Source: an uncultured Verrucomicrobiae bacterium (GTDB lineage Bacteria > Verrucomicrobiota > Verrucomicrobiia > Chthoniobacterales > UBA10450). From it: a stretch of 64,000 nucleotides of DNA. This document shows positions 1 to 64,000 of the stretch, one piece after another (the first letter of the stretch is position 1; each line of letters begins with the position of its first letter). Under the pieces are notes generated by a model. It saw only the letters and a list, made by a program, of their open reading frames with translations, made no database searches and was not told the DNA's origin. A program made the position numbers and the translations under genes. The DNA lies in contig CAWIBO010000002.1 in assembly GCA_963834385.1 (NCBI GenBank), forward strand, positions 832,001 through 896,000. Direction: 5' to 3'.

Positions 1-1130
1 AGGCGGATGCTCTCGAGAAGATTGTGCGCCATCACCGGCATCATGACGTTGAGCTCAAGGTTGCCGTTGGCTCCACCCCAGGTGATGCAGGCATCGTTCC
101 CGATCACCTGCGCGCAGACCATCATGGTCGATTCGCAAATGACGGGGTTGACCTTGCCCGGCATGATCGAGCTGCCGGGTTGCGTGGCCGGGAGCCGGAT
201 CTCGCCAATCCCGCAGCGGGGACCGCTGCTCAGCCAGCGCAGGTCATTGGCGATCTTGAAGAGACTGACCGCGATGGTCTTGAGCTGTCCACTTGCCTCC
301 ACCACGGCGTCCTTGCCGCCCTGCGCCTCAAAATGGTTGGCCGCTTCCCGGAACGGCAGTCCGGTGCGCTGCTCGAGGTGGCGCATGACCCGGGCCGGAA
401 ATTCAGGAGGCCGGTTCAACCCGGTCCCCACGGCGGTGCCGCCCAGCGCCAGTTCATAAAGGGCTTCGCGGGCGCGCGCGGCCCGGGCCTGCCCCAGGCG
501 GACCTGCCGGGCCCAGCCCCCGAAATCCTGACCCAGGCGCACCGGGGTCGCGTCCATCAGGTGGGTCCGGCCGATCTTGATGATCCGGTCGAACGCCTGC
601 GCCTTTTCCTCAAGCGCGTCGCCCAGCCGGGCCAGGGCCGGTTCCAGACATTCGTGCAGCTGTTCCGCCGCGCTGATGTGCATGGCGGAGGGGATCACGT
701 CGTTGCTCGACTGGCCCATGTTCACATGGTCGTTCGGGTGCACCGGGTCGCGCGCGCCGATCGCCTTGCCGTCGAGCTGGCAGCTCCGGTTGGCGATGAC
801 TTCGTTCGCGTTCGTGTTCGTGCTCGTGCCCGAGCCGGTCTGGAAAATGTCGAGCGGGAAATGCTCATCCAGTTTTCCCTCCACCATCTCCTCGGCCGCC
901 TGGACGATGAGGGCGGAGCGATGCGCCTCGAGCAGGCCGAGATCGTGGTTGGCCTGCGCCGCGGCCCACTTCACCAACCCGAGCGCGCGCAAAAACGGCC
1001 GGGTAAACCGATAGCCGCTTACTGGAAAATTCAGGACCGCGCGCTGGGTCGAGGCGCCGTAGAGCGCCTCGGCGGGCACCACCATCTCGCCCATCGAATC
1101 CCGCTCCGTGCGAGAGTCGCCGGGATTCAT
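1..1130 (-). CDS. fumC: Class II fumarate hydratase (3' end runs off the window)
   Basis: Manual minus-strand translation from ATG at 1130: MNPGDSRTERDSMGEMVVPAEALYGASTQRAVLNFP; signature GSSIMPGKVNP at ~145-178. Missing from the ORF track because the stop lies outside the window. Confidence 0.95.
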   Translation of the reverse strand, partial: MNPGDSRTERDSMGEMVVPAEALYGASTQRAVLNFPVSGYRFTRPFLRALGLVKWAAAQANHDLGLLEAHRSALIVQAAEEMVEGKLDEHFPLDIFQTGSGTSTNTNANEVIANRSCQLDGKAIGARDPVHPNDHVNMGQSSNDVIPSAMHISAAEQLHECLEPALARLGDALEEKAQAFDRIIKIGRTHLMDATPVRLGQDFGGWARQVRLGQARAARAREALYELALGGTAVGTGLNRPPEFPARVMRHLEQRTGLPFREAANHFEAQGGKDAVVEASGQLKTIAVSLFKIANDLRWLSSGPRCGIGEIRLPATQPGSSIMPGKVNPVICESTMMVCAQVIGNDACITWGGANGNLELNVMMPVMAHNLLESIR

Positions 1131-1765
1131 GCGCGTGATTCGGAGGGAAACACCCCGCGCCGGTCGTCCGGCACATGCTGGCGGCCGGGCCCGCTGCTGC
1201 CGTTCCGGCTCGCGTCCTTGTGAAAGACGGTGATGAACATCGGCGGAATATTCTGCAGAAAATACTCGGAGTCAGCCCGGTCGAAAAGAGTGGCGTGCTG
1301 CCGCAGCTCGTTGGTCACCTGGTAAATGATGAAACGTCCGCCCGGGCGGAGCGCGTCGCAGATTTCGCGCAGCAGGGCCCGCTTCTTTCCGATCTCCAGG
1401 ATGCTGAAGGGGATGCCGGAAAGGATGTAATCGCAGCTGTCGATCCCACGCCGGCGCAGCTCGTCGCGGAGATGCGCCGCGTCGCAATGCAGCACCTCCA
1501 CCCGCGGATCATGCGCAAACTGCCGGGTCAGTTCCTTCGAGAAGGCGGCATCAAGCTCAAACAGGAAAAGACGCGATTCCGGGTGCATCCGGCGCGCGAT
1601 CTCGCGCGAGTGCACCCCTTCGCCGGGGCCGAACTCCGCAATCACCGCCGGCCGGCTCAGGTCCATCTTGCCGGCCACCCGTTCCACCAGCGCCTTGGAA
1701 CTGGGAATGATGGACGCGACCTGAAACGGACGTTGCAAAAAGCGCTTAAAGAACAGGACGCTCAT
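1127..1765 (-). CDS. Class I SAM-dependent methyltransferase, phospholipid N-methyltransferase (PmtA)-like
   Basis: MSVLFFKRFLQRPFQVASIIPSS, EFGPGEG motif I, ILSGIPFS, LRPGGRFIIYQ; ATGA overlap with fumC. Confidence 0.8.
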   Translation of the reverse strand: MSVLFFKRFLQRPFQVASIIPSSKALVERVAGKMDLSRPAVIAEFGPGEGVHSREIARRMHPESRLFLFELDAAFSKELTRQFAHDPRVEVLHCDAAHLRDELRRRGIDSCDYILSGIPFSILEIGKKRALLREICDALRPGGRFIIYQVTNELRQHATLFDRADSEYFLQNIPPMFITVFHKDASRNGSSGPGRQHVPDDRRGVFPSESRA

Positions 1766-1953
1766 CGAGAGGGTCGCACTGTCGGCTGGACGCCGCGCCT
1801 TGTCTACCCGCATCTCCGCCCTCGCCGGGCGCCCGGCGCAGGCCCGGAAAAACCCCAAAAAGATGCGTCGTTGACTTTAATTATGAAATCTATAAGGCTG
1901 AGGGGTGCGAAAAATGTCTTGCCGACTTTCGGGCGACCTGCTGAATCTCAGCC

Positions 1954-2505
1954 ATGCATAACCTCCTGACGGTCAAGGAAACCGCGAAATATCTCCGGAT
2001 TCCCCTTCCGACCGTCTATTATCTGGTTCAGCGCGGCCAACTTCCTGCCATTCAGATCGGGGGCCGCTGGCGCATCAAGAAGAACGCGCTCGACAAGGAT
2101 ATCCTCAAGGAGGACAAGTCCGGCCAGCCCACCGTCCTCGTCGTCGATGACGACGAGAGTTTGCAGAACCTTTTCAAGCTCTTCCTTAAAAAAATCGGCT
2201 TCAGCCGGGTGGTGGTCGGCACGGTGAAAGAGGCCCTGGCCGCCCTGGAGAAGCAAAAGTTCGATCTCCTCTTTCTCGACCTGAAACTGCCGGACGGCGA
2301 GGCCGACGACGTCTATGACGCGGCCAAGGAGACCGATCCGGACCTGCCCATTATCATCATCACCGGGTATCCGGACAGCGAGATGCTCGATCGCATCCTG
2401 GCCAAGGGTCCGATCACGGTGCTGAAAAAGCCGCTCCAGGTGGAGCAATTGCAGCAGACGGTGCGCATCCTTGGGCACAAGGACGCCGCCAAGCTCGCGG
2501 CCTGA
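1954..2505 (+). CDS. Response regulator: N-terminal excisionase-like HTH plus C-terminal receiver domain
   Basis: LLTVKETAKYLRIPLPTVYYLVQRGQLPAIQIGGRWRI (HTH_17-like); VLVVDDD, LFLDLKLPD, IITG, KKP. Confidence 0.9.
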   Translation: MHNLLTVKETAKYLRIPLPTVYYLVQRGQLPAIQIGGRWRIKKNALDKDILKEDKSGQPTVLVVDDDESLQNLFKLFLKKIGFSRVVVGTVKEALAALEKQKFDLLFLDLKLPDGEADDVYDAAKETDPDLPIIIITGYPDSEMLDRILAKGPITVLKKPLQVEQLQQTVRILGHKDAAKLAA

Positions 2506-2511
2506 TTCCCC

Positions 2512-2534
2512 GCCCGGAGCTTCCGGGCTTTTTT
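2512..2534 (+). terminator. Rho-independent terminator
   Basis: GCCCGGA-gct-TCCGGGC hairpin followed by T6, 6 nt after the stop codon. Confidence 0.8.
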
Positions 2535-2544
2535 CTTCCCGCGC

Positions 2545-2572
2545 TTGCGAACTTCCTCCGCGGCGCGATAAT
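2545..2572 (+). promoter_or_regulatory. Possible sigma70-type promoter for the tRNA
   Basis: TTGCGA-N16-GATAAT ending 18 nt upstream of the tRNA. Confidence 0.35.
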
Positions 2573-2590
2573 TCCCGCCCGGCCCAGCTT

Positions 2591-2665
<75 letters not shown>

Positions 2666-2766
2666 TTCTTTCCCGCCTTACATTCTTGTAACGCTGGCGC
2701 GAGCTCGTTTCGGACAAAACCAACCGTAACAATCTGCAGGTCCGCCTCCGCTGGCGGGCCTGTTCT

Positions 2767-3912
2767 TTATCTCCGGGCGCTCTTTGTTTTGCGCCTGGTT
2801 CCGCCCGATTTTTTCGCCTTCTTTTTGCGGGTCGCCCCGGCCCGTCTCGTGGACGCGCGCAGCGGACGTTTAGTCTTCGCTCGCCGCTTTGTTTCCGCCG
2901 GCTGCTTTTCCTTCCGTTTCGCGGACGCTTTTTTCCGGCGCGGTGTTTTCGCCGGCGGGCCGACCACCAGGACCGGGCAGGGCCCATGCCGCACGACCTG
3001 TTCCGCGGTGCTTCCCAGAAAAATCCGTCGCACCCCTTTTCGTCCGTCGGTTGAAATGATGATCAAATCGGTTTTCCGCTTTTGCGCGGCTTCCACCACC
3101 GCCCACGCGGCGGACCCCTCGGCAATCAGGGTCTGGTAAGGGACACGGCCGAAGACCATGCTCTGCACCAGCTCATCCATGCGCACGCGCGCAGCGCTAC
3201 GTTCCCGCGCCCGGAGCGCACTGACATCGTGCGGGACATAACGGGGGCTGCTGCTGCCGGGCGGGATGGAAATGACATGCATCAAGGTCAGGCGCGCCCC
3301 CGCCGCTCGCGAAAACTGCACCGCGTAATCAAGGCCGAGGCCCGATTGTTCGGAGAAATCGACCGGGGCCAGGATGTTCCGGACAGGCCACTGCTTCCCG
3401 GGCGTTTTCACCTTCGGGAGCAATTCCTTCTCGCCGCGCACGACCAGCACGGGGCAGGAAGCCTCGCGCACCACGCGCTGCGCCGTGCTTCCGAGAATGA
3501 CGTCGCGCACATGGGCGATCCCCTGGGTGGCCAGGATAATCAGGTCGGCCTCGCGTCGCTGGGCCTCGTGGCAGATCATTTGATACGCTTTCCCAGTCCG
3601 CAAATGGCACCGGCTCGCCGGAATGGGGGGCGCGGCCTTACGCGCGGTGGCGTGCAGCCGGCGCCGCAGCCTGTCTTCCAGTTCCGCTGCGGTCAGGCCC
3701 CAGGGCGCCAGCTCCGGGTCGACCTGCCGCAGGTCGACCACGTGGATCAAGTGCAAGATGGCCTTGAATTGACTGGCCAGAGCCTGGGCGTAACGGAGCG
3801 CCTCCAGTGAGGCTGCCGAGAAATCGGTCGCGACCAGAATGGTGCGAAGCGCCAGTTTCTGCCGCCCGCGCGCGGCCGGGTCAGGAAGGTTGCGTTGGGG
3901 CCGCTTCTTCAT
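2767..3912 (-). CDS. Tandem universal stress protein with Lys/Arg-rich C-terminal tail
   Basis: Two Usp domains (ILVATDFS...LGSTAQRVVREASCPVLVV; ILAPVDFS...LGSTAEQVVRHGPCPVLVV). Confidence 0.92.
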   Translation of the reverse strand: MKKRPQRNLPDPAARGRQKLALRTILVATDFSAASLEALRYAQALASQFKAILHLIHVVDLRQVDPELAPWGLTAAELEDRLRRRLHATARKAAPPIPASRCHLRTGKAYQMICHEAQRREADLIILATQGIAHVRDVILGSTAQRVVREASCPVLVVRGEKELLPKVKTPGKQWPVRNILAPVDFSEQSGLGLDYAVQFSRAAGARLTLMHVISIPPGSSSPRYVPHDVSALRARERSAARVRMDELVQSMVFGRVPYQTLIAEGSAAWAVVEAAQKRKTDLIIISTDGRKGVRRIFLGSTAEQVVRHGPCPVLVVGPPAKTPRRKKASAKRKEKQPAETKRRAKTKRPLRASTRRAGATRKKKAKKSGGTRRKTKSARR

Positions 3913-4015
3913 GGTTCAAGCTCAAGACACCGGACCGTGACGCGGATGGCGAGACTTTTCACGCGGACCAATTCCCCGCTTCTGACCACGCCGCGCCACC
4001 CATTCATTTCTCATC

Positions 4016-5011
4016 TCAGGGTTCGGGTTGCAGCTCATTTCCCGAGAGGGTGCCGGCGGCAAAAGCCAGGATGTTTTGTGTCGTCGTCGTGGCGATGTTT
4101 TCGAGCGCTTCCCGCGTAAAGAACGCCTGGTGGCCGGTGATCAGGACATTGGGAAAGGTCAGGAGCCGACTGAAAACATCGTCCGGGATGATCAGGCCGG
4201 AGCGATCCTCGAAAAAGAGATCGCTCTCCTCCTCATAAACGTCGAGCCCGAGCGAACCGAGCCGGCCCTTCTTGAGCGCATCGATCACTGCCGGGGTGTC
4301 GAGCAACGCGCCCCGGCTGGTGTTGATCAGCATCGCGCCCGCCCGCATTTTCCGCAGGGCCTCGGCGTCAAGCAGATGCCGGTTCGAGTGGGTGAGCGGG
4401 CAATGCAGCGTGACGATGTCAGCTGCCGGGAGCAGCCCATCCAAATCGACGTAATCGACGCCGGCTTTCTCGCAGTCCGGGTTTGGCGCCGGATCGAAGG
4501 CGAGCACGCGGCAGCCGAACCCGAGAAAAATTCTGGCCACGATCGCCCCGATGCGACCGGTCCCGATGATGCCCGCCGTTTTCCCGTGGAGATCGAAGCC
4601 CAGCAGGCCGTCGAGGGCGAAGTTTCCCTCCCGCACCCGGTTGTAGGCGCGATAAAGTTTCCGGTTCAGCGCCAGGACCAGCCCCAGCGTGTGCTCCGCG
4701 ACCGCGTGGGGCGAGTAACCCGCTACTCGCACAACAGTCAGGCCGTCTCGCGTCGCCGCGGCCAGGTCGACATTGTTATGGCCGGCACAGCGTAACGCCA
4801 CCAGCCGTGTTCCGCCCTCGGCCAGCGCCTGCGTCACCGGGGCGTCGACGCGGTCGTTGACAAAGACACACACGGCCGGGAATCCACGAGCCAGGGAAAC
4901 GGTTTCCAGGGTGAGACGCGGCTCGAGAAACCGGAACTCATGGTGATCACCCCCGGCCGCCTCGAGGAATTCGCGGTCATAGGGTTTGCTGCTGAAGACG
5001 GCAACTTTCAT
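4016..5011 (-). CDS. ldhA: D-lactate dehydrogenase / 2-hydroxyacid dehydrogenase
   Basis: [51 protein letters not shown]. Confidence 0.9.
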
Positions 5012-5026
5012 CGGCGCAAGACCATC

Positions 5027-6019
5027 CTATCTCAGCCAGTAGAGCGCGGACAGGGCCCCTGTCACCAGCACGATGATCAGGAGAGCGTCCGGTTCGACGA
5101 TGACGCGGCGCCGTTCCATGTGATAAAGCTGCCCCATCACGGCCACGGCGGTGACAAGAATGGCGGCCAGGCAGGTAAAAATGTGGAGAGGTGAGACCAT
5201 GCTCAGAAGCGGACCGGTTTGCGCGAGGTCCAGCGGCAGGAGCAGGAGCATGTTAAAGGCGTTGCTCCCAAAGATGTTTCCCAGGGCGAGGTCAAAGGCC
5301 CCGAGACGAACCGCGGCGTAACTGGTCACGATCTCCGGCAGAGAGGTGCAGAAGGCCACCGCCGCCGTCCCGATGAAGGTCGTCCCGAGTCCGGAGGCCA
5401 CGGCGAGGTCGCCGGCGGCGCTCGAGAGAAAAGGAGCAGCCAGGAAGATGGAGGCACCGGCCACGAGATAAAGCCCCACGGCCTTCACAAGCGTTTCTTT
5501 CCCCTCGGAGGATTTCTCTGCCACGCTGGCAAGCGCCGACCGCTGATCATAAAAGACGAGGCGCAATCCCAGCAGGTAAGCCACCGCCACGGCGCCGCTC
5601 CCCAGGCCGATCCCGGCGGGCTCGATCCCGGAAAGACGCGGGCCCAGGAGCAGACCAATCCCCGCCAGGGCATAAAGTGTCATTGTCATGGTCGCGGAGA
5701 GAGCGTGTGCCGCCGCCGCATGCGAAAACATGCGGCGGCGCGAGCGATGACTCAGATCCAGCACGGCGAGAATGAGCAGGTTGAACAGGCAACTGCCAAA
5801 GAGGTCGCCCACGGCCAGGTCGGGCAATCCAAGCCGAATGGCGCTGAGGTCCACGCTCAGCTCCGGCAGCGAAGTGGCGCCGGCGAGAAAAACACCGCCG
5901 ACCAAGAGCCGGCCCCATCCGGTGCGGCGGGCAATGGTGTCCGCCGCCCGGGTGAGGAACGTCCCGGCTACGACAATGGCCAGGCCCGCCAGTCCAAACT
6001 GCAGAAGCGGGGCCAGCAT
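5027..6019 (-). CDS. Sodium:calcium antiporter (YrbG/CaCA family)
   Basis: Two alpha repeats ATSLPE...GDLFGSCLFN and CTSLPE...GNIFGSNAFN; many TM segments; start taken at MLAPLLQF. Confidence 0.88.
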   Translation of the reverse strand: MLAPLLQFGLAGLAIVVAGTFLTRAADTIARRTGWGRLLVGGVFLAGATSLPELSVDLSAIRLGLPDLAVGDLFGSCLFNLLILAVLDLSHRSRRRMFSHAAAAHALSATMTMTLYALAGIGLLLGPRLSGIEPAGIGLGSGAVAVAYLLGLRLVFYDQRSALASVAEKSSEGKETLVKAVGLYLVAGASIFLAAPFLSSAAGDLAVASGLGTTFIGTAAVAFCTSLPEIVTSYAAVRLGAFDLALGNIFGSNAFNMLLLLPLDLAQTGPLLSMVSPLHIFTCLAAILVTAVAVMGQLYHMERRRVIVEPDALLIIVLVTGALSALYWLR

Positions 6020-6023
6020 GAGT

Positions 6024-6398
6024 TCAGGCTGCCGCGAGGAGAGGCTTGGCAGCTCCCAGCCTCTCCACCACTGCGGCAAACTCGTCCGCGCGGAACGGTC
6101 GGGCCAGGCAGGCCGCCGCCCCTTCCGCATAGGCCAGGCCGGCGGCATGATATCGGTCCCGCGCCGTTACCGCGATCACGGGAATGCCCGCGCCGCAGCT
6201 CTGCACCGCGGCCAGCAACGTCATCCCATGGCAGCCTTCGGGAAAATCGAGAACCACGAGATCCGGTCGGGTGCGGAGCCGCGTGATCACCTCATCGATT
6301 TCTTCCCGCACTGTCACCGTCGCCCCACCGGCGCCCGCCCTCACTAACGCGCGCAACGCGGGATCCCTGGTCAGCAAAAGAATGCTTCGTGCCTTCAT
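6024..6398 (-). CDS. Stand-alone atypical receiver (REC) domain protein
   Basis: ILLLTRD, PDLVVLD, VIAVTA, CLARPF; GGAGG upstream of the ATG at 6398. Confidence 0.7.
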   Translation of the reverse strand: MKARSILLLTRDPALRALVRAGAGGATVTVREEIDEVITRLRTRPDLVVLDFPEGCHGMTLLAAVQSCGAGIPVIAVTARDRYHAAGLAYAEGAAACLARPFRADEFAAVVERLGAAKPLLAAA

Positions 6399-6595
6399 AG
6401 GTTTTCCTCCTCCTTCCCAGTATACCGGAGTTTTTCGTGCCCGGCAGGCACCGCTTGTCAATTTCCGACCGCCCTTTGTGCCCCCGCCAGCCCACGAAGG
6501 ACGCAGCCTGCGAGCTGTTGCCGCTTTCGGCGGACACTCCCGGCATCTGCTGATTTTCCCCTCCCGCTTCACGTCGCCCTGTGACACAGTCCGGC

Positions 6596-7171
6596 ATGGA
6601 TAGCGTCGCGGAGCTTCTTCGGCAGACCATTGCCTCGGCCACCGGGGTTTTTACCAGTCTGTCCGGCCTGAGCGACCCGCTGGCACGCGCGATTGATGTT
6701 CTTGAGGAAGCCTTGCGCGCGGACCACAAAATCCTGGTTTGCGGGAACGGCGGCAGCGCGGCGGACGCCTCCCATTTTGCCACGGAGTTCGTGGTTCGCT
6801 TTGTCGACGATCGCCCTTCCTACCCGGCCATCTCGCTCGCGGCCGAGGCCGGCCTCCTCACCGCGGCGGGCAACGATTACGGGTTTGACGAGATTTTTGC
6901 CCGGCAGATCTCGGGTCTTGGCCGGCCCGGCGATGTTCTCCTGGCCATCAGCACCAGCGGCAATTCACCGAACATTGTTCGGGCGCTCGAGACCGCCCAG
7001 GCTGCCGGGCTTCGCACCATTGCCCTTCTTGGAAAAGAGGGCGGGCGGGCGCGCGGATTCGCCGAGGTGGAACTGGTGGTGGAACACGACGAGACCGCCC
7101 GGATTCAGGAGGCGCATATCCTCCTCCTGCACGTCATCTGCGCCGCCGTCGAAAAACGCCTCGCCGCCTGA
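6596..7171 (+). CDS. gmhA: Phosphoheptose isomerase (SIS domain)
   Basis: CGNGGSAADASH, AGNDYGF, ISTSGNSPN, TARIQEAH. Confidence 0.93.
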   Translation: MDSVAELLRQTIASATGVFTSLSGLSDPLARAIDVLEEALRADHKILVCGNGGSAADASHFATEFVVRFVDDRPSYPAISLAAEAGLLTAAGNDYGFDEIFARQISGLGRPGDVLLAISTSGNSPNIVRALETAQAAGLRTIALLGKEGGRARGFAEVELVVEHDETARIQEAHILLLHVICAAVEKRLAA

Positions 7172-7184
7172 GCGGGTACGCCGT

Positions 7185-8127
7185 TCAATTCTTCCGCAGG
7201 GGAAGATGAATCGTCGCGATCATGCAGCGCGCGCTGCCGCCGCCCAGCTCGATCGTGGGCAGATGGAGCTCCACCAGTTTCGCGTGGTGCTGGATTTTTT
7301 CCCGCTGCGCCGGTGACAGCGCCGCCGCCGCCCGCTTCGACAGGACCAGCAGTTTCTCGCCGGCGTGATGCAACTCGATCGCGTTCCCGGCGAACTCGCC
7401 AATCTGGGCCGCGCTCAGGAGAATCACTTCCTTCCCGGTCGACTCGAGCAGATTCTGCACGCCCACCCGCTCGGCCTCGTCCGGGATGGTCTCGGCCCCG
7501 AGCAGGGCAAAATGCGTGCCCACGCACATCATCACGTTCGTGTGATAGATCGGTTTTCCATCCCGGCTCGCGCTCCGGAACGTCACCGGCTCATAATCAA
7601 AGTCCTGGCAAAACTGCTGCAGCACGGCCGGGTGCGTCCGTTGCGAGAGAGAGGCGTAAGCCACCTTGTTTTCATGGTCGAGCACCATGCTCCCTGTTCC
7701 TTCCAGGTGTTCGCCCCGTTCCTCCGTGCTCGAATAATCCACCACCTCCGTGACCTCGAAATAGCGTCGCAGCTCGTCGATGACATCGGGACGCCGTTCC
7801 AGGCGACGCGCCGCCGCCTGCATCGGATAAAGCGCCACCCGCCCGTCATGATGCGTCGAAAACCAGTTGTTCGGGAAAACCGCATCCGGCTTTTCCGGCG
7901 TGGCCGTGTCGTCCACCACATGAACGACCACGCCCGCCTCCTGCAAAGTTTTCACCGCGGCATCAAACTCCGCCGCGCGCCCGGCGCGACGTCTCCTCCC
8001 GATTTTCGGCCTGGACCGTTCCCTGGAAAGCGTTGTCCGCCGCGGTCTCCGGGTTCGGATAAAAACCGTGCGGCCGCACCATGAGGACGGCGTTGGTGCT
8101 TTGCGTGACGGAAACGGACTGGCCCAT
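7185..8127 (-). CDS. Amidinotransferase/arginine deiminase-related protein (CtlX-like); +1 frameshift near 7975
   Basis: N-part QSTNAVLMVRPHGFYPNPETAADNAFQ joins the C-part PDAVFPNNWFSTH, LEGTGSMVLD, IYHTNVMM, GGGSARCM. Confidence 0.85.
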
Positions 8128-8135
8128 GCTCAACC

Positions 8136-9902
8136 TCACCCGGCGGTGACGCCTTCACCCGGGATTGCCGCCGGAGTCGCGGATCCCATCATTTTCCGGC
8201 TTCGCCGATAGCGCCAGACGGCCACGCCGACGAAAGCCAGGTCGGCCAGGACAAAGGCGCCGACGTAATTTTCGCCGCCAATGCCGAACCCGTAACTGTG
8301 CAACCCTTTGCCCAGGACAAAATTCACTCCATACCAGGCCATGAGCACGGTCAGGAAACAAACCACGCTCGCCACCACCAGCCCGAACTGGGTCCACCAG
8401 CCGGCCAGGCGGCCGTGCAGCGTGACGATATAGGAGAGCAGCGCGATCAGCGCCCATGTTTCCTTCGGGTCCCAGCCCCAGAATCTTCCCCAGGAATAGT
8501 TTGCCCAGACGCCACCGAGAATTGTCCCGGCGGCGAGCAGCAAAACGCCCAGCTGCAGAACGCGGTAAAGCCAGAAGTGCATCGGCTGGTCCGCCCGGGC
8601 GGCGACCGGATCGCGCGCGTAACGCCAAAGCAGGATGTGCCCAAAACCCATGGCCAGGGCAAAGGCGCCATAGCTGAGCGTGATTGTGAGCACATGGACC
8701 GTGAGCCAGAAATTGTCGCGCAGGACCGGCACCAGGGGATCGATGCTGGAGGGCATGGCAATCGGCATCTGGTGCACCAGGAGGAGCGAAAGGAGGGAAA
8801 CCGGCAACGCCGCCAGAAGATAGATCGTGGTGCGATAACGCAGGAAAAAGAGCAGCCCGAGGATCGAGACCGTGATCGAAACCCAGATGACGGACTCATA
8901 CATGTTTGTCACCGGAGGACGCCCGGCGATAAGGCAGCGCAGGACAATGGCGGTGGCATGGAAACCAACGGCGAGCACCGCGGTGATGATTCCGGCCATC
9001 CGAAGCCAGCCGGTCCGCCCGCGAAACGAAGCGATGCCCAGGAAGACCAGCGCCAGGCCGTAGCCAAGGGCCGCGCGGTAAAACCCGTCAAAATGATTGT
9101 AGAAATATTCCCGCTGCAATTCGCCTTCGCCCGGATAGATCGTCGGGCTTAGAGCCCGCAAAGTTTCGCGCAGACGGGTCGAGGCGAGCGAAAAATTGAA
9201 CTTGTCGCCCCGGGTATAGGCCTGGGCCATGGCCTGGAGGTGCGGTTGCACGGGCGCAAACTGCGCCTCGGTGTAATAGGTGGAGAAGGCCGGTGGGACC
9301 ACCCAGGGTTGGACCGCCGACTCCTTCCCGGGGACCAGCAGAAAAGCGCTCCCTTCCTGCATCCGGGCAAACCGGATCAGGCGATCGCTCACGTTCATGA
9401 CCTCGTTTTGCAGCCGCGAAAGCGGCTTGTCCGCCTGGCGCAGCGCGTGCGCCTCGTTCGCCAGTCGGTTTAACTCCGGCAACGGGCTGAGCTGCGCGAA
9501 GGAGAACCGGCGTTGCTGCGCCGGCAGGCCGAGCGCCTCCTTTAATTCGCCGAGCGAGACCAGGATCATCGGTTCCTCCTGCCACTTGTGCGTGTCGAGC
9601 AGCATGGAGAGCGCCCAGTCGCTCGCCGACCAGCGCCGGCCGGCGGCTTTTACGCTCGATTTGCCGGTGATCCGGACCAGCGTCTCCCGCGCAAAAGTGT
9701 CCACCGGTTTGCGCCGGCCCCCTTCCTGGATCGCGAGCAGCCCGAACTGACGGAAGTTCAGGCCCGCTGAATCAACCCGTTCCGGTTCCTGCGCCGGGAG
9801 GGAAAGCAGGGGCCAGAGGAGGAGAATGGCGAGGGGGAACCAGCGATTTTTCAAAGCCGCCCAATCTACGGGCAGACGGCTCCCGCGCCAGCCCGGTTTC
9901 AT
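8136..9902 (-). CDS. ccsA: Cytochrome c biogenesis protein CcsA/ResC (system II); start uncertain (9902 or 9854)
   Basis: WWD motif WANYSWGRFWGWDPKETW, GLHSYG, N-terminal GGRRKPVDT periplasmic domain. Confidence 0.92.
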   Translation of the reverse strand: MKPGWRGSRLPVDWAALKNRWFPLAILLLWPLLSLPAQEPERVDSAGLNFRQFGLLAIQEGGRRKPVDTFARETLVRITGKSSVKAAGRRWSASDWALSMLLDTHKWQEEPMILVSLGELKEALGLPAQQRRFSFAQLSPLPELNRLANEAHALRQADKPLSRLQNEVMNVSDRLIRFARMQEGSAFLLVPGKESAVQPWVVPPAFSTYYTEAQFAPVQPHLQAMAQAYTRGDKFNFSLASTRLRETLRALSPTIYPGEGELQREYFYNHFDGFYRAALGYGLALVFLGIASFRGRTGWLRMAGIITAVLAVGFHATAIVLRCLIAGRPPVTNMYESVIWVSITVSILGLLFFLRYRTTIYLLAALPVSLLSLLLVHQMPIAMPSSIDPLVPVLRDNFWLTVHVLTITLSYGAFALAMGFGHILLWRYARDPVAARADQPMHFWLYRVLQLGVLLLAAGTILGGVWANYSWGRFWGWDPKETWALIALLSYIVTLHGRLAGWWTQFGLVVASVVCFLTVLMAWYGVNFVLGKGLHSYGFGIGGENYVGAFVLADLAFVGVAVWRYRRSRKMMGSATPAAIPGEGVTAG

Positions 9903-9943
9903 CCCTGGCTTGCGGCAAACCTTTTCCTCCGCGAGAGACGCCG

Positions 9944-10582
9944 ATGCCGAAGCGGCCTCTTTCACCCTCACGCATCGCGCCCGGTTTTACCCCGGCCGAA
10001 CTGCGTTCGCTGCGCGCCTTGAAAACACCGCGCGGGGTGCAGCAGTTTCTCGATCGCATGCCGTATCATCTCGCCGGCACCGCCTGGTCGCCCCGGCGGG
10101 TGCTCCGCGAGCGAACCGCCCATTGCCTCGAGGGGGCCCTCTTCGCCGCCGCCGCCCTGCGCGTCCTCGGTTATCCGCCCCTCATCCTCGATCTCGAGGC
10201 GGACCAGGACACCGACCATGTCCTTGCGGTCTACCGCGTCGGCGGGCACTGGGGTTCGGTGGCCAAGTCGAATTTCACCGGCTGCCGGGATCGGCTCCCG
10301 GTCTATCGCACCCTGCGGGAACTCGCCCTCAGTTATTTCCACACCTATTTCAACCTGCGCGGCCAGCGCACCCTCCGGCGTTTTTCCCGCCCGGTGAACC
10401 TGGCCCGCTTTGATCGGCGGCAATGGATGACCACGGACGAAGACCTCTGGTTCATCGCCGAGCATCTGGTCGATCTGCCGCATCGCGCACTTTTCTCTCC
10501 CTCCGTGGCCCGCCGGCTCACTGTGGTCGATCCGCGCACTTTCGAGGGGGAAATGGTGGGCCATCGCCGGAAATCGGAATGA
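9944..10582 (+). CDS. Transglutaminase-like (vasohibin-like) cysteine peptidase, hypothetical
   Basis: AHCLEGA, DHVLAVY, WGSVAKSN, YRTLRELA; ATGA-coupled to the next gene. Confidence 0.75.
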   Translation: MPKRPLSPSRIAPGFTPAELRSLRALKTPRGVQQFLDRMPYHLAGTAWSPRRVLRERTAHCLEGALFAAAALRVLGYPPLILDLEADQDTDHVLAVYRVGGHWGSVAKSNFTGCRDRLPVYRTLRELALSYFHTYFNLRGQRTLRRFSRPVNLARFDRRQWMTTDEDLWFIAEHLVDLPHRALFSPSVARRLTVVDPRTFEGEMVGHRRKSE

Positions 10583-11250
10583 AGCTCGATTTTTCCCGCT
10601 GGCGCGGGCCGCTCCTTTTTGCCCTCCTGCTCCTCGGGCTCTTCCTGGCCGCGCGCCAGTTCCCCCTCCTCGGGTGGATTGAATCGTTTCGGGTCTGGGC
10701 GGCCGGCTTCGGTTTCCTCGGCGTCCTCATCTACGGCCTGGTTTATGGCCTGGCCGCCCTGCTCCTCATGCCCTGCCTGCCGTTCTCGGTCTTTGCCGGC
10801 TTCACCTTCGGCTGGCTCGGCGGCCTTCTTGCCGTCAACCTCGGCATCGCCCTCGGCGCCGCCGGCGGTTTCCTGATCATCCGCGCCACCGCCCGCGGAA
10901 AACTGGCCCGGCGGATCGAGAAGAATCCCCGTTTCCGCGCCATCGACGACGCCATCGCGCGGGAAGGCTGGAAAATCGTGGGGCTTCTTCGCATGTGCCC
11001 GGTGCCGTTTGGCCTGACCAACTATCTTTATGGGCTGACCGCGATCGAGTTCTGGCGCTATCTCGCCGCGACCATGGTCGGGATGCTGCCCGGAAACGCC
11101 CTCTTCGTTTACCTTGGGGTCATTGGAAAAAAGACGCTCGACGGCCCCCGGCATCCGCTTGAATACGGCGCCGCCCTGCTCGCCCTCGCCGCCATGATTG
11201 CCGTGGTGATCATCCTCCGGCGGATTGCCCGCCGGACGGCCCGGCTCTGA
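10579..11250 (+). CDS. TVP38/TMEM64 (DedA/VTT) family membrane protein
   Basis: AGFTFGWLGG, LLRMCPVPFGLTNY, ATMVGMLPG. Confidence 0.88.
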   Translation: MKLDFSRWRGPLLFALLLLGLFLAARQFPLLGWIESFRVWAAGFGFLGVLIYGLVYGLAALLLMPCLPFSVFAGFTFGWLGGLLAVNLGIALGAAGGFLIIRATARGKLARRIEKNPRFRAIDDAIAREGWKIVGLLRMCPVPFGLTNYLYGLTAIEFWRYLAATMVGMLPGNALFVYLGVIGKKTLDGPRHPLEYGAALLALAAMIAVVIILRRIARRTARL

Positions 11251-11318
11251 ACGAACGGAATACGCGCGAGGGCGTCGTCCTCCCCGCGCTTTCGTGCGAA
11301 GGTTCGCTCGTCGCCCCC

Positions 11319-12371
11319 ATGCCGGTCCCGCCTCGCGCCATCATTCACCTCGACATGGATTGCTTCTACGCGGCCATCGAGGTGCGTGATCAACCCCGGC
11401 TCAAGGGCAAACCGGTCGGCGTCGGCGGCGCGCGTGACCGGCGGGGCGTCCTGACCACCTGCAATTATGAGGCCCGCGCTTTTGGGGTCCGCTCGGCCAT
11501 GCCGACCTTCATGGCCCTGCAGCGTTGTCCCCAGCTGATCATCGTGCCTACCCGCTTCGATGTTTATCGCCGGGAATCGGCCGTGATTCGCGCCGTTCTC
11601 CACCGTTTCACTCCCCTGGTGGAGCCGCTCTCCCTCGATGAAGCCTACCTCGATGTCACCGCTCATCCGGGCGCGCCCGGCCCGCTCGCCGAGGTCATTC
11701 GCCGCCTCATCTTCCAGAAAACGCGCCTGACCGCCTCCGCCGGGATCGGGCCCAACAAACTCGTGGCCAAGATCGCGAGCGATCTCAACAAGCCGAACGG
11801 CCAGTGCGAGGTCGCCCCGGAAGCTGTGCCGGAATTCATGGCGCCTCTCCCGATCCGGAAACTGCCGGGCATCGGCGAAGTGACCGGGCGAAAACTCGAG
11901 CGCCTGAAAATTGTCACCTGCGCCGACCTGCAGCGGCTCGGGCGCCCGGAACTGATCGAGCGCTTTGGCCGGTTCGGTTACGAACTGTTCGATCTCAGCC
12001 GCGGTCTGGACGACCGGCCGGTCGAGCCCGACCGCGAGCGCAAATCGCTCAGCAACGAGGAAACCTTTTCGCGCGATCTCGCCACGCTGCGTGAGGCGGA
12101 GGAAAAGCTGCCTGAACTTTTCGAGGAACTGATGGCGGAACTGGCCGTGAAAGAACCGGGCCGTGTCATCGCCGGGATCGTCCTCAAACTCAAGTTCAAC
12201 GATTTCACCCGGACCACGGTCGATCGCGCCGGCCTGGAACCGACCCTGGAGAATTATCGGCTCCTGCTGGGGGAAGGCTTCGCGCGCACCGGCAAACCCG
12301 TCCGGCTCATCGGCGTGGGAGTCCGCTTCGCCCCCGCCGCCCTCGCCCAGGAACAACTGCCGCTCCTCTAA
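11319..12371 (+). CDS. dinB: DNA polymerase IV
   Basis: IIHLDMDCFYAAIE, CNYEARAFGVRSAM, SLDEAYLD, AKIASDLNKPNG. Confidence 0.96.
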   Translation: MPVPPRAIIHLDMDCFYAAIEVRDQPRLKGKPVGVGGARDRRGVLTTCNYEARAFGVRSAMPTFMALQRCPQLIIVPTRFDVYRRESAVIRAVLHRFTPLVEPLSLDEAYLDVTAHPGAPGPLAEVIRRLIFQKTRLTASAGIGPNKLVAKIASDLNKPNGQCEVAPEAVPEFMAPLPIRKLPGIGEVTGRKLERLKIVTCADLQRLGRPELIERFGRFGYELFDLSRGLDDRPVEPDRERKSLSNEETFSRDLATLREAEEKLPELFEELMAELAVKEPGRVIAGIVLKLKFNDFTRTTVDRAGLEPTLENYRLLLGEGFARTGKPVRLIGVGVRFAPAALAQEQLPLL

Positions 12372-12376
12372 CACTC

Positions 12377-12430
<54 letters not shown>

Positions 12431-12454
12431 TTCCAATCTCATCGTCGCTGCTGC

Positions 12455-12598
12455 TCACACGCGCTTCGCCCTATCGAATGCTTTAAGCATTCGATCCTCA
12501 ACCGGGCCATCTCGAATTTCCTGCTCCACCCAGAGTCTGATTAGCACATTCCCGTGGCAACAATCCCCTTGCCCCGGCTCCACTCCTCGAGGTCGCAT
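12455..12598 (-). other. 47-aa small ORF, possibly a remnant of a DUF4326-like gene
   Basis: MRPRGVEPGQGDCCHGNVLIRLWVEQE...; CHGxVL resembles the C-terminal motif of DUF4326. Confidence 0.25.
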
Positions 12599-12631
12599 GA
12601 CGGGGGGGCTCCACAGGCGCCGCCCGCAATC

Positions 12632-13225
12632 TCACCGCACCTGCCAGTACTTGTGGTCCTGCCGCGAAAGGGCCCAGTCAGGATGGGTCTTCATGAACTC
12701 GAGGCATTGCGCAAGGGAATCGGGGTCCTCGTTCCCGTCGCGCCAAAGCGGCTGCACGTAGCGATACATGAAGGAGGTGGTCCGGAGCGGCTCCTCCCAG
12801 TCCTGCAGACTCAGCCCGTTCAGGCCGGGCACGAGCTTGATCTCGTTCCCGTAGCGCTGCAGGAAATCGGTCCGGTGAGGCGAGACCGAAATCCAGTCCA
12901 CCGGCGGAATCACTCTCTTTTGTCCGCTCGTCGCGATCGCAAGGGAGAAACGTTTGGCCCGGAGCGCCCGCAGCAGCGGCAGCAGGTCGTGATCGGTCGG
13001 TTCGCCTCCCGTGATCCAGGCCCACGGATCGATCATGGCCGGGGTCAGGGCCGCGGCGCGCTCGGCGATCTCTTCCGCGGTCAGCGTTTCCTTGCGCGAA
13101 TAATCGGTATCGCACTCGGGGCACCCGACCGAGCAGCCCGCCAGCCGAATAAAAGTCTGCTGGAACCCGCGCAGGTGGCCCTCGCCCTGGATGGTGAAAA
13201 ACAGTTCGGCCACGGGATACTTCAC
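12632..13225 (-). CDS. queE: 7-carboxy-7-deazaguanine synthase QueE-like radical SAM enzyme
   Basis: ELFFTIQGEG, FIRLAGCSVGCPECDTDY (CxxxCxxC), ITGGEP, WISVSP, LSRQDHKY; GTG start. Confidence 0.85.
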   Translation of the reverse strand: MKYPVAELFFTIQGEGHLRGFQQTFIRLAGCSVGCPECDTDYSRKETLTAEEIAERAAALTPAMIDPWAWITGGEPTDHDLLPLLRALRAKRFSLAIATSGQKRVIPPVDWISVSPHRTDFLQRYGNEIKLVPGLNGLSLQDWEEPLRTTSFMYRYVQPLWRDGNEDPDSLAQCLEFMKTHPDWALSRQDHKYWQVR

Positions 13226-13390
13226 GCCGTTCCCTAACGCAGGAGAGGCGGCGCGTCGAAGAGTTTGCGCGCCCCCTTCCCGGGCGCTTCTCCCCGGCCA
13301 GCCGCCCATGGCTAAGTGTTCCCCCGGATGAGCAGTTGCAGAGGACCCCGGGTTGAGGCTACCATGTCCTGCCTCGAAGGCCTCGATCCT

Positions 13391-13855
13391 ATGCAAATGT
13401 TCAATCCCAATCGCCGTAACGAACCTGCCACTCCGCCGCCCGCACCTCGTCCGGCCGGGACTCCCGCTGCCGCTGCCGGGGCGGGACCAGCCGCCCAGCC
13501 AACCGCCGGGCGCGCCTCTCTCTCGCGCGGGGTTTCCATCAATGGCTCGCTCAAGTTTCGCGATGAACTGGAGATCGATTGCGAGGTGGAAGGCACGATC
13601 GATTCCGCCGGCCGCCTGACCGTGGGCAAAAACGCGCACGTTAAAGGTGATATCAAGACCAAGTCTGTCGTGGTTCAGGGCATGGTCGAGGGCAATATTA
13701 CCGTGACGGAACGCTGCGAGCTTCGTGCCGGGTGCACCCTGCACGGCGATATCGAGGCGCCCCGCCTGGTGGTGGACGATGACGCCACCTTTATGGGGAG
13801 CGCCAAGATCACCAGCAAAGGGCGCCCCTCAACGGCTCCTTCGCAAGGCTCGTAA
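13391..13855 (+). CDS. Bactofilin (polymer-forming cytoskeletal protein)
   Basis: Pro/Ala-rich N-terminus, then GVSINGSLKF..IDCEVEGTI..LTVGKNAHVKGDI..VVQGMVEGNI..GDIEAPRLVVDDDATFMG. Confidence 0.9.
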   Translation: MQMFNPNRRNEPATPPPAPRPAGTPAAAAGAGPAAQPTAGRASLSRGVSINGSLKFRDELEIDCEVEGTIDSAGRLTVGKNAHVKGDIKTKSVVVQGMVEGNITVTERCELRAGCTLHGDIEAPRLVVDDDATFMGSAKITSKGRPSTAPSQGS

Positions 13856-14010
13856 CAGCGCGGCTGTTTCAGAAGCGCAGACCGGTCGCCGGCCCGCACA
13901 GACGTGGCGGGGCTCCGCGTGCCTTTCGCTTCTCGCCCTCCTCCTTGGAGGCGGGAGAGTGACGGCCATCTCCCTCGGCCGGAACGGATTTCAACCCTGG
14001 CAGCGGGGAT

Positions 14011-14027
14011 CAGGCACGCCCCTTGCT
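14011..14027 (+). promoter_or_regulatory. Putative sigma54 (-24/-12) promoter
   Basis: CAGGCACGCCCCTTGCT matches the consensus TGGCAC-N5-TTGCW (GG-N10-GC). Confidence 0.5.
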
Positions 14028-14038
14028 CTATGATATTT

Positions 14039-14263
14039 ATGGCATTTGTAATCGGATTCCTGCTGGCCACCGTGGTCAGTGGCATTCTTATGATCGCTGC
14101 CGCCTGGCGTTTCGGTGAATACCGTGCCGCCTCCGGCCCGAGCCTCCAGGGACGCGACACCAGTTATCGCGCCCTCGGCACTTCCGCCGCCTTCTCCCCG
14201 GAGAACGTCGTTTGTGCCCGCCCGGTCCATCGGCAGTTTGGTCCCCCGCCGCTGGTCCTTTAA
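14039..14263 (+). CDS. Small hypothetical protein with one TM segment
   Basis: MAFVIGFLLATVVSGILMIAAAWRFG; start could be 14030. Confidence 0.4.
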   Translation: MAFVIGFLLATVVSGILMIAAAWRFGEYRAASGPSLQGRDTSYRALGTSAAFSPENVVCARPVHRQFGPPPLVL

Positions 14264-14379
14264 GGCCGCGGCGCCGCGCTTTTGCAGGGACGGTTTTCGA
14301 ACCGTCTCTGCCTTCGGCGCTTTCCGTTCGCGACCCCGTCACGAGCTTGCCGGCGGGCTTCCCTGCGCCACACTCCTGC

Positions 14380-14826
14380 ATGACCGCGGCGGACAAGCTC
14401 GAAGTTGAACGTTTCCTGCACGAGCAAATCCCGCTTACGCAAACCATGGGTCTCCGCGTGGTGGACGATCCCCGCGGGTTCGCCCTCACGGCTCCCGTCG
14501 CCCTGAATTCAAACCATCTCCGGACGGCTTTTGGCGGCAGCATCAACGCCCTGGCCCTCCTGGCCGGCTATGGGGCGCTCTGGTCGCTGCTGCGCGATCG
14601 GTCGGACGCCCATGTGGTTGTCCAAGCCAGCTCAATCAAATACCTGCGACCGGTGCGCCAAGAAATCCGCGCAGTCTGTCTCGACCTGACCTCCGCCCGA
14701 AGCGAGGAATTTGAGCGTGACCTCCGGCGCGGCCGAAAAGCCCGTCTTTCCCTCAGGGTCGTGGTGGAGGAGGAAGGCGAGACGGCGGCGGAATTCGACG
14801 GCCGTTTTGTCGCCCTGAAGGATTGA
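14380..14826 (+). CDS. YiiD C-terminal-like hotdog thioesterase
   Basis: LHEQIPLTQTMG, APVALNSNHLRTAFGGS, IKYLRPV. Confidence 0.85.
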   Translation: MTAADKLEVERFLHEQIPLTQTMGLRVVDDPRGFALTAPVALNSNHLRTAFGGSINALALLAGYGALWSLLRDRSDAHVVVQASSIKYLRPVRQEIRAVCLDLTSARSEEFERDLRRGRKARLSLRVVVEEEGETAAEFDGRFVALKD

Positions 14827-14876
14827 AACAAGTCCGCCCGGGGGCCCGGCGCCGAATAGGGGTCGGAGGCACTGCC

Positions 14877-15077
14877 ATGAGATTCATGATTTATATGCTC
14901 GGTTACCTGATCCTGATTGCGGGGCTTGCCTGGGCGGCCATGACCGCCGGGGTTCCGCCGATCTGGGTCCTGATTGGCGCGGTCATCCTGCTTGGCCTTG
15001 GCATCGTGACGGGCGTGACCCGAACAAGCCGGGGTGGCGGGGACGGCGGCCAAAACGTGACCGTGGTCAAAGACTAG
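14877..15077 (+). CDS. Small two-TM membrane protein
   Basis: MRFMIYMLGYLILIAGLAWAA..GVPPIWVLIGAVILLGLGIVTGV; GGAGG upstream. Confidence 0.7.
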   Translation: MRFMIYMLGYLILIAGLAWAAMTAGVPPIWVLIGAVILLGLGIVTGVTRTSRGGGDGGQNVTVVKD

Positions 15078-15086
15078 TCGCGCCGA

Positions 15087-15707
15087 TCACGGCGGGCCGC
15101 TGGCGGCGCGGGCTTCAATTTCACGGAGGTCGGGCTGGGTCCGCGTGATCCATTGCTGGACCTCATCCACGTCTTCCGTCGTCACCGTGGTGGGACGCTG
15201 CGCCGGCAGCACGGCGGGCGGCCGTTCCCCGGCCGGCACCGGCGCCGCCCGCGGATGATCCCAATGGCGACCGTAACGGACGAGCGCGTAATACATGGTC
15301 TTGGCCGTGATGGCGTTCACCCCGCTGCAGCGCATCGCGTTGTAAAACATGCGGTCCACTTTCCGCCACGGCTTGGTCTGCTCGGTGTAAGCCACATCGT
15401 GCAGGACGGAGGCGTTCCGGTATTTCCCTTCAAACGGTCCCCCGATGAACGACCAGAGCGCACGGGGGATGGAAGCGCCATTGACGCGCGAACCGGCCGG
15501 CGCCACCCAGACTTCGCCATCAGGATCGGTGTAGCGCAGTTCGTTCAACAGGACCATGTGCACGCCATCCTCTTCCCACTGTGTCCGGATCGGGCCGCTG
15601 AAATGACCCCAGCTGTTGCCGCGCGCGGCCGGCGCCTCTGCCTTCTTCTCCTCCGCCCCGCAGGTGGCAAACGAAACGGCAACAAGACCAAGAAGAATGA
15701 TTTTCAT
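15087..15707 (-). CDS. DUF1353-like exported protein / lipoprotein
   Basis: Signal peptide, YTDPDGEVW.APAG..NGASIP..LW..IGGPF, ASVLHDVAY. Confidence 0.75.
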   Translation of the reverse strand: MKIILLGLVAVSFATCGAEEKKAEAPAARGNSWGHFSGPIRTQWEEDGVHMVLLNELRYTDPDGEVWVAPAGSRVNGASIPRALWSFIGGPFEGKYRNASVLHDVAYTEQTKPWRKVDRMFYNAMRCSGVNAITAKTMYYALVRYGRHWDHPRAAPVPAGERPPAVLPAQRPTTVTTEDVDEVQQWITRTQPDLREIEARAASGPP

Positions 15708-16663
15708 TTCACGACGTCAGGCTTCGCCAACGGAGGAAGACCGGCTTCAATCTCCGCGCGCCTTCCTTCCAGGAACGGCGGCAGCGACAGGCGCTCTCCC
15801 AGTTTCTCCGCCGACTCGTCCACGGCAAAACCGGGACCGTCGGTGGCGATCTCGAATAAAATCCCATTGGGTTCGCGGAAGTAAAGGCTGCGAAAATAGA
15901 AGCGATCGATGGCCCCGCTGGTTCGCACCCCCTTCTCCGCGAGATGTTCCAGCCACCAGTCGTGCGCCTCTTTGTCCGGAACACGCAGGGCAACATGATG
16001 CACGCCGCCGGCGCCGGCCCGGGCGCGCCCGGCCTCCTTCTCTTCCAAAAGCTGAATTTCACCGGCGGCCCCTTCGGCTTCCATGCGCCAGACCGCGACC
16101 ACCGTGTTGTCCGGCCCGGTCTCCTCACGCGTCCGAACCATCTGCAACACTCCGCTGAGCAGGCGTTCCATTGCGGCCAGGTCAGGCACACTCAGAATGA
16201 CCGGGCCAAGGCCCCGCACCTGATGTTCCTCCGGCACCGGACTCCCCCGCCAGGGCACGGCGGTGCCCGCTTCATCGACGGTGAGCGAAAGACGCTGCCC
16301 TTCCGGATCCTCGAAATCGATGGCGGTGCGCCCCTCCCGCAGCGCCCTCTGCGAGAACGTCACCCCGTGCTCCGACAACCGCCCTTCCCACCAAACAAGA
16401 CTTTCCTTGCTCCCCACGCGAAACCCCGTCCGCACCACACTGCCGGTCCCGCGTTCCTCCCGCCGGGCGCGCCAGTGGAAAAAAGTGATGTCGGTCCCGG
16501 GCGTGCCGGCGGCGTCAGCGAAGAAAAGGTGATAGGCCGAGACGTCATCCTGGTTCACCGTTTTCTTGACCAGCCGCAGCCCCATGACCCCGGTGTAAAA
16601 GGCGATGCAGCCCGGCGCGTCGGCCGTGACCGCGGTCAGATGATGAAGCCCTTTTAACTGCAT
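15704..16663 (-). CDS. Ring-cleaving dioxygenase (VOC/glyoxalase, MhqO-like)
   Basis: GLHHLTA, KKTVNQDD..AYHLF, GGVHHVA, DRFYFRSLYFREPNGILFEIATDGPGF. Confidence 0.9.
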   Translation of the reverse strand: MQLKGLHHLTAVTADAPGCIAFYTGVMGLRLVKKTVNQDDVSAYHLFFADAAGTPGTDITFFHWRARREERGTGSVVRTGFRVGSKESLVWWEGRLSEHGVTFSQRALREGRTAIDFEDPEGQRLSLTVDEAGTAVPWRGSPVPEEHQVRGLGPVILSVPDLAAMERLLSGVLQMVRTREETGPDNTVVAVWRMEAEGAAGEIQLLEEKEAGRARAGAGGVHHVALRVPDKEAHDWWLEHLAEKGVRTSGAIDRFYFRSLYFREPNGILFEIATDGPGFAVDESAEKLGERLSLPPFLEGRRAEIEAGLPPLAKPDVVK

Positions 16664-16678
16664 GGCCGGGGGGCGAAG

Positions 16679-18676
16679 TCAGCGGCTGCCCACGGTCGCC
16701 GGTTCCGGCGCCGGCCGGTTCTCCACTCGGGCCGGGCGCGTAACCGGACTGCCCGCGCTCTGGCGCCGGAATTTTTTTACGTAGAACAACAGGAAGACGC
16801 CGACGCAAATGAGGAGCGACCCGATCCACTTCAGCGACCAGCCCGGGTCACGCAGAATCTGCACGGTGCTCTGGCCAAGGTTATCCGGGTTCCACGACGC
16901 CTGCGACATCTTGTAAGTGTGCCCGGTGAATGGCCGCCACCAATCGTCAGGGAAACTGAAGGGATTGTTCATCCAGCATTGTCCCACCGCGGTGCGACCA
17001 TCCAGGGCCGTGACCCGGACGGTGCTCTTAAACCCGGCCGGGCTGTCGCTCCCTTCGTTCCGCGTCACCTCGAAGCCGAGCAGCTCCAGGCCGATCGGGA
17101 GCTGCAGGCTGCGCCAGCCGTAGCTCACCTGAATGGGTTGCGGTTCGGTCGCGACCATGATCTGCCAGCCTGCCGGGACCCATTGTTCCAGCGTTTTTCC
17201 TTCCTGCTCCACCCGAATCTTGACGCCATCCGGCAGCCGTTCGGCCCGGGGCGGCTGGCCGGCCGGCAAAGGCCGGAATTCCATCCAGTGTTCCGCCCGC
17301 GGCATCATCTCATCGACGGTCAGCGTCCAGTCAGCCCAGCCGGTCGCGAGCGACTGGTTGCGCTCCAGGGCGCCGGTTTTCTTTCCTCCGGCCCGCGAGC
17401 TGAGCTCGTAGCTGAGGGTGCCATCGTCCGCCACAAACAGGACCAGGCTGTTCGCCCCGGTGCTTTCGCCTGCCGCAGCCGCGTGCGGATCGTCCGCCTT
17501 TTCGGACGGCACCGGCACGCCACGCCCGCGCAGCGAGACGAGCACCGCGGGGTTGTTCGGCTGCGCCGTCGCGCTCGACGGTTTTCCTTCCACGATGCGG
17601 AAGTCGGGCCAGTAATTTTCGATCCGGAGCACAAAGGGACTGCCCTCCAGCGGAAGATCCTTCGTGTGCAGGTGATCGCCGTGGCTTTCCCCGAGGTTGG
17701 CAGCCACGTCGAACGTCCAGCTCTTCCCGCTGAGCGCCACCGTCAGGCTCCCCTTGTTTCCGCCGGTCGGTTCGGTCAGCGTGACCTTCGCGCCTGTGCT
17801 CCCGCCGCGCGCGACCCGGCCGACCTGCTGGTCCGGCGCCTTTTGGAAGGCAAAAATCGATTCCTCGATCTCGGTCTCGCCGGTGGCGGGCGGGGCGGCC
17901 TTCGCCTCCTGCGGGCCATCTTCGCCGGCGGCCCGGCCGCGTTTCAGCTCGATCCGCGCCAGCCCCATGTCAAAGCGGGCGTTCTGGCCTTCATCCGCGA
18001 GAAGCCACGATTCCAGTTTCTGCCCCATCATGGCGGTGGCGACGCGGACGTGCACGGCCGGCACCCCGGTTCCCTCCCGCGCGGGACGCGGCTGCAGGCG
18101 CCCCTCGATTTCCTCCGCGTAATCGACCAGGCTGAGCCGCGCACCGGAAGCGAGTGTCCCGAGGTCGCGCGGATCCTCCGGGGTCGGTTTCCGTTTCAAA
18201 AACTCGGCCGGATATCCCTTGGTGATGTTGTCCGTGTCACGCACGCGCAGCTGATGCTGGTCGAGCAACAGGCGGTTGCTCGGCGGATCCCCTTTAAAAA
18301 GGGTGATGGTGCCTTCAATGCCCCAGACGCGACCGATCAACGACCCTGCCAGGAGCGTGATGATCCCGAGATGCGTGATCAGAAAGGCCACGTGGTGCCG
18401 CCGCCAGGGCCAGCGCGAAAGCGCGGAGACCGTCAGGTTGGTCGCGAGCAGGATCAGCCAGATGTTGAACCAGGGCGCGCCGTAGACGTAGGCCCGCGCC
18501 ACTTTGGCATCAAAGCTCGATTCGTAGAGGGTGCCGACGATGCTGGCGATGATGAGCACCGCCAGCAGGACCACGGCCAGCTTGACCGAGGCGAAAAATT
18601 GGAAAAACGAATTGCGCTGCCAGCCCGGCCGGCCCGCGGGGGAAGTATTGCCCATGATAAGGGCGCCAATTTCCAC
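16679..18676 (-). CDS. resB: Cytochrome c biogenesis protein ResB/CcsB-like
   Basis: FFASVKLAVVLL, three N-terminal TMs with THLG, large periplasmic domain, MNNP, RDPGW.LKWIGS C-terminal TM. Confidence 0.82.
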   Translation of the reverse strand: MEIGALIMGNTSPAGRPGWQRNSFFQFFASVKLAVVLLAVLIIASIVGTLYESSFDAKVARAYVYGAPWFNIWLILLATNLTVSALSRWPWRRHHVAFLITHLGIITLLAGSLIGRVWGIEGTITLFKGDPPSNRLLLDQHQLRVRDTDNITKGYPAEFLKRKPTPEDPRDLGTLASGARLSLVDYAEEIEGRLQPRPAREGTGVPAVHVRVATAMMGQKLESWLLADEGQNARFDMGLARIELKRGRAAGEDGPQEAKAAPPATGETEIEESIFAFQKAPDQQVGRVARGGSTGAKVTLTEPTGGNKGSLTVALSGKSWTFDVAANLGESHGDHLHTKDLPLEGSPFVLRIENYWPDFRIVEGKPSSATAQPNNPAVLVSLRGRGVPVPSEKADDPHAAAAGESTGANSLVLFVADDGTLSYELSSRAGGKKTGALERNQSLATGWADWTLTVDEMMPRAEHWMEFRPLPAGQPPRAERLPDGVKIRVEQEGKTLEQWVPAGWQIMVATEPQPIQVSYGWRSLQLPIGLELLGFEVTRNEGSDSPAGFKSTVRVTALDGRTAVGQCWMNNPFSFPDDWWRPFTGHTYKMSQASWNPDNLGQSTVQILRDPGWSLKWIGSLLICVGVFLLFYVKKFRRQSAGSPVTRPARVENRPAPEPATVGSR

Positions 18677-18754
18677 GCGGAGACCGGCCGGTTCAATGGC
18701 AGTCTGAGCGATTTCAGGCAGGCCGCCCGAAAAAGCGGCGGAAGAAGGGAGCGC

Positions 18755-19249
18755 CTAGTTGGTCCAGGCTTCCCACCGCTTCCGCATCGGCTTGGTGTAG
18801 CGGCGGACGTCGACGTCCTTGACCCGATCAACCCCGTCACGGAGCGCGTCCGCCCCGTCCTCGTAGCGCCGTTTCACCGATTTGAAGAACGGCCAGAGAA
18901 ATGGCAGCGAGACCCAGCTCCAGTCGGCGTCCGCCAACGGCAGGCGCGAGGCCAGACTCTTTTCTTCATGCTGGGAGGAATAGCGAATGGCCAGGCCGAT
19001 GGCGAGGCCCGCGGCCAGCGCACCGAGGATCATCGGGACCGGGTTTTCCCGCAGGAAAAATTCGGTTCGCTCACGTGCCACCGCCATTTTATCCCGGGTT
19101 TCGTCCCAGGCCGTCCGGCCGGTCCGGCCTTCGCCGGAGATGACATCGCCGGCATGTTCGCCCTGAAAATCAGATGGCATCCGCTCGCCGCCGGAGAGCC
19201 CGCTCCGCGGATCGTTTTTTATGAAGTTTTCGTCGTTCGGATTAATCAT
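18755..19249 (-). CDS. ElaB/YqjD (DUF883)-like protein
   Basis: FLRENPVPMILGALAAGLAIGLAIR. Confidence 0.6.
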   Translation of the reverse strand: MINPNDENFIKNDPRSGLSGGERMPSDFQGEHAGDVISGEGRTGRTAWDETRDKMAVARERTEFFLRENPVPMILGALAAGLAIGLAIRYSSQHEEKSLASRLPLADADWSWVSLPFLWPFFKSVKRRYEDGADALRDGVDRVKDVDVRRYTKPMRKRWEAWTN

Positions 19250-19353
19250 ATATTAGTTTCGAACCTCAGCGCCTCTTTGCGTCCTTCGATTCGCCCTCCG
19301 GCGACCGGCCGGTCGACGTCTTCGAGGGAGGAGGGAGGGTTAAAGGAGAATAT

Positions 19354-19875
19354 ATGGAAGAAAAACCAAAAGAACAGGATCGGGAGAATCGGGATCCCAT
19401 CACCGGACAACCGGGCTCACACCCGATGGGTGCCGGGCTTGGGGCCGCGGGCGGCGGCGTGGCCGGGGCCGCGATTGGGGCGGCCGTGGGCGGTCCGCTC
19501 GGGGCGGCGGTTGGCGCGGTCGTGGGCGGCGTGGCGGGCGCCTTTGGCGGCCGCGGCGTGGCCGAGGCCATGCACCCGACGCATGAGGAAAGCTACTGGC
19601 GGGAGCACCATTATCATCAGCCCTCTTCCTCGGATAAATTCTCGTTCGAGGATTTCGAGCCGGCCTACCGGACCGGTTACGAGGGCGTGCTGAAGTATGC
19701 CGGGCAGCGCTATGAAGATATTGAGGGCGACCTGGCGCTGGACTACGAGCGCAACCGGGCCGGCTCCGCCCTGCCCTGGGACGAGGCACGCCATGCCACC
19801 CGGGCCGCCTTCTCCAAGGTGAGCAATGTGGTCGCGCCCCGCGATACCTCGCGCGGGATGCGCGGCGGAATCTAG
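19354..19875 (+). CDS. Glycine-zipper-containing conserved protein
   Basis: NRDPITGQPGSHPMGAGLGAAGGG..GPLGAAVGAVVGG, YWRE, PAYRTGY, LPWDEARHA; strong AAGGAG RBS. Confidence 0.75.
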   Translation: MEEKPKEQDRENRDPITGQPGSHPMGAGLGAAGGGVAGAAIGAAVGGPLGAAVGAVVGGVAGAFGGRGVAEAMHPTHEESYWREHHYHQPSSSDKFSFEDFEPAYRTGYEGVLKYAGQRYEDIEGDLALDYERNRAGSALPWDEARHATRAAFSKVSNVVAPRDTSRGMRGGI

Positions 19876-19896
19876 GGCGCCGCGCCGACGGGAGCG

Positions 19897-20562
19897 TTAC
19901 GCCGCAGCCACGGCCGCGGCGGGGGCGGTGTATTCATCGACCAGGGCGAGAAACGGGTCGATATCGAAAGGCTTGGTCAGGTAGTTGCGCGCACCGGCCC
20001 CGAGAAGACGCTCGATCTGGCTCGAGGTGGCGTCGGCGCTCAGCACCACGACCGCGATGTCCCGGGTGCTGCCCTGCAGTTGCAGCGCCTGGAGCACGTC
20101 GGAGCCATGCATGTCCGGCAGGTTCAGGTCGAGGAGGATCAGCTTCGGCTGCAGGCTGCGCGCCATCTCGAGTCCGGCAGCGCCGTGGGTGGCGTGAAGA
20201 ACCTTCAGCTCCGGTCGGAATTCCAGGATCCGGGCCACGAGGGTGAAGTTCACCATGTCATCTTCAATGTAGAGAACGTCGCACGCCGGCGCTTCCTCCT
20301 CGCCTCCCGGGAGCATGCGCATCCCGGGGGCCGAGCCGCCCAGTTCGCTCTCGATCACCTGGAGCAGGTCGCGCGCGGAACGAAGAATCTGCTGCACGTC
20401 GCCGGTATGGCGGTAATTCGCCGGACGGAGGGAAAGCAGCTCGGCGAATCCGATGATGGCGTTTAACGGGGTGCGCAGTTTTTCGCTCAGCTTCTCGCAA
20501 AACTCCGGCGTTGCCCCCGGTTGCGCGTTTTTATCGTCTGTCTTCCGTTCCATCGTCATCAT
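19897..20562 (-). CDS. Degenerate HisKA domain fused to a receiver domain (no HATPase)
   Basis: LSEKLRTPLNAIIGFAELL, then VLYIEDD, LILLDLNLPD, LSAD, LTKPF. Confidence 0.8.
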   Translation of the reverse strand: MMTMERKTDDKNAQPGATPEFCEKLSEKLRTPLNAIIGFAELLSLRPANYRHTGDVQQILRSARDLLQVIESELGGSAPGMRMLPGGEEEAPACDVLYIEDDMVNFTLVARILEFRPELKVLHATHGAAGLEMARSLQPKLILLDLNLPDMHGSDVLQALQLQGSTRDIAVVVLSADATSSQIERLLGAGARNYLTKPFDIDPFLALVDEYTAPAAAVAAA

Positions 20563-20569
20563 TCCACGT

Positions 20570-21740
20570 TTAGCCAAAGGCAGTCAGGACCGGGCTGTCC
20601 AGTTGGAGCCCGGAAGGTTCGTCAAAAGTCTGGTAGCGAAGCTTCTTCAGCATGTCGATGTCGCGCCGCATCTTGTTCTTGTGCGCGCAGTAGATCAGCG
20701 CCGTCTCGTCGCTGATCAGGTCCTTCTTGTAGGCGTCGAGCAGGTTCTGGTCGAAACTGTGCCAGCCCATCGTTCCGCCGGCCTCGATGATCTCATGGAA
20801 GGTCCGGTTCTCGCCCTCGCCGTAGAGCAGCGTCTCCCGGGTGCGCAGGCTGCTCCCCATGATCTCGGTCACCAGGAGCCGGCCTCCCTCATTCTTGTTC
20901 ACCAGCCGCTGGCTCACCACGTAGCGGACCGTGTCGGCCAGGCGCTGGCGAACCTGCTGTTCCTCGTCCTTGGAGAACATGCCGAGGATGCGGTTGATCG
21001 TCTGCCCCGCGTTGATCGTATGCATCGTGGTGAAGACAATGTGGCCCGTCTCCGACGCAGTCAGGGCAATCTCCATCGTCTCACGGTCACGAATTTCACC
21101 GACGAGGATCGCTTTCGGCGCCTGCCGCAACGCCGCGCGCAGCCCGGTGGCGAAGTCGGGGAAATCCTTGCCCAGTTCACGCTGGCTGAAGAGCGCTTCC
21201 TGGTGCGGATGCAGAAATTCAATCGGATCCTCCAGGGTCAGGATGTGCACCCGCTGGGTCCGGTTCAGCTCGTTCAGGATGGCGGCCAGGGTCGTGGTCT
21301 TGCCGCTCCCGGTCGCGCCGGTCACGAAGATGATCCCATTCTTCTCCATGGTCATTTCCTGGAAAATGGGGGGAAGCCCGAGGCCTTCGAGGGTCGGGAT
21401 CTCGGTCTGCAGCTTGCGCATGACGATGGAGGGTCGCCCGTTCTGCCGGAAAATATTCACGCGAAAACGGGCCACGCCCGGGAGCGCATAACTGCAGTCG
21501 CACGATCCCGCCCGGGTCAGGTCGCCGGTCAGCCGCTCTTCCCCGGCGGTGACATGGCGTCCGATCATGTCGATGTGCTCCTCGCCCGAGGACAAAACCG
21601 GGCGGATCGATCGGGAACTCCTCCAGGGCGCCGTGCTGCTCCACCATGGGAGGCTTGCCGACCGCGAAGAGCAGGTCGGACACGCCGGCATGGCTCTGCA
21701 CCATGGCTGTAAGCAGGGCATCTATGGTTTCAGGACTCAC
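20570..21740 (-). CDS. pilT: PilT/PilU family type IV pilus ATPase; +1 frameshift near 21588
   Basis: N-part VSDLLFAVGKPP; C-part RFRVNIF, GATGSGKTTT, TLEDPIE, ALRQAP, GEIRD, SETGH. Confidence 0.88.
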
Positions 21741-21802
21741 GGAGAAGCTTTCGAGCCTTCTTCCATAGCGGAAACCGTGCCTCGCGGACCCCCGCGACCG
21801 AA

Positions 21803-24329
21803 TTAGCGCCACTCGTGTTTCGGATACCGCCGCTGCAGTTCCTTTTTCAGTTTCGGGTAGGTCTCCTTCCAGAAACCCCCCAGGTCCTCCGTTACCTGGA
21901 TCGGGCGATGATTTGGGGCCAGGATTTCCAGGCGCAACGGGATCCGGCCACGCCCCAGCGCCAGGCTTCGGTCCACGCCGTAGAGGTCCTGGATCCGCGC
22001 CGCCACCGTCGGGGGCAAACCCGGCCGGTAACTCACCCGGGCCATTCTCCCGCCGGGGAGTTTGACCCGCTCGGGAGCCAGTTCCTCCAGCGCCTGCAAG
22101 TTGGCCCGGGCTGAGCCAGGCCCGCAGTGTCGGCCAGACCGGCCGTTCTTTGATCTCCTTGTAGCCGGTTGCACCCTGGCAGATTTGTTCGAGAAGCAGC
22201 TCGCGGTCGGAGGGGCCCAGCGCGGGCAGATGCGCCTCCGGGAATCGCGTGGCGGCAAAGTTGAGCCGCTCGATCCATTGTTCCACCTCGTGGTTCCAGT
22301 TCTTCAGGACCAGGTTCCCGGCCGTTACTTCGCGGGCGAGCAGCGCCGCCGCTTTCGCCGGGTTCACCTTCTCCGAAATTTTCTCGGCCAGCACCAGGTC
22401 GTGGAAAAGAAGGCGTTCGCGCGCCGTGACCCGGCGCGTGCCCGGGATCGAAGACCGTTTCCGTGGCCTCGGCGTAGCCCGCCAGCTCCTCAAGCCAGGC
22501 GGGCTTGATCGCCGTGGCCAGGGTGAGCAGAACTTCGCGGTCGCCCGCGCCCGTCTCGATCTCGCGAATCTCGGAAGCGACCAGCAGTTCGGCTTCGCGC
22601 ACGGCGCTTTCACGCGCCAGAACCCCGCGCCGTCCGTGCACCAGCGCGCAGCGGAGCGTGCCGCGATCGAGCCGCACCGCCACCTGGTCCGGGAAACCCG
22701 GCCAGGGTGCATCGCTCCAGGGCATCCGGCCCTGTCTCCGTTTCCTCCACCGACAACCGCTGCTCCCGCGCAATGCGCAGAAACTGTTCCCAGAGTTGCG
22801 CCGCCTCGCGCGCGGCCGCGGCGTTGATCCCCAGTTTTGCGCAACGCTGCGGCTGGAAATTGTTTTTCTCCGCGAAGCGAAACGCGCGGATGAGGGTGAA
22901 CAGGTCGGAGGTGCCTGCGCTCGCGAAAAGATCCTCGCGGTCTTCGCGGGCCTGTTTGCTCTCCAGCCGGCGCAACAAATTTCGTCCCTGGGTCAGCGCC
23001 GCCACCAGCGCAATCGCGCGCACGCATTTTTCCTGTTCCGCCGCGAGGAGCATCCGCGCGTAACGGGGATGCACCGGGAACGCCAGCATGCGGCGGCCAA
23101 GCGGGGTGATTTTTCCCTGGGCCACCGCGCCCAGGTCGAAGAGGAGCTGCTCCGCCCGGCGCAGCGCCCGTTCCTCGGGCGCCTCCAGCCACCGGAACGC
23201 GGCCACCTCTTCCACCCCCGTCGCCTTGAGCGTCAGGACCACCTCGGCGAGGTCCAGCCGTTTCACCTCCGGAAGTTCCTGGGCCGGGCGTTCCAAATGT
23301 TCTCGCTCCGTCCAGAGCCGCAGGCAATGACCCGGCGCGGTCCGGCCCGCCCGGCCGGCCCGCTGCTCGGCCGCAGCCCGGCTGATCTTCTCCACCAGGA
23401 GGGTGTTGATTCCCCGGCGGGCGTCGAACCGCGCGATCCGCGCCAGGCCGCTGTCGATCACGGTCCGCACCCCCTCGATCGTCAGGGAAGTTTCCGCCAC
23501 GTTGGTGGCGACGATCGCCTTGCGCTTCTCATACCGGGCCAGGGCGGCATCCTGTTCCGCCGGGGTCAGCTCGCCGTAGAGCGGCAGGGCCACAAACTGC
23601 CCGCCAACCGGCGAGGCGGAAATGGCGGCCAGGGTGCGCTGGATCTCGTATTTGCCCGGCATGAAAACCAGGACGTCCCCCTTGGTGCTGCGCGCGATCC
23701 GGCTCAGTTCATCCGCGCGCCAGATCCCAGACCGGGTAGTCATCGCCGCGCACCGGCCGGTCGAGATACTCGACGGTGACCGGGTGCTGGCGCCCGGCCG
23801 AGGCGAGGATGGGACAGGGCGCGAGAAACTTCTCGAGCCGGTCGGTCTCCAGGGTCGCGGACATGACGATGATCCGAAGATCGGGGCGCGCACCGGCCTG
23901 GAGATCGAGGGCGCGGGCCAGGGTGATGTCGCCGTAGAGATGCCGCTCGTGAAACTCGTCGAAGATCAGGACGCCCACCTCGCGCAGGGTCGGGTCGTCA
24001 ATCAATTGGCGCAGCAGGACGCCCTCGGTGACAAACCGAATGCGCGTCTCCCGCGAGGTGACATTCTCGAACCGGATCTGATAACCGACCTCCGCCCCGA
24101 TTCGGCCCCGCCGCTCGGCGGCCACGCGTTGCGCGAGCAGACGGGTCGCGAGTCGCCGCGGTTGCAGGACCACGATGGAACCGGCTCCCGGCACCCCGTG
24201 GTCGAGCAGGATTTGCGGCACCTGGGTCGATTTCCCGGAACCGGTCGGCGCCTGCAGGATCAGCCGCGGTTTGTGGCGAAGTGCGGAGACGATGGAGTCT
24301 TCCAGTTCGTAGATCGGGAGGCGCTCCAT
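21803..24329 (-). CDS. hrpB: ATP-dependent helicase HrpB; four +1 frameshifts (~23717, 22692, 22442, 22099)
   Basis: APTGSGKST, QPRRLA, DEFHERH, MSAT, ATNVAETSLT, QRAGRAGR, C-terminal LAPNHRPIQVTEDL..FW...RYPKHEW. Confidence 0.9.
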
Positions 24330-24338
24330 CGGGAACGG

Positions 24339-24373
24339 AACGTCGAACGCCCAACGCCGAACGTCCAACACCT
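24339..24373. repeat. Degenerate heptamer tandem repeat (AACGYCS x4 plus one degenerate unit)
   Basis: aacgtcg aacgccc aacgccg aacgtcc aacacct. Confidence 0.7.
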
Positions 24374-24649
24374 TACGGAGGCCGGGTTTGTAACCCGGCA
24401 GTTTTCCCTTTTCTTCCCTTTCTCGCCGGTTGAAAACCCGGCCTCCATACCGTCGGCTTAAAACACGAGCGCGTTGACCAGCGCGTTCCCGACCCCGACC
24501 AAGGCGGCCGTCCACCACCTTACGGAGGCCGGGTTTGTAACCCGGCATTTTCCCGTTTTCTTCGCCGGGTTGAAAACCCGGCCTCCATACCGTCGGCTTA
24601 AAACACGAGCGCGTTGACCAGCGCGTTCCCGACCCCGACCAGGGCGGCC
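24363..24649. repeat. Two tandem ~140-147 bp units, each an inverted REP-like doublet plus the last 52 bp of the OPT gene
   Basis: Units 24363-24509 and 24510-24649; arms GGAGGCCGGGTTTGTAACCCGGC / GCCGG(G)TTGAAAACCCGGCCTCC. Confidence 0.9.
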
Positions 24650-26584
24650 CCGGCGATGAGGCCGGCGCAGATCGGTTCCAGCCCTTCCACCCAGAGACGG
24701 TGACCGGGGGTGCCGGGCTGCTGGCCGCGGCCGCGCCACCAGAAAAAGAGGCCGCCCAGCCACATGGTGAAGCAGTACTCGGGCGGCAGGATGACGCCGA
24801 GACCGATTGAGACCGAGGAAAGCGGGAACGGTTTCCGCCGGATGATGGTCATGATCTCGATAAACGCGGCGAAGAGCGCCGCCACCGCCATGGAAACCAC
24901 GGCGGAGGTGGGCAAACTGGAGATTCCCCGCGCGATAAGGTCGGCCACGCCTTTCCACTGGAGGGCCGCCGGCATGGGAAACTGTTCCGAGGCGATGGTC
25001 GCGGCGGAAAGCGCGCCCGTCGCGTCCGGGCGCAGGAAAAGAACAAAGAAGAGCGGCGTGGCCGCGAGCGCGCCCGCGAAAATGCCGATGACATGACCCA
25101 TGGCCTGCTGGCGCGGTTTCGCGCCGAGCATGTAACCCGGCTTGATATCGGAAAGGAGGTTGCCGGCGTTGGAGGCCACCTCCGCCGTCATCCCGGCGGT
25201 GATGAGGTTCGAAGCCGGGTTGGTCCGGTCAATCGCCCCGATGGTGAACTGCGTGATCTTGCTCAGCGAACCCGTCGGCGTCCACGAGGTCAGCGCCATC
25301 GAGTTCGTGCAGATAACGGTCAGGACAATGATCAGCGGCAGGGAAAGCAGGGCGAGCCAGAAGGGAACGCCAAAGAAAATGTGCGTGAGCCAGCAGCCAA
25401 ACACGCTCACCAGGGGCACGCCGACATAGGAGATCCAGAGGGGGACTTCGATGTGCTTGAGGACGTCGCCGTTCTTCGGCTTGTCCTTCTCCGAGCGGCG
25501 AAGGTTCTTGAAGACGCTGGTGAAAATTTCCGGCTTCCCGGCCAGCGCGATCAGTGAACCGACCACCATCATGGTCACGCCCCACCAGAGGGACCATTGG
25601 TTCACGATTTCCGCCCGGTTCAGCGGCACGATCGACCCGTCGGCCGCCGTCCGCGCAACGATGTCGCCCCGGGCGATCATGATCGGAGCGAGGACGAGGA
25701 AGTTTACCGCGGCGCCAAGCATCACGCTGGTGGCGACGCGGATGCCCATGAGCCCGCCCACGCCGAGCATGGCGGCGTCGAGGGTCAGGCGAAGACCGAG
25801 CGTGCGAAAATCGGTCCCGAGAATCTTCGGGATGCCCAGCTCCCACTTGGCCGCGAGAGCATAATAATATTCATCGAGCCGCTCGTGAAAAGTCCAGGGC
25901 TCGGTCCAGCCCCGCCAGCGATCAAGTCGCAGGAGCCGGAACTGCGCCAGACGTTGCAGGCCGTCGCTGATGAAAAACTGGTAAAGGCCGGTGAGACCGG
26001 CCGTGATCCCGAGCAGCCTGGCCTTGTACATGCCTTCGTCGGCCGCGCCGTGATAAAGGGCGTCCAGGACCACGCCACAGGCGCGGCCCTCCGGGAAAGG
26101 GCAGCTGGTCTTCGTTGATGAACCGGCGTTTGAGCGGAAAAGCGACCAGCACGCCCACGATCGACATCACCGACATCCAGACCAGCATCTGCCACCAGGG
26201 CACGATGATGTTGGTCACCATCATGTAGGCCGCCAGGCTCGAGATCAGCGGCACGGTCATGTAGCCGGCCGCGGTCGCGATCGATTGCATGGCGTTGTTC
26301 TCCAGGATGGTGAAATCCTTGCCCAGACCGACGCGCGCCATCGCCCGGTAAAGGGCAAACGCGAGGATCACCGAGGTCAGCCCCACCCCGAGAGTGACCC
26401 CGGTCTTGCCGCCGACATAGAGATTGGTCGCGGAAAGAATCCCGCCGAGCAGAAAACCGGTCAGCCCCGAGCGCAGGGTGAGCTGCGGCAGATCGCCGCG
26501 ATAAACGTTCTCCAGCCACCAGCGGTCTTTTTGTTCCCGGGTCCAGGTGCGGGTTTGTTCGTCCGTCAGATGCGCAAGAGCCAT
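24598..26584 (-). CDS. OPT family oligopeptide transporter; +1 frameshift near 26093
   Basis: QLTLRS, NLYVGGKTG, ILENNAMQSIATAAG, LPFPEG (across the shift), LLSDIKPGYMLGAKPRQQ, FPMPAA..WK. Confidence 0.9.
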
Positions 26585-26636
26585 GGCGGCCCATACCTCA
26601 CCCGTTCCCGCGGCCCGCGTAAACCGAAATTTTCGG

Positions 26637-27417
26637 TCAGGCCGGCACCCCGGGCTTGTGGATCAAGCCCAGCCCGCAGGCATCCTTGTAAGGCGGCCGC
26701 GGCAGGGACATCGCGCGGGACCGGCCATTGAGCAGAAATGTTTCCGCCTCGGGATGCTGCTGCCGCCATTCGCGAAAGGCTCTCCCCACCCCGCCTTCCC
26801 GCGTCACGTCGAAATCGACCGCGAACTCGCTCACGTCGTGCAGCATCATCAGTCCGCCCACCTCGAGGGCCGGGTACCAGAGCGCCAGTTCCTCCATCGT
26901 CTGCCCGTACTCGTGCGAGCTGTCGATGATCACCAGTTCCGGTGCGCCGCCGAGATACGCCGCGGCCTTCCGCCGGCGCGGAGGAATCGCGCGAGTTTAC
27001 CATCTCCACCTGCACGAAATCCTGGAGGCCGGCGCGTTGCAGCCATCGGCGCGACAGTTCACCCAGCTCCGGGTCAATCTCGAGCGTGAACAGGCCCCGG
27101 GCCGCCCCCATGCGCCGGAGCATGAACCCAAGCAGGAGCGACGAGTACCCCGCATGCGTGCCGAGCTGGACGATCCGCGCCAGCCGGTTTCCCGTGACCA
27201 GGCCCTGCAGGAGCGCGATCAGCGGCACCACGCACTCGCCGATCTGGCCGCTCCGGTCGGTCTCATCAAACCAGGCGCGCACAATCTCCCACTCCTCATC
27301 GTTGAGATCGGAGTAAATCGGCGGGACAAAATTCATCCCGGGCAGGCGATGCCACCAGTAACGCGGGTGTTCGCGTTCGCCCCAGGACCGGGAACGTTCG
27401 TCGTTATTCCGGTTCAC
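26637..27417 (-). CDS. Class I SAM-dependent methyltransferase (Methyltransf_24-like); +1 frameshift near 26970
   Basis: IVQLGTHAGYS, IIDSSHEY, LEVGGLMMLHD; GTG start overlaps the pdxH stop. Confidence 0.75.
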
Positions 27418-28061
27418 GGCGCCAGGCGTTCGATGCTCCATTCCTCCCCCGCGTCACGCCGGTAACGGAAACGGTCGTGCAACCGGTTCGGGCGTCCCTG
27501 CCAGAATTCGACCCGGTCCGGCAGGATCCGGTAACCGCCCCAGTTCGACGGGAGGGGAACCTCGTTCCCCTCGTGTTGCGCCGTTAGCTTCTCCAGCTCC
27601 GCTTCGAGCACGGCCCGGTCCCTGATCACCCGGCTCTGCCGGGAGACGGAGGCGCCCAGCTGGCTGCCGCGGGGCCGGGCATGAAAATAACGTTCCGATT
27701 CCTCCCGCGAAACGCGCGCGACGCGGCCCTCGAGGCGGACCTGCCGCTCCAGTTGCGGCCAGAAAAAAACGGCGGCGCAGGCGGGGTTCTCCTCCAGCTG
27801 CCGGCCTTTGTCGCTCTCGTAGTTGGTGAAAAAGGTGAACCCGTCCTCGTTGAAACCTTTGAGGAGGACGACCCGCGCAGCCGGTGCGCCGCCGGGTCCG
27901 ATCGTGGCCAGGGTCATGGCGTTGGCGTCGCGCAGGCCCGTCTCGACCGCGGCGGTGAACCAGAGCGCGAACTGTTTTACCGGGTCGGGATCAAGATCGG
28001 CCCGGCGCAGGCCGCGCGCGGCATACTCGGTGCGTAGACTGGCGATCTCGGCGGGATCCAC
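27414..28061 (-). CDS. pdxH: Pyridoxamine 5'-phosphate oxidase
   Basis: NAMTLAT, RVVLLK, FFTNYES.KG, RQVR, EFWQGRPNRLHDR. Confidence 0.96.
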   Translation of the reverse strand: MDPAEIASLRTEYAARGLRRADLDPDPVKQFALWFTAAVETGLRDANAMTLATIGPGGAPAARVVLLKGFNEDGFTFFTNYESDKGRQLEENPACAAVFFWPQLERQVRLEGRVARVSREESERYFHARPRGSQLGASVSRQSRVIRDRAVLEAELEKLTAQHEGNEVPLPSNWGGYRILPDRVEFWQGRPNRLHDRFRYRRDAGEEWSIERLAP

Positions 28062-28092
28062 GTTCTTCTTCTAGGCCATTTCCCGGCACGGG

Positions 28093-29419
28093 TTAAAGCT
28101 GGGAACGAAACGGGATGGCGAGAAACTCGGTGGCCCGCTCGAGAAGCGAGCGGTTGTAAAACTCGCCCAGGGTGTATTCGCGCGACTTTTCCAGGTCCCG
28201 GGCAAAAGACCTCCTCCATGGTCCGGCCGAAACCTGCACGTCGTAGACCACCAGGTCCAGCTCCTCGTTGATCTCAGAGGAGCGCGCATCAAGGTTGGAG
28301 GAGCCGATCATGGAAAAGAGTCCATCCACCACCATGGTCTTCGAGTGGATCATGGTCGGCTGGTACTCATAGATCCGGACACCGCCCTCCAGCAGCTTGC
28401 CGTAGGCGGTGCGGCCGGCTGATTGCGTCAACGGCTGGTCGTTGTGCGGGCCGGGCAGGAGCAACCGGACATCCACGCCGCGCGCCACCGCTTTCACCAA
28501 CAGCTCCACCTGGTCGTCGGTCGGCGTGCAATAGGGATTGGCAATCCAGATCCGCTTCAGGGCTGCGGAAAAAGCCGCGGCCTGCACCAGGGGGATCGGC
28601 GCATAGGAAAACGAGGTGGAGGTCACGATCTGCGCCTTCTGCGTGCCCACGCGGGGCAAAGCCCGGGAATTGGCCCGCCCCGGTCAGCGCTTCGCCGTAA
28701 CTCTTGATCCAGTGTCCCTGGAAAGCGGCCTGGAGCGCCGCCACCACCGGTCCCTCCATCTTCACGTGCGTGTCCCGCCAATGGTCCGGGTCCTGCGCGT
28801 TCCCGGACCACTCGTCGGAAAAAGCCGCCCCGCCGGTGAACCCGACCTTTCCGTCAACCACGAGCACGCGCCGGTGCGAACGCCGGTTGGTCCGGTCGAG
28901 TCGCCACGAGGAAAGCGGGTGGTAATAGGCGAACTTGCATCCGGCTTCCTCCATCATCCGGACATCGGAATTATCCAGCGACCAGCCAGAGCCGATCCCG
29001 TCGAGCAGTACGCGCACGGCCACCCCGGCCCGCGCGCGTTCGCAGAGCGCATCCCGGAAAAGATGCCCGGTGGCGTCCGACTTCATGATGTAAGACTCGA
29101 AGTTGACGGTCTCCTTCGCGCCGCGGATGGCTTCGAGCATGGCCGGAAAATATTCGTCCCCGTTCTGCAGCAGCTCGAACCTGTTCCCCTCGATCGGCAC
29201 CGGATGACTCATGGCCAGGGCCGACCCAAAAAACTCGGGCGCCTCCACGGTGAATCCGTGTTCCAGCCGGATCTCCACCGTCTGGCGCCGGACAAATAGA
29301 AGTGCGAAGACCACGACCAACCCCAGCACGGTCAGCGTCAGCGAAACCCATTCCCCCAGGGTGAGCTTCCAGTATTTCCGGTTCAGCCAATCGGAGGCTG
29401 CGGCGCTTTTGCGTGCCAT
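28093..29419 (-). CDS. cls: Cardiolipin synthase / phospholipase D family; +1 frameshift near 28663
   Basis: SHRRVLVVDG..GFTGG, WRDTH, IHSKTMVVDG..SMIGSSNLDARS. Confidence 0.88.
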
Positions 29420-29436
29420 CCCTTTTAATCGTGCCG

Positions 29437-30618
29437 TCAGGCGGTCGCGGTCTCACGCACCGGACTGGTCGCGCGGATTTTTTTCACGGCGGCCACGACG
29501 CGGTCAAGCCCGTGGGTGAGATCGGTTTCCTTGTTAAAACGGCCGAAGGAGAACCGCACGCTGTTGCGGGCGCGATCGTCGCCGAGCTTCATCGCCGCGA
29601 GGACGTGCGAGGGCGTGAGCGAGCCGGTGCGGCAGGCGGAAGCAGCGGAACAACAGACCCCGGCCTGGTCGAGCAGGAGAAGCAGGGCTCCCGAATCGAC
29701 CCCGGCAAAGGCAAGGTTGGTCGTGTTCGGCAGGCGGGACCGGGTGCTGCCGTTGATCTCCACCCCGGAAATCTTTTCGCGCAGGGCGGCCTCGAAACGG
29801 TCGCGCATCTCCCGCACCCTCCCTTTTTCTTCCTCCACTTTTGCCGCCGCCAGCTCCGCGGCTTTTCCCATGCCGACGATCGAGGCCACGTTCTCCGTCC
29901 CGGCCCGGCGCTTGTTCTCGTGGCTGCCGCCGAACAGGAGAGGACGGAACCGGGTCGAGCCGCTCACGTAAAGCGCGCCGATGCCTTTCGGCCCATGAAA
30001 TTTGTGCGCGGCCACCGAGAGAAAATTGATCGGCGTGCCGCTCAACTGCAGGCCGAGCTTGCCCGCCGCCTGGACGGCGTCGGTATGGAACAGCACCCCT
30101 TTGCGCCGGGCCAGTTCGGCCGCCTCCATGACCGGAAAGATGACGCCGGTCTCGTTGTTGGCCCACATGACGGAGACCACCGCGGTCGCCGGGGTGATGG
30201 CGCGCTCGAGCTCGGCGAGGTCGAGCTCGCCCGCCGCGTTCACGCCGACCCTGGTGACGGTGGCGCCGAGTTCCGGACCGAGCGCCTCGGCGCAGCGAAG
30301 AACGGCGCTGTGTTCCACCGCCGTCGTGACGATATGCCGCCGGGCGGGGTCGAGCGCGAGGGCGGAGCGCAGGGCGGTGTTGATTGATTCCGTGCCGCTG
30401 CTGGTGAAGATGATCTCAGCCGGGGCGCAGCCCAGCAGGCCGGCCACGCGGCTCCGGGCCAGTTCGAGCGCCTCGCGCGCCTCCCGCGCGAGCCGGTAAC
30501 CGCTCGAGGGATTGGCAAACTGGTCCTCCAGGAAAGGCAGCATTTCCGCCACGACCGCAGGGTCCACCCGGGTGGTGGCATTGTTATCGAGATAGATCAG
30601 CTGGGATGAATCGATCAC
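29437..30618 (-). CDS. iscS: Cysteine desulfurase (IscS/NifS family)
   Basis: YLDNNATT, FTSSGTES, HTDAVQ, AHKFHGPKG, SAASAC. Confidence 0.9.
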   Translation of the reverse strand: MIDSSQLIYLDNNATTRVDPAVVAEMLPFLEDQFANPSSGYRLAREAREALELARSRVAGLLGCAPAEIIFTSSGTESINTALRSALALDPARRHIVTTAVEHSAVLRCAEALGPELGATVTRVGVNAAGELDLAELERAITPATAVVSVMWANNETGVIFPVMEAAELARRKGVLFHTDAVQAAGKLGLQLSGTPINFLSVAAHKFHGPKGIGALYVSGSTRFRPLLFGGSHENKRRAGTENVASIVGMGKAAELAAAKVEEEKGRVREMRDRFEAALREKISGVEINGSTRSRLPNTTNLAFAGVDSGALLLLLDQAGVCCSAASACRTGSLTPSHVLAAMKLGDDRARNSVRFSFGRFNKETDLTHGLDRVVAAVKKIRATSPVRETATA

Positions 30619-30664
30619 GCCGGGAGCAGGGTAAGCCTCTCGTTTGCGATGGGCAACGCCGCGC

Positions 30665-31024
30665 TCAGTCGCGGCGCTTCGTCTCTTCCGCCGGGCGCGG
30701 GGCGTTCCCGGGATGTTTCGGTTCCCGGTGGGTGTAGCGGAAGTAGAGATTGCGCAGGTAAATCGGAAGCGGCATCGCCGTGCTCAGGACGCCGACCGAA
30801 TCCCGCTGGTAAATGGCAAAGTAACTAAGCATGAGAAGGCTTCCAAGGGCGCTGCATTCCCAGAAGCCGAAGGGGATGACGCTTTTGCGGGCGCGTTCGG
30901 AGGCCAGCCACTGGATCAGGAACCGCAGGCCGAAAACAACGCTGCCGCTCAGGCCCACCACTTTCCACGGGTGAAAGGCGATGCCGAACACCGTGACCTC
31001 GGCGAAAATACTCAGGCTGCTCAT
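30665..31024 (-). CDS. Lipid A biosynthesis N-terminal domain (LAB_N) membrane protein
   Basis: RFLIQWLASERARKSVIPFGFW..S..GS...Y....D.V...IYLRNL. Confidence 0.85.
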   Translation of the reverse strand: MSSLSIFAEVTVFGIAFHPWKVVGLSGSVVFGLRFLIQWLASERARKSVIPFGFWECSALGSLLMLSYFAIYQRDSVGVLSTAMPLPIYLRNLYFRYTHREPKHPGNAPRPAEETKRRD

Positions 31025-31111
31025 AGGGCGATACCGTCAGGCAGCGCCGGGCGCGAGAACAGCTTTTTCCTCGCGTTGTGAGGCGAAGCCTTTCGGATAA
31101 AGTCAGGCCGC

Positions 31112-32218
31112 ATGAAACCCATCTGGGACATGGCCAATCCGCAGCTGCGCGATCTTGCCGTCTACGAGCCGGGCAAACCGATCGAGGAAACCGCCCGCGA
31201 AGTGGGCGCGAGCGCGGACGAGATCATCAAGCTGGCCTCGAACGAAAACCCGCTCGGCCCTTCCCCCCACGCGCTTGCCGCCATCGCGGCCGCCTTGCCT
31301 TGCCTCCACCTCTATCCCGACGGCGGGGCTTTTTACCTGCGGGAAGCGCTCAGCCGCAAACTCGGGCTCCCGGCTGACCAGTTCATCTTCGGCAACGGTT
31401 CCAACGAAATCATCGAGTTCCTGGCGCACGCTTTTCTGCGCGAAGAAGATGAAATCGTCACCTCCGAGCACGCTTTTGTGGCCTACAAGCTGGTGGCCAA
31501 GGTCTTCGGCGCCCGGACAATCGAGGCGCCCAGCCCCGAGCATCGGCATGATCTCGAGGCGATGCTGGCAGCGATCACCCCGCGCACCCGGCTCGTTTTC
31601 ATCGCGAACCCGAACAATCCCACCGGTTCCCTCCTCGCGCAGGAGGAGATCGACCGGTTCATGGCCGCCGTGCCGGACCACGTCGTGGTCGTCTTCGACG
31701 AGGCCTATTACGAATATGTCGAGAATCCGCCCGACACGCTGAAGTTCGTCCGGGAAGGGCGGCCGGTTATCGTCCTGCGCACTTTTTCGAAGATGTATGG
31801 ACTGGCGGCGCTTCGCCTCGGTTTCGGCATGGCCCCGCGTGACCTGATCGCCGTGCTCCAGAAAACGCGGCAACCGTTCAATATCAATGGTCCGGCACAG
31901 GCCGGCGCTCTCGCGGCGCTGGACGACAGCGCACACCAGGAAGCCACCAGGAAACTCACTGATGAAGGGCGCTGCTTTTTCGAGCAGGAGCTGTCCGCGC
32001 TCTCGCTGCCCTTCATCCCCAGCGCGGCCAATTTCATCCTCGTGCGCGTTGGCGATGGCAACGCCGTTTTTCGCGAACTCCTGAAGCGACGGATCATTGT
32101 GCGCGCGCTCAAGGGGTATCATCTGCCGGAATGGGTCCGGATTTCCCTCGGCACCATGGAGCAAAACCAGCGCTGCCTCGCGGCGTTGCGCGAGGTGGTG
32201 CAGCCGCGCGATGCCTGA
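31112..32218 (+). CDS. hisC: Histidinol-phosphate transaminase
   Basis: YEPGKPI, KLASNENPLG, GNGSNE, NPNNPTG, DEAY, RTFSKMYGLAALRLG. Confidence 0.95.
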   Translation: MKPIWDMANPQLRDLAVYEPGKPIEETAREVGASADEIIKLASNENPLGPSPHALAAIAAALPCLHLYPDGGAFYLREALSRKLGLPADQFIFGNGSNEIIEFLAHAFLREEDEIVTSEHAFVAYKLVAKVFGARTIEAPSPEHRHDLEAMLAAITPRTRLVFIANPNNPTGSLLAQEEIDRFMAAVPDHVVVVFDEAYYEYVENPPDTLKFVREGRPVIVLRTFSKMYGLAALRLGFGMAPRDLIAVLQKTRQPFNINGPAQAGALAALDDSAHQEATRKLTDEGRCFFEQELSALSLPFIPSAANFILVRVGDGNAVFRELLKRRIIVRALKGYHLPEWVRISLGTMEQNQRCLAALREVVQPRDA

Positions 32219-33545
32219 CGACACCATTGCGGCGGTCTCAACGCCGCCAGGGGAAGGCGCCATCGCGCTCGTCCGCCTCGCGGGGCCGGACGCGGTCGCC
32301 ATCGCGGAGGCGGTGTTTCGGGGAACGGAAACGCCGTCCCAGATGCCCTCACACACGCAACGGCTCGGCGAGATCGTCGAGAACGGGGACCGGGTTGACC
32401 AGGTCATGCTCGCGGTGCACCGGGCTCCCCACAGTTATACCGGCGACGACGTGGTCGAGATCAGTTGTCACGGCGGCGTGCTCGTCACAGCCCGCGTCCT
32501 CGACTGCTGCCTGCGCGCCGGGGCGCGCGCGGCCCGCCCCGGCGAGTTCACCGAGCGCGCCTTTCACGCGGGCAAGATCGACCTGACCCAGGCGGAAGCG
32601 GTCATCGATTTGATCCGGGCCCAGACCGACCTCGCCCTGCGCGCCGCCAGCGAGCAGTTGGAAGGCCGGCTGGGCGCGAGTATCCACGCGCTCCGCGACA
32701 GGCTGGTGAATTTGATCGCTCAGGTGGAGGCCACGATCGATTTCCCTGACGAAGACATCGATTCGCAGACAGTGGACGGGGTGCGCGCCCGCCTGACAGA
32801 AATCACAGAGACGATTGAGGGTCTGTTGCAGACGGCGGAACGCGGACGGATCCTGCGCGAAGGCGTGCGCGTGGTGATCTTCGGCGCGACCAACGCCGGC
32901 AAGTCCAGCCTGCTCAACCGGCTTCTCGGTTTCGATCGGGCCATCGTCAGCGCCACACCGGGAACCACCCGGGATACGATCGAGGAAAAGATCAACCTCG
33001 GCGGTCTCCCGGTGCGCCTGCTCGACACCGCCGGCTTGCGCGAGGCGGCTGACGAGATTGAGCGCGAAGGGATGGATCGGACCCGGCGGTCGCTCGCCCA
33101 GGCTGACCTGGCCCTGCGCATCGTTGACCGGAACGCGCCGCGACCGGTCGGGCAGACGGAGTTGTCGCCGGAGCAGGAGATTCTTGTCCTCAACAAATCC
33201 GATCTGCCGGAGCACTCCGATTGGGCGGGAACAGAGGGCGTGCGGCTTTCCTGCCTGACCGGCGACGGGTTTGACGCGCTTGAGCAAACCATTTCCCGGC
33301 GGCTGGCTGGCGGGAAGTTTGGGGAGCAAAGCGGCGTTACGATCAACCGGCGCCATCGCGGTTGTCTGGAGCGGGCCGGTGAAGCCTGCGGGCGCGCCGA
33401 GGAAACGCTGACTGGTGGCCTTTCGCTCGAGTACGCCGCGGTCGATCTGCGCGCCGCGCTCGATGCCGTCGGCGAGGTCGTTGGCGTGGTCGACCACGAA
33501 CAGATTCTCGACTCCGTTTTCGGCCAGTTCTGCATCGGTAAATAG
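32211..33545 (+). CDS. mnmE: tRNA modification GTPase MnmE
   Basis: DTIAAVSTP, PGEFTERAF, NAGKSS, GTTRD, DTAG, NKSD, C-terminal FCIGK. Confidence 0.96.
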   Translation: MPDDTIAAVSTPPGEGAIALVRLAGPDAVAIAEAVFRGTETPSQMPSHTQRLGEIVENGDRVDQVMLAVHRAPHSYTGDDVVEISCHGGVLVTARVLDCCLRAGARAARPGEFTERAFHAGKIDLTQAEAVIDLIRAQTDLALRAASEQLEGRLGASIHALRDRLVNLIAQVEATIDFPDEDIDSQTVDGVRARLTEITETIEGLLQTAERGRILREGVRVVIFGATNAGKSSLLNRLLGFDRAIVSATPGTTRDTIEEKINLGGLPVRLLDTAGLREAADEIEREGMDRTRRSLAQADLALRIVDRNAPRPVGQTELSPEQEILVLNKSDLPEHSDWAGTEGVRLSCLTGDGFDALEQTISRRLAGGKFGEQSGVTINRRHRGCLERAGEACGRAEETLTGGLSLEYAAVDLRAALDAVGEVVGVVDHEQILDSVFGQFCIGK

Positions 33546-33571
33546 CGCAGGAACACGCGCGCGCGCGCGCG

Positions 33572-33722
33572 GTCATCCCGAGGCGCAGCCGAGGGACCTC
33601 CCCCACGCCAGTCGAAAACGCACGCTCACGCGACGTGTGGGCGACGGCACTTTGGGCGCTACTCTCCCCTCTTTCGGGCGCGCATCCGGAATCGCGAGGT
33701 CCTTCTCTTCGCTCAGGATGAC
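33572..33722. repeat. Intergenic palindromic element of the CGTC/GTCATCC-tagged REP-like type
   Basis: Left arm GTCATCCCGAGGCGCAGCCGAGGGACCTC (33572-33600); right arm GAGGTCCTTCTCTTCGCTCAGGATGAC (33696-33722). Confidence 0.75.
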
Positions 33723-33812
33723 GGCTCGCTGGCTGCGCGCACCAACACCTTCGTTTTCCTTCCGTCTCCCCCCGAAAAGTTTGCATCGAGCGAATGTGTG
33801 GTTTGGTGAAGT

Positions 33813-34847
33813 GTGTCCCCGACCTGTTACCGCTACGGTGTGCGGCCCCTCTTCTTCGCCCTGCCGGCGGAGACGGCCCATCACGTCGGCCTGAACGCGC
33901 TCCGCTTTGCCGCCCGTTTTGAAACCACCCTGCACGCGCTGCGCGCCTCTTTCCCTCAGCCAGACCGTCCGGTCCAGCTTTTCGGTCTCACTTTCCCGAA
34001 CCCGATCGGTCTCGCCGCCGGTTTCGACAAGAACGGCCTGGCAATACCCGCCTTCGCCGCGCTCGGGTTCGGCTTTGTCGAGATCGGGACGGTCACGGCA
34101 CAAGCGCAACCAGGCAATCCCACCCCCAGGATCTTTCGTTATCCCCGGCAGCAGGCCCTCATCAACCGACTCGGGTTCAACAACAAGGGCGCCGACGTGG
34201 TCGCGGCCCGGCTCCGTCGCCTGCGCGTGACATCGCGGTGGCCCTCCATCCCCGTCGGCATCAATATCGGGAAATCAAAGGTTGTGCCGGTGGAGGAGGC
34301 AGCGGCCGATTACCGCTACTCGTTCAAACGACTTGCGCCCCTCGCCAATTACGTGGTCTTGAACGTCAGCTCACCCAACACGCCCGGCCTCCGCCTCCTC
34401 CAGGAAGAAGCGGCACTCAACGAGCTGCTCGCGGTGATCCGTGACGAAAACCAGCTCCTGGCCCGGCCGATCCTGGTCAAGATCGCGCCCGACCTGAACG
34501 AAGCCGAACTGGAACAGGTCGTGGCCGCGTGTGAAGCGCATGACGTCGCCGGTTTGATTGCCACCAACACCACCCTCGACCATTCTTCGATCACCGCGGC
34601 GGGTTACCGCGACCAGGCCGGCGGCTTGAGCGGCGCGCCGCTGCGCGAAAAATCGACCACGCTCATTCGCTTCCTCCGTTCCCGCACCAGGCTGCCGATC
34701 GTGGCCAGCGGCGGCGTCATGGACGCGGAGTCCGCGCGCGAGAAAATCGAGGCCGGCGCGCAACTGGTGCAGGTTTATACCGGCCTCGTTTATCGCGGCC
34801 CGGGGCTGATCAACGAGATTGCCGGTGTCTTCCCGGTCCCTGCCTGA
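33813..34847 (+). CDS. pyrD: Quinone-dependent dihydroorotate dehydrogenase
   Basis: GLAAGFDKN, EIGTVT, NRLGFNN, NVSSPNTPGLR, VKIAPD, GGLSG. Confidence 0.95.
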   Translation: MSPTCYRYGVRPLFFALPAETAHHVGLNALRFAARFETTLHALRASFPQPDRPVQLFGLTFPNPIGLAAGFDKNGLAIPAFAALGFGFVEIGTVTAQAQPGNPTPRIFRYPRQQALINRLGFNNKGADVVAARLRRLRVTSRWPSIPVGINIGKSKVVPVEEAAADYRYSFKRLAPLANYVVLNVSSPNTPGLRLLQEEAALNELLAVIRDENQLLARPILVKIAPDLNEAELEQVVAACEAHDVAGLIATNTTLDHSSITAAGYRDQAGGLSGAPLREKSTTLIRFLRSRTRLPIVASGGVMDAESAREKIEAGAQLVQVYTGLVYRGPGLINEIAGVFPVPA

Positions 34848-34917
34848 TTCCGCGCCCGGCGCGCGGGCGACCTTGCCTGATTTGCCGGCTCTGCCACTAT
34901 GTGACCGCCCTTTCGCC

Positions 34918-35928
34918 ATGCTTCGCTTCCTTCTTTGCCTTCTGCTCCTTGCCCCCGCGCTTTCCGCGCAGCGGCCGCCGCCCCGCATCTCCGAGGATCG
35001 CGAGCTGAAAGAGTTCGATCTTTCCGGCTGGGATTGTCTTGATCGCCCGGAAGGCACGGCCAAGACGCCCGACGGCGCCGAGCGCAATCGTCAGAAGAAT
35101 CGTCCTTATGTCCCTGTGCCTGGAACGGGTGTGAAAGATCTCGATTTCGCGGGGTTTCTCCGGCACGTCGCCCCGGTTGATCTCTCCACGCGCGGATTAC
35201 GCCGCAAAGAGATCAGCGCGGCGCAACGCGCGTTGCTCGAGCCGCTCGAGAAACAGATCGTCTCGCTCACCGGCTACCTTGTCCTGGCTTATTCCGGTCC
35301 GCCCGAGTCAACCAACTGCGGCAGTGTCGATTTTCACGACTGGCACCTGGAGATTTTCGAGCAACCACAGGACCATCCGCCACGGGTGGGCGATCCGACG
35401 CCGATCATCGCAGAGATTGCGCCGCGCACGCAGACGGAGTTGTTTCGCAGCGGCATCCGGCTGCAGGACCTTGCCGCGTTTATTCGCGCGCCCGACCTGA
35501 CCCATGAGCCGACCGGGAAAAAGGCGGCCCGGGTCCGCGTAACCGGTTACCTGCTCTGGGACGACGACCATAATGGCCGGGCCGACATCGGGGAGCGGAT
35601 CGAGCGCACCGCGGCGAACGGTTATCATAATCCCTGGCGGCGCACCGCCTGGGAGATCCATCCCATCCTGAAGATCGAAGTGCTGGATGGAACAGCGGCG
35701 GTCGGGGCCGCGCCCGGGACGCCGCCGCCGGCCGCCCCCTCGCCTTCCGTGGCGGCCCAGTTCATCACGATCACGCAACCGGTCACGCTCAAGATCCCAT
35801 ACGGCGAGACCACCCTGCCGCGCGGGCTGCGTCTGCCCGTCGTGAAGAGCGATGCGGAAACCGTCACGGTCGAATATATGGGGAAGCGACATCTGGTGCC
35901 GCGGGCTTCGACCGCGCCGACACCGTGA
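34918..35928 (+). CDS. Exported hypothetical protein (probable OB-fold core, Pro/Ala linker, small C-terminal beta domain)
   Basis: Signal peptide MLRFLLCLLLLAPALSA; ESTNC..DWH, VRVTGYLLWD..H, WEIHP. Confidence 0.7.
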   Translation: MLRFLLCLLLLAPALSAQRPPPRISEDRELKEFDLSGWDCLDRPEGTAKTPDGAERNRQKNRPYVPVPGTGVKDLDFAGFLRHVAPVDLSTRGLRRKEISAAQRALLEPLEKQIVSLTGYLVLAYSGPPESTNCGSVDFHDWHLEIFEQPQDHPPRVGDPTPIIAEIAPRTQTELFRSGIRLQDLAAFIRAPDLTHEPTGKKAARVRVTGYLLWDDDHNGRADIGERIERTAANGYHNPWRRTAWEIHPILKIEVLDGTAAVGAAPGTPPPAAPSPSVAAQFITITQPVTLKIPYGETTLPRGLRLPVVKSDAETVTVEYMGKRHLVPRASTAPTP

Positions 35929-35981
35929 CGGGCTGATCCGGCGGCTCGACTTTTGGGGCGGGAACCGCCAGAGTTTCCTTC

Positions 35982-36380
35982 ATGAAACGTTCTGCTCTTG
36001 CTCTTCTGGTTTGTTCCCTGCTGGCGACCCCGGTTTTTGCGGAGGAAGCGGTCACCTGCACCGCGGCCGAGGCGAAGGATCACCTGGGCAAGGAAGTGAC
36101 CGTGAAAGACACGGTGATGGACGTTTACAAGGCGAAAGGGGGCAACACCTTCCTCAATTTCGGCGGAAAACATCCGAACGAAACCTTTGTCGCTTTTATT
36201 CCCGTGACCGCGGCGGAGAAATTCCCGGAGGCCGCGAAGATGAAAGGGAGCGTGGTCAGCGTGACCGGCAAAGTGACCGAGCACAAAGGCAAACCGCAGA
36301 TCACGGTGATGTCACCGGAACAGATCAAGGTCGAGACCCCGGCCGCGGAACCCGAGGCGAGCCCAACGACCACTCCCTAG
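35982..36380 (+). CDS. Exported OB-fold protein
   Basis: Signal peptide; AKDHLGKEVTV, FLNFGGKHPN.TF, VSVTGKV..KGKPQI. Confidence 0.75.
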   Translation: MKRSALALLVCSLLATPVFAEEAVTCTAAEAKDHLGKEVTVKDTVMDVYKAKGGNTFLNFGGKHPNETFVAFIPVTAAEKFPEAAKMKGSVVSVTGKVTEHKGKPQITVMSPEQIKVETPAAEPEASPTTTP

Positions 36381-36940
36381 TAGGTGACGTAGTGGACGCG
36401 GCCGTTGATATCGACCCAGTAACGGCTGGCGCCGACGTGATAGACACGGGGCGCGCTGGCCACGTTTGATTTCTGATCATAAGCGCCGCGGTTTAACGCG
36501 GACACAACCGGCCGATCGTTGGCGCGCCGCATCCGCTCAATTTCGCGGCGCTCGCGCTCCTTGCCCTCGGCTTCGAGACGGCGACTGACGATGGCCAGAT
36601 GCCGTTCGCGCTCGGCTTGGAACCGGGCCTGACGATCCGCGTCGGCATTCTGGATGCGCGCAGCCAGATCAAGATCGTTTGTGAGGCGATGGCGGGCGAC
36701 GCGAAACTCCATGACGCCATCCGTCACCGACATTTCATCGCCATCATCCTTTAGACAGGTCACGGCCGTCCCCGAAGGCACACCATGCACGCCGTATTGA
36801 TGCGAGATGCTGGTCGTCTGCATCAGAAAATAGACCCCCTCGGGGGCGAGATTGGGGCGGTCGGGCAGTGTCTTATGCAGAAACCACCCAGCCAGCATCG
36901 CCAGGGCCACGGTGCACAACAGCTTGGCCGTCGTGAACAT
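36377..36940 (-). CDS. Hypothetical protein (N-terminal TM, beta domain, coiled coil)
   Basis: 187-aa ORF; LAPEGVYFL...RLTNDLDLA, E/R-rich helix. Confidence 0.65.
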   Translation of the reverse strand: MFTTAKLLCTVALAMLAGWFLHKTLPDRPNLAPEGVYFLMQTTSISHQYGVHGVPSGTAVTCLKDDGDEMSVTDGVMEFRVARHRLTNDLDLAARIQNADADRQARFQAERERHLAIVSRRLEAEGKERERREIERMRRANDRPVVSALNRGAYDQKSNVASAPRVYHVGASRYWVDINGRVHYVTY

Positions 36941-36994
36941 AGAGCTTAATTAGCAGAAAGGCCGCCGGATTAGCCAGCCGAATTTCTCGCGAAG

Positions 36995-39900
36995 TTACTG
37001 CTCGCGCCCGGAAGGAGCTTTGCGCTTTTGTCTGCCACTCCTTGATCCACTGTTTGCCGGTGGAAGGGGCGACCCTGTCTCTGCAATTACTTCTGTGGTA
37101 GGCCCAACCGAGTAGGCCACCGAGGTCATCGCGCTCTCCGGCACGCCTTCCTTGAAAGCCTTCGCCCGAACGGTGGCGGTCGCTTTAAGGGTGAACGGCC
37201 CTTGGAAACGAAGCGCGGGATCGGCTGTCGGAACCGAACCATCGGTGGTGTAAAAGATGGTGGCGCCAGGGGTGGGCGTGGCCATGTTCACCGTAACGCT
37301 CTTGGAATAGGTGCCTCCCCGCGGCGCGAAAATGGGCGGAGCGACGCCGCCCGGTTGAGCAGTGAAAACGTAATCCTGCGGCGGCACATACCAGGAAGTG
37401 CCACTCTTCGACCAGAGACGGACGTAAATCGCCCTGCCGTCGGTCGGGAGATTTTGAACCGTGGCGGAATTGCCGCCGGTCTGGCCGGAATTATAAAAAT
37501 CGGTCCCGGCCGGCGCGCTACCGACGGTAAACCAAAAGGCAACAGCGTTGCCCCGATTCCAGGTGAAGGTGGCGGTTGACCCGGCCAATGGGACACAAGG
37601 CGACGGAGTCAAGATGGTGCCGTAAGCAGGGGGAGTCGCCGAAGGCGTAGCCGAGGGAAGCGGCGTCGGGGTGGGCGCAATTTGAGAGACCGTCACGGTT
37701 TCGTAAAGCCCGCGCCCATGGGTGGCCGCCCGCACCATGCGTGAGGTGTTCTGGATTTCGAGACCGAACACAGCAACATGGGGAAACCCATTCCCGTACG
37801 ATTCCCATGTCTGCCCGCCGTCGGGTGAGTAAAAAGACTCCCGCATCCGTGCCGACGTAGACGTCGCTGGAAGCGGAACCAACCAGCGTGACCGGATCAA
37901 TGGCGATGGCATTGACGGGGATATCGGGCAACCCCGTGGACACCGCGGTGAACTCCACCTGGCCACAGATATCGGTCAGGCCGCCTAGATTCTCCGTTTT
38001 CCAGACGTGAGCCATGGGCGCAGAAGGCGTGCCGAAGCCGTTAAAGGCAATGTAAGCGACATCGCGATTATTCGGATCGATGGCGATTCTTCCCACCGGC
38101 GCCGCCGGGGTGGTGCCAGTGCCGTTGGTGGCACCGGCGCCGGCGACCTGGAGCATCGTCACACCACCGTTCAGGGTCGCGAAAACCTTGCCATTCGACA
38201 ATCCCACGAGGCGTACATTGTCATCCTGAGGAGAGATGGCAATTGCAGTAACGGTCTGACCGGGCTGGAAAACCTGACTAACAATCGAGGAGGTGTTTGC
38301 GCGGTCGACTGAGCGATAAAGCCTGTTCGTCCCGAAGTACAGATCTGTTCGGATTGCCCGGACCCAACGCTTGGGGAGCATAAAACTCAACATCGTCGTC
38401 GATCCCAATTCCATTCAACGTATCCGAGGAGCCATCGCAATACGGCCCGAGACTCCACCGAAAAATACTCCATGAAAGGACCACTCGCCTTCGGTCGCAC
38501 AGGGCGTGACCAGAGTGCGACCGGTGCCGATCAACCCGCCACTAACGTTGAAATATGTGTGGTACATCGTTACATCCACCGTGCCGGTGGCGTTTTGGTC
38601 TATCAGAGTCACCCCGCCGTCGCCGAAATCCGCACGCGTTAAACTGCCGTCCTCCCGCAACAAAATGGTGCCGTTGTCCTGGGTGCCGCCGAGCGAGAAG
38701 TAACGATCCGTCGGATGCACCGCCAGCCCCTGAAATTGCGTGGCGCTAAAAGTGGAGTTGTTCAGTGAGGTCCAGTTCTGTCCGGCATCGGTCGAACGCC
38801 AAATGCCCCCATCGTTACCATGGTAAATGATGGAAGGCGCTGAGGGCGCAACCGCGATGGCGTGCACGTCGACGTGGAGACCCTCGATACTCGAAGCGAA
38901 GCTCGTGCCGGCATCGCCGGAGTATATAAAGACGCCCTCATCGACGCTGCCGCCAACGTAGACTTTGCTGGCGTTTGTCGGATCAATCGCCACGGCCAGA
39001 TCGTAGAACCCCTGCTGGGTGGCAAAGCCGTTCGCCAGCGGATCGGACGAAGCCGATCCAAAGGAGGCGCCGCCATTGGCCGAGCGGTAAACGCGGCCAT
39101 TGGGATCGCCCTCATCGGTCACCGCATACACCGTGACCGCTCCGCTGATGTTCACAAGAGCCAGCTTGACGTTGGTAAAATCGCCCAGGGCTTTGGTCCG
39201 GGTGAAGGTGGGCGTCGGCGCCAGCGCATTCGTGCTGCGATAAATCCCACCGGTGCTGGTGCCGTTTTGACTGAACAAAGCGCAAACAAGATTGTTGCCG
39301 TTGGCAGGGTCCATCACCACCGAGGTCATGATGGCGTTGGTTTCAGAGGGCGCGACGTCCAAACGGGAAAAGACGGGAGTGCCAGTGCCATCAACCCCGG
39401 CGAAAAGGTTCGTTGTTCGATAAAGCCCTCGCGGCGGCAAAGTCGAATAGGCCGTGGCAAAAAGGCCGCCCACCCCCGAGCCGGTGGTGAGAAAAGCGTT
39501 GTTATGATTCGCAGGATCAATGGCGATTCCGACTATTGAACGCCCGGTGAAAATATCAGCGCTGTCGCTGGCGCGCAGGTTGTAGGGACCATGGATCACC
39601 GGGCTGGAGCTTTCCGCCTGCGTCACGATATAAAGGCCATTCCCAAAGAAACTGTCGCCCGAATTATTTCCCTCCCCTGTTCCCACGATCACATTCGCGG
39701 GATTGGTTGGATCGATCGCAACCGATCCGATCGCCAGCGGTGTTCCAATCGCCCCCGCCGAAACTCCGTCCATCAACTGTGTCCACGATCCACCGGCGTC
39801 CAGTGTCCGATAAAGTCCGCCCTGGGCCGTCCCGACATACACGATGCTCGAATTGACGGGATGCACTGCAATCGCCGTCACCCGTCCACTCACCGGATCT

Positions 39901-40205
39901 TGTCGCCCTCCCTCCGTCTGGCCATTCGGGATCGGGAACGGACCCAGCGCCGTCCATGTCGGTCCTACCACTCGCGGACCCACGCTGAGAGGATGGATGG
40001 TCCGGCCCCGATCCTTTGCCCGGGGGAGCTTTTTTGCCGGCGGAATATTTTCGATAAACCTCTTCGGCGGGTTTTCCTTGAGACGCCCCTTCCCACCTAG
40101 TTTTACGGAGTCCGCCGCTGAAAGCAGCGGACAGGCGGAAAAGAGAAAGAGGAACGACAGGAAGAAGGCGGGCGCCGCGAAACGCTGGCTGGGATATATC
40201 TTCAT
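36995..40205 (-). CDS. Large exported BNR/Asp-box beta-propeller protein with a PT linker and C-terminal FN3-associated (CHB_HEX_C-like) domain; frameshifts ~38450, 38345, 37833
   Basis: Signal peptide; repeated RTLDAGGSW / RSTDAGQNW / SPDGGQTW; LGGTQDNG; ATHGRG; PRGGTY..TPGATIFYTTDGS.P. Confidence 0.8.
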
Positions 40206-40306
40206 TTTCTGGGGGAAAGGGCCGCCAATCTTGGCAGGAAACTCCCTCCCTGCAACGCCTAATATTTACGCGCGCAACGGTTTTTTCCCTCAACCTCGGG
40301 AAATCT

Positions 40307-40858
40307 TCATTTTCCCTGCGCCTTCTGCGCCACCGTCTTAAGGTCACTGATACTGCCGTCTGCGAAAATGATCAGGTTGCCATTTCCGTGCATATTCCCC
40401 ACCTCGGCGAACCAAGGTTGTCGCGCCCACCGGTGAGGAGTGGTGGGTTTGTCGTCAAAAGGGGTGGCGACATAATCAATTCTCAGGTTCTGGGATGCCG
40501 CCATATCCGGGTTACCCAGGAGATTTTGGATCGTCGGACAAATCCACGTCTTTTGTTCCACGGCGAACGGCTGCAATGCCGCCATCCACCCCGTAGCATA
40601 GTCACTCATGTCGGCATCGTCGCCGGACCCTGCGGAAATTTGCGGCCAGTGTTGGTTCTCCTGCAGGAAAAGTTCTGCACCGGTGTAGAGACCGCGCAGG
40701 TTGGTCATGCATTGGACCCGCTGCGCCCGCGCGCGCAACTTCATTACAAGCGGAATGCCCAGAGCGGCGACGATGACGATAATGGCAATCGTCATGCCAA
40801 GCTCCAGGAGGGTAAATCCGGCGAGACGCTTTCCCCGCTCCGCTCGAAGCAGCCTCAA
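40307..40858 (-). CDS. Prepilin-type N-terminal cleavage/methylation protein with H-X9-DG motif
   Basis: GFTLLEL + hydrophobic helix, RAQRVQCMTNLR, WICPT, HGNGNLIIFADG. Confidence 0.88.
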   Translation of the reverse strand: MRLLRAERGKRLAGFTLLELGMTIAIIVIVAALGIPLVMKLRARAQRVQCMTNLRGLYTGAELFLQENQHWPQISAGSGDDADMSDYATGWMAALQPFAVEQKTWICPTIQNLLGNPDMAASQNLRIDYVATPFDDKPTTPHRWARQPWFAEVGNMHGNGNLIIFADGSISDLKTVAQKAQGK

Positions 40859-40862
40859 GCTT

Positions 40863-41480
40863 CTAACTCGTTTCTGATTGCTTGAAACCGATAACTTTAT
40901 ATTCGATCGGCCCGCCGCTATTCCCGGCGGGATCCGAGGTGCAACCAGTAGGCGGAGGATTCAAGGGATCGCAATTCGGGTCCGGCGCATTCGTTCTGTA
41001 GGTGAGGGAAGCGCGGCCCCGGATACGATTTGCCGCCGAACTGGTCACATTGCGATTCGCCACAATTTTCGCGTTCACGAACTGTCCGTTGGCGTCGTAT
41101 TGATAAAAGAACGTCGTGTCTTCGTCCTGCGCCACCCGCTCCTCGTAAACACTGTTAAGAATACCTGTCAATTTTGAAGAGTCCGGATCAGCCGATGCCA
41201 CAATCGTGCCTTGATAAAAGATACCATTCCGGAAGGTCACTGATTGTCCGGTAGCAAGACCCTCCCTCTTGATGACGAGCGAGAATAGAGCAAGCGAGTT
41301 ATCAGTCAGCGTTACGGGAGGTGGGCCTGGGTCCAGTTCGGTTGGAATTGGCACCAAAACTCCTGAATACGTTCCTGTCACCCGAATTGAACTTCCACCA
41401 TATTGCGGCCCGCCCGGGACGGCGAAAGCCTGCGCCGCCAGGAGAACGACACTCATGAGGACGGCGAACGTGATTTTCAT
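40863..41480 (-). CDS. Exported hypothetical protein
   Basis: Signal peptide MKITFAVLMSVVLLAAQAFA; beta-rich body; Cys pair near the C-terminus. Confidence 0.7.
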   Translation of the reverse strand: MKITFAVLMSVVLLAAQAFAVPGGPQYGGSSIRVTGTYSGVLVPIPTELDPGPPPVTLTDNSLALFSLVIKREGLATGQSVTFRNGIFYQGTIVASADPDSSKLTGILNSVYEERVAQDEDTTFFYQYDANGQFVNAKIVANRNVTSSAANRIRGRASLTYRTNAPDPNCDPLNPPPTGCTSDPAGNSGGPIEYKVIGFKQSETS

Positions 41481-41528
41481 GACGCGAAGGTAGAAACTGG
41501 CGTGTCCGCCGTCAATCCGAATCACGAA

Positions 41529-42515
41529 TTACCGCTCGACCGCAGCCAACACTGACGGAATTTCCACGTCCTTTGGTTCCGGATCGGTTTCCACCGCGAG
41601 TCCCAGCTCGCGCAGCAGGTCGGTGTCCTGGTCGGCGCCGGGATTGGCGGCGGTGAGAAGTTTGTCGCCGAAGAAGATGGAGTTGGCCCCGGCAAAGAAG
41701 CAGAGGGCCTGGCCTTCCCGCGTCATCCGGGTGCGCCCGGCCGCGAGACGGACCCGGGCCTTCGGCAGGGCCAGGCGCGTTACCGCCACCAGCCGCACGA
41801 GTTCGAAAATATCGACCGGCGGCTGCCCGGCCAGGGGCGTTCCCGGCATCGCCATCAAACTGTTGATCGGCACGCTTTCCGGCTGGGGATCGAAGTTGCT
41901 CAGCACCTCGACCAGGCGCAGCCGGTCCTCCACGCTTTCGCCCATCCCGACAATCCCGCCGCAGCAGACCGACATCCCGCTCCCCTGCACCGCCTCGATC
42001 GTGCGCAGCCGGTCGGCAAACGTGTGGGTGGAAACAATCTCAGGGTAATATTCCGGCGAAGTGTCGAGGTTATGGTTGTAGGCGGTCACGCCCGCCTCGC
42101 GCAATTTGCGCGCTTCGCCCGGCCCGATCTGCCCAAGGGTCACGCAAACTTCCATGCCGAGCCGGCCCACTTCGCGCACGGTCTCGAGCACCTGCTCGAA
42201 TTTTTCCGTGCCTTCGCGCACCCCGCGCCAGGCCGCGCCCATGCAAAAACGGGTCGCGCCCTGCGCCCGCGCCTGTTGCGCCGAGCGGACAATCTCCTCC
42301 ACGGGCAACAGGTCCTCCTTCGCCACCCCGGTGGAATAATGGGCGCTCTGCGCGCAATAACCGCAATCCTCGCTGCAGCCCCCGGTCTTGATGCTCAGCA
42401 GCGTGCAACGCTGCACAGCTTCGCCCCGCCAATGTCGCAGGTGCACCGCGCGACTCTGCGAAATCAGGTCGAAAAGCGGTTGCTCGTAAAGGCGCTTCAG
42501 CTCGTCGAAATGCAC
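41529..42515 (-). CDS. bioB: Biotin synthase
   Basis: LLSIKTGGCSEDCGYCAQS, RFCMGAAWR, YNHNLDTS, PESVPIN, GANSIF.GDKLLT. Confidence 0.97.
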   Translation of the reverse strand: MHFDELKRLYEQPLFDLISQSRAVHLRHWRGEAVQRCTLLSIKTGGCSEDCGYCAQSAHYSTGVAKEDLLPVEEIVRSAQQARAQGATRFCMGAAWRGVREGTEKFEQVLETVREVGRLGMEVCVTLGQIGPGEARKLREAGVTAYNHNLDTSPEYYPEIVSTHTFADRLRTIEAVQGSGMSVCCGGIVGMGESVEDRLRLVEVLSNFDPQPESVPINSLMAMPGTPLAGQPPVDIFELVRLVAVTRLALPKARVRLAAGRTRMTREGQALCFFAGANSIFFGDKLLTAANPGADQDTDLLRELGLAVETDPEPKDVEIPSVLAAVER

Positions 42516-42561
42516 GATGCCTCGACGTTAATGGAATCGGACGGTCAGGAAAGGGAAAACG

Positions 42562-42949
42562 CTACTTGTCGCGCACCCAGGTCACGGCCGCGGTGATCTT
42601 GTCCTCTTCCCCCGCGTCCGTCCGATTTTCGTAGACGGTCATGTTCATCTTCTCGTCCGCCCCTTCTTCCTCGCCGGGTTCCAGGGCCAGGACGACAAAA
42701 CTGCCGCCAAAGCCGTTGGGCTTTTTCGCCCCCAGCAGCTCGAGTTCAAAGGAGGCCTCTTCCTCGTCGCCGGTGACGTCCTTGTACTTGATCGGCTCGT
42801 CGTCGTTGAACTGGACGGTCTCCTCCGTGACGACCAGACGGTCACCCCGGCCGCTCGACCATTCGCCGACGTAGCTGGGCGCTTCCGTGGCCGGCGCCAG
42901 TGGCGGTCCCGGCCAGCCCCAGCAAAAGAACGAGGGAAAACCGCCTCAT
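42562..42949 (-). CDS. Acidic exported hypothetical protein, absent from the ORF track; +1 frameshift near 42900
   Basis: MRRFSLVLLLGLAGTA / LAPATEAPSYVGEWSSGRGDRLVVTEETVQFNDD...TWVRDK*; ATGA overlap with the upstream gene. Confidence 0.65.
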
Positions 42950-43371
42950 GAACGGCTCTCGACCCGGTCCACCTTCCAGCGCTGCTTCTTCTTCACGACC
43001 GACACCCGCAGCTTCGTGTTCATCTTTGCGCCGGTCAGGGTCACGTCCATGGTGCCGCGACCTTCGCTGATGTTGGAGCTTTCGATGGTGACGTTCTTGG
43101 CCCAGTCGGGATCAATATCCTGGGCAGCCAGGAAGTAGTCGGCGCTCAGGCTCTCGCCCTTTTTCATGCCGTCGATCTCGCGCAGGAGCCGCCCGGTCAC
43201 GAACTTCTTCAGTTCCTGCCGGCGCGTCCCGAGGATGTCCTCGGTCTGCACGGCCGTGCGGACATACCAGTCGTAAAATTCGCGAACATCCTTGGCCGGG
43301 GCTTCATCAGCGGCAAAAGCGAACGGAGCCACCCCGAAAAACAGCGCAATCAAGAGGAGATATTTTTTCAT
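42946..43371 (-). CDS. DUF3828/YbjP-like exported protein
   Basis: Signal peptide; EFYDWY, LKKFVT..LL, ADYFLAAQD, WKVDRV. Confidence 0.72.
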   Translation of the reverse strand: MKKYLLLIALFFGVAPFAFAADEAPAKDVREFYDWYVRTAVQTEDILGTRRQELKKFVTGRLLREIDGMKKGESLSADYFLAAQDIDPDWAKNVTIESSNISEGRGTMDVTLTGAKMNTKLRVSVVKKKQRWKVDRVESRS

Positions 43372-43507
43372 AAGCAGGAGGGGAAACCTAACCCACGAGG
43401 CCGGAAGGTAAAGAGACGGAGGGTGTTGGGCGCATGGGCGGGCAGGAATCTCTTCTGACGAACCCGGGGCCCGCCCTATTCACCGGGCCCGCCGCCGGCG
43501 CCCCGCA

Positions 43508-43885
43508 CTAGTCGCCCGTGGGAATGATGTCGGCCCCTTCCACCATCAGGATAACCGTGCGCTCCGGCGCGCGCGGACGATGGCGGACGCCCTTGGGGAT
43601 GACGAAACACTGCTGCGGGCGAAGATCGATCATCCGGTCTTCCATGTCGATCAGGAGCCGGCCCGAGACCACGTAGAAGAACTCATCCAGCTGCTCGTGT
43701 TTATGCCAGTGATACTGGCCCTCGACCACCCCGAGGCGAACCACCGATTCGTTCACCTGGCAGAGGGTCCCGTTCCACCAGGGATGTTTCACTCCTTCCG
43801 CGATCTCGGCCACGTCGATCACCTGCAGATGCGGAAACAGAATCTCGAGGTGCGTTTCGTAGGGGGAAGCCGGTTCCTCGGGCAT
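43508..43885 (-). CDS. Cupin domain protein
   Basis: GQYHWHKHEQLDEFFYVVSG, IPKGVRHRP. Confidence 0.88.
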   Translation of the reverse strand: MPEEPASPYETHLEILFPHLQVIDVAEIAEGVKHPWWNGTLCQVNESVVRLGVVEGQYHWHKHEQLDEFFYVVSGRLLIDMEDRMIDLRPQQCFVIPKGVRHRPRAPERTVILMVEGADIIPTGD

Positions 43886-43933
43886 GATGCCGCCCATTCT
43901 GCAATTTTCCGGGCGCGCCCGCCACTGCAAAGC

Positions 43934-44995
43934 TCAGCGCGGACCGGCAGCCCGGCGCCGCTCCGCCAGCCATTCCTCGGAGAACCGGATGTGCCGGATG
44001 GTCTCGCGCCGGTAGGAATAGGTCACGTGATAACTCCCATCCGCGGCCCGCAGAAAGGCCGGATAAGAGAACCCGGAATCCTTGCGGCGATCGAAGTCCC
44101 AAAGGGTGACGAAGTTCCGGCCATCGGTCGAAAGAGCGAGCGAGATCGGGTTGCGCCGCTCCGCGCTGTTGTTGAAGACGAGCAGGGTTTCCCCGGCGGG
44201 CGTGGCCGCGGCCGCGACCGCGGCGTTCGGGTTCGGCAGCGCGAGTTGCTCCGCGGGCGACCAGCTCCCCGTCGCCCGATCAAACCGGGAGAAGAGCAGG
44301 CCGTCCCATTCCGGGTTGCGGAGATAAGCGACAAGATCGCCTCCCGGCGGCTGGACCAGCGCAGCCTGGAACGCGGGGCGCCCCGGGATATCAGCGAACT
44401 TTTTTTCTAGGATCACTCCATTTTCCGCCGTGACCAGGCAGGTGAAAGCGCGCTTGTTCCAGATCCCGCGGTAAAGCGGCACCATGAACCCCTCACCGAC
44501 CGGCACCGGGCTGTTGCGGGGCAGCCGGCCGAAACCGCCCACGAGCGTGCGCGCGACCGACCATGTCCGCCCCTCGTCGCGGGAAGTTTTGTAGTCGACC
44601 CGCGCCGTGCTCCAGCCGCCAAAAGGCAGGGCGGCATAAAAGAGCCAGAGAACATTTTCACGGTCCCGGTAAAGCGCGGTGTTGCCCAGGCTTTTGGTCG
44701 GGAACCAGCGGCCTTCGGCTTTTTCCCCGCGGGCCACGGCCACGGCGGGCTCGCTCCACCGCCGCGTTTTCGCGTCGAACCGGCTCAGGTAGATCTGGAC
44801 GTCCGGCGCGCATTCATGGCTCCCGGCATACCAGGTGCAGAGGAGGTCGCCCCCGGCCAGCTCCGCGAGGGAGGAGCCATGGTTCGTCTGGTAACGGCCA
44901 GGCGGGACAAGGAACGCGGCGGAATAATCCGCGGCGCCGCGCACCGGGCTTGCCAGCAAGAGGCCGGCGAGGATCACTCTTCCCGCCCGCTTCAC
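43934..44995 (-). CDS. Exported sialidase-like (BNR_2) protein
   Basis: HGSSLAEL, WYAGSHE, TSRDEGRTWS, LPNPNA, LSTDG, FSYP, TYSYRRETI. Confidence 0.82.
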   Translation of the reverse strand: MKRAGRVILAGLLLASPVRGAADYSAAFLVPPGRYQTNHGSSLAELAGGDLLCTWYAGSHECAPDVQIYLSRFDAKTRRWSEPAVAVARGEKAEGRWFPTKSLGNTALYRDRENVLWLFYAALPFGGWSTARVDYKTSRDEGRTWSVARTLVGGFGRLPRNSPVPVGEGFMVPLYRGIWNKRAFTCLVTAENGVILEKKFADIPGRPAFQAALVQPPGGDLVAYLRNPEWDGLLFSRFDRATGSWSPAEQLALPNPNAAVAAAATPAGETLLVFNNSAERRNPISLALSTDGRNFVTLWDFDRRKDSGFSYPAFLRAADGSYHVTYSYRRETIRHIRFSEEWLAERRRAAGPR

Positions 44996-47900
44996 GCGAC
45001 GGTGCGAAGCCTGGGCGCGGTGATGTCTTCGATGGACTGGCGCAAGCGTTCCCAGTCAACCGGTTTGGTCAGGTGTTCGCTGAACCCGGCGGCCTTGCTC
45101 GCGGCCACATCCTCCTCGGTGCCGAACCCGCTCAGGGCGATCCCGGGCGGCCCTCCGGCCTCGCGCAGCCCGCGCATCAGCTCGAGCCCGCTGCCGTCGG
45201 GCAAACCGACGTCGCTGATGACCAGATCAAAGGGACGCTCCGCCGCGAGCTGCCGCGCCTCCGCCACGGTCCCGGCATTCTGCACCAGGTAACCGGCCCC
45301 CTCGAGAATCCGGCGCATGACCCGGGCCGTGTCCTGGTGATCTTCCACCAGGAGAACGGCGACCCGCTGCGGCTGGAGCGATCGTTCCTCCGGGAAATAA
45401 ACCGGGCCCGCGAGCAGGGATGTTTCCATGGCCTTGAGGGTGATGGTGAAGGTGGCGCCTTTCCCGGCGCCTTCACTGCGGACGGCGATCTCGCCGCCAT
45501 GCATGTCGATGACGCGCTTGGAAATGGCGAGACCGAGGCCAAGGCCGCCGAACTGGCTGGTGACCCGGCGCCCGCCCTGCTCAAAGGCATCGAAGATGCG
45601 CGGCTGCAATTCCGGGGCGATCCCGACCCCGGAATCGGTGATCTCGACCATGATGCGGTGAGCATCGTCATTGAAGGTGCGGATCTCGATGACGCCCCCG
45701 GCGGGAGTGAACTTGAAAGCGTTCTTGAGCACGTTCCAGCAAACCTGCTGGAGACGCGCGGCATCAGCCCAGCAATGATGTTCCTTCGCGTCGAAATGGC
45801 GGGTCAGGCGGTGGTTCTTTTCGCCCAGTTCCGCCGCGGTGATGGCGAGGGCGTTCTCGATCACGGCGTGAATATCGACCGCATCATTGTGCAGCTCGAA
45901 CTTGCCGTGCGAGATGCGGGTGAGATCGAGCAGGTCATCAATCAGGAGGCGTTCCAGCTCAATGTTGCGTTGCATGACCTCAAGGTCGCGCCGGAAGGCG
46001 TCACTGATCTCCGGTTCGCGCCTGAGCGAGGCCAGGGTCATGAGCACCGGGGTGAGCGGGGTGCGCAGCTCGTGCGAGAGCATGGCGAGGAACTGGTCCT
46101 TGGCCCGGTTCGCCTCCTCCGCCTGCTGCCGCGCCTTTTCCAGGGCCAATTCGCTCAGTTTCCGCTCGGTCGTGTCCTGGATCACCGCCACGAACGAGCG
46201 CACCGCGGCCTCCTTCATTTCCGGGACATAGGTACAGTGCATCCAGCGATTCCCCTCCTCGTAGGGAACCTCGATCTCGAATTCCACCCGCTCGCCGCGC
46301 AGGGCCGCCTCGACGTAGGGCGCGATCGTCCCGAAGGCCGCCTCGCCAATCACCTCGCGCAAGTGCCGTCCCACCACCTGCTCGGGCGTGCGCCGGAATC
46401 GTTTTGCGTACGGTTCGTTCACAAAAACGTAACGGCCTTCCCGGTCGCAATGGGCGAGGAAAACGGTGATGGCATGGTCGGTGACGAAGCGCAGTTGTTT
46501 TTCCCCCTGCCGCAGCGCCTCCTCGATCACCCGGCGCTCGTGCACGTCGATAACCGAACCGATAAAGCCGAGAAATTCGCCGTCCGGCGCGAACCGGGGC
46601 CGGCCCGCGTCGATGGCCCACCGGTATTCGCCATCCGCCCGCCGCAGCCGGTAATCGAGCTGGAACGGCTCCCGTTTCCGGTTCGCCTCCAGGAAAACCT
46701 CCGCAGCGTGGGGCCGGTCGTCGGGATGGATGACATTGGTCCAACCCAGCCCCAGGCTTTCCTCCTCTGTCTGCCCGGTGAACTCGTACCAGCCGCGGCT
46801 GAGAAACGAACAGGCGCCATCAGGCTCGGTGATCCAGAGCCGGGCCGGGGCGGTGTTGGCCATGTCGCGGAAGAGGCGCTCGCTTTCGCGCAGCGCATCC
46901 TCAGCCCGGCGACGCGCCGTGATGTCGAGCACCGTGCCGATAAAGCGATCCGCCTCGCCATCCTCCCCGAAAACGGCTCGCCCGCTCGCCGCAATCCACC
47001 GCTCCCGCCGGTCCTCGAGCCCGACCACCCGATATTCGATTTCGAAATCGCCCGACCCGCCGGGCCGCAAGGCCGCCTGCACGGCCGCATCCGTCCTCTC
47101 CCGATCGTCCGGGTGCAGACCGGCCAAAAACGTATCGTGGGAAATTTCCGCCTCCGGCGGCAGGCCAAAAAGCTCCCGACAGCGGTCGGACCAGAAGAGC
47201 TCGCCCGTGCGCGGCCGGAAATCGAAGGTGCCAATGCTGGTTGCCTCGATGGCCAGGCGAAGCAGGCGCTCGTTCTCCTGCAATTTCCGGTCGGCCTCGG
47301 CCATGCGCAGTTCCTGTTCCTTGCGCACATTGATGTCGGCGCGAAACACGACCACGCCGTCGGCCGCCGGGTAGATGCGGGTTTCCATCCAGCAATTCCA
47401 GCGCTCGTAAAACTTCTCGAAATGCTGCGGCTGCTGGGTTTCGACCGCGCGATGCGCGTGCGTGTAGAAGGTTCCGCCGACCGCCTCCGGATACATCGTC
47501 CAGATGCAGCGCCCGATCATTTCGTCGCGGGAAAGATGGGCCAGCCGGGCCGCGCTCTCGTTGGCGTAGATGTAGCGCCATTCGCGGTCGAGGGCGACAA
47601 AGGCGTCGCTGATGCTGGCCAGGGCCGCCTCGCGCTGGTCGAGCAAATCGCGCACTTCGCGTTGGCGGCGGCGCGCGCGCAGGACGGCCTGAACGGTGCT
47701 GACCAGGGTCACGCCGCCGAAAGGGCGCTCCAGCAGGGTGACGTTGGCGGACGAACCGAAAACGGCCAGGGTGCGGGTGCTGACTTCGTCGGTCACCGCG
47801 CTGCTGGTCAGGATGATCAGGGGCAAATCCGACCATGGCGGCTGCTTCTTCAGCGCTTCCAGAAAGAGAGGCAGCTCCGGGAGGACAATGGCTTCCTGCG

Positions 47901-48078
47901 CGAGGATGACGGCATCAGTCTCCGGCCCGAGACAGCAGGCCAGCGCCCCAAGGTCGGGGCGGGTATGGGAAGTGATCCCGGCTTTCTCCAGGACGGAAAC
48001 AGCCAGGCTGGCGTCCTGCCCCGTGGGGGCGACCACGATAACGCCGGGACAGGACTCAGCCGCGTCGCTTTTTTTCAT
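44992..48078 (-). CDS. Multi-PAS hybrid sensor histidine kinase/response regulator
   Basis: N-terminal REC-like segment, about four PAS domains (IHPDDR-type), LSHELRTPL, NAFKFT, DSGVG, GGLGLGL, C-terminal REC. Confidence 0.93.
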   Translation of the reverse strand: MKKSDAAESCPGVIVVAPTGQDASLAVSVLEKAGITSHTRPDLGALACCLGPETDAVILAQEAIVLPELPLFLEALKKQPPWSDLPLIILTSSAVTDEVSTRTLAVFGSSANVTLLERPFGGVTLVSTVQAVLRARRRQREVRDLLDQREAALASISDAFVALDREWRYIYANESAARLAHLSRDEMIGRCIWTMYPEAVGGTFYTHAHRAVETQQPQHFEKFYERWNCWMETRIYPAADGVVVFRADINVRKEQELRMAEADRKLQENERLLRLAIEATSIGTFDFRPRTGELFWSDRCRELFGLPPEAEISHDTFLAGLHPDDRERTDAAVQAALRPGGSGDFEIEYRVVGLEDRRERWIAASGRAVFGEDGEADRFIGTVLDITARRRAEDALRESERLFRDMANTAPARLWITEPDGACSFLSRGWYEFTGQTEEESLGLGWTNVIHPDDRPHAAEVFLEANRKREPFQLDYRLRRADGEYRWAIDAGRPRFAPDGEFLGFIGSVIDVHERRVIEEALRQGEKQLRFVTDHAITVFLAHCDREGRYVFVNEPYAKRFRRTPEQVVGRHLREVIGEAAFGTIAPYVEAALRGERVEFEIEVPYEEGNRWMHCTYVPEMKEAAVRSFVAVIQDTTERKLSELALEKARQQAEEANRAKDQFLAMLSHELRTPLTPVLMTLASLRREPEISDAFRRDLEVMQRNIELERLLIDDLLDLTRISHGKFELHNDAVDIHAVIENALAITAAELGEKNHRLTRHFDAKEHHCWADAARLQQVCWNVLKNAFKFTPAGGVIEIRTFNDDAHRIMVEITDSGVGIAPELQPRIFDAFEQGGRRVTSQFGGLGLGLAISKRVIDMHGGEIAVRSEGAGKGATFTITLKAMETSLLAGPVYFPEERSLQPQRVAVLLVEDHQDTARVMRRILEGAGYLVQNAGTVAEARQLAAERPFDLVISDVGLPDGSGLELMRGLREAGGPPGIALSGFGTEEDVAASKAAGFSEHLTKPVDWERLRQSIEDITAPRLRTVA

Positions 48079-49612
48079 GCCTGCGCTTCTTCCCGCCCTT
48101 CTTCGCCGGCTTTTCCCGGGTCGTCGCGGACGGTCGCGCAATTTCCCTGGCCTCAGGCAGACTCGGGGTGCCGGTAAGCACGCCACGAAATTCCTTCAAC
48201 GGCGGCCCGACCGTGATGGCATCCTCGGCGATCAAAAGCTCGCGGATCGTCTTCTCGTGCGCGCCGACGCGCTTTTTGATCACGGAGATGGCGCGATGCA
48301 CCGCGCCGCGCGCCTCAAAAAAGCGGTGGGTAATCACGGTATCGGCCAGGTAGGTGACGTCGATGGGCGACTGCATCTGGCCGAGGAGACCGGCCGGGGT
48401 GACCACCATCATGGTGACCACGCCCAGTTGATTCAGGTAGGTGAGCAATTCGTGCAGCTGGAGGTTAAGGGAACGATCGTCCCCCATCGACTGGAGATAG
48501 CCGTTCAGGCTGTCGAGCAGGATGACGCGGGTGCCCCGCTGCTCCACGTCTCCCTGGATGCGGGAGGCAAGTTCGCCCGGGGAAAGCTCGGCCGGATCGA
48601 TCTGCACCGCGGAGAACGTGCCGTCCTCGATTCTTTTATCGAGCCCGAAGTTGAGCCCGCGCGCCCGCGCATGCAGGACGCCGAGGCTCTCGTCGAAACT
48701 GTAGAGCGAAACTTTTTCTCCCCGCTCCGCCGCCGCCACCGCGAACTTGAGCGCGAGGGTCGATTTGCCCGTGCCGGGCGGCCCGGAAAAAAGGGTGCTG
48801 GTGCCGCGGGCCAGGCCTCCCCCAAGGAGCGTGTCGACCCCCGGGATGTTGCTCGAGATATTCTCGCTCGGGAAATGTCGGTGATGTTCCGCCGCCACCA
48901 GGCGCGGGAAGACCGTCAGGCCGCCGCGCTCGATCACAAAATCATGGTTGCCGCCGCGATAGGTGCTCCCGCGGATCTTGCGCACGTTCAACCGGCGTCG
49001 CTCGGCCCCATACTCGGGCGCCAGTTGTTCCAGCCGGATGACGCCGTGCGCCAGGCTGAGCACATGGGCGTCGGCGCCCCCCTCGTGGCTGTCGTCCAGC
49101 AGCAGGGTGGTGCAATTGCGCCCGGCAAAGAATTGCTTGAAGGCGAGAATCTGCCGGCGATAACGCAGCGCCGTGTGCGAAAGCAGTCGCAACTCGGAGA
49201 GCGAATCAAACGCCACCCGCGTCGGTTTCACCTTCTCCACCGCGTCCAGAAGCAGCCGGGTGGTCTCGGTCAATTCCACCTCGGCCGCATGGAACAGGGT
49301 GTTCTGCGCCTGCGCGCTTAACTGCTGGTCGATCGCGGAAAGTTCAACAATCTCGACGTTCTTGAGCGACCAGCCGTGCGAGAGCGCCACTTCCTCCACC
49401 TCGTCGCGCGTCTCCGAGAGGCTGATGTAGAGCACCTTCTCGCCCCCCTTCGCGCCCTCGAGCAAAAACTGCAGGGCCAGCGTCGTCTTGCCCGCTCCCG
49501 GCATTCCCTGGATCAGATAGAGGCGGCGCGGCGGAAAACCGCCGCCAAGGATGTCATCGAGACCGGCGATCCCGGTCGGGACTTTGGAGGTTGATCTCTC
49601 TTGTTTCGGCAC
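48056..49612 (-). CDS. Double-domain KaiC/RAD55-like ATPase
   Basis: TGIAGLDDILGGG, GMPGAGKT, KIRG; second domain GPPGTGKS, DSL, TYLADTV, KKRVG.HE. Confidence 0.9.
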   Translation of the reverse strand: MPKQERSTSKVPTGIAGLDDILGGGFPPRRLYLIQGMPGAGKTTLALQFLLEGAKGGEKVLYISLSETRDEVEEVALSHGWSLKNVEIVELSAIDQQLSAQAQNTLFHAAEVELTETTRLLLDAVEKVKPTRVAFDSLSELRLLSHTALRYRRQILAFKQFFAGRNCTTLLLDDSHEGGADAHVLSLAHGVIRLEQLAPEYGAERRRLNVRKIRGSTYRGGNHDFVIERGGLTVFPRLVAAEHHRHFPSENISSNIPGVDTLLGGGLARGTSTLFSGPPGTGKSTLALKFAVAAAERGEKVSLYSFDESLGVLHARARGLNFGLDKRIEDGTFSAVQIDPAELSPGELASRIQGDVEQRGTRVILLDSLNGYLQSMGDDRSLNLQLHELLTYLNQLGVVTMMVVTPAGLLGQMQSPIDVTYLADTVITHRFFEARGAVHRAISVIKKRVGAHEKTIRELLIAEDAITVGPPLKEFRGVLTGTPSLPEAREIARPSATTREKPAKKGGKKRRHEKKRRG

Positions 49613-49792
49613 AGGCGAAGTCTAATTGGAGCGGCAACAAATGCGAGCGTGTTTGCCCGTTCTTGCGGTAACAAACCTACGCGACATCTGTGCTCCCGGA
49701 TTCGCAAATGACCCCTCCGGCGGCGGTCCTTTTTTCGCACGCAGAACGGGGCGGGAGTTGAAGGGGACCGCTCTCCCGGGCGATGTTCGCCG

Positions 49793-52246
49793 ATGTTGAA
49801 GGGGCTGGAGGTCAACCTGGTCGTGCCCGACCTCTGGCAACAGGAAGCCGTGCGCGCCCTCCAGGCCGGGCAGGATGTGGTGGTGCAGGCTCCCACCGGC
49901 GCGGGCAAAACCTACATCTTCGAGCTGCTTTACCCGTCACTGAAAGGGCAGGCGGTTTTCACTGTCCCGACCCGCGCCCTCGCCAACGATAAGCTGGCGG
50001 AATGGCGCGGGCGCGGCTGGGACGTCGGCATTGCCACGGGCGACCTGGCCCTGAACACCGGCGCCCGCGTGGTCGTGGCCACACTCGAGACCCAGCGGAC
50101 ACGCTTCCTGCGCCGGGAAGGACCGGCCCTGCTTGTGGTGGACGAATACCAGATGATCGCCGATCCGGTGCGCGGCGTGCATTATGAGCTGGCGCTCGCC
50201 CTGGCCCCGCCGAGGACCCAGCTTCTTCTCCTGAGCGGGAGTGTGGGGAACCCGCAGGACGTGGTCGCGTGGCTCCGCCGGCTCGGGCGCGAGGTCCATC
50301 TTGTCTCCCACTCCGAACGCCCGGTGCCGCTGGTGGAAGTCGATCTCGGTTCCCTGCCGGAATCCAACTTCGTGCAGGGCCGCCATTTCTGGGCGCGCAC
50401 CGTCGGCCGGGCTCTTCGGGCGGATCTCGCGCCCGTCCTCCTCTTTGCCCCGCGCCGCCGGGCCAGCGAGGAAATGGCGCAAGCGATCGGCACGGCTCTT
50501 TCCGTGCGCGATCCGCTTACTCTCTCGCCGGAACAGGAGCAGGTGGCCGGAAAAAAGCTGGCGCGTCTCCTGCGCAACCGCGTGGCCTATCATCACAGCG
50601 GCTTGAGTTACGCCGCGCGGGCCGGCCTGATCGAGCCGCTGGCCAAGGCCGGCCAGCTCGACGTCGTCGTGGCCACGATGGGTCTCGCCGCCGGGATCAA
50701 TTTTTCCATGCGCTCGGTCCTGATCACCGATACCCGTTATTTCGCCGGCGCCTTCCAGAAGCAGGTGCAGGCGGATGAACTCTTGCAGATGTTCGGAAGA
50801 GCCGGGCGCCGCGGACTCGACGACACCGGTCATGTGCTTTTTCTGCCGGACCTGCCGCGTCTGGGCGATGCGCGGCCGAGGAGCCTGAAACGCGCCAACC
50901 CGGTCGACTGGCCGAGCCTGCTCAGCGTCATGAACGAGGCGGCTGCGCGCGGCGAAGAGCCGTTCCGCGCCGCGGTCGACCTGAGCGCCTCGCTTTTCAG
51001 CCCGCAGCGGATCGCCCTTGGGGTGGAACATCCGCTCGCGACCGGGCCGCGCCCTTGCGGACTCATGGTTGAAGCCGAGCGCGCGCGCTTCATCCGGCGC
51101 GGCATGACGGAGATGCTCGGTTCGGCGAATGAATGGGAACCGGAAACGCCGGTGACCACGGCGCGTCTCGGGGAGGCGCTGGTGCAAGAGGAGGGAGAAT
51201 GGCGCCGCGCCCTGACTCTTCCCCGCCTGCTGGATGGGCGCGGCTTTGGAAATCTTTGCCGGCTCCGGGCCGAGGCCATCTATGGCCGCGAGATTCCGCT
51301 CGCGACGCGCACCGGCGACAATCTCTTTACGCCGGTGAAATGGTTGCGCCGGGCGTTGAAACCGCCGGGCGCGGACCCGCGCGGATCGGCCGCCGCCGCC
51401 GAGCCCACGGTCTTCTCACCGGACACCTTGGCGGAGCTGGTCACGCCGCGGTTACCTGAATGGACCGGCGGAGGGGAGCTCGCCGAACTGGTCACCCGCG
51501 GCGACACCATCTCCGCCCGCGTCGATTTCTCGGGGATCATGGTCGAGGCGCGCCTGGACCAGCATGGCCGGCCGCTCCTGGATCCGCCGGTGCGCGCGGC
51601 GCTGCCGATGGTTTGTCGCGCGTGCGACCAGCGCGACCATGATTTGCGCGTCCCGATCGAGGCCACACCGACTTACGCCTGGCGCACCCTTGGGCTGGTC
51701 GAGGCCGAGGGCACCCCCACGCGCCGCGGCGTCATCTTCTCCTTCTTCCAGGCGGGCGAAGGCCTCGCGGTCGCCGCCGCGCTGGAGGAGAAAACCTACC
51801 CGGTCGAAGACCTCGTCTTCGACCTCGCCAACATCCGGGCCGGCCCGCGCTTTGCCGGGGAGGACGCGCCGCTTGGCGGCCGGCTCGGCGCCCTTTGCCA
51901 GCGGGTTTATTCCCGGGCCGATCATCCCGGTTACCTCGAGATGGGCGTGCCCGTGCAATACGGCTCCGGCGCCGCGGAAGTGGTGCGCGAAATCGTGGCC
52001 AGTCCCGGCGGCCGCTATCGCATCAGCTCGGAAACACTTCGCTCCGGCGACATCGAGCGCGCCCTCATGGAATGGCGCAGCCTGCTGCGTCACATCGTGT
52101 CCGCGCCCGAGCACGACTGGGATCGCTGGCGCGAACTGAAAGAGGCGGCCGCGCGTTTCGTTGATCGGACGGTCTCGCCGGCCTCACTTGAATTGCCGCG
52201 CCTGCTGGCCGCGCAAAAGCAGCGCCGCGGAACTTTTGCCGCCTGA
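49793..52246 (+). CDS. Ski2-like DEAD/DEAH helicase
   Basis: APTGAGKT, PTRALANDK, DEYQ, YHHSGL, LAAGINF, QMFGRAGRRG. Confidence 0.88.
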   Translation: MLKGLEVNLVVPDLWQQEAVRALQAGQDVVVQAPTGAGKTYIFELLYPSLKGQAVFTVPTRALANDKLAEWRGRGWDVGIATGDLALNTGARVVVATLETQRTRFLRREGPALLVVDEYQMIADPVRGVHYELALALAPPRTQLLLLSGSVGNPQDVVAWLRRLGREVHLVSHSERPVPLVEVDLGSLPESNFVQGRHFWARTVGRALRADLAPVLLFAPRRRASEEMAQAIGTALSVRDPLTLSPEQEQVAGKKLARLLRNRVAYHHSGLSYAARAGLIEPLAKAGQLDVVVATMGLAAGINFSMRSVLITDTRYFAGAFQKQVQADELLQMFGRAGRRGLDDTGHVLFLPDLPRLGDARPRSLKRANPVDWPSLLSVMNEAAARGEEPFRAAVDLSASLFSPQRIALGVEHPLATGPRPCGLMVEAERARFIRRGMTEMLGSANEWEPETPVTTARLGEALVQEEGEWRRALTLPRLLDGRGFGNLCRLRAEAIYGREIPLATRTGDNLFTPVKWLRRALKPPGADPRGSAAAAEPTVFSPDTLAELVTPRLPEWTGGGELAELVTRGDTISARVDFSGIMVEARLDQHGRPLLDPPVRAALPMVCRACDQRDHDLRVPIEATPTYAWRTLGLVEAEGTPTRRGVIFSFFQAGEGLAVAAALEEKTYPVEDLVFDLANIRAGPRFAGEDAPLGGRLGALCQRVYSRADHPGYLEMGVPVQYGSGAAEVVREIVASPGGRYRISSETLRSGDIERALMEWRSLLRHIVSAPEHDWDRWRELKEAAARFVDRTVSPASLELPRLLAAQKQRRGTFAA

Positions 52247-52266
52247 CCGGCGCCGGAGACCAGTCG

Positions 52267-52674
52267 TCAAAAATTCCAGCCGCCGCCCCAAAGGCTGGCC
52301 GGCGCAAACTCGACGCTGTTCCCGGCCGGGTCGCGGAAGTAGATCGAACGGCTTCCCGGTTCCCACTCCACTTCCGCCTCGAGCGGCACGCCCGCCGCCG
52401 CCAGTTTTTCCTTCCATCGTCTGGATCTCGTCGCCAGCTGGCGCCGAAAGCGCACGTGCCCGGATCCCTTTGTTCCGTGCGAAGGCACGTCCCGCCCGGC
52501 CGCCGCGCTTTGCCGGGGATCAAAGAGAAGAAGAACCGATGGACCGCACCGGAAAGAAACCAGGAGCTCGCTGCGCGTGATGACTTCGAGCCCCAGCACT
52601 TCCTCGTAAAATCGGGCAGCCGCCTCCAGGTCCGCGGCATACAGGACCGTCTCGAAAATCCTTTCAGGTTTCAC
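52267..52674 (-). CDS. VOC/glyoxalase family protein
   Basis: ETVLYAADL..A.RFY..VLGL, SIYFRDPAGNSVEF. Confidence 0.85.
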   Translation of the reverse strand: MKPERIFETVLYAADLEAAARFYEEVLGLEVITRSELLVSFRCGPSVLLLFDPRQSAAAGRDVPSHGTKGSGHVRFRRQLATRSRRWKEKLAAAGVPLEAEVEWEPGSRSIYFRDPAGNSVEFAPASLWGGGWNF

Positions 52675-52686
52675 GGCGGCGAAAGT

Positions 52687-53424
52687 TTACAGCCGTCCGG
52701 CAATGGAGGCGACGCTGATCCTCTCATCGGACAAGCGCTGGTCCCAGACCGGTTCGTCCCCGGCGACGATCCGCCACGGGGCCTGGTGACGTCGGCGCAA
52801 TCTCTCCGCGATTTCGTGAAAGGAGAGCCCGGGATTCCCTTCCAGGTGGTGGACGCCGCCGGCGAACGGACCCGTGGCCAGCCGCCGCAGCGCTTCCGCG
52901 GTGTCCGCGAGAAAAGCGCATGAGGGGATCCAGGTGGTCGCGGCCACGATTCGCCCCTCCGTCTCGGCCGCGCGCCAGAGAAACTCAATCATATTGTTCG
53001 AGCCGCGCACGTCCCCGATTTGCCAGCCCAGTCGCGCCACGCGCGCATCCGGACACGCCGCCAGGATCCGTTCCTCGCAAGCCAGTTTGTATCGCCCATA
53101 ATCGTCTGTCGGCTCCGGTTTCCTCTCCACGCCAAACGGCCCCGCTTGTGCGGAGGAAAAGACGGCGACCGAACTTGCATACAGCAACCCGATGCCCTCG
53201 GCCGCGCAAATGCGCGCAATCGTCTCCGCCCATTCCACGCTGCCGGTCGCGAGATGAAAGACGACGTCGGCGCCGGTGAGAAAACGACGGCCCGCCGCGG
53301 GATCATCCACCGGCACCCGTTCGCGGTCCCAGGGAACAACCTCGTCACCCTGCGCGGCCAGCACCGCGGCCAGGACCGGCGCCACGGTCCCGTGCATCCC
53401 GGTGACAATCGTCTTCAAAGCCAT
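52687..53424 (-). CDS. RmlD-like sugar nucleotide-binding (SDR) protein
   Basis: VTGMHGTV, SSVAVF, YGRYKL (YxxxK), ARLGW. Confidence 0.78.
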   Translation of the reverse strand: MALKTIVTGMHGTVAPVLAAVLAAQGDEVVPWDRERVPVDDPAAGRRFLTGADVVFHLATGSVEWAETIARICAAEGIGLLYASSVAVFSSAQAGPFGVERKPEPTDDYGRYKLACEERILAACPDARVARLGWQIGDVRGSNNMIEFLWRAAETEGRIVAATTWIPSCAFLADTAEALRRLATGPFAGGVHHLEGNPGLSFHEIAERLRRRHQAPWRIVAGDEPVWDQRLSDERISVASIAGRL

Positions 53425-53882
53425 TTCGTGAGAAAAAGCCGGGTGCTGTCGCCAAATCCGGCGCTGCCGTAGAAGGCCTGCGCCGGCCCGTTCGTTTTCT
53501 CGACCTCCAGATGAAGCGCGCGCACCCCGCGTTCCCGGCAGATTTCCGCGGCTCGTTCCAACATCCATCGCCCGATCCCGCTCCGCCGCCGCCGATGCTC
53601 GACGTAAATCTCATCGAGCAGCGCATCAACGCCCTGGTATTCGAGGCTGAAACCGAAAGTGAGAATGAAATAGCCGGCGAGACCTTCATTCCCCTCGACC
53701 ACCCACGCTTCCCCGCGCTCCGGTTCGCGCAGGAGCCGCTCCAGCGCCTTCGCGGAAGCGTCGCGGTCGAGCGGCTTGGCGCCATCCTCCTGGTAAAGCC
53801 GCGCGCTCAATTCAAGGATCGCGGGAAGATCCTCGGCCCCGGCGCCACGCAGGTGCAGACCTTCGCGCCGCGCAGGAGTCAT
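53415..53882 (-). CDS. GNAT N-acetyltransferase
   Basis: LDEIYV...RRSGIG, LHLEV...N..A.AFY...GF. Confidence 0.88.
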   Translation of the reverse strand: MTPARREGLHLRGAGAEDLPAILELSARLYQEDGAKPLDRDASAKALERLLREPERGEAWVVEGNEGLAGYFILTFGFSLEYQGVDALLDEIYVEHRRRRSGIGRWMLERAAEICRERGVRALHLEVEKTNGPAQAFYGSAGFGDSTRLFLTKWL

Positions 53883-55214
53883 TCCAATTTCGCGACCGGG
53901 TCGGCCGTGAGCCCGTTCTTGTAGATCGCGCCGCCTTTCATGACGAACCCGACCTCCTCGAGCAGCGCAATCTTCGTGAGCGGATCGCCTTTCACCGCGA
54001 CCAGGTCCGCAAAATGGCCGGGGGCGATGACGCCCACCGTTCCCGTGCGATCGAGCAGCTCGGCGGCGCGGCTGGTGGCCGCCTGGATCGCCTGCATCGG
54101 CGTGAGCCCCCATTCCACCATCTTGACGAATTGTTTTCCGTTTCCGCCATGCGGATAAACGCCGGCGTCGGTGCCGTAGGCGATCTTGATCCCGGCCTTC
54201 GCCGCTTTTCGAAAATTCTCGCGCTGCAACCGGCCCACTTTTCTCTCTTTCTCGATGATCTTGTCCGGGTAACCCAGGCGCGAAAATTCCGCGAGGATGT
54301 AGTCGTCGTTGTAAATGTCGGCCACCAGCCAGGTGCCGCGCTCCTTCATCAGGCGAATCCCTTCGTCATCGATCAGGCTGCCATGCTCGATCGAGGCCAC
54401 CCCGGCTTTCACCGCCATCTTGATCGCTTCCGCGCCATGCGCGTGCGCCGCGACCTTGTGCCCGGAGAGGGCCGCTTCCTCCACCGCCGCTTTCATTTCC
54501 TCGATGGAATACTGCGGCGCGCCGACCGATTCCTCCTCCGAGAGAACGCCGGCGCTGGCGATCAGCTTGATCCAGTCGGCCCCATATTTGACGTTGCGCC
54601 GGACCAGCTTGCGCACTTCGTCCGGGCCATCGGCGATCGACGGCGCCAGTTCTTCCAGGCGCAGGTAGGGCGAAAATCCGTTCAGGTCGGCGTGGCCGCC
54701 GGTGGAACCGATGGCCGGTCCGGAACACAGAACGCGCGGCCCGGGAATTTTTCCCGAATCAATCGCGCGGCGCAGCGCGATATCGACAAACTCGCTCGCG
54801 CCGACATCGCGGATGGTGGTGAAGCCGGCCTCGAGCGTGCGCCGGGCGTAAACATGCGCCGTGACCGCGACATCGATGGGCGAGCGGCGAAAAAGATCCT
54901 CGTAGTAATTTCCCGGCTGGCTGGTCACATGCGTGTGGCAGTCGATCAAACCGGGCAGGACAGTGGCGTCGCCAAGGTCGATCGTGTGACGCACCCTGCG
55001 GCAGTTCCTTTGCCAGGGCGGCCGGGTCGCCCACGGCCTTGATCCGGTCGCCCTCGATCAGGATGCCCTGGTTCTCGCGCACCACGCCCGCGGCGGTGTC
55101 GACCAACCGGCCGGCCTTGACCAGCAATGAAACCGCCGGCGCCGGGGAGGGCTCGGCCGCCATGGCCGTTCGGGAAACAAGAAGAAGCGAAACCAGGGCC
55201 AGGCGAAAAATCAT
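53879..55214 (-). CDS. Exported metal-dependent amidohydrolase (Xaa-Pro dipeptidase-like); frameshift near 54985
   Basis: Signal peptide; LPGLIDCHTH, GFTTIRDVG, AAHAHG, SIEHG, GTDAG. Confidence 0.88.
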
Positions 55215-55248
55215 GGAAAAGAAATAGCAGGGTTCACGGAAACCGCGA

Positions 55249-57277
<2,029 letters not shown>

Positions 57278-57370
57278 GGGCAAAGGGGCGAACATGGAAC
57301 CTTAAACCCTGGCCCTTGAACAGGCCAGAATCGCCGGGCCCGGCCGTCCTCCACCCTTTTCTCAGGAAAA

Positions 57371-60300
57371 TCAGGGCTGCGGGGAAAGCCGGTAGACCTC
57401 CACCAGGCCCACCCCTTCCGAGGCGCCCGCGCCGCGAATGATGGCGGTGTAGGCTCCGGGAGCAGGCACGAAGAGGATCGCTGATTCCTTGTTGTCCGTC
57501 GGTGCGAATCCCACCGAGGTGATGTGAGCCGCCTGTGACGAGTTCATCCAGTCATCGTTAAAGGCCATCACGACGCCGTTCTGGTCATACAGGGTGAGAT
57601 TGGGATCGGCCAGGGGATTGGTCACCCCGGAGTTGGCCAGCGACGGCCCGATGGCCCGCACCACCACGTACTCGGATCGTTGCCACGAACGATCAGACCG
57701 CCGATGAGCACATTGTCGCCGGTGGAGACGTAGCCGCGTGACGAAAGGTTGAGAAGATGGTCGAAGCTCTCGATCTCGAGATCATAGATTTCGATCAGGC
57801 CGATCCCGGTCATTCCCTGTTTCCCGCTCAGGACGGCGGTGTAGGAGGAATCGGTGGGCAACTCGAGAAGAATGGCCGCTTCCATGGGGTTCGTCGGCGC
57901 CAGGCCGGTCGCCTGGATCCCGGCCTCCTGGGAGTCCTGCCAGTTGTCGTTGGAGGCAATCTCCATCCCGCTGGAGTCGAAGATCTGCAGGAACGGGTCA
58001 TCCAGCGCGCCGGTCACCGGCAGCGAACCGCCCAGTCCGCGAATAAGAACGCTCTTGGTTCCCGGCAACGTCCGGGTCCGGCTCATGGTAGACTCGTCGC
58101 GAATGATCAGGCCGCCGATGGCCACGTTGTCCCCCGTGCCGACAAAAGCGCGCGTGGAGATGTTTGCCAGTTGGCGCCGGATCGGGACGATCGGCGCGCG
58201 GCATTTCCCGCCGGACCCCGCGAAATAAAGAGCCACAATTTCCGATTCGGTCAGGACCCGGGTAAAGAATTCCACTTCATCAACCAGGCCTTGGAAGGGA
58301 AACTCGAGATCGCCCGCCGCTCCGATCTTTGCCGTCGGGCCCGTGGTCGCAGGCGTGCCTCCCGCGTCCGCCACGAGCGAAACAGGACGGCTGACGCCAT
58401 CCACATAAAGCTGGATCCGCTGGCCGGCGGACGCACTGCCGTCGTAGGTCATGGCGACGTGCTGGAAGATTCCGGGCTGAATCGTCCCGTCCGCGGTCTT
58501 GTAAACCGTCACGGGCCCGTTTTCATTTTTGACCGAGCCCCACAGGGCCCCGTTCTGGTCCACCGCCAGTTCATAGCTCCCGTCAGTATTTCCCTCCCAG
58601 TCTGACACCACCGCCGCGTAGAAAGCAGGCAGGATGGGATTGATCCAGGCGTCGATCGTGAAGGTGGCCGGCAGATTGATGTCGCCCAGGTCCACATAAT
58701 CGTCGTTCCCGTCAAAACGGAAGGCGCCGCCGACATGCCCCACGGCAAAACTCGCGCCGCTCTCGAGGGTTCCATCGTTTGGCCCCTGGATGTCATCCGC
58801 GTTTCCATCGCCCGGCCACCAGCTCAGCATGTCCGGCGGCGGCGGGGTGCAGGGGCGGCATTTGCCGGCGCTGCCGGCCTTATAAATGGCGGCAATCTCG
58901 GTCGCGCTCAGGCCGCGGTTGAAGATCTCCACCTCGTCGATCAGGCCGACAAAATTCGCGTTATCGCCACGGCCGCCAATCGCCACTTCGGAGTTGGTCC
59001 CCTCAAGAGGGCCGTCCGCCGCTGCCGTGGCCACCACCTGGCCGTTGATATAGGCGGTCACGCTCGCGCCGTCATAGGTCATGGCCACGTGCGACCAGGT
59101 ATTCAACGCCACCGGCGTGGCGCTGCCCACGAAGGTCTCTACGCTGTCCGTTTTTACTCCTACGAGCAGATTCCCGCCATTAAGCAGCATGACGTAATCG
59201 TTGAAACTCGATGCTGTTTTGCCGGCAATGATGCCGGTCTGTCCATCGAGCGTCGGAAAAATCCAGGCATCCACCGACACGGCGTTCCCGGTGAAGCGCA
59301 AATCGGGATCATTCCCGATGCTGACGTAGCCGCTCCCGTCGAAAGAAAAAGCGCGGTTGACCAGACCCTCCGGGAACGTGATCGAGCCGACGAGGAACCC
59401 GTGGTTATCTCCCTGGATGTCGGCCAGGGTCCCTTCCCCCGGCCACCACGCCACCATGTCGGCCGGCGGTTCGGTGCACTCGCATTTCCCCTCGGTGCCG
59501 GCCTGGAAAAGCGCGGCGATCTCCGCCGCGCTCAACTCCCGTCCGATGATTTCCACTTCATCCAGGGCGCCATCGAGGTAACCGCCGTTCTGGCCGGCCG
59601 TGATCAGCGCACCCAGATAAACCGGGGTGGCGCTTTCCTGAAGATCGCCGGTGGCGTTTCCTGTTTCGACCTCCACTCCATCGAGATAGAGGCGCATGAC
59701 GCTGCTTCCGTCATAGGTCGCGGCGACATGATGCCAGGCTCCATCCGCCACCGAGGTGGTGGCACTGATCTCCACGCCCAGGGGTTCATTCGCCGTGAAG
59801 ACTGTCCAGCGAAGCACCCCGCCGGGGTCCAGAAACAGGCTGTAGGAATCATTATCCGGGTTCCCATCAAGGTTCGCTTTGCTCACCAGGCCCCTCGAAG
59901 AAGAGACCGTGCCCACGACCCGCACCCAGGCGTCCACCGTGATGGCTTTAGGATTCAGGGAGGCGCTGTTGCTGACAAAGACAAAATCGCCGTCGCCATC
60001 GAAGCTGAAAAAGTTGCCGACCCAGCCGGGGAGAAAGTCGGTCGCGCCCATGAGCGAACCGTGATTGCCGCCAACGCTGTCATCGGCATTAAATTCTCCG
60101 CGCCACCAGGCAATGGTATCTTTCGGCACCGGCGCGCAGCCCGCGGAAACGTGAAACTCGCCGCCGAGAAAGTTCATGTTGTCCGTTTCGACCGGGTCCA
60201 CACTCTGGGAGAAATTTCCCTGCCGATCGGTACTGATAGAGCACCCCTTTCGTGATCTGTGAAGTAAGCCAGAGCGTGCCATCCGAGGGATCCAGCGCCA

Positions 60301-60883
60301 GAGCCCCGGTATCCAGGAGACCGGTGGAGAAACTGCCAAGGAGCGCGCCCTGGAGAGTGTGATGACGCACCTCTCCGCTATCAAAATTCAGAATCCAAAG
60401 AGTGCGGTCCGAAGCATCATAGGTAATGCCCAAATCGCCGGCCGCCCCCGTAAATAAAAGCTGAGCCCCGCTCCAGTCGGTCTCGAAGCGGTAGACGTTG
60501 CCGGTGTCATAATCGACCGAGTAATTATGCCGCCCATCGGTCGCGCCATCGAAAAAGCGGGCGTCCGTCACGCTGTGAGAAAAGTTTGCCATTAGGGGCG
60601 AACCGTCCAGTCGGTATCCTCCGCCCGGCAGCCCGCTCCGGATCCCGGTGGTTCGAATCGTCCCGCCTGAAACAGCCAGCGGATACTCCTCGGAATACTG
60701 CTGGGTCCAGGAATGGACGACCGCTCCGTGCGCGACGGCGAAATTCAAGTCCTGGTCCCCGGCGGTCAGGTAATAGGTGCTCGTTTGCGCTTGCGATAAC
60801 GCGCTACTCGCCAGGAACAGCGGGATCATTAGCATCCGGACGCGCGCACGCGCCGGGGTTCTCCACACGACAGGCATTTTCAT
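57371..60883 (-). CDS. Large exported protein: propeller-like N-terminus, three LamG/concanavalin A-like domains, two C-terminal N(I/L)S(T/S)R domains; frameshifts ~60229 and ~57670
   Basis: Signal peptide; three WW.G..F.FDG..(W/F).HVA.TYDG..LY.DG/YING..G..DEVE units; LANISTRAFVGTGDN and LLNLSSRGYVSTGDN. Confidence 0.82.
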
Positions 60884-61068
60884 AGGAAACCTCCGGATTC
60901 AGAGATCAAGCATTGCGAACCGGCGCGCCCGGCGCCGGCGACTCCCCCAAGACGGTTGGGGTGCGATGTCAACATAGTGACGCCGGGGATTCTGGGAAAC
61001 CGCCGACCGGCCCGTCAATTGTTTTATACGCCATTTCGCGAGATGGGGGCCCGTGGTATCGGTCCCGC

Positions 61069-62100
61069 ATGCAAACTCCTGCCGCGCTCGGTTACCGGAT
61101 GCCGGCGGAATGGGAACCGCACGCCGCCACCTGGCTTTCCTGGCCGCGCCGCGAAGGGATCAGTTTTCCCGACGCCTACGACCGGGTCATGCCGACTTTC
61201 CGCGCCATGGTCGAGGCACTCGTGGAATCGGAGCCGGTCTGCCTCAACGTCACCAACGGCGCGCACGAGGCCGAGGCGCGCGCCGTGCTCGAGGGCATCG
61301 CGCCGGAATGCCTCACCTTTTACACCGTGCCGACAAACGAGCCCTGGTGCCGCGATCACGGCCCGATCTTTCTCACGCGCGCGGAGGAACCGCGGCTGGC
61401 GGCGGTCGACTGGGGCTACAACGCCTGGGGCGGCAAGTATCCGCCCTTTGATCTTGATGACGTCGTGCCGACCCGCATCGCCGAGGCGTTGCACCTGCCG
61501 GTTTACCGCAATCCGATGGTGCTCGAGGGCGGTTCCATCGAGGTCAACGGCGCCGGCGCCCTTCTCACCACCGAATCCTGCCTCTTGAACCCAAACCGCA
61601 ATCCGGGCCTGAGCCGTAAGGAAATCGAGCAGCAAATGCGTGATTACCTTGGTGTGCGCGACATCTTCTGGCTCGCGGCCGGGACCGAAGGGGACGACAC
61701 CGACGGTCACATCGATAACCTGGCGCGGTTCATTGATGAACGGACGGTGGTGGCGCTGGTGGAACACGACCAGGCCAGTCCGAATTACACGCCCCTCCAG
61801 GAAAACCTCCGGCGCTTGCAGGAGATCCGGATCGACGGGCAACCGCTCACGATTCACCCGCTCCAGGCGCCGCCCCGGATGGAGCGCGAAGACCTGACCC
61901 TGCCGGCGAGCTACGCCAATTTTTACATTGCCAACACCGTGGTCCTCCTCCCGATCTACCGGCACCGGAACGACCAGGAAGCCATCGCCCTTCTTACCAA
62001 ACTATTCCCCACCCGCCGCATCGTCCCGATCGACGCCGTCGAACTGATCTGGGGCCTCGGCGCCTTCCATTGCCTGACCCAGCAACAGCCGGCGGTCTGA
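61069..62100 (+). CDS. aguA: Agmatine deiminase / peptidyl-arginine deiminase family
   Basis: RMPAEWEPH, WCRDHGP, EGGSIE.NG.G, DTDGHID, ASYANF, GAFHCLTQQQP. Confidence 0.9.
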   Translation: MQTPAALGYRMPAEWEPHAATWLSWPRREGISFPDAYDRVMPTFRAMVEALVESEPVCLNVTNGAHEAEARAVLEGIAPECLTFYTVPTNEPWCRDHGPIFLTRAEEPRLAAVDWGYNAWGGKYPPFDLDDVVPTRIAEALHLPVYRNPMVLEGGSIEVNGAGALLTTESCLLNPNRNPGLSRKEIEQQMRDYLGVRDIFWLAAGTEGDDTDGHIDNLARFIDERTVVALVEHDQASPNYTPLQENLRRLQEIRIDGQPLTIHPLQAPPRMEREDLTLPASYANFYIANTVVLLPIYRHRNDQEAIALLTKLFPTRRIVPIDAVELIWGLGAFHCLTQQQPAV

Positions 62101-62252
62101 TCCCGATGGGGGTATGGTCGACGTCGCTCCGGGGGTCGCTGGAACGCGAAGCCTTGCTTTAGCGGTGAAAGAACCATCCAGTGCCGCCTGGCAACCCCAA
62201 ACCGGGATAATAACCTTGACCCCATCGCCAAAATAAAAAAATCTCGGCTTTT

Positions 62253-63061
62253 ATGAACTTATCCGCGCTCCGCGCCTCCCTTTCACCTTATCGCTCTTGG
62301 TGTCTTACCCTTGGCTTGGGGGCCGCGGCGATTGCCGCCACCAGCTTTGCCGGCAGCAATGTGGCCATGGATAGCAAAACCATGGTCGAACCCATGGCCC
62401 CGCCCGCTCCGCTTTGCGATTGGAGCGGCTTTTACGCCGGTATTCACGGCGGCTGGAGCCATTACGAGTATCGGCCCGACCTGAAGGGGGACTTTGCTGA
62501 CTTCAGTTTGTCGCTGCCAGATTCCACTCTCGAAGATGACACCTTCGCGCTCGGCGCCCAGCTCGGTTACAACTGGCAGGTTCGGTCCTTTGTCTTCGGC
62601 ATGGAGGCGGACGGCTCCTGGATCAACGCCGACACTTACAATCGCCGCCTCGATATTGGCGAAAACAACAATTTCTATCACGAGAGCGGCGAGATGGATT
62701 GGTTCGGGACCGTGCGCGGACGCGCCGGGTTCGCCGTCCAAAACCTCCTCATCTACGTCACGGGCGGCGCGGCTTTTGCCGATGGCCAGCGTTCGACCCG
62801 CTACGAAGAAGAGCTCGAGCTGGGCGTGGCGGAGGAGCTCAACACTTGGGACGCGGAAGATTTCCGCTTCGGCTGGACCGTCGGTGGCGGCGCGGAGGGT
62901 ACGCCATTGGGTGCAATTGGAGCCTCCGGCTCGAATCGCTCTACGCGAACTTCGGCGATGGGGATGCCGCTCAGGTCCCGGCCGGTCCTTCGCGGCTGGA
63001 AGCGGAAGACGATCTCTGGATGGTCCGCCTCGGCGTTAACTACCGGTTCGGCGGCCGCTAA
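62253..63061 (+). CDS. Outer membrane beta-barrel protein (Omp25/RopB-like); frameshift near 62898
   Basis: DWSGFYAG, QLGYNWQ, FGTVRGRAG, YVTGGAA, GWTVGGGAE / YAIGCNWSLRLESLY...VRLGVNYRF. Confidence 0.85.
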
Positions 63062-63090
63062 AAAACGCCGCTCACGTTCTGCAACGAGTG

Positions 63091-63121
63091 AACAGCCGGG
63101 CGCAAGCCCGGCTGTTTTTTT
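63091..63121 (+). terminator. Rho-independent terminator
   Basis: AACAGCCGGGC-GCAA-GCCCGGCTGTT hairpin running into a T7 tract. Confidence 0.88.
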
Positions 63122-63152
63122 GCCCGCGTTTAAACGAGACTGTTCGTCCGCC

Positions 63153-63735
63153 ATGGAATCCTTTGCTTCGACCGCCTCGGCGCCGGCCTGGCGCTGGGCC
63201 CTCATCCTCTGCGTGCCGGTGGTCAGCCTGCTCGTCGCCACGCGCCAGATCTATCTGAGCAACTGGCACGATCTTTCCACCTGGAAAGGGGGCGGCATGG
63301 GGATGTTCGCCGGAGCTGACAACACCTCTACCCGTTACACGAAAATCTATGTGGTCGACCCCGTGGGTAATCGGCATCCCCTGACCCGCTTCGCGCCTTC
63401 GCACACGCAATTCCTCGGCCGCGCCCTCAATTATCCCACCCGCGCCAGACTTTCTCCTCGCCGTCCGCGACATCGCCGCGATGGATTGGGTGGCCGGAAG
63501 CAAACGGATGCCGGTGGCCCGGATCGATGCCCGCGGCGAAAACGCCGGGCGCGCCGGCGAATCGTATCACATGATGATCCCGTTTGGCCGGCGACCGCCG
63601 GCGGAGCCGTGGAAATGGGAGGTGGTGGTTGAGTACTGGAGAATTTCCTACGACCCCGCCACGCGCATCGCCCGCTCCGCGCTTGCCGAGACCTTTCGTT
63701 TTTCCCCCGCCGAGATTTCCGGGGAAGCGCCATGA
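63153..63735 (+). CDS. Hypothetical membrane-anchored protein; +1 frameshift near 63447
   Basis: TM WRWALILCVPVVSLLVA, LSTWKGGGMGMFAGAD, joins ...DFLLAVRDIAAMDWV...EVVVEYWRISYDP. Confidence 0.65.
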
Positions 63736-64000
63736 GCACCGTCCCTGCGCGCCAGCCCGTCCCCTTCGCCGCGCGCCCTCTGGCAGCGCCTGGTCGAGTT
63801 TGTGCGCGCGCTCGACACCGTGCACACGGTCTCGCTGCTGAGCCTCTTCCTCGCCATCATCTTCGGGTTCCAGCACTGGCTCTTCCAGATGGCGAGCTGG
63901 CTCTGTTTTTTCGTTTTCCTGCTCCACCCGATTGTCCTCCGCCGGGCGCTCTTCTGGTTCGCCATGGCCGGCGCCGGCAGCGTCGTCGTCTTTCTCGACT
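63732..64000 (+). CDS. Polytopic membrane protein, runs off the window; probable +1 frameshift near 63748 (or GTG start at 63802)
   Basis: ATGA overlap; open hydrophobic frame LWQRLVEFV..VSLLSLFLAIIFGFQHW..LCFFVFLLHP..LFWFAMAG. Confidence 0.55.
   Translation, partial: MSTVPARQPVPFAARPLAAPGRVCARARHRAHGLAAEPLPRHHLRVPALALPDGELALFFRFPAPPDCPPPGALLVRHGRRRQRRRLSR

Follow-up and report, generated by a model that had tools for sequence, protein, structure and literature searches.

A predicted stand-alone cysteine peptidase of the CPR-C4/vasohibin-like family in an uncultured Verrucomicrobiae bacterium

INTRODUCTION

The locus analyzed here raises the question of what a vasohibin-like peptidase does in a bacterium. 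Within a 64,000-nucleotide stretch of DNA from an uncultured Verrucomicrobiae bacterium (the window), a sequence-only reading had picked out a 212-aa open reading frame (ORF), here P0001, as a vasohibin-like peptidase with a Cys-His-Ser triad, and had noted a coupled DedA gene and a nearby bactofilin gene, treating any link to cytoskeletal tail processing as speculation. Here, we ask to which family P0001 belongs, which residues would carry out catalysis, and what its substrate might be.

RESULTS

The P0001 gene and its annotated sites lie at the following positions of the window.

9944..10582, plus strand: gene for a CPR-C4/vasohibin-like family cysteine peptidase of 212 aa (P0001), with an ATG start and with sequence and model matches
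10124..10126, plus strand: codon of C61, the predicted catalytic nucleophile (C61 of CPR-C4, C169 of VASH1), from alignment and conservation
10208..10219, plus strand: D89-T90-D91-H92, where H92 is H93 of CPR-C4 and H204 of VASH1, and D91 is the zinc ligand D92 of CPR-C4
10265..10273, plus strand: K108-S109-N110, where S109 is S221 of VASH1 and T110 of CPR-C4, and N110 takes the place of R222 of VASH1
10283..10294, plus strand: C114 (L115 of CPR-C4, L226 of VASH1) to the invariant R117, from alignments and conservation
10346..10348, plus strand: Y135 (Y247 of VASH1), from the profile alignment; Tyr in 90/97 and Phe in 7/97 thinned homologs

We found that P0001 is encoded by a single-copy gene in the host assembly and that the ORF and its sequence signal are far beyond chance. 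Its GC content by codon position (0.70/0.50/0.77) resembles that of the adjacent genes; the overlapping plus-strand frame at 9826 gives 0.75/0.69/0.56. Matches to P0001 at E≤1e-3 were obtained for 7998 of 8000 scored candidates, and the search matched 1465 clusters at 50% identity. The five sequence blocks begin at residues 32, 59, 91, 101, and 118. These blocks, the 212-aa frame, and C61, H92, S109, H60, and N110 were all where the sequence-only reading had put them, and the recomputed spacings, 31 residues from C61 to H92 and 17 from H92 to S109, agree with it. The reading had also proposed a cytoplasmic protein without a signal peptide, and the N terminus indeed has no hydrophobic stretch, as judged by hydropathy (highest 11-residue Kyte-Doolittle mean, 0.23). 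Four of the five VASH1 blocks that it listed were found in the VASH1 alignment, and the catalytic-Cys block was seen in the VASH2 alignment only. Scans of P0001 gave no Pfam match at E≤0.01 and no NCBIfam match at E≤0.1, and neither a sigma-70 promoter nor an intrinsic terminator was found in positions 9600 to 12600.

To assign P0001 to a family, we compared it with known proteins by sequence and by fold. A PDB sequence search matched CPR-C4 at E=3.5e-42 over residues 15 to 192. A profile built from P0001, 10 of its 119 matches, and 61 near-full-length sequences of 150 further matches found CPR-C4 at E=9e-80; 12 of the 13 other matches at E≤10 were VASH1 chains, each of them weak (E of 0.075 to 0.23). 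For the AlphaFold model of P0001 (pLDDT of 94.8), Foldseek returned CPR-C4 with a TM score of 0.84 to 0.85, followed by VASH1/2 at E values of 7e-6 to 3e-4. The Z-ranked fold search gave the same order: CPR-C4 came first (Z of 28.9, rmsd of 1.9, 205 residues aligned), followed by 20 VASH entries (Z of 12.1 to 12.9, rmsd of 3.3 to 3.9, about 155 residues aligned) and one more VASH entry at a Z of 11.1. The next fold was LapG, with a Z of 8.6, and transglutaminases, PNGase, pseudomurein endo-isopeptidases, and N-acetyltransferases scored 6.6 to 7.7. Thus, the profile alignment, Foldseek, and the fold search all support vasohibin homology, and the canonical Cys-His-Asp folds rank below it, at a Z of 8.6 or less.

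The ESM Atlas returned unnamed or transglutaminase-like clusters, one of which had PF14822 on 12% of its members. The vasohibin Pfam family PF14822 gave no match to P0001 at E≤1, and PF01841 matched below its gathering score (E=0.12; 13.1 bits, with a cut-off of 23). The nearest named relatives are from Chthoniobacterales/Verrucomicrobiota metagenome-assembled genomes, at 65 to 78% identity. Taken together, P0001 is almost certainly a member of the CPR-C4/vasohibin-like family with a catalytic Cys-His pair. The vasohibin-like reading was thus right but already known: the bacterial family received its name in 2016 (text of PMC4866520), and its crystal structure has been in print since 2022 (text of PMC9108980).

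Conservation was scored on 273 proteins and 225 loci, which yielded 420 near-full-length matches (partial matches were left out), 401 of them distinct and 97 remaining after thinning at 70% identity. Among these 97 homologs, C61 and R117 are invariant (97/97 each), and H92 and Ser or Thr at position 109 are each kept in 96/97. The triad positions are therefore conserved among homologs, as the sequence-only reading expected. Other positions follow at lower levels: D89 in 92/97, K/R108 in 91/97, D91 in 84/97, Y41 in 81/97, N110 in 77/97, H60 in 72/97, R/K51 in 65/97, and Asp at position 176 in 31/97. Position 114, where Leu, Cys, or Ile occurs, is Leu in 90/97 and Cys in 4/97; P0001 has Cys. In the pairwise alignment with CPR-C4, S109 pairs with T110, A107 with S108, and V176 with D182, and position 114 aligns gap-free with L115 but is Cys in P0001. 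The residue map to VASH comes from weak profile alignments (E of 0.075 to 0.23, or about 0.002 via the sister Ser-Arg subfamily described below) and not from structural residue pairs. In the ungapped alignment to VASH1 residues 204 to 247, H92, S109, N110, C114, and Y135 correspond to H204, S221, R222, L226, and Y247, respectively.

The sequence-only reading had named Ser as the third catalytic residue. Two crystal papers do not support this: in both, the third role falls to the backbone carbonyl of a Leu (L115 in CPR-C4 and L226 in VASH1, corresponding to C114). The text of PMC9108980 gives the CPR-C4 triad as Cys-His-Leu (backbone carbonyl), allows other residues at the Leu position, and has a Tyr position the catalytic carbonyl; a term search of its main text returned no mention of T110. 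According to the text of PMC6937246, the catalytic His of VASH1, H204, makes its bond to the carbonyl of L226. A Cys-His-Ser/Thr triad had been proposed for vasohibins and vasohibin-like proteins in 2016 (text of PMC4866520), and the text of a 2023 classification paper still gives vasohibin a CHS triad, with the His bonded to the Ser (PMC10318531). In our homologs, the hydroxyl at 109 is better kept than Leu at 114, which fits a side-chain role for the former and a backbone role for the latter, and the mix of Leu, Cys, and Ile at 114 is as expected if the backbone alone matters. This contrast alone does not decide which residue orients the His. The carbonyl-positioning Tyr of VASH1 is, we assume, Y247, and Y135 is probably its counterpart in P0001. 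By analogy with the two crystal structures, it is likely that a backbone carbonyl, and not Ser, is the third member of the triad, and the Cys-His-Ser label is probably outdated.

The hydroxyl at position 109 is most likely kept for substrate binding. VASH1 loses activity when S221, K168, R222/R223, or K145/K146/R148 is mutated (text of PMC6937246), and S221 and R222 set the specificity of VASH for a C-terminal Tyr (text of the review PMC8358657). The basic neighbors of the VASH1 Cys and Ser are replaced in P0001, K168 by H60 and R222 by N110, as the sequence-only reading had noticed. The VASH carboxylate clamp is therefore incomplete in P0001, and its substrate probably differs from that of VASH1. 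The two crystal papers disagree on charge: the text of PMC9108980 gives a negative VASH pocket and a positive tubulin, and in that of PMC6937246 the reverse holds. With the charges of PMC6937246, the positive pocket of CPR-C4 resembles the VASH pocket and offers no contrast to it.

The VASH Ser-Arg pair that P0001 lacks is kept in a subfamily of Acidobacteriota. Nine Acidobacteriota loci (L201 to L209) and L221 have Arg-Ser-Arg at positions 108 to 110, matching S221-R222 of VASH; they are 33 to 38% identical to P0001 and form one clade with a support of 100. PF14822 matched 9 of these 10 proteins at E≤0.25, one of them above the cut-off (E=8.3e-6). A profile of the subfamily finds VASH at an E of about 0.002, and its model has Z scores of 13 to 14 to VASH and 24 to CPR-C4. 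Thus, by profile and by fold, the Ser-Arg subfamily is closer to vasohibins than P0001 is. Its R-S-F-R motif lines up with the VASH2 basic loop, the last Arg corresponding to R51 in P0001; that loop would be K145 to R148 of VASH1, the two being equated by pattern and not by alignment. The C-terminal half differs in the divergent Ser-Arg group of the Acidobacteriota and Chloroflexota samples (L201 to L209, L221, and L224). The 2016 family, which lists Acidobacteria in the text of PMC4866520, may already include such Ser-Arg proteins. The subfamily is better suited than P0001 for testing carboxypeptidase activity.

We next describe where the peptidase occurs. In the host order, it was present in 14/15 and 13/15 genomes of two families and in 0/120 genomes of the other 14 families; over all 151 genomes of the order, 28 had the peptidase and 135 had bactofilin, including all 28 peptidase carriers. 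Of 301 in the host phylum, 4 matched strongly and 2 marginally. The gene was found in 38/201 genomes of an Acidobacteriota sample and 12/201 of a Chloroflexota sample, counts that include one genome each flagged as unpublished (G471 and G443, respectively), which are also part of the conservation, SET, neighbor, and tree sets. None of 85 pattern matches in viral contigs was confirmed as a relative of P0001, and the plasmids and phages searched contained no relatives. A search for fusions among proteins of 525 to 2000 aa (lengths of 372 to 524 aa were left out) gave three matches in 7999 candidates, each of them a singleton covering 25 to 69% of the query. A 967-aa frame in G450 was not counted as a fusion because it overlaps a 901-aa ORF on the opposite strand, which we take, from how it reads, to be an acyl-CoA dehydrogenase/hydratase. 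The homolog tree was made by a quick method with weak deep support, and we claim no root or order of events from it. In this tree, the homologs of the second family of the order (L160 to L169 and L066) are in a mostly Thr-type clade, apart from P0001. This placement may reflect separate acquisitions of the peptidase within one order.

The neighbors of P0001 in the window are as follows.

8136..9971, minus strand: CcsA-type cytochrome c assembly gene (PF01578), divergent; longest frame, the true start being probably nearer 9900
10579..11250, plus strand: DedA/VTT membrane protein of 223 aa (PF09335, E=8.7e-25), ATGA-coupled to P0001
11319..12371, plus strand: DinB/Pol IV-type DNA polymerase, an incidental neighbor
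13316..13855, plus strand: bactofilin (PF04519), 2.7 kb downstream of P0001

A 227-aa ORF without a Pfam match lies directly upstream of the bactofilin gene (12554 to 13237, plus strand). Unrelated genes fill the roughly 6.7 kb between the CcsA-type gene and another cytochrome c assembly gene, which is ResB-like (PF05140; 16679 to 18676, minus strand).

Both the ATGA coupling to the DedA/TVP38 gene, in which the P0001 stop overlaps the DedA start at 10579 to 10582, and the bactofilin gene at about 3 kb, on which the sequence-only reading drew, are real. However, a comparison of 220 homolog loci did not bear out a link to either. These loci include repeats of one genome, and many are short (of the first 144, 121 had at least 700 nt downstream and 88 had at least 3500 nt). 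The DedA and bactofilin genes of the window were near homologs in 0/220 loci, DinB in 1, CcsA in 6 (downstream there), and the Ca exchanger in 4. None of DedA, bactofilin, DinB, and CcsA was retained as a conserved partner of the peptidase. The DedA coupling and the closeness of bactofilin are private to this genome, and nearly all genomes of the order carry bactofilin. Thus, the neighbors of P0001 are incidental, and the cytoskeleton and DedA ideas are without support.

Homolog neighbors vary by lineage. Of 61 genome loci, 19 have a CapA-domain gene convergent on the homolog, and 17 have a class II ribonucleotide reductase. Acyltransferase_3 was directly downstream of the homolog in 6/6 loci tested, alanine dehydrogenase was nearby in 8/10 loci from the second peptidase-bearing family, and gamma-glutamyltranspeptidase was within about 4 kb in 3/10 loci of the host family. 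A HAD hydrolase adjoins the homolog in 6/30 Acidobacteriota loci, and SBP_bac_5 (peptide-binding) was directly upstream in 4/11 Chloroflexota-sample loci scanned and only in those four. The convergent CapA protein (L038:5612-8251, minus strand, and 18 other loci) has 860 to 975 aa, of which about 590 at the N terminus gave no Pfam match, and a C-terminal CapA domain (PF09587); it is often preceded by a DUF4424/F5/8-type C protein. Phage tail sheath genes are just upstream of the homolog in several Chthoniobacterales loci (L013:2597-4495, L014:1575-3872, and L019:3215-4822, minus strand); with a tail tube domain in L014, these are possibly a contractile injection system.

Small SET-domain proteins (PF00856) were more frequent in peptidase-bearing genomes than in the others. 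In the host order, SET was found in 27/28 peptidase-positive and 18/123 peptidase-negative genomes (cut-off of 1e-3). In the phyla, where the cut-off was 1e-8, the counts were 23/38 versus 31/163 in Acidobacteriota and 4/12 versus 23/189 in Chloroflexota; related genomes are not independent. The one host-family genome without the peptidase (G355) is also without SET, and the signal in the order amounts to about two family-level events. Carriers without SET made up 15/38 in Acidobacteriota and 8/12 in Chloroflexota. Of 17 Acidobacteriota genomes in the Ser-Arg score band, 10 of which were inspected at the sequence level, 14 had SET; outside the Ser-Arg group, it was found in 9/21 Acidobacteriota carriers. 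A tblastn search with six SET frames of the order placed a SET gene beside the peptidase in 0/220 loci, a set without identified CPR members; divergent SETs may escape this search. The host genome has a small SET-domain gene outside the window (G000:C2:146280-146528, minus strand). We treat this possible pairing as a lead only.

DISCUSSION

We propose that P0001, as a member of the CPR-C4/vasohibin-like family, is probably a cytoplasmic, stand-alone cysteine peptidase with a narrow specificity. Its fold, family, and conserved residues were observed here; the mechanism is carried over from the CPR-C4 and VASH1 crystal papers. By analogy with these enzymes, the C61 thiolate would attack the peptide bond, and H92, its orientation set by the backbone carbonyl at position 114, would serve as the general acid/base. 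Less firmly, S109 may hold a carboxylate near the cut, helped by three conserved basic residues (K108, R117, and R51). This carboxylate could belong to an acidic side chain or, as for S221/R222 of VASH1, to the free C terminus of the substrate. P0001 would then trim or cut a single acidic protein or peptide, or a small number of them, but not tubulin. We lean toward an acidic or C-terminal substrate and are inclined to doubt that P0001 is a strict carboxypeptidase. The quenched-casein signal of CPR-C4 points to internal cuts and not to C-terminal trimming.

Could P0001 be a housekeeping endopeptidase of broad specificity that serves protein turnover or the scavenging of amino acids? The CPR-C4 authors suggested a housekeeping-type role, and their enzyme, whose pocket is positively lined, cleaves quenched BODIPY-casein at nM levels, in an assay for which the method section and a term search of PMC9108980 returned no catalytic-mutant or inhibitor control. 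The text of that paper describes the vasohibin-like CP01A family as common among small-genome CPR bacteria, yet it expects high specificity. The many pocket residues beyond the catalytic pair that are near-invariant also fit a specific substrate, and the SBP_bac_5 gene, which would suit scavenging, is confined to four loci. Thus, a housekeeping role is unlikely.

Another acyl-enzyme reaction, with P0001 as an isopeptidase, deamidase, or acyltransferase acting on a modification such as a gamma-glutamyl group, is also improbable. The fold includes transglutaminases, PNGase, pseudomurein endo-isopeptidases, and N-acetyltransferases, and the CapA-domain and gamma-glutamyltranspeptidase genes near some homologs would suit such chemistry. 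However, those folds fall far below VASH and CPR-C4 in Z, and CPR-C4 showed protease activity (text of PMC9108980). The two neighbor genes occur in close relatives only, mostly on the opposite strand, and were not seen among the Acidobacteriota and Chloroflexota neighbors scanned.

It is rather improbable that the family consists of prokaryotic protein-tail editors, true carboxypeptidases that remove the last residue of a specific protein in a pathway shared with the small SET lysine methyltransferase. This reading draws on the conserved S/T109, the SET enrichment in three samples, the joint absence in G355, and the Ser-Arg match to VASH. If it were true, the tubulin code would have a forerunner in bacteria and archaea, and the Ser-Arg subfamily would stand closest to vasohibins. 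Finally, a Cys-His-Ser carboxypeptidase that edits a cytoskeletal tail (bactofilin, FtsZ, or Btub) or acts together with the product of the coupled DedA gene is very unlikely: S/T109 is conserved, the CHS triad has been proposed repeatedly, the ATGA overlap is real, and 28/28 peptidase-bearing genomes of the order have bactofilin, but neither gene accompanies the homologs, bactofilin is far more widespread than the peptidase (135 versus 28 of 151 genomes), the crystal papers favor the carbonyl, the bactofilin tail is small and polar, and the one PF00091 match in the host is an FtsZ-like frame with a basic tail.

We therefore retain the narrow-specificity peptidase as the preferred reading and compare it with known systems, beginning with the most distant. 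LapG/BTLCP and the transglutaminase-like Cys-His-Asp proteases (PF01841) share the superfamily fold with P0001 (Z up to 8.6), but P0001 has Ser, not Asp, where these proteases carry their third residue. LapG is periplasmic and calcium dependent (text of PMC4866520).

VASH1/VASH2 (PF14822), the tubulin tyrosine carboxypeptidases, share with P0001 the core fold (Z of 11 to 13), the C169/H204/S221/Y247 positions, and the order of the blocks, but they are only 12 to 16% identical to it. The structural alignments begin at residue 108-109 of VASH1 and residue 21-22 of P0001, and the SVBP-wrapping N-terminal helices of VASH are absent; CPR-C4 likewise has no SVBP-binding helices (text of PMC9108980). 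Tubulin_C (PF03953) and TTL (PF03133) gave no match in the 89.6% complete host genome, and the control was silent as well in each case.

The vasohibin-like family of Sanchez-Pulido and Ponting (2016) comprises bacterial, archaeal, and algal relatives with Cys-His-Ser/Thr, and the members listed in the text of PMC4866520 are from Acidobacteria, uncultured bacteria, and GW2011 archaea. That text names no Verrucomicrobiota member, and we matched P0001 to the family by description, not by sequence. No natural substrate of the CPR-C4/vasohibin-like family is named in the literature searched, which covered subscription papers thinly.

The closest known system is CPR-C4 (PDB 7OB6, 7OB7, and 7PJO), of the subfamily CP01A (Cornish et al. 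2022; text of PMC9108980). This subfamily has 794 members from CPR and non-CPR bacteria, with VASH homology, and the text describes CPR-C4 as a dimer with a dispensable Zn site and no informative neighbor genes. P0001 is 36 to 39% identical to CPR-C4 over about 195 to 205 aligned residues and shares its fold, C61, the His at 92/93, the hydroxyl at 109/T110, a stand-alone gene, and the lack of a signal peptide. It differs in having C114 for L115 and A107 for S108. Of the tri-aspartate Zn site, which is not required for CP01A (text of PMC9108980), P0001 keeps D83 and D91, and the third ligand, D182, is V176, so that the set is incomplete. CPR-C4 is from CPR, whereas the P0001 host is near Chthoniobacterales, and non-CPR members are already noted in the text of PMC9108980. 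With P0001, a family for which a structure and a generic assay exist gains a Verrucomicrobiota member, and the substrate of this family, once found, would show the pre-tubulin role of vasohibins.
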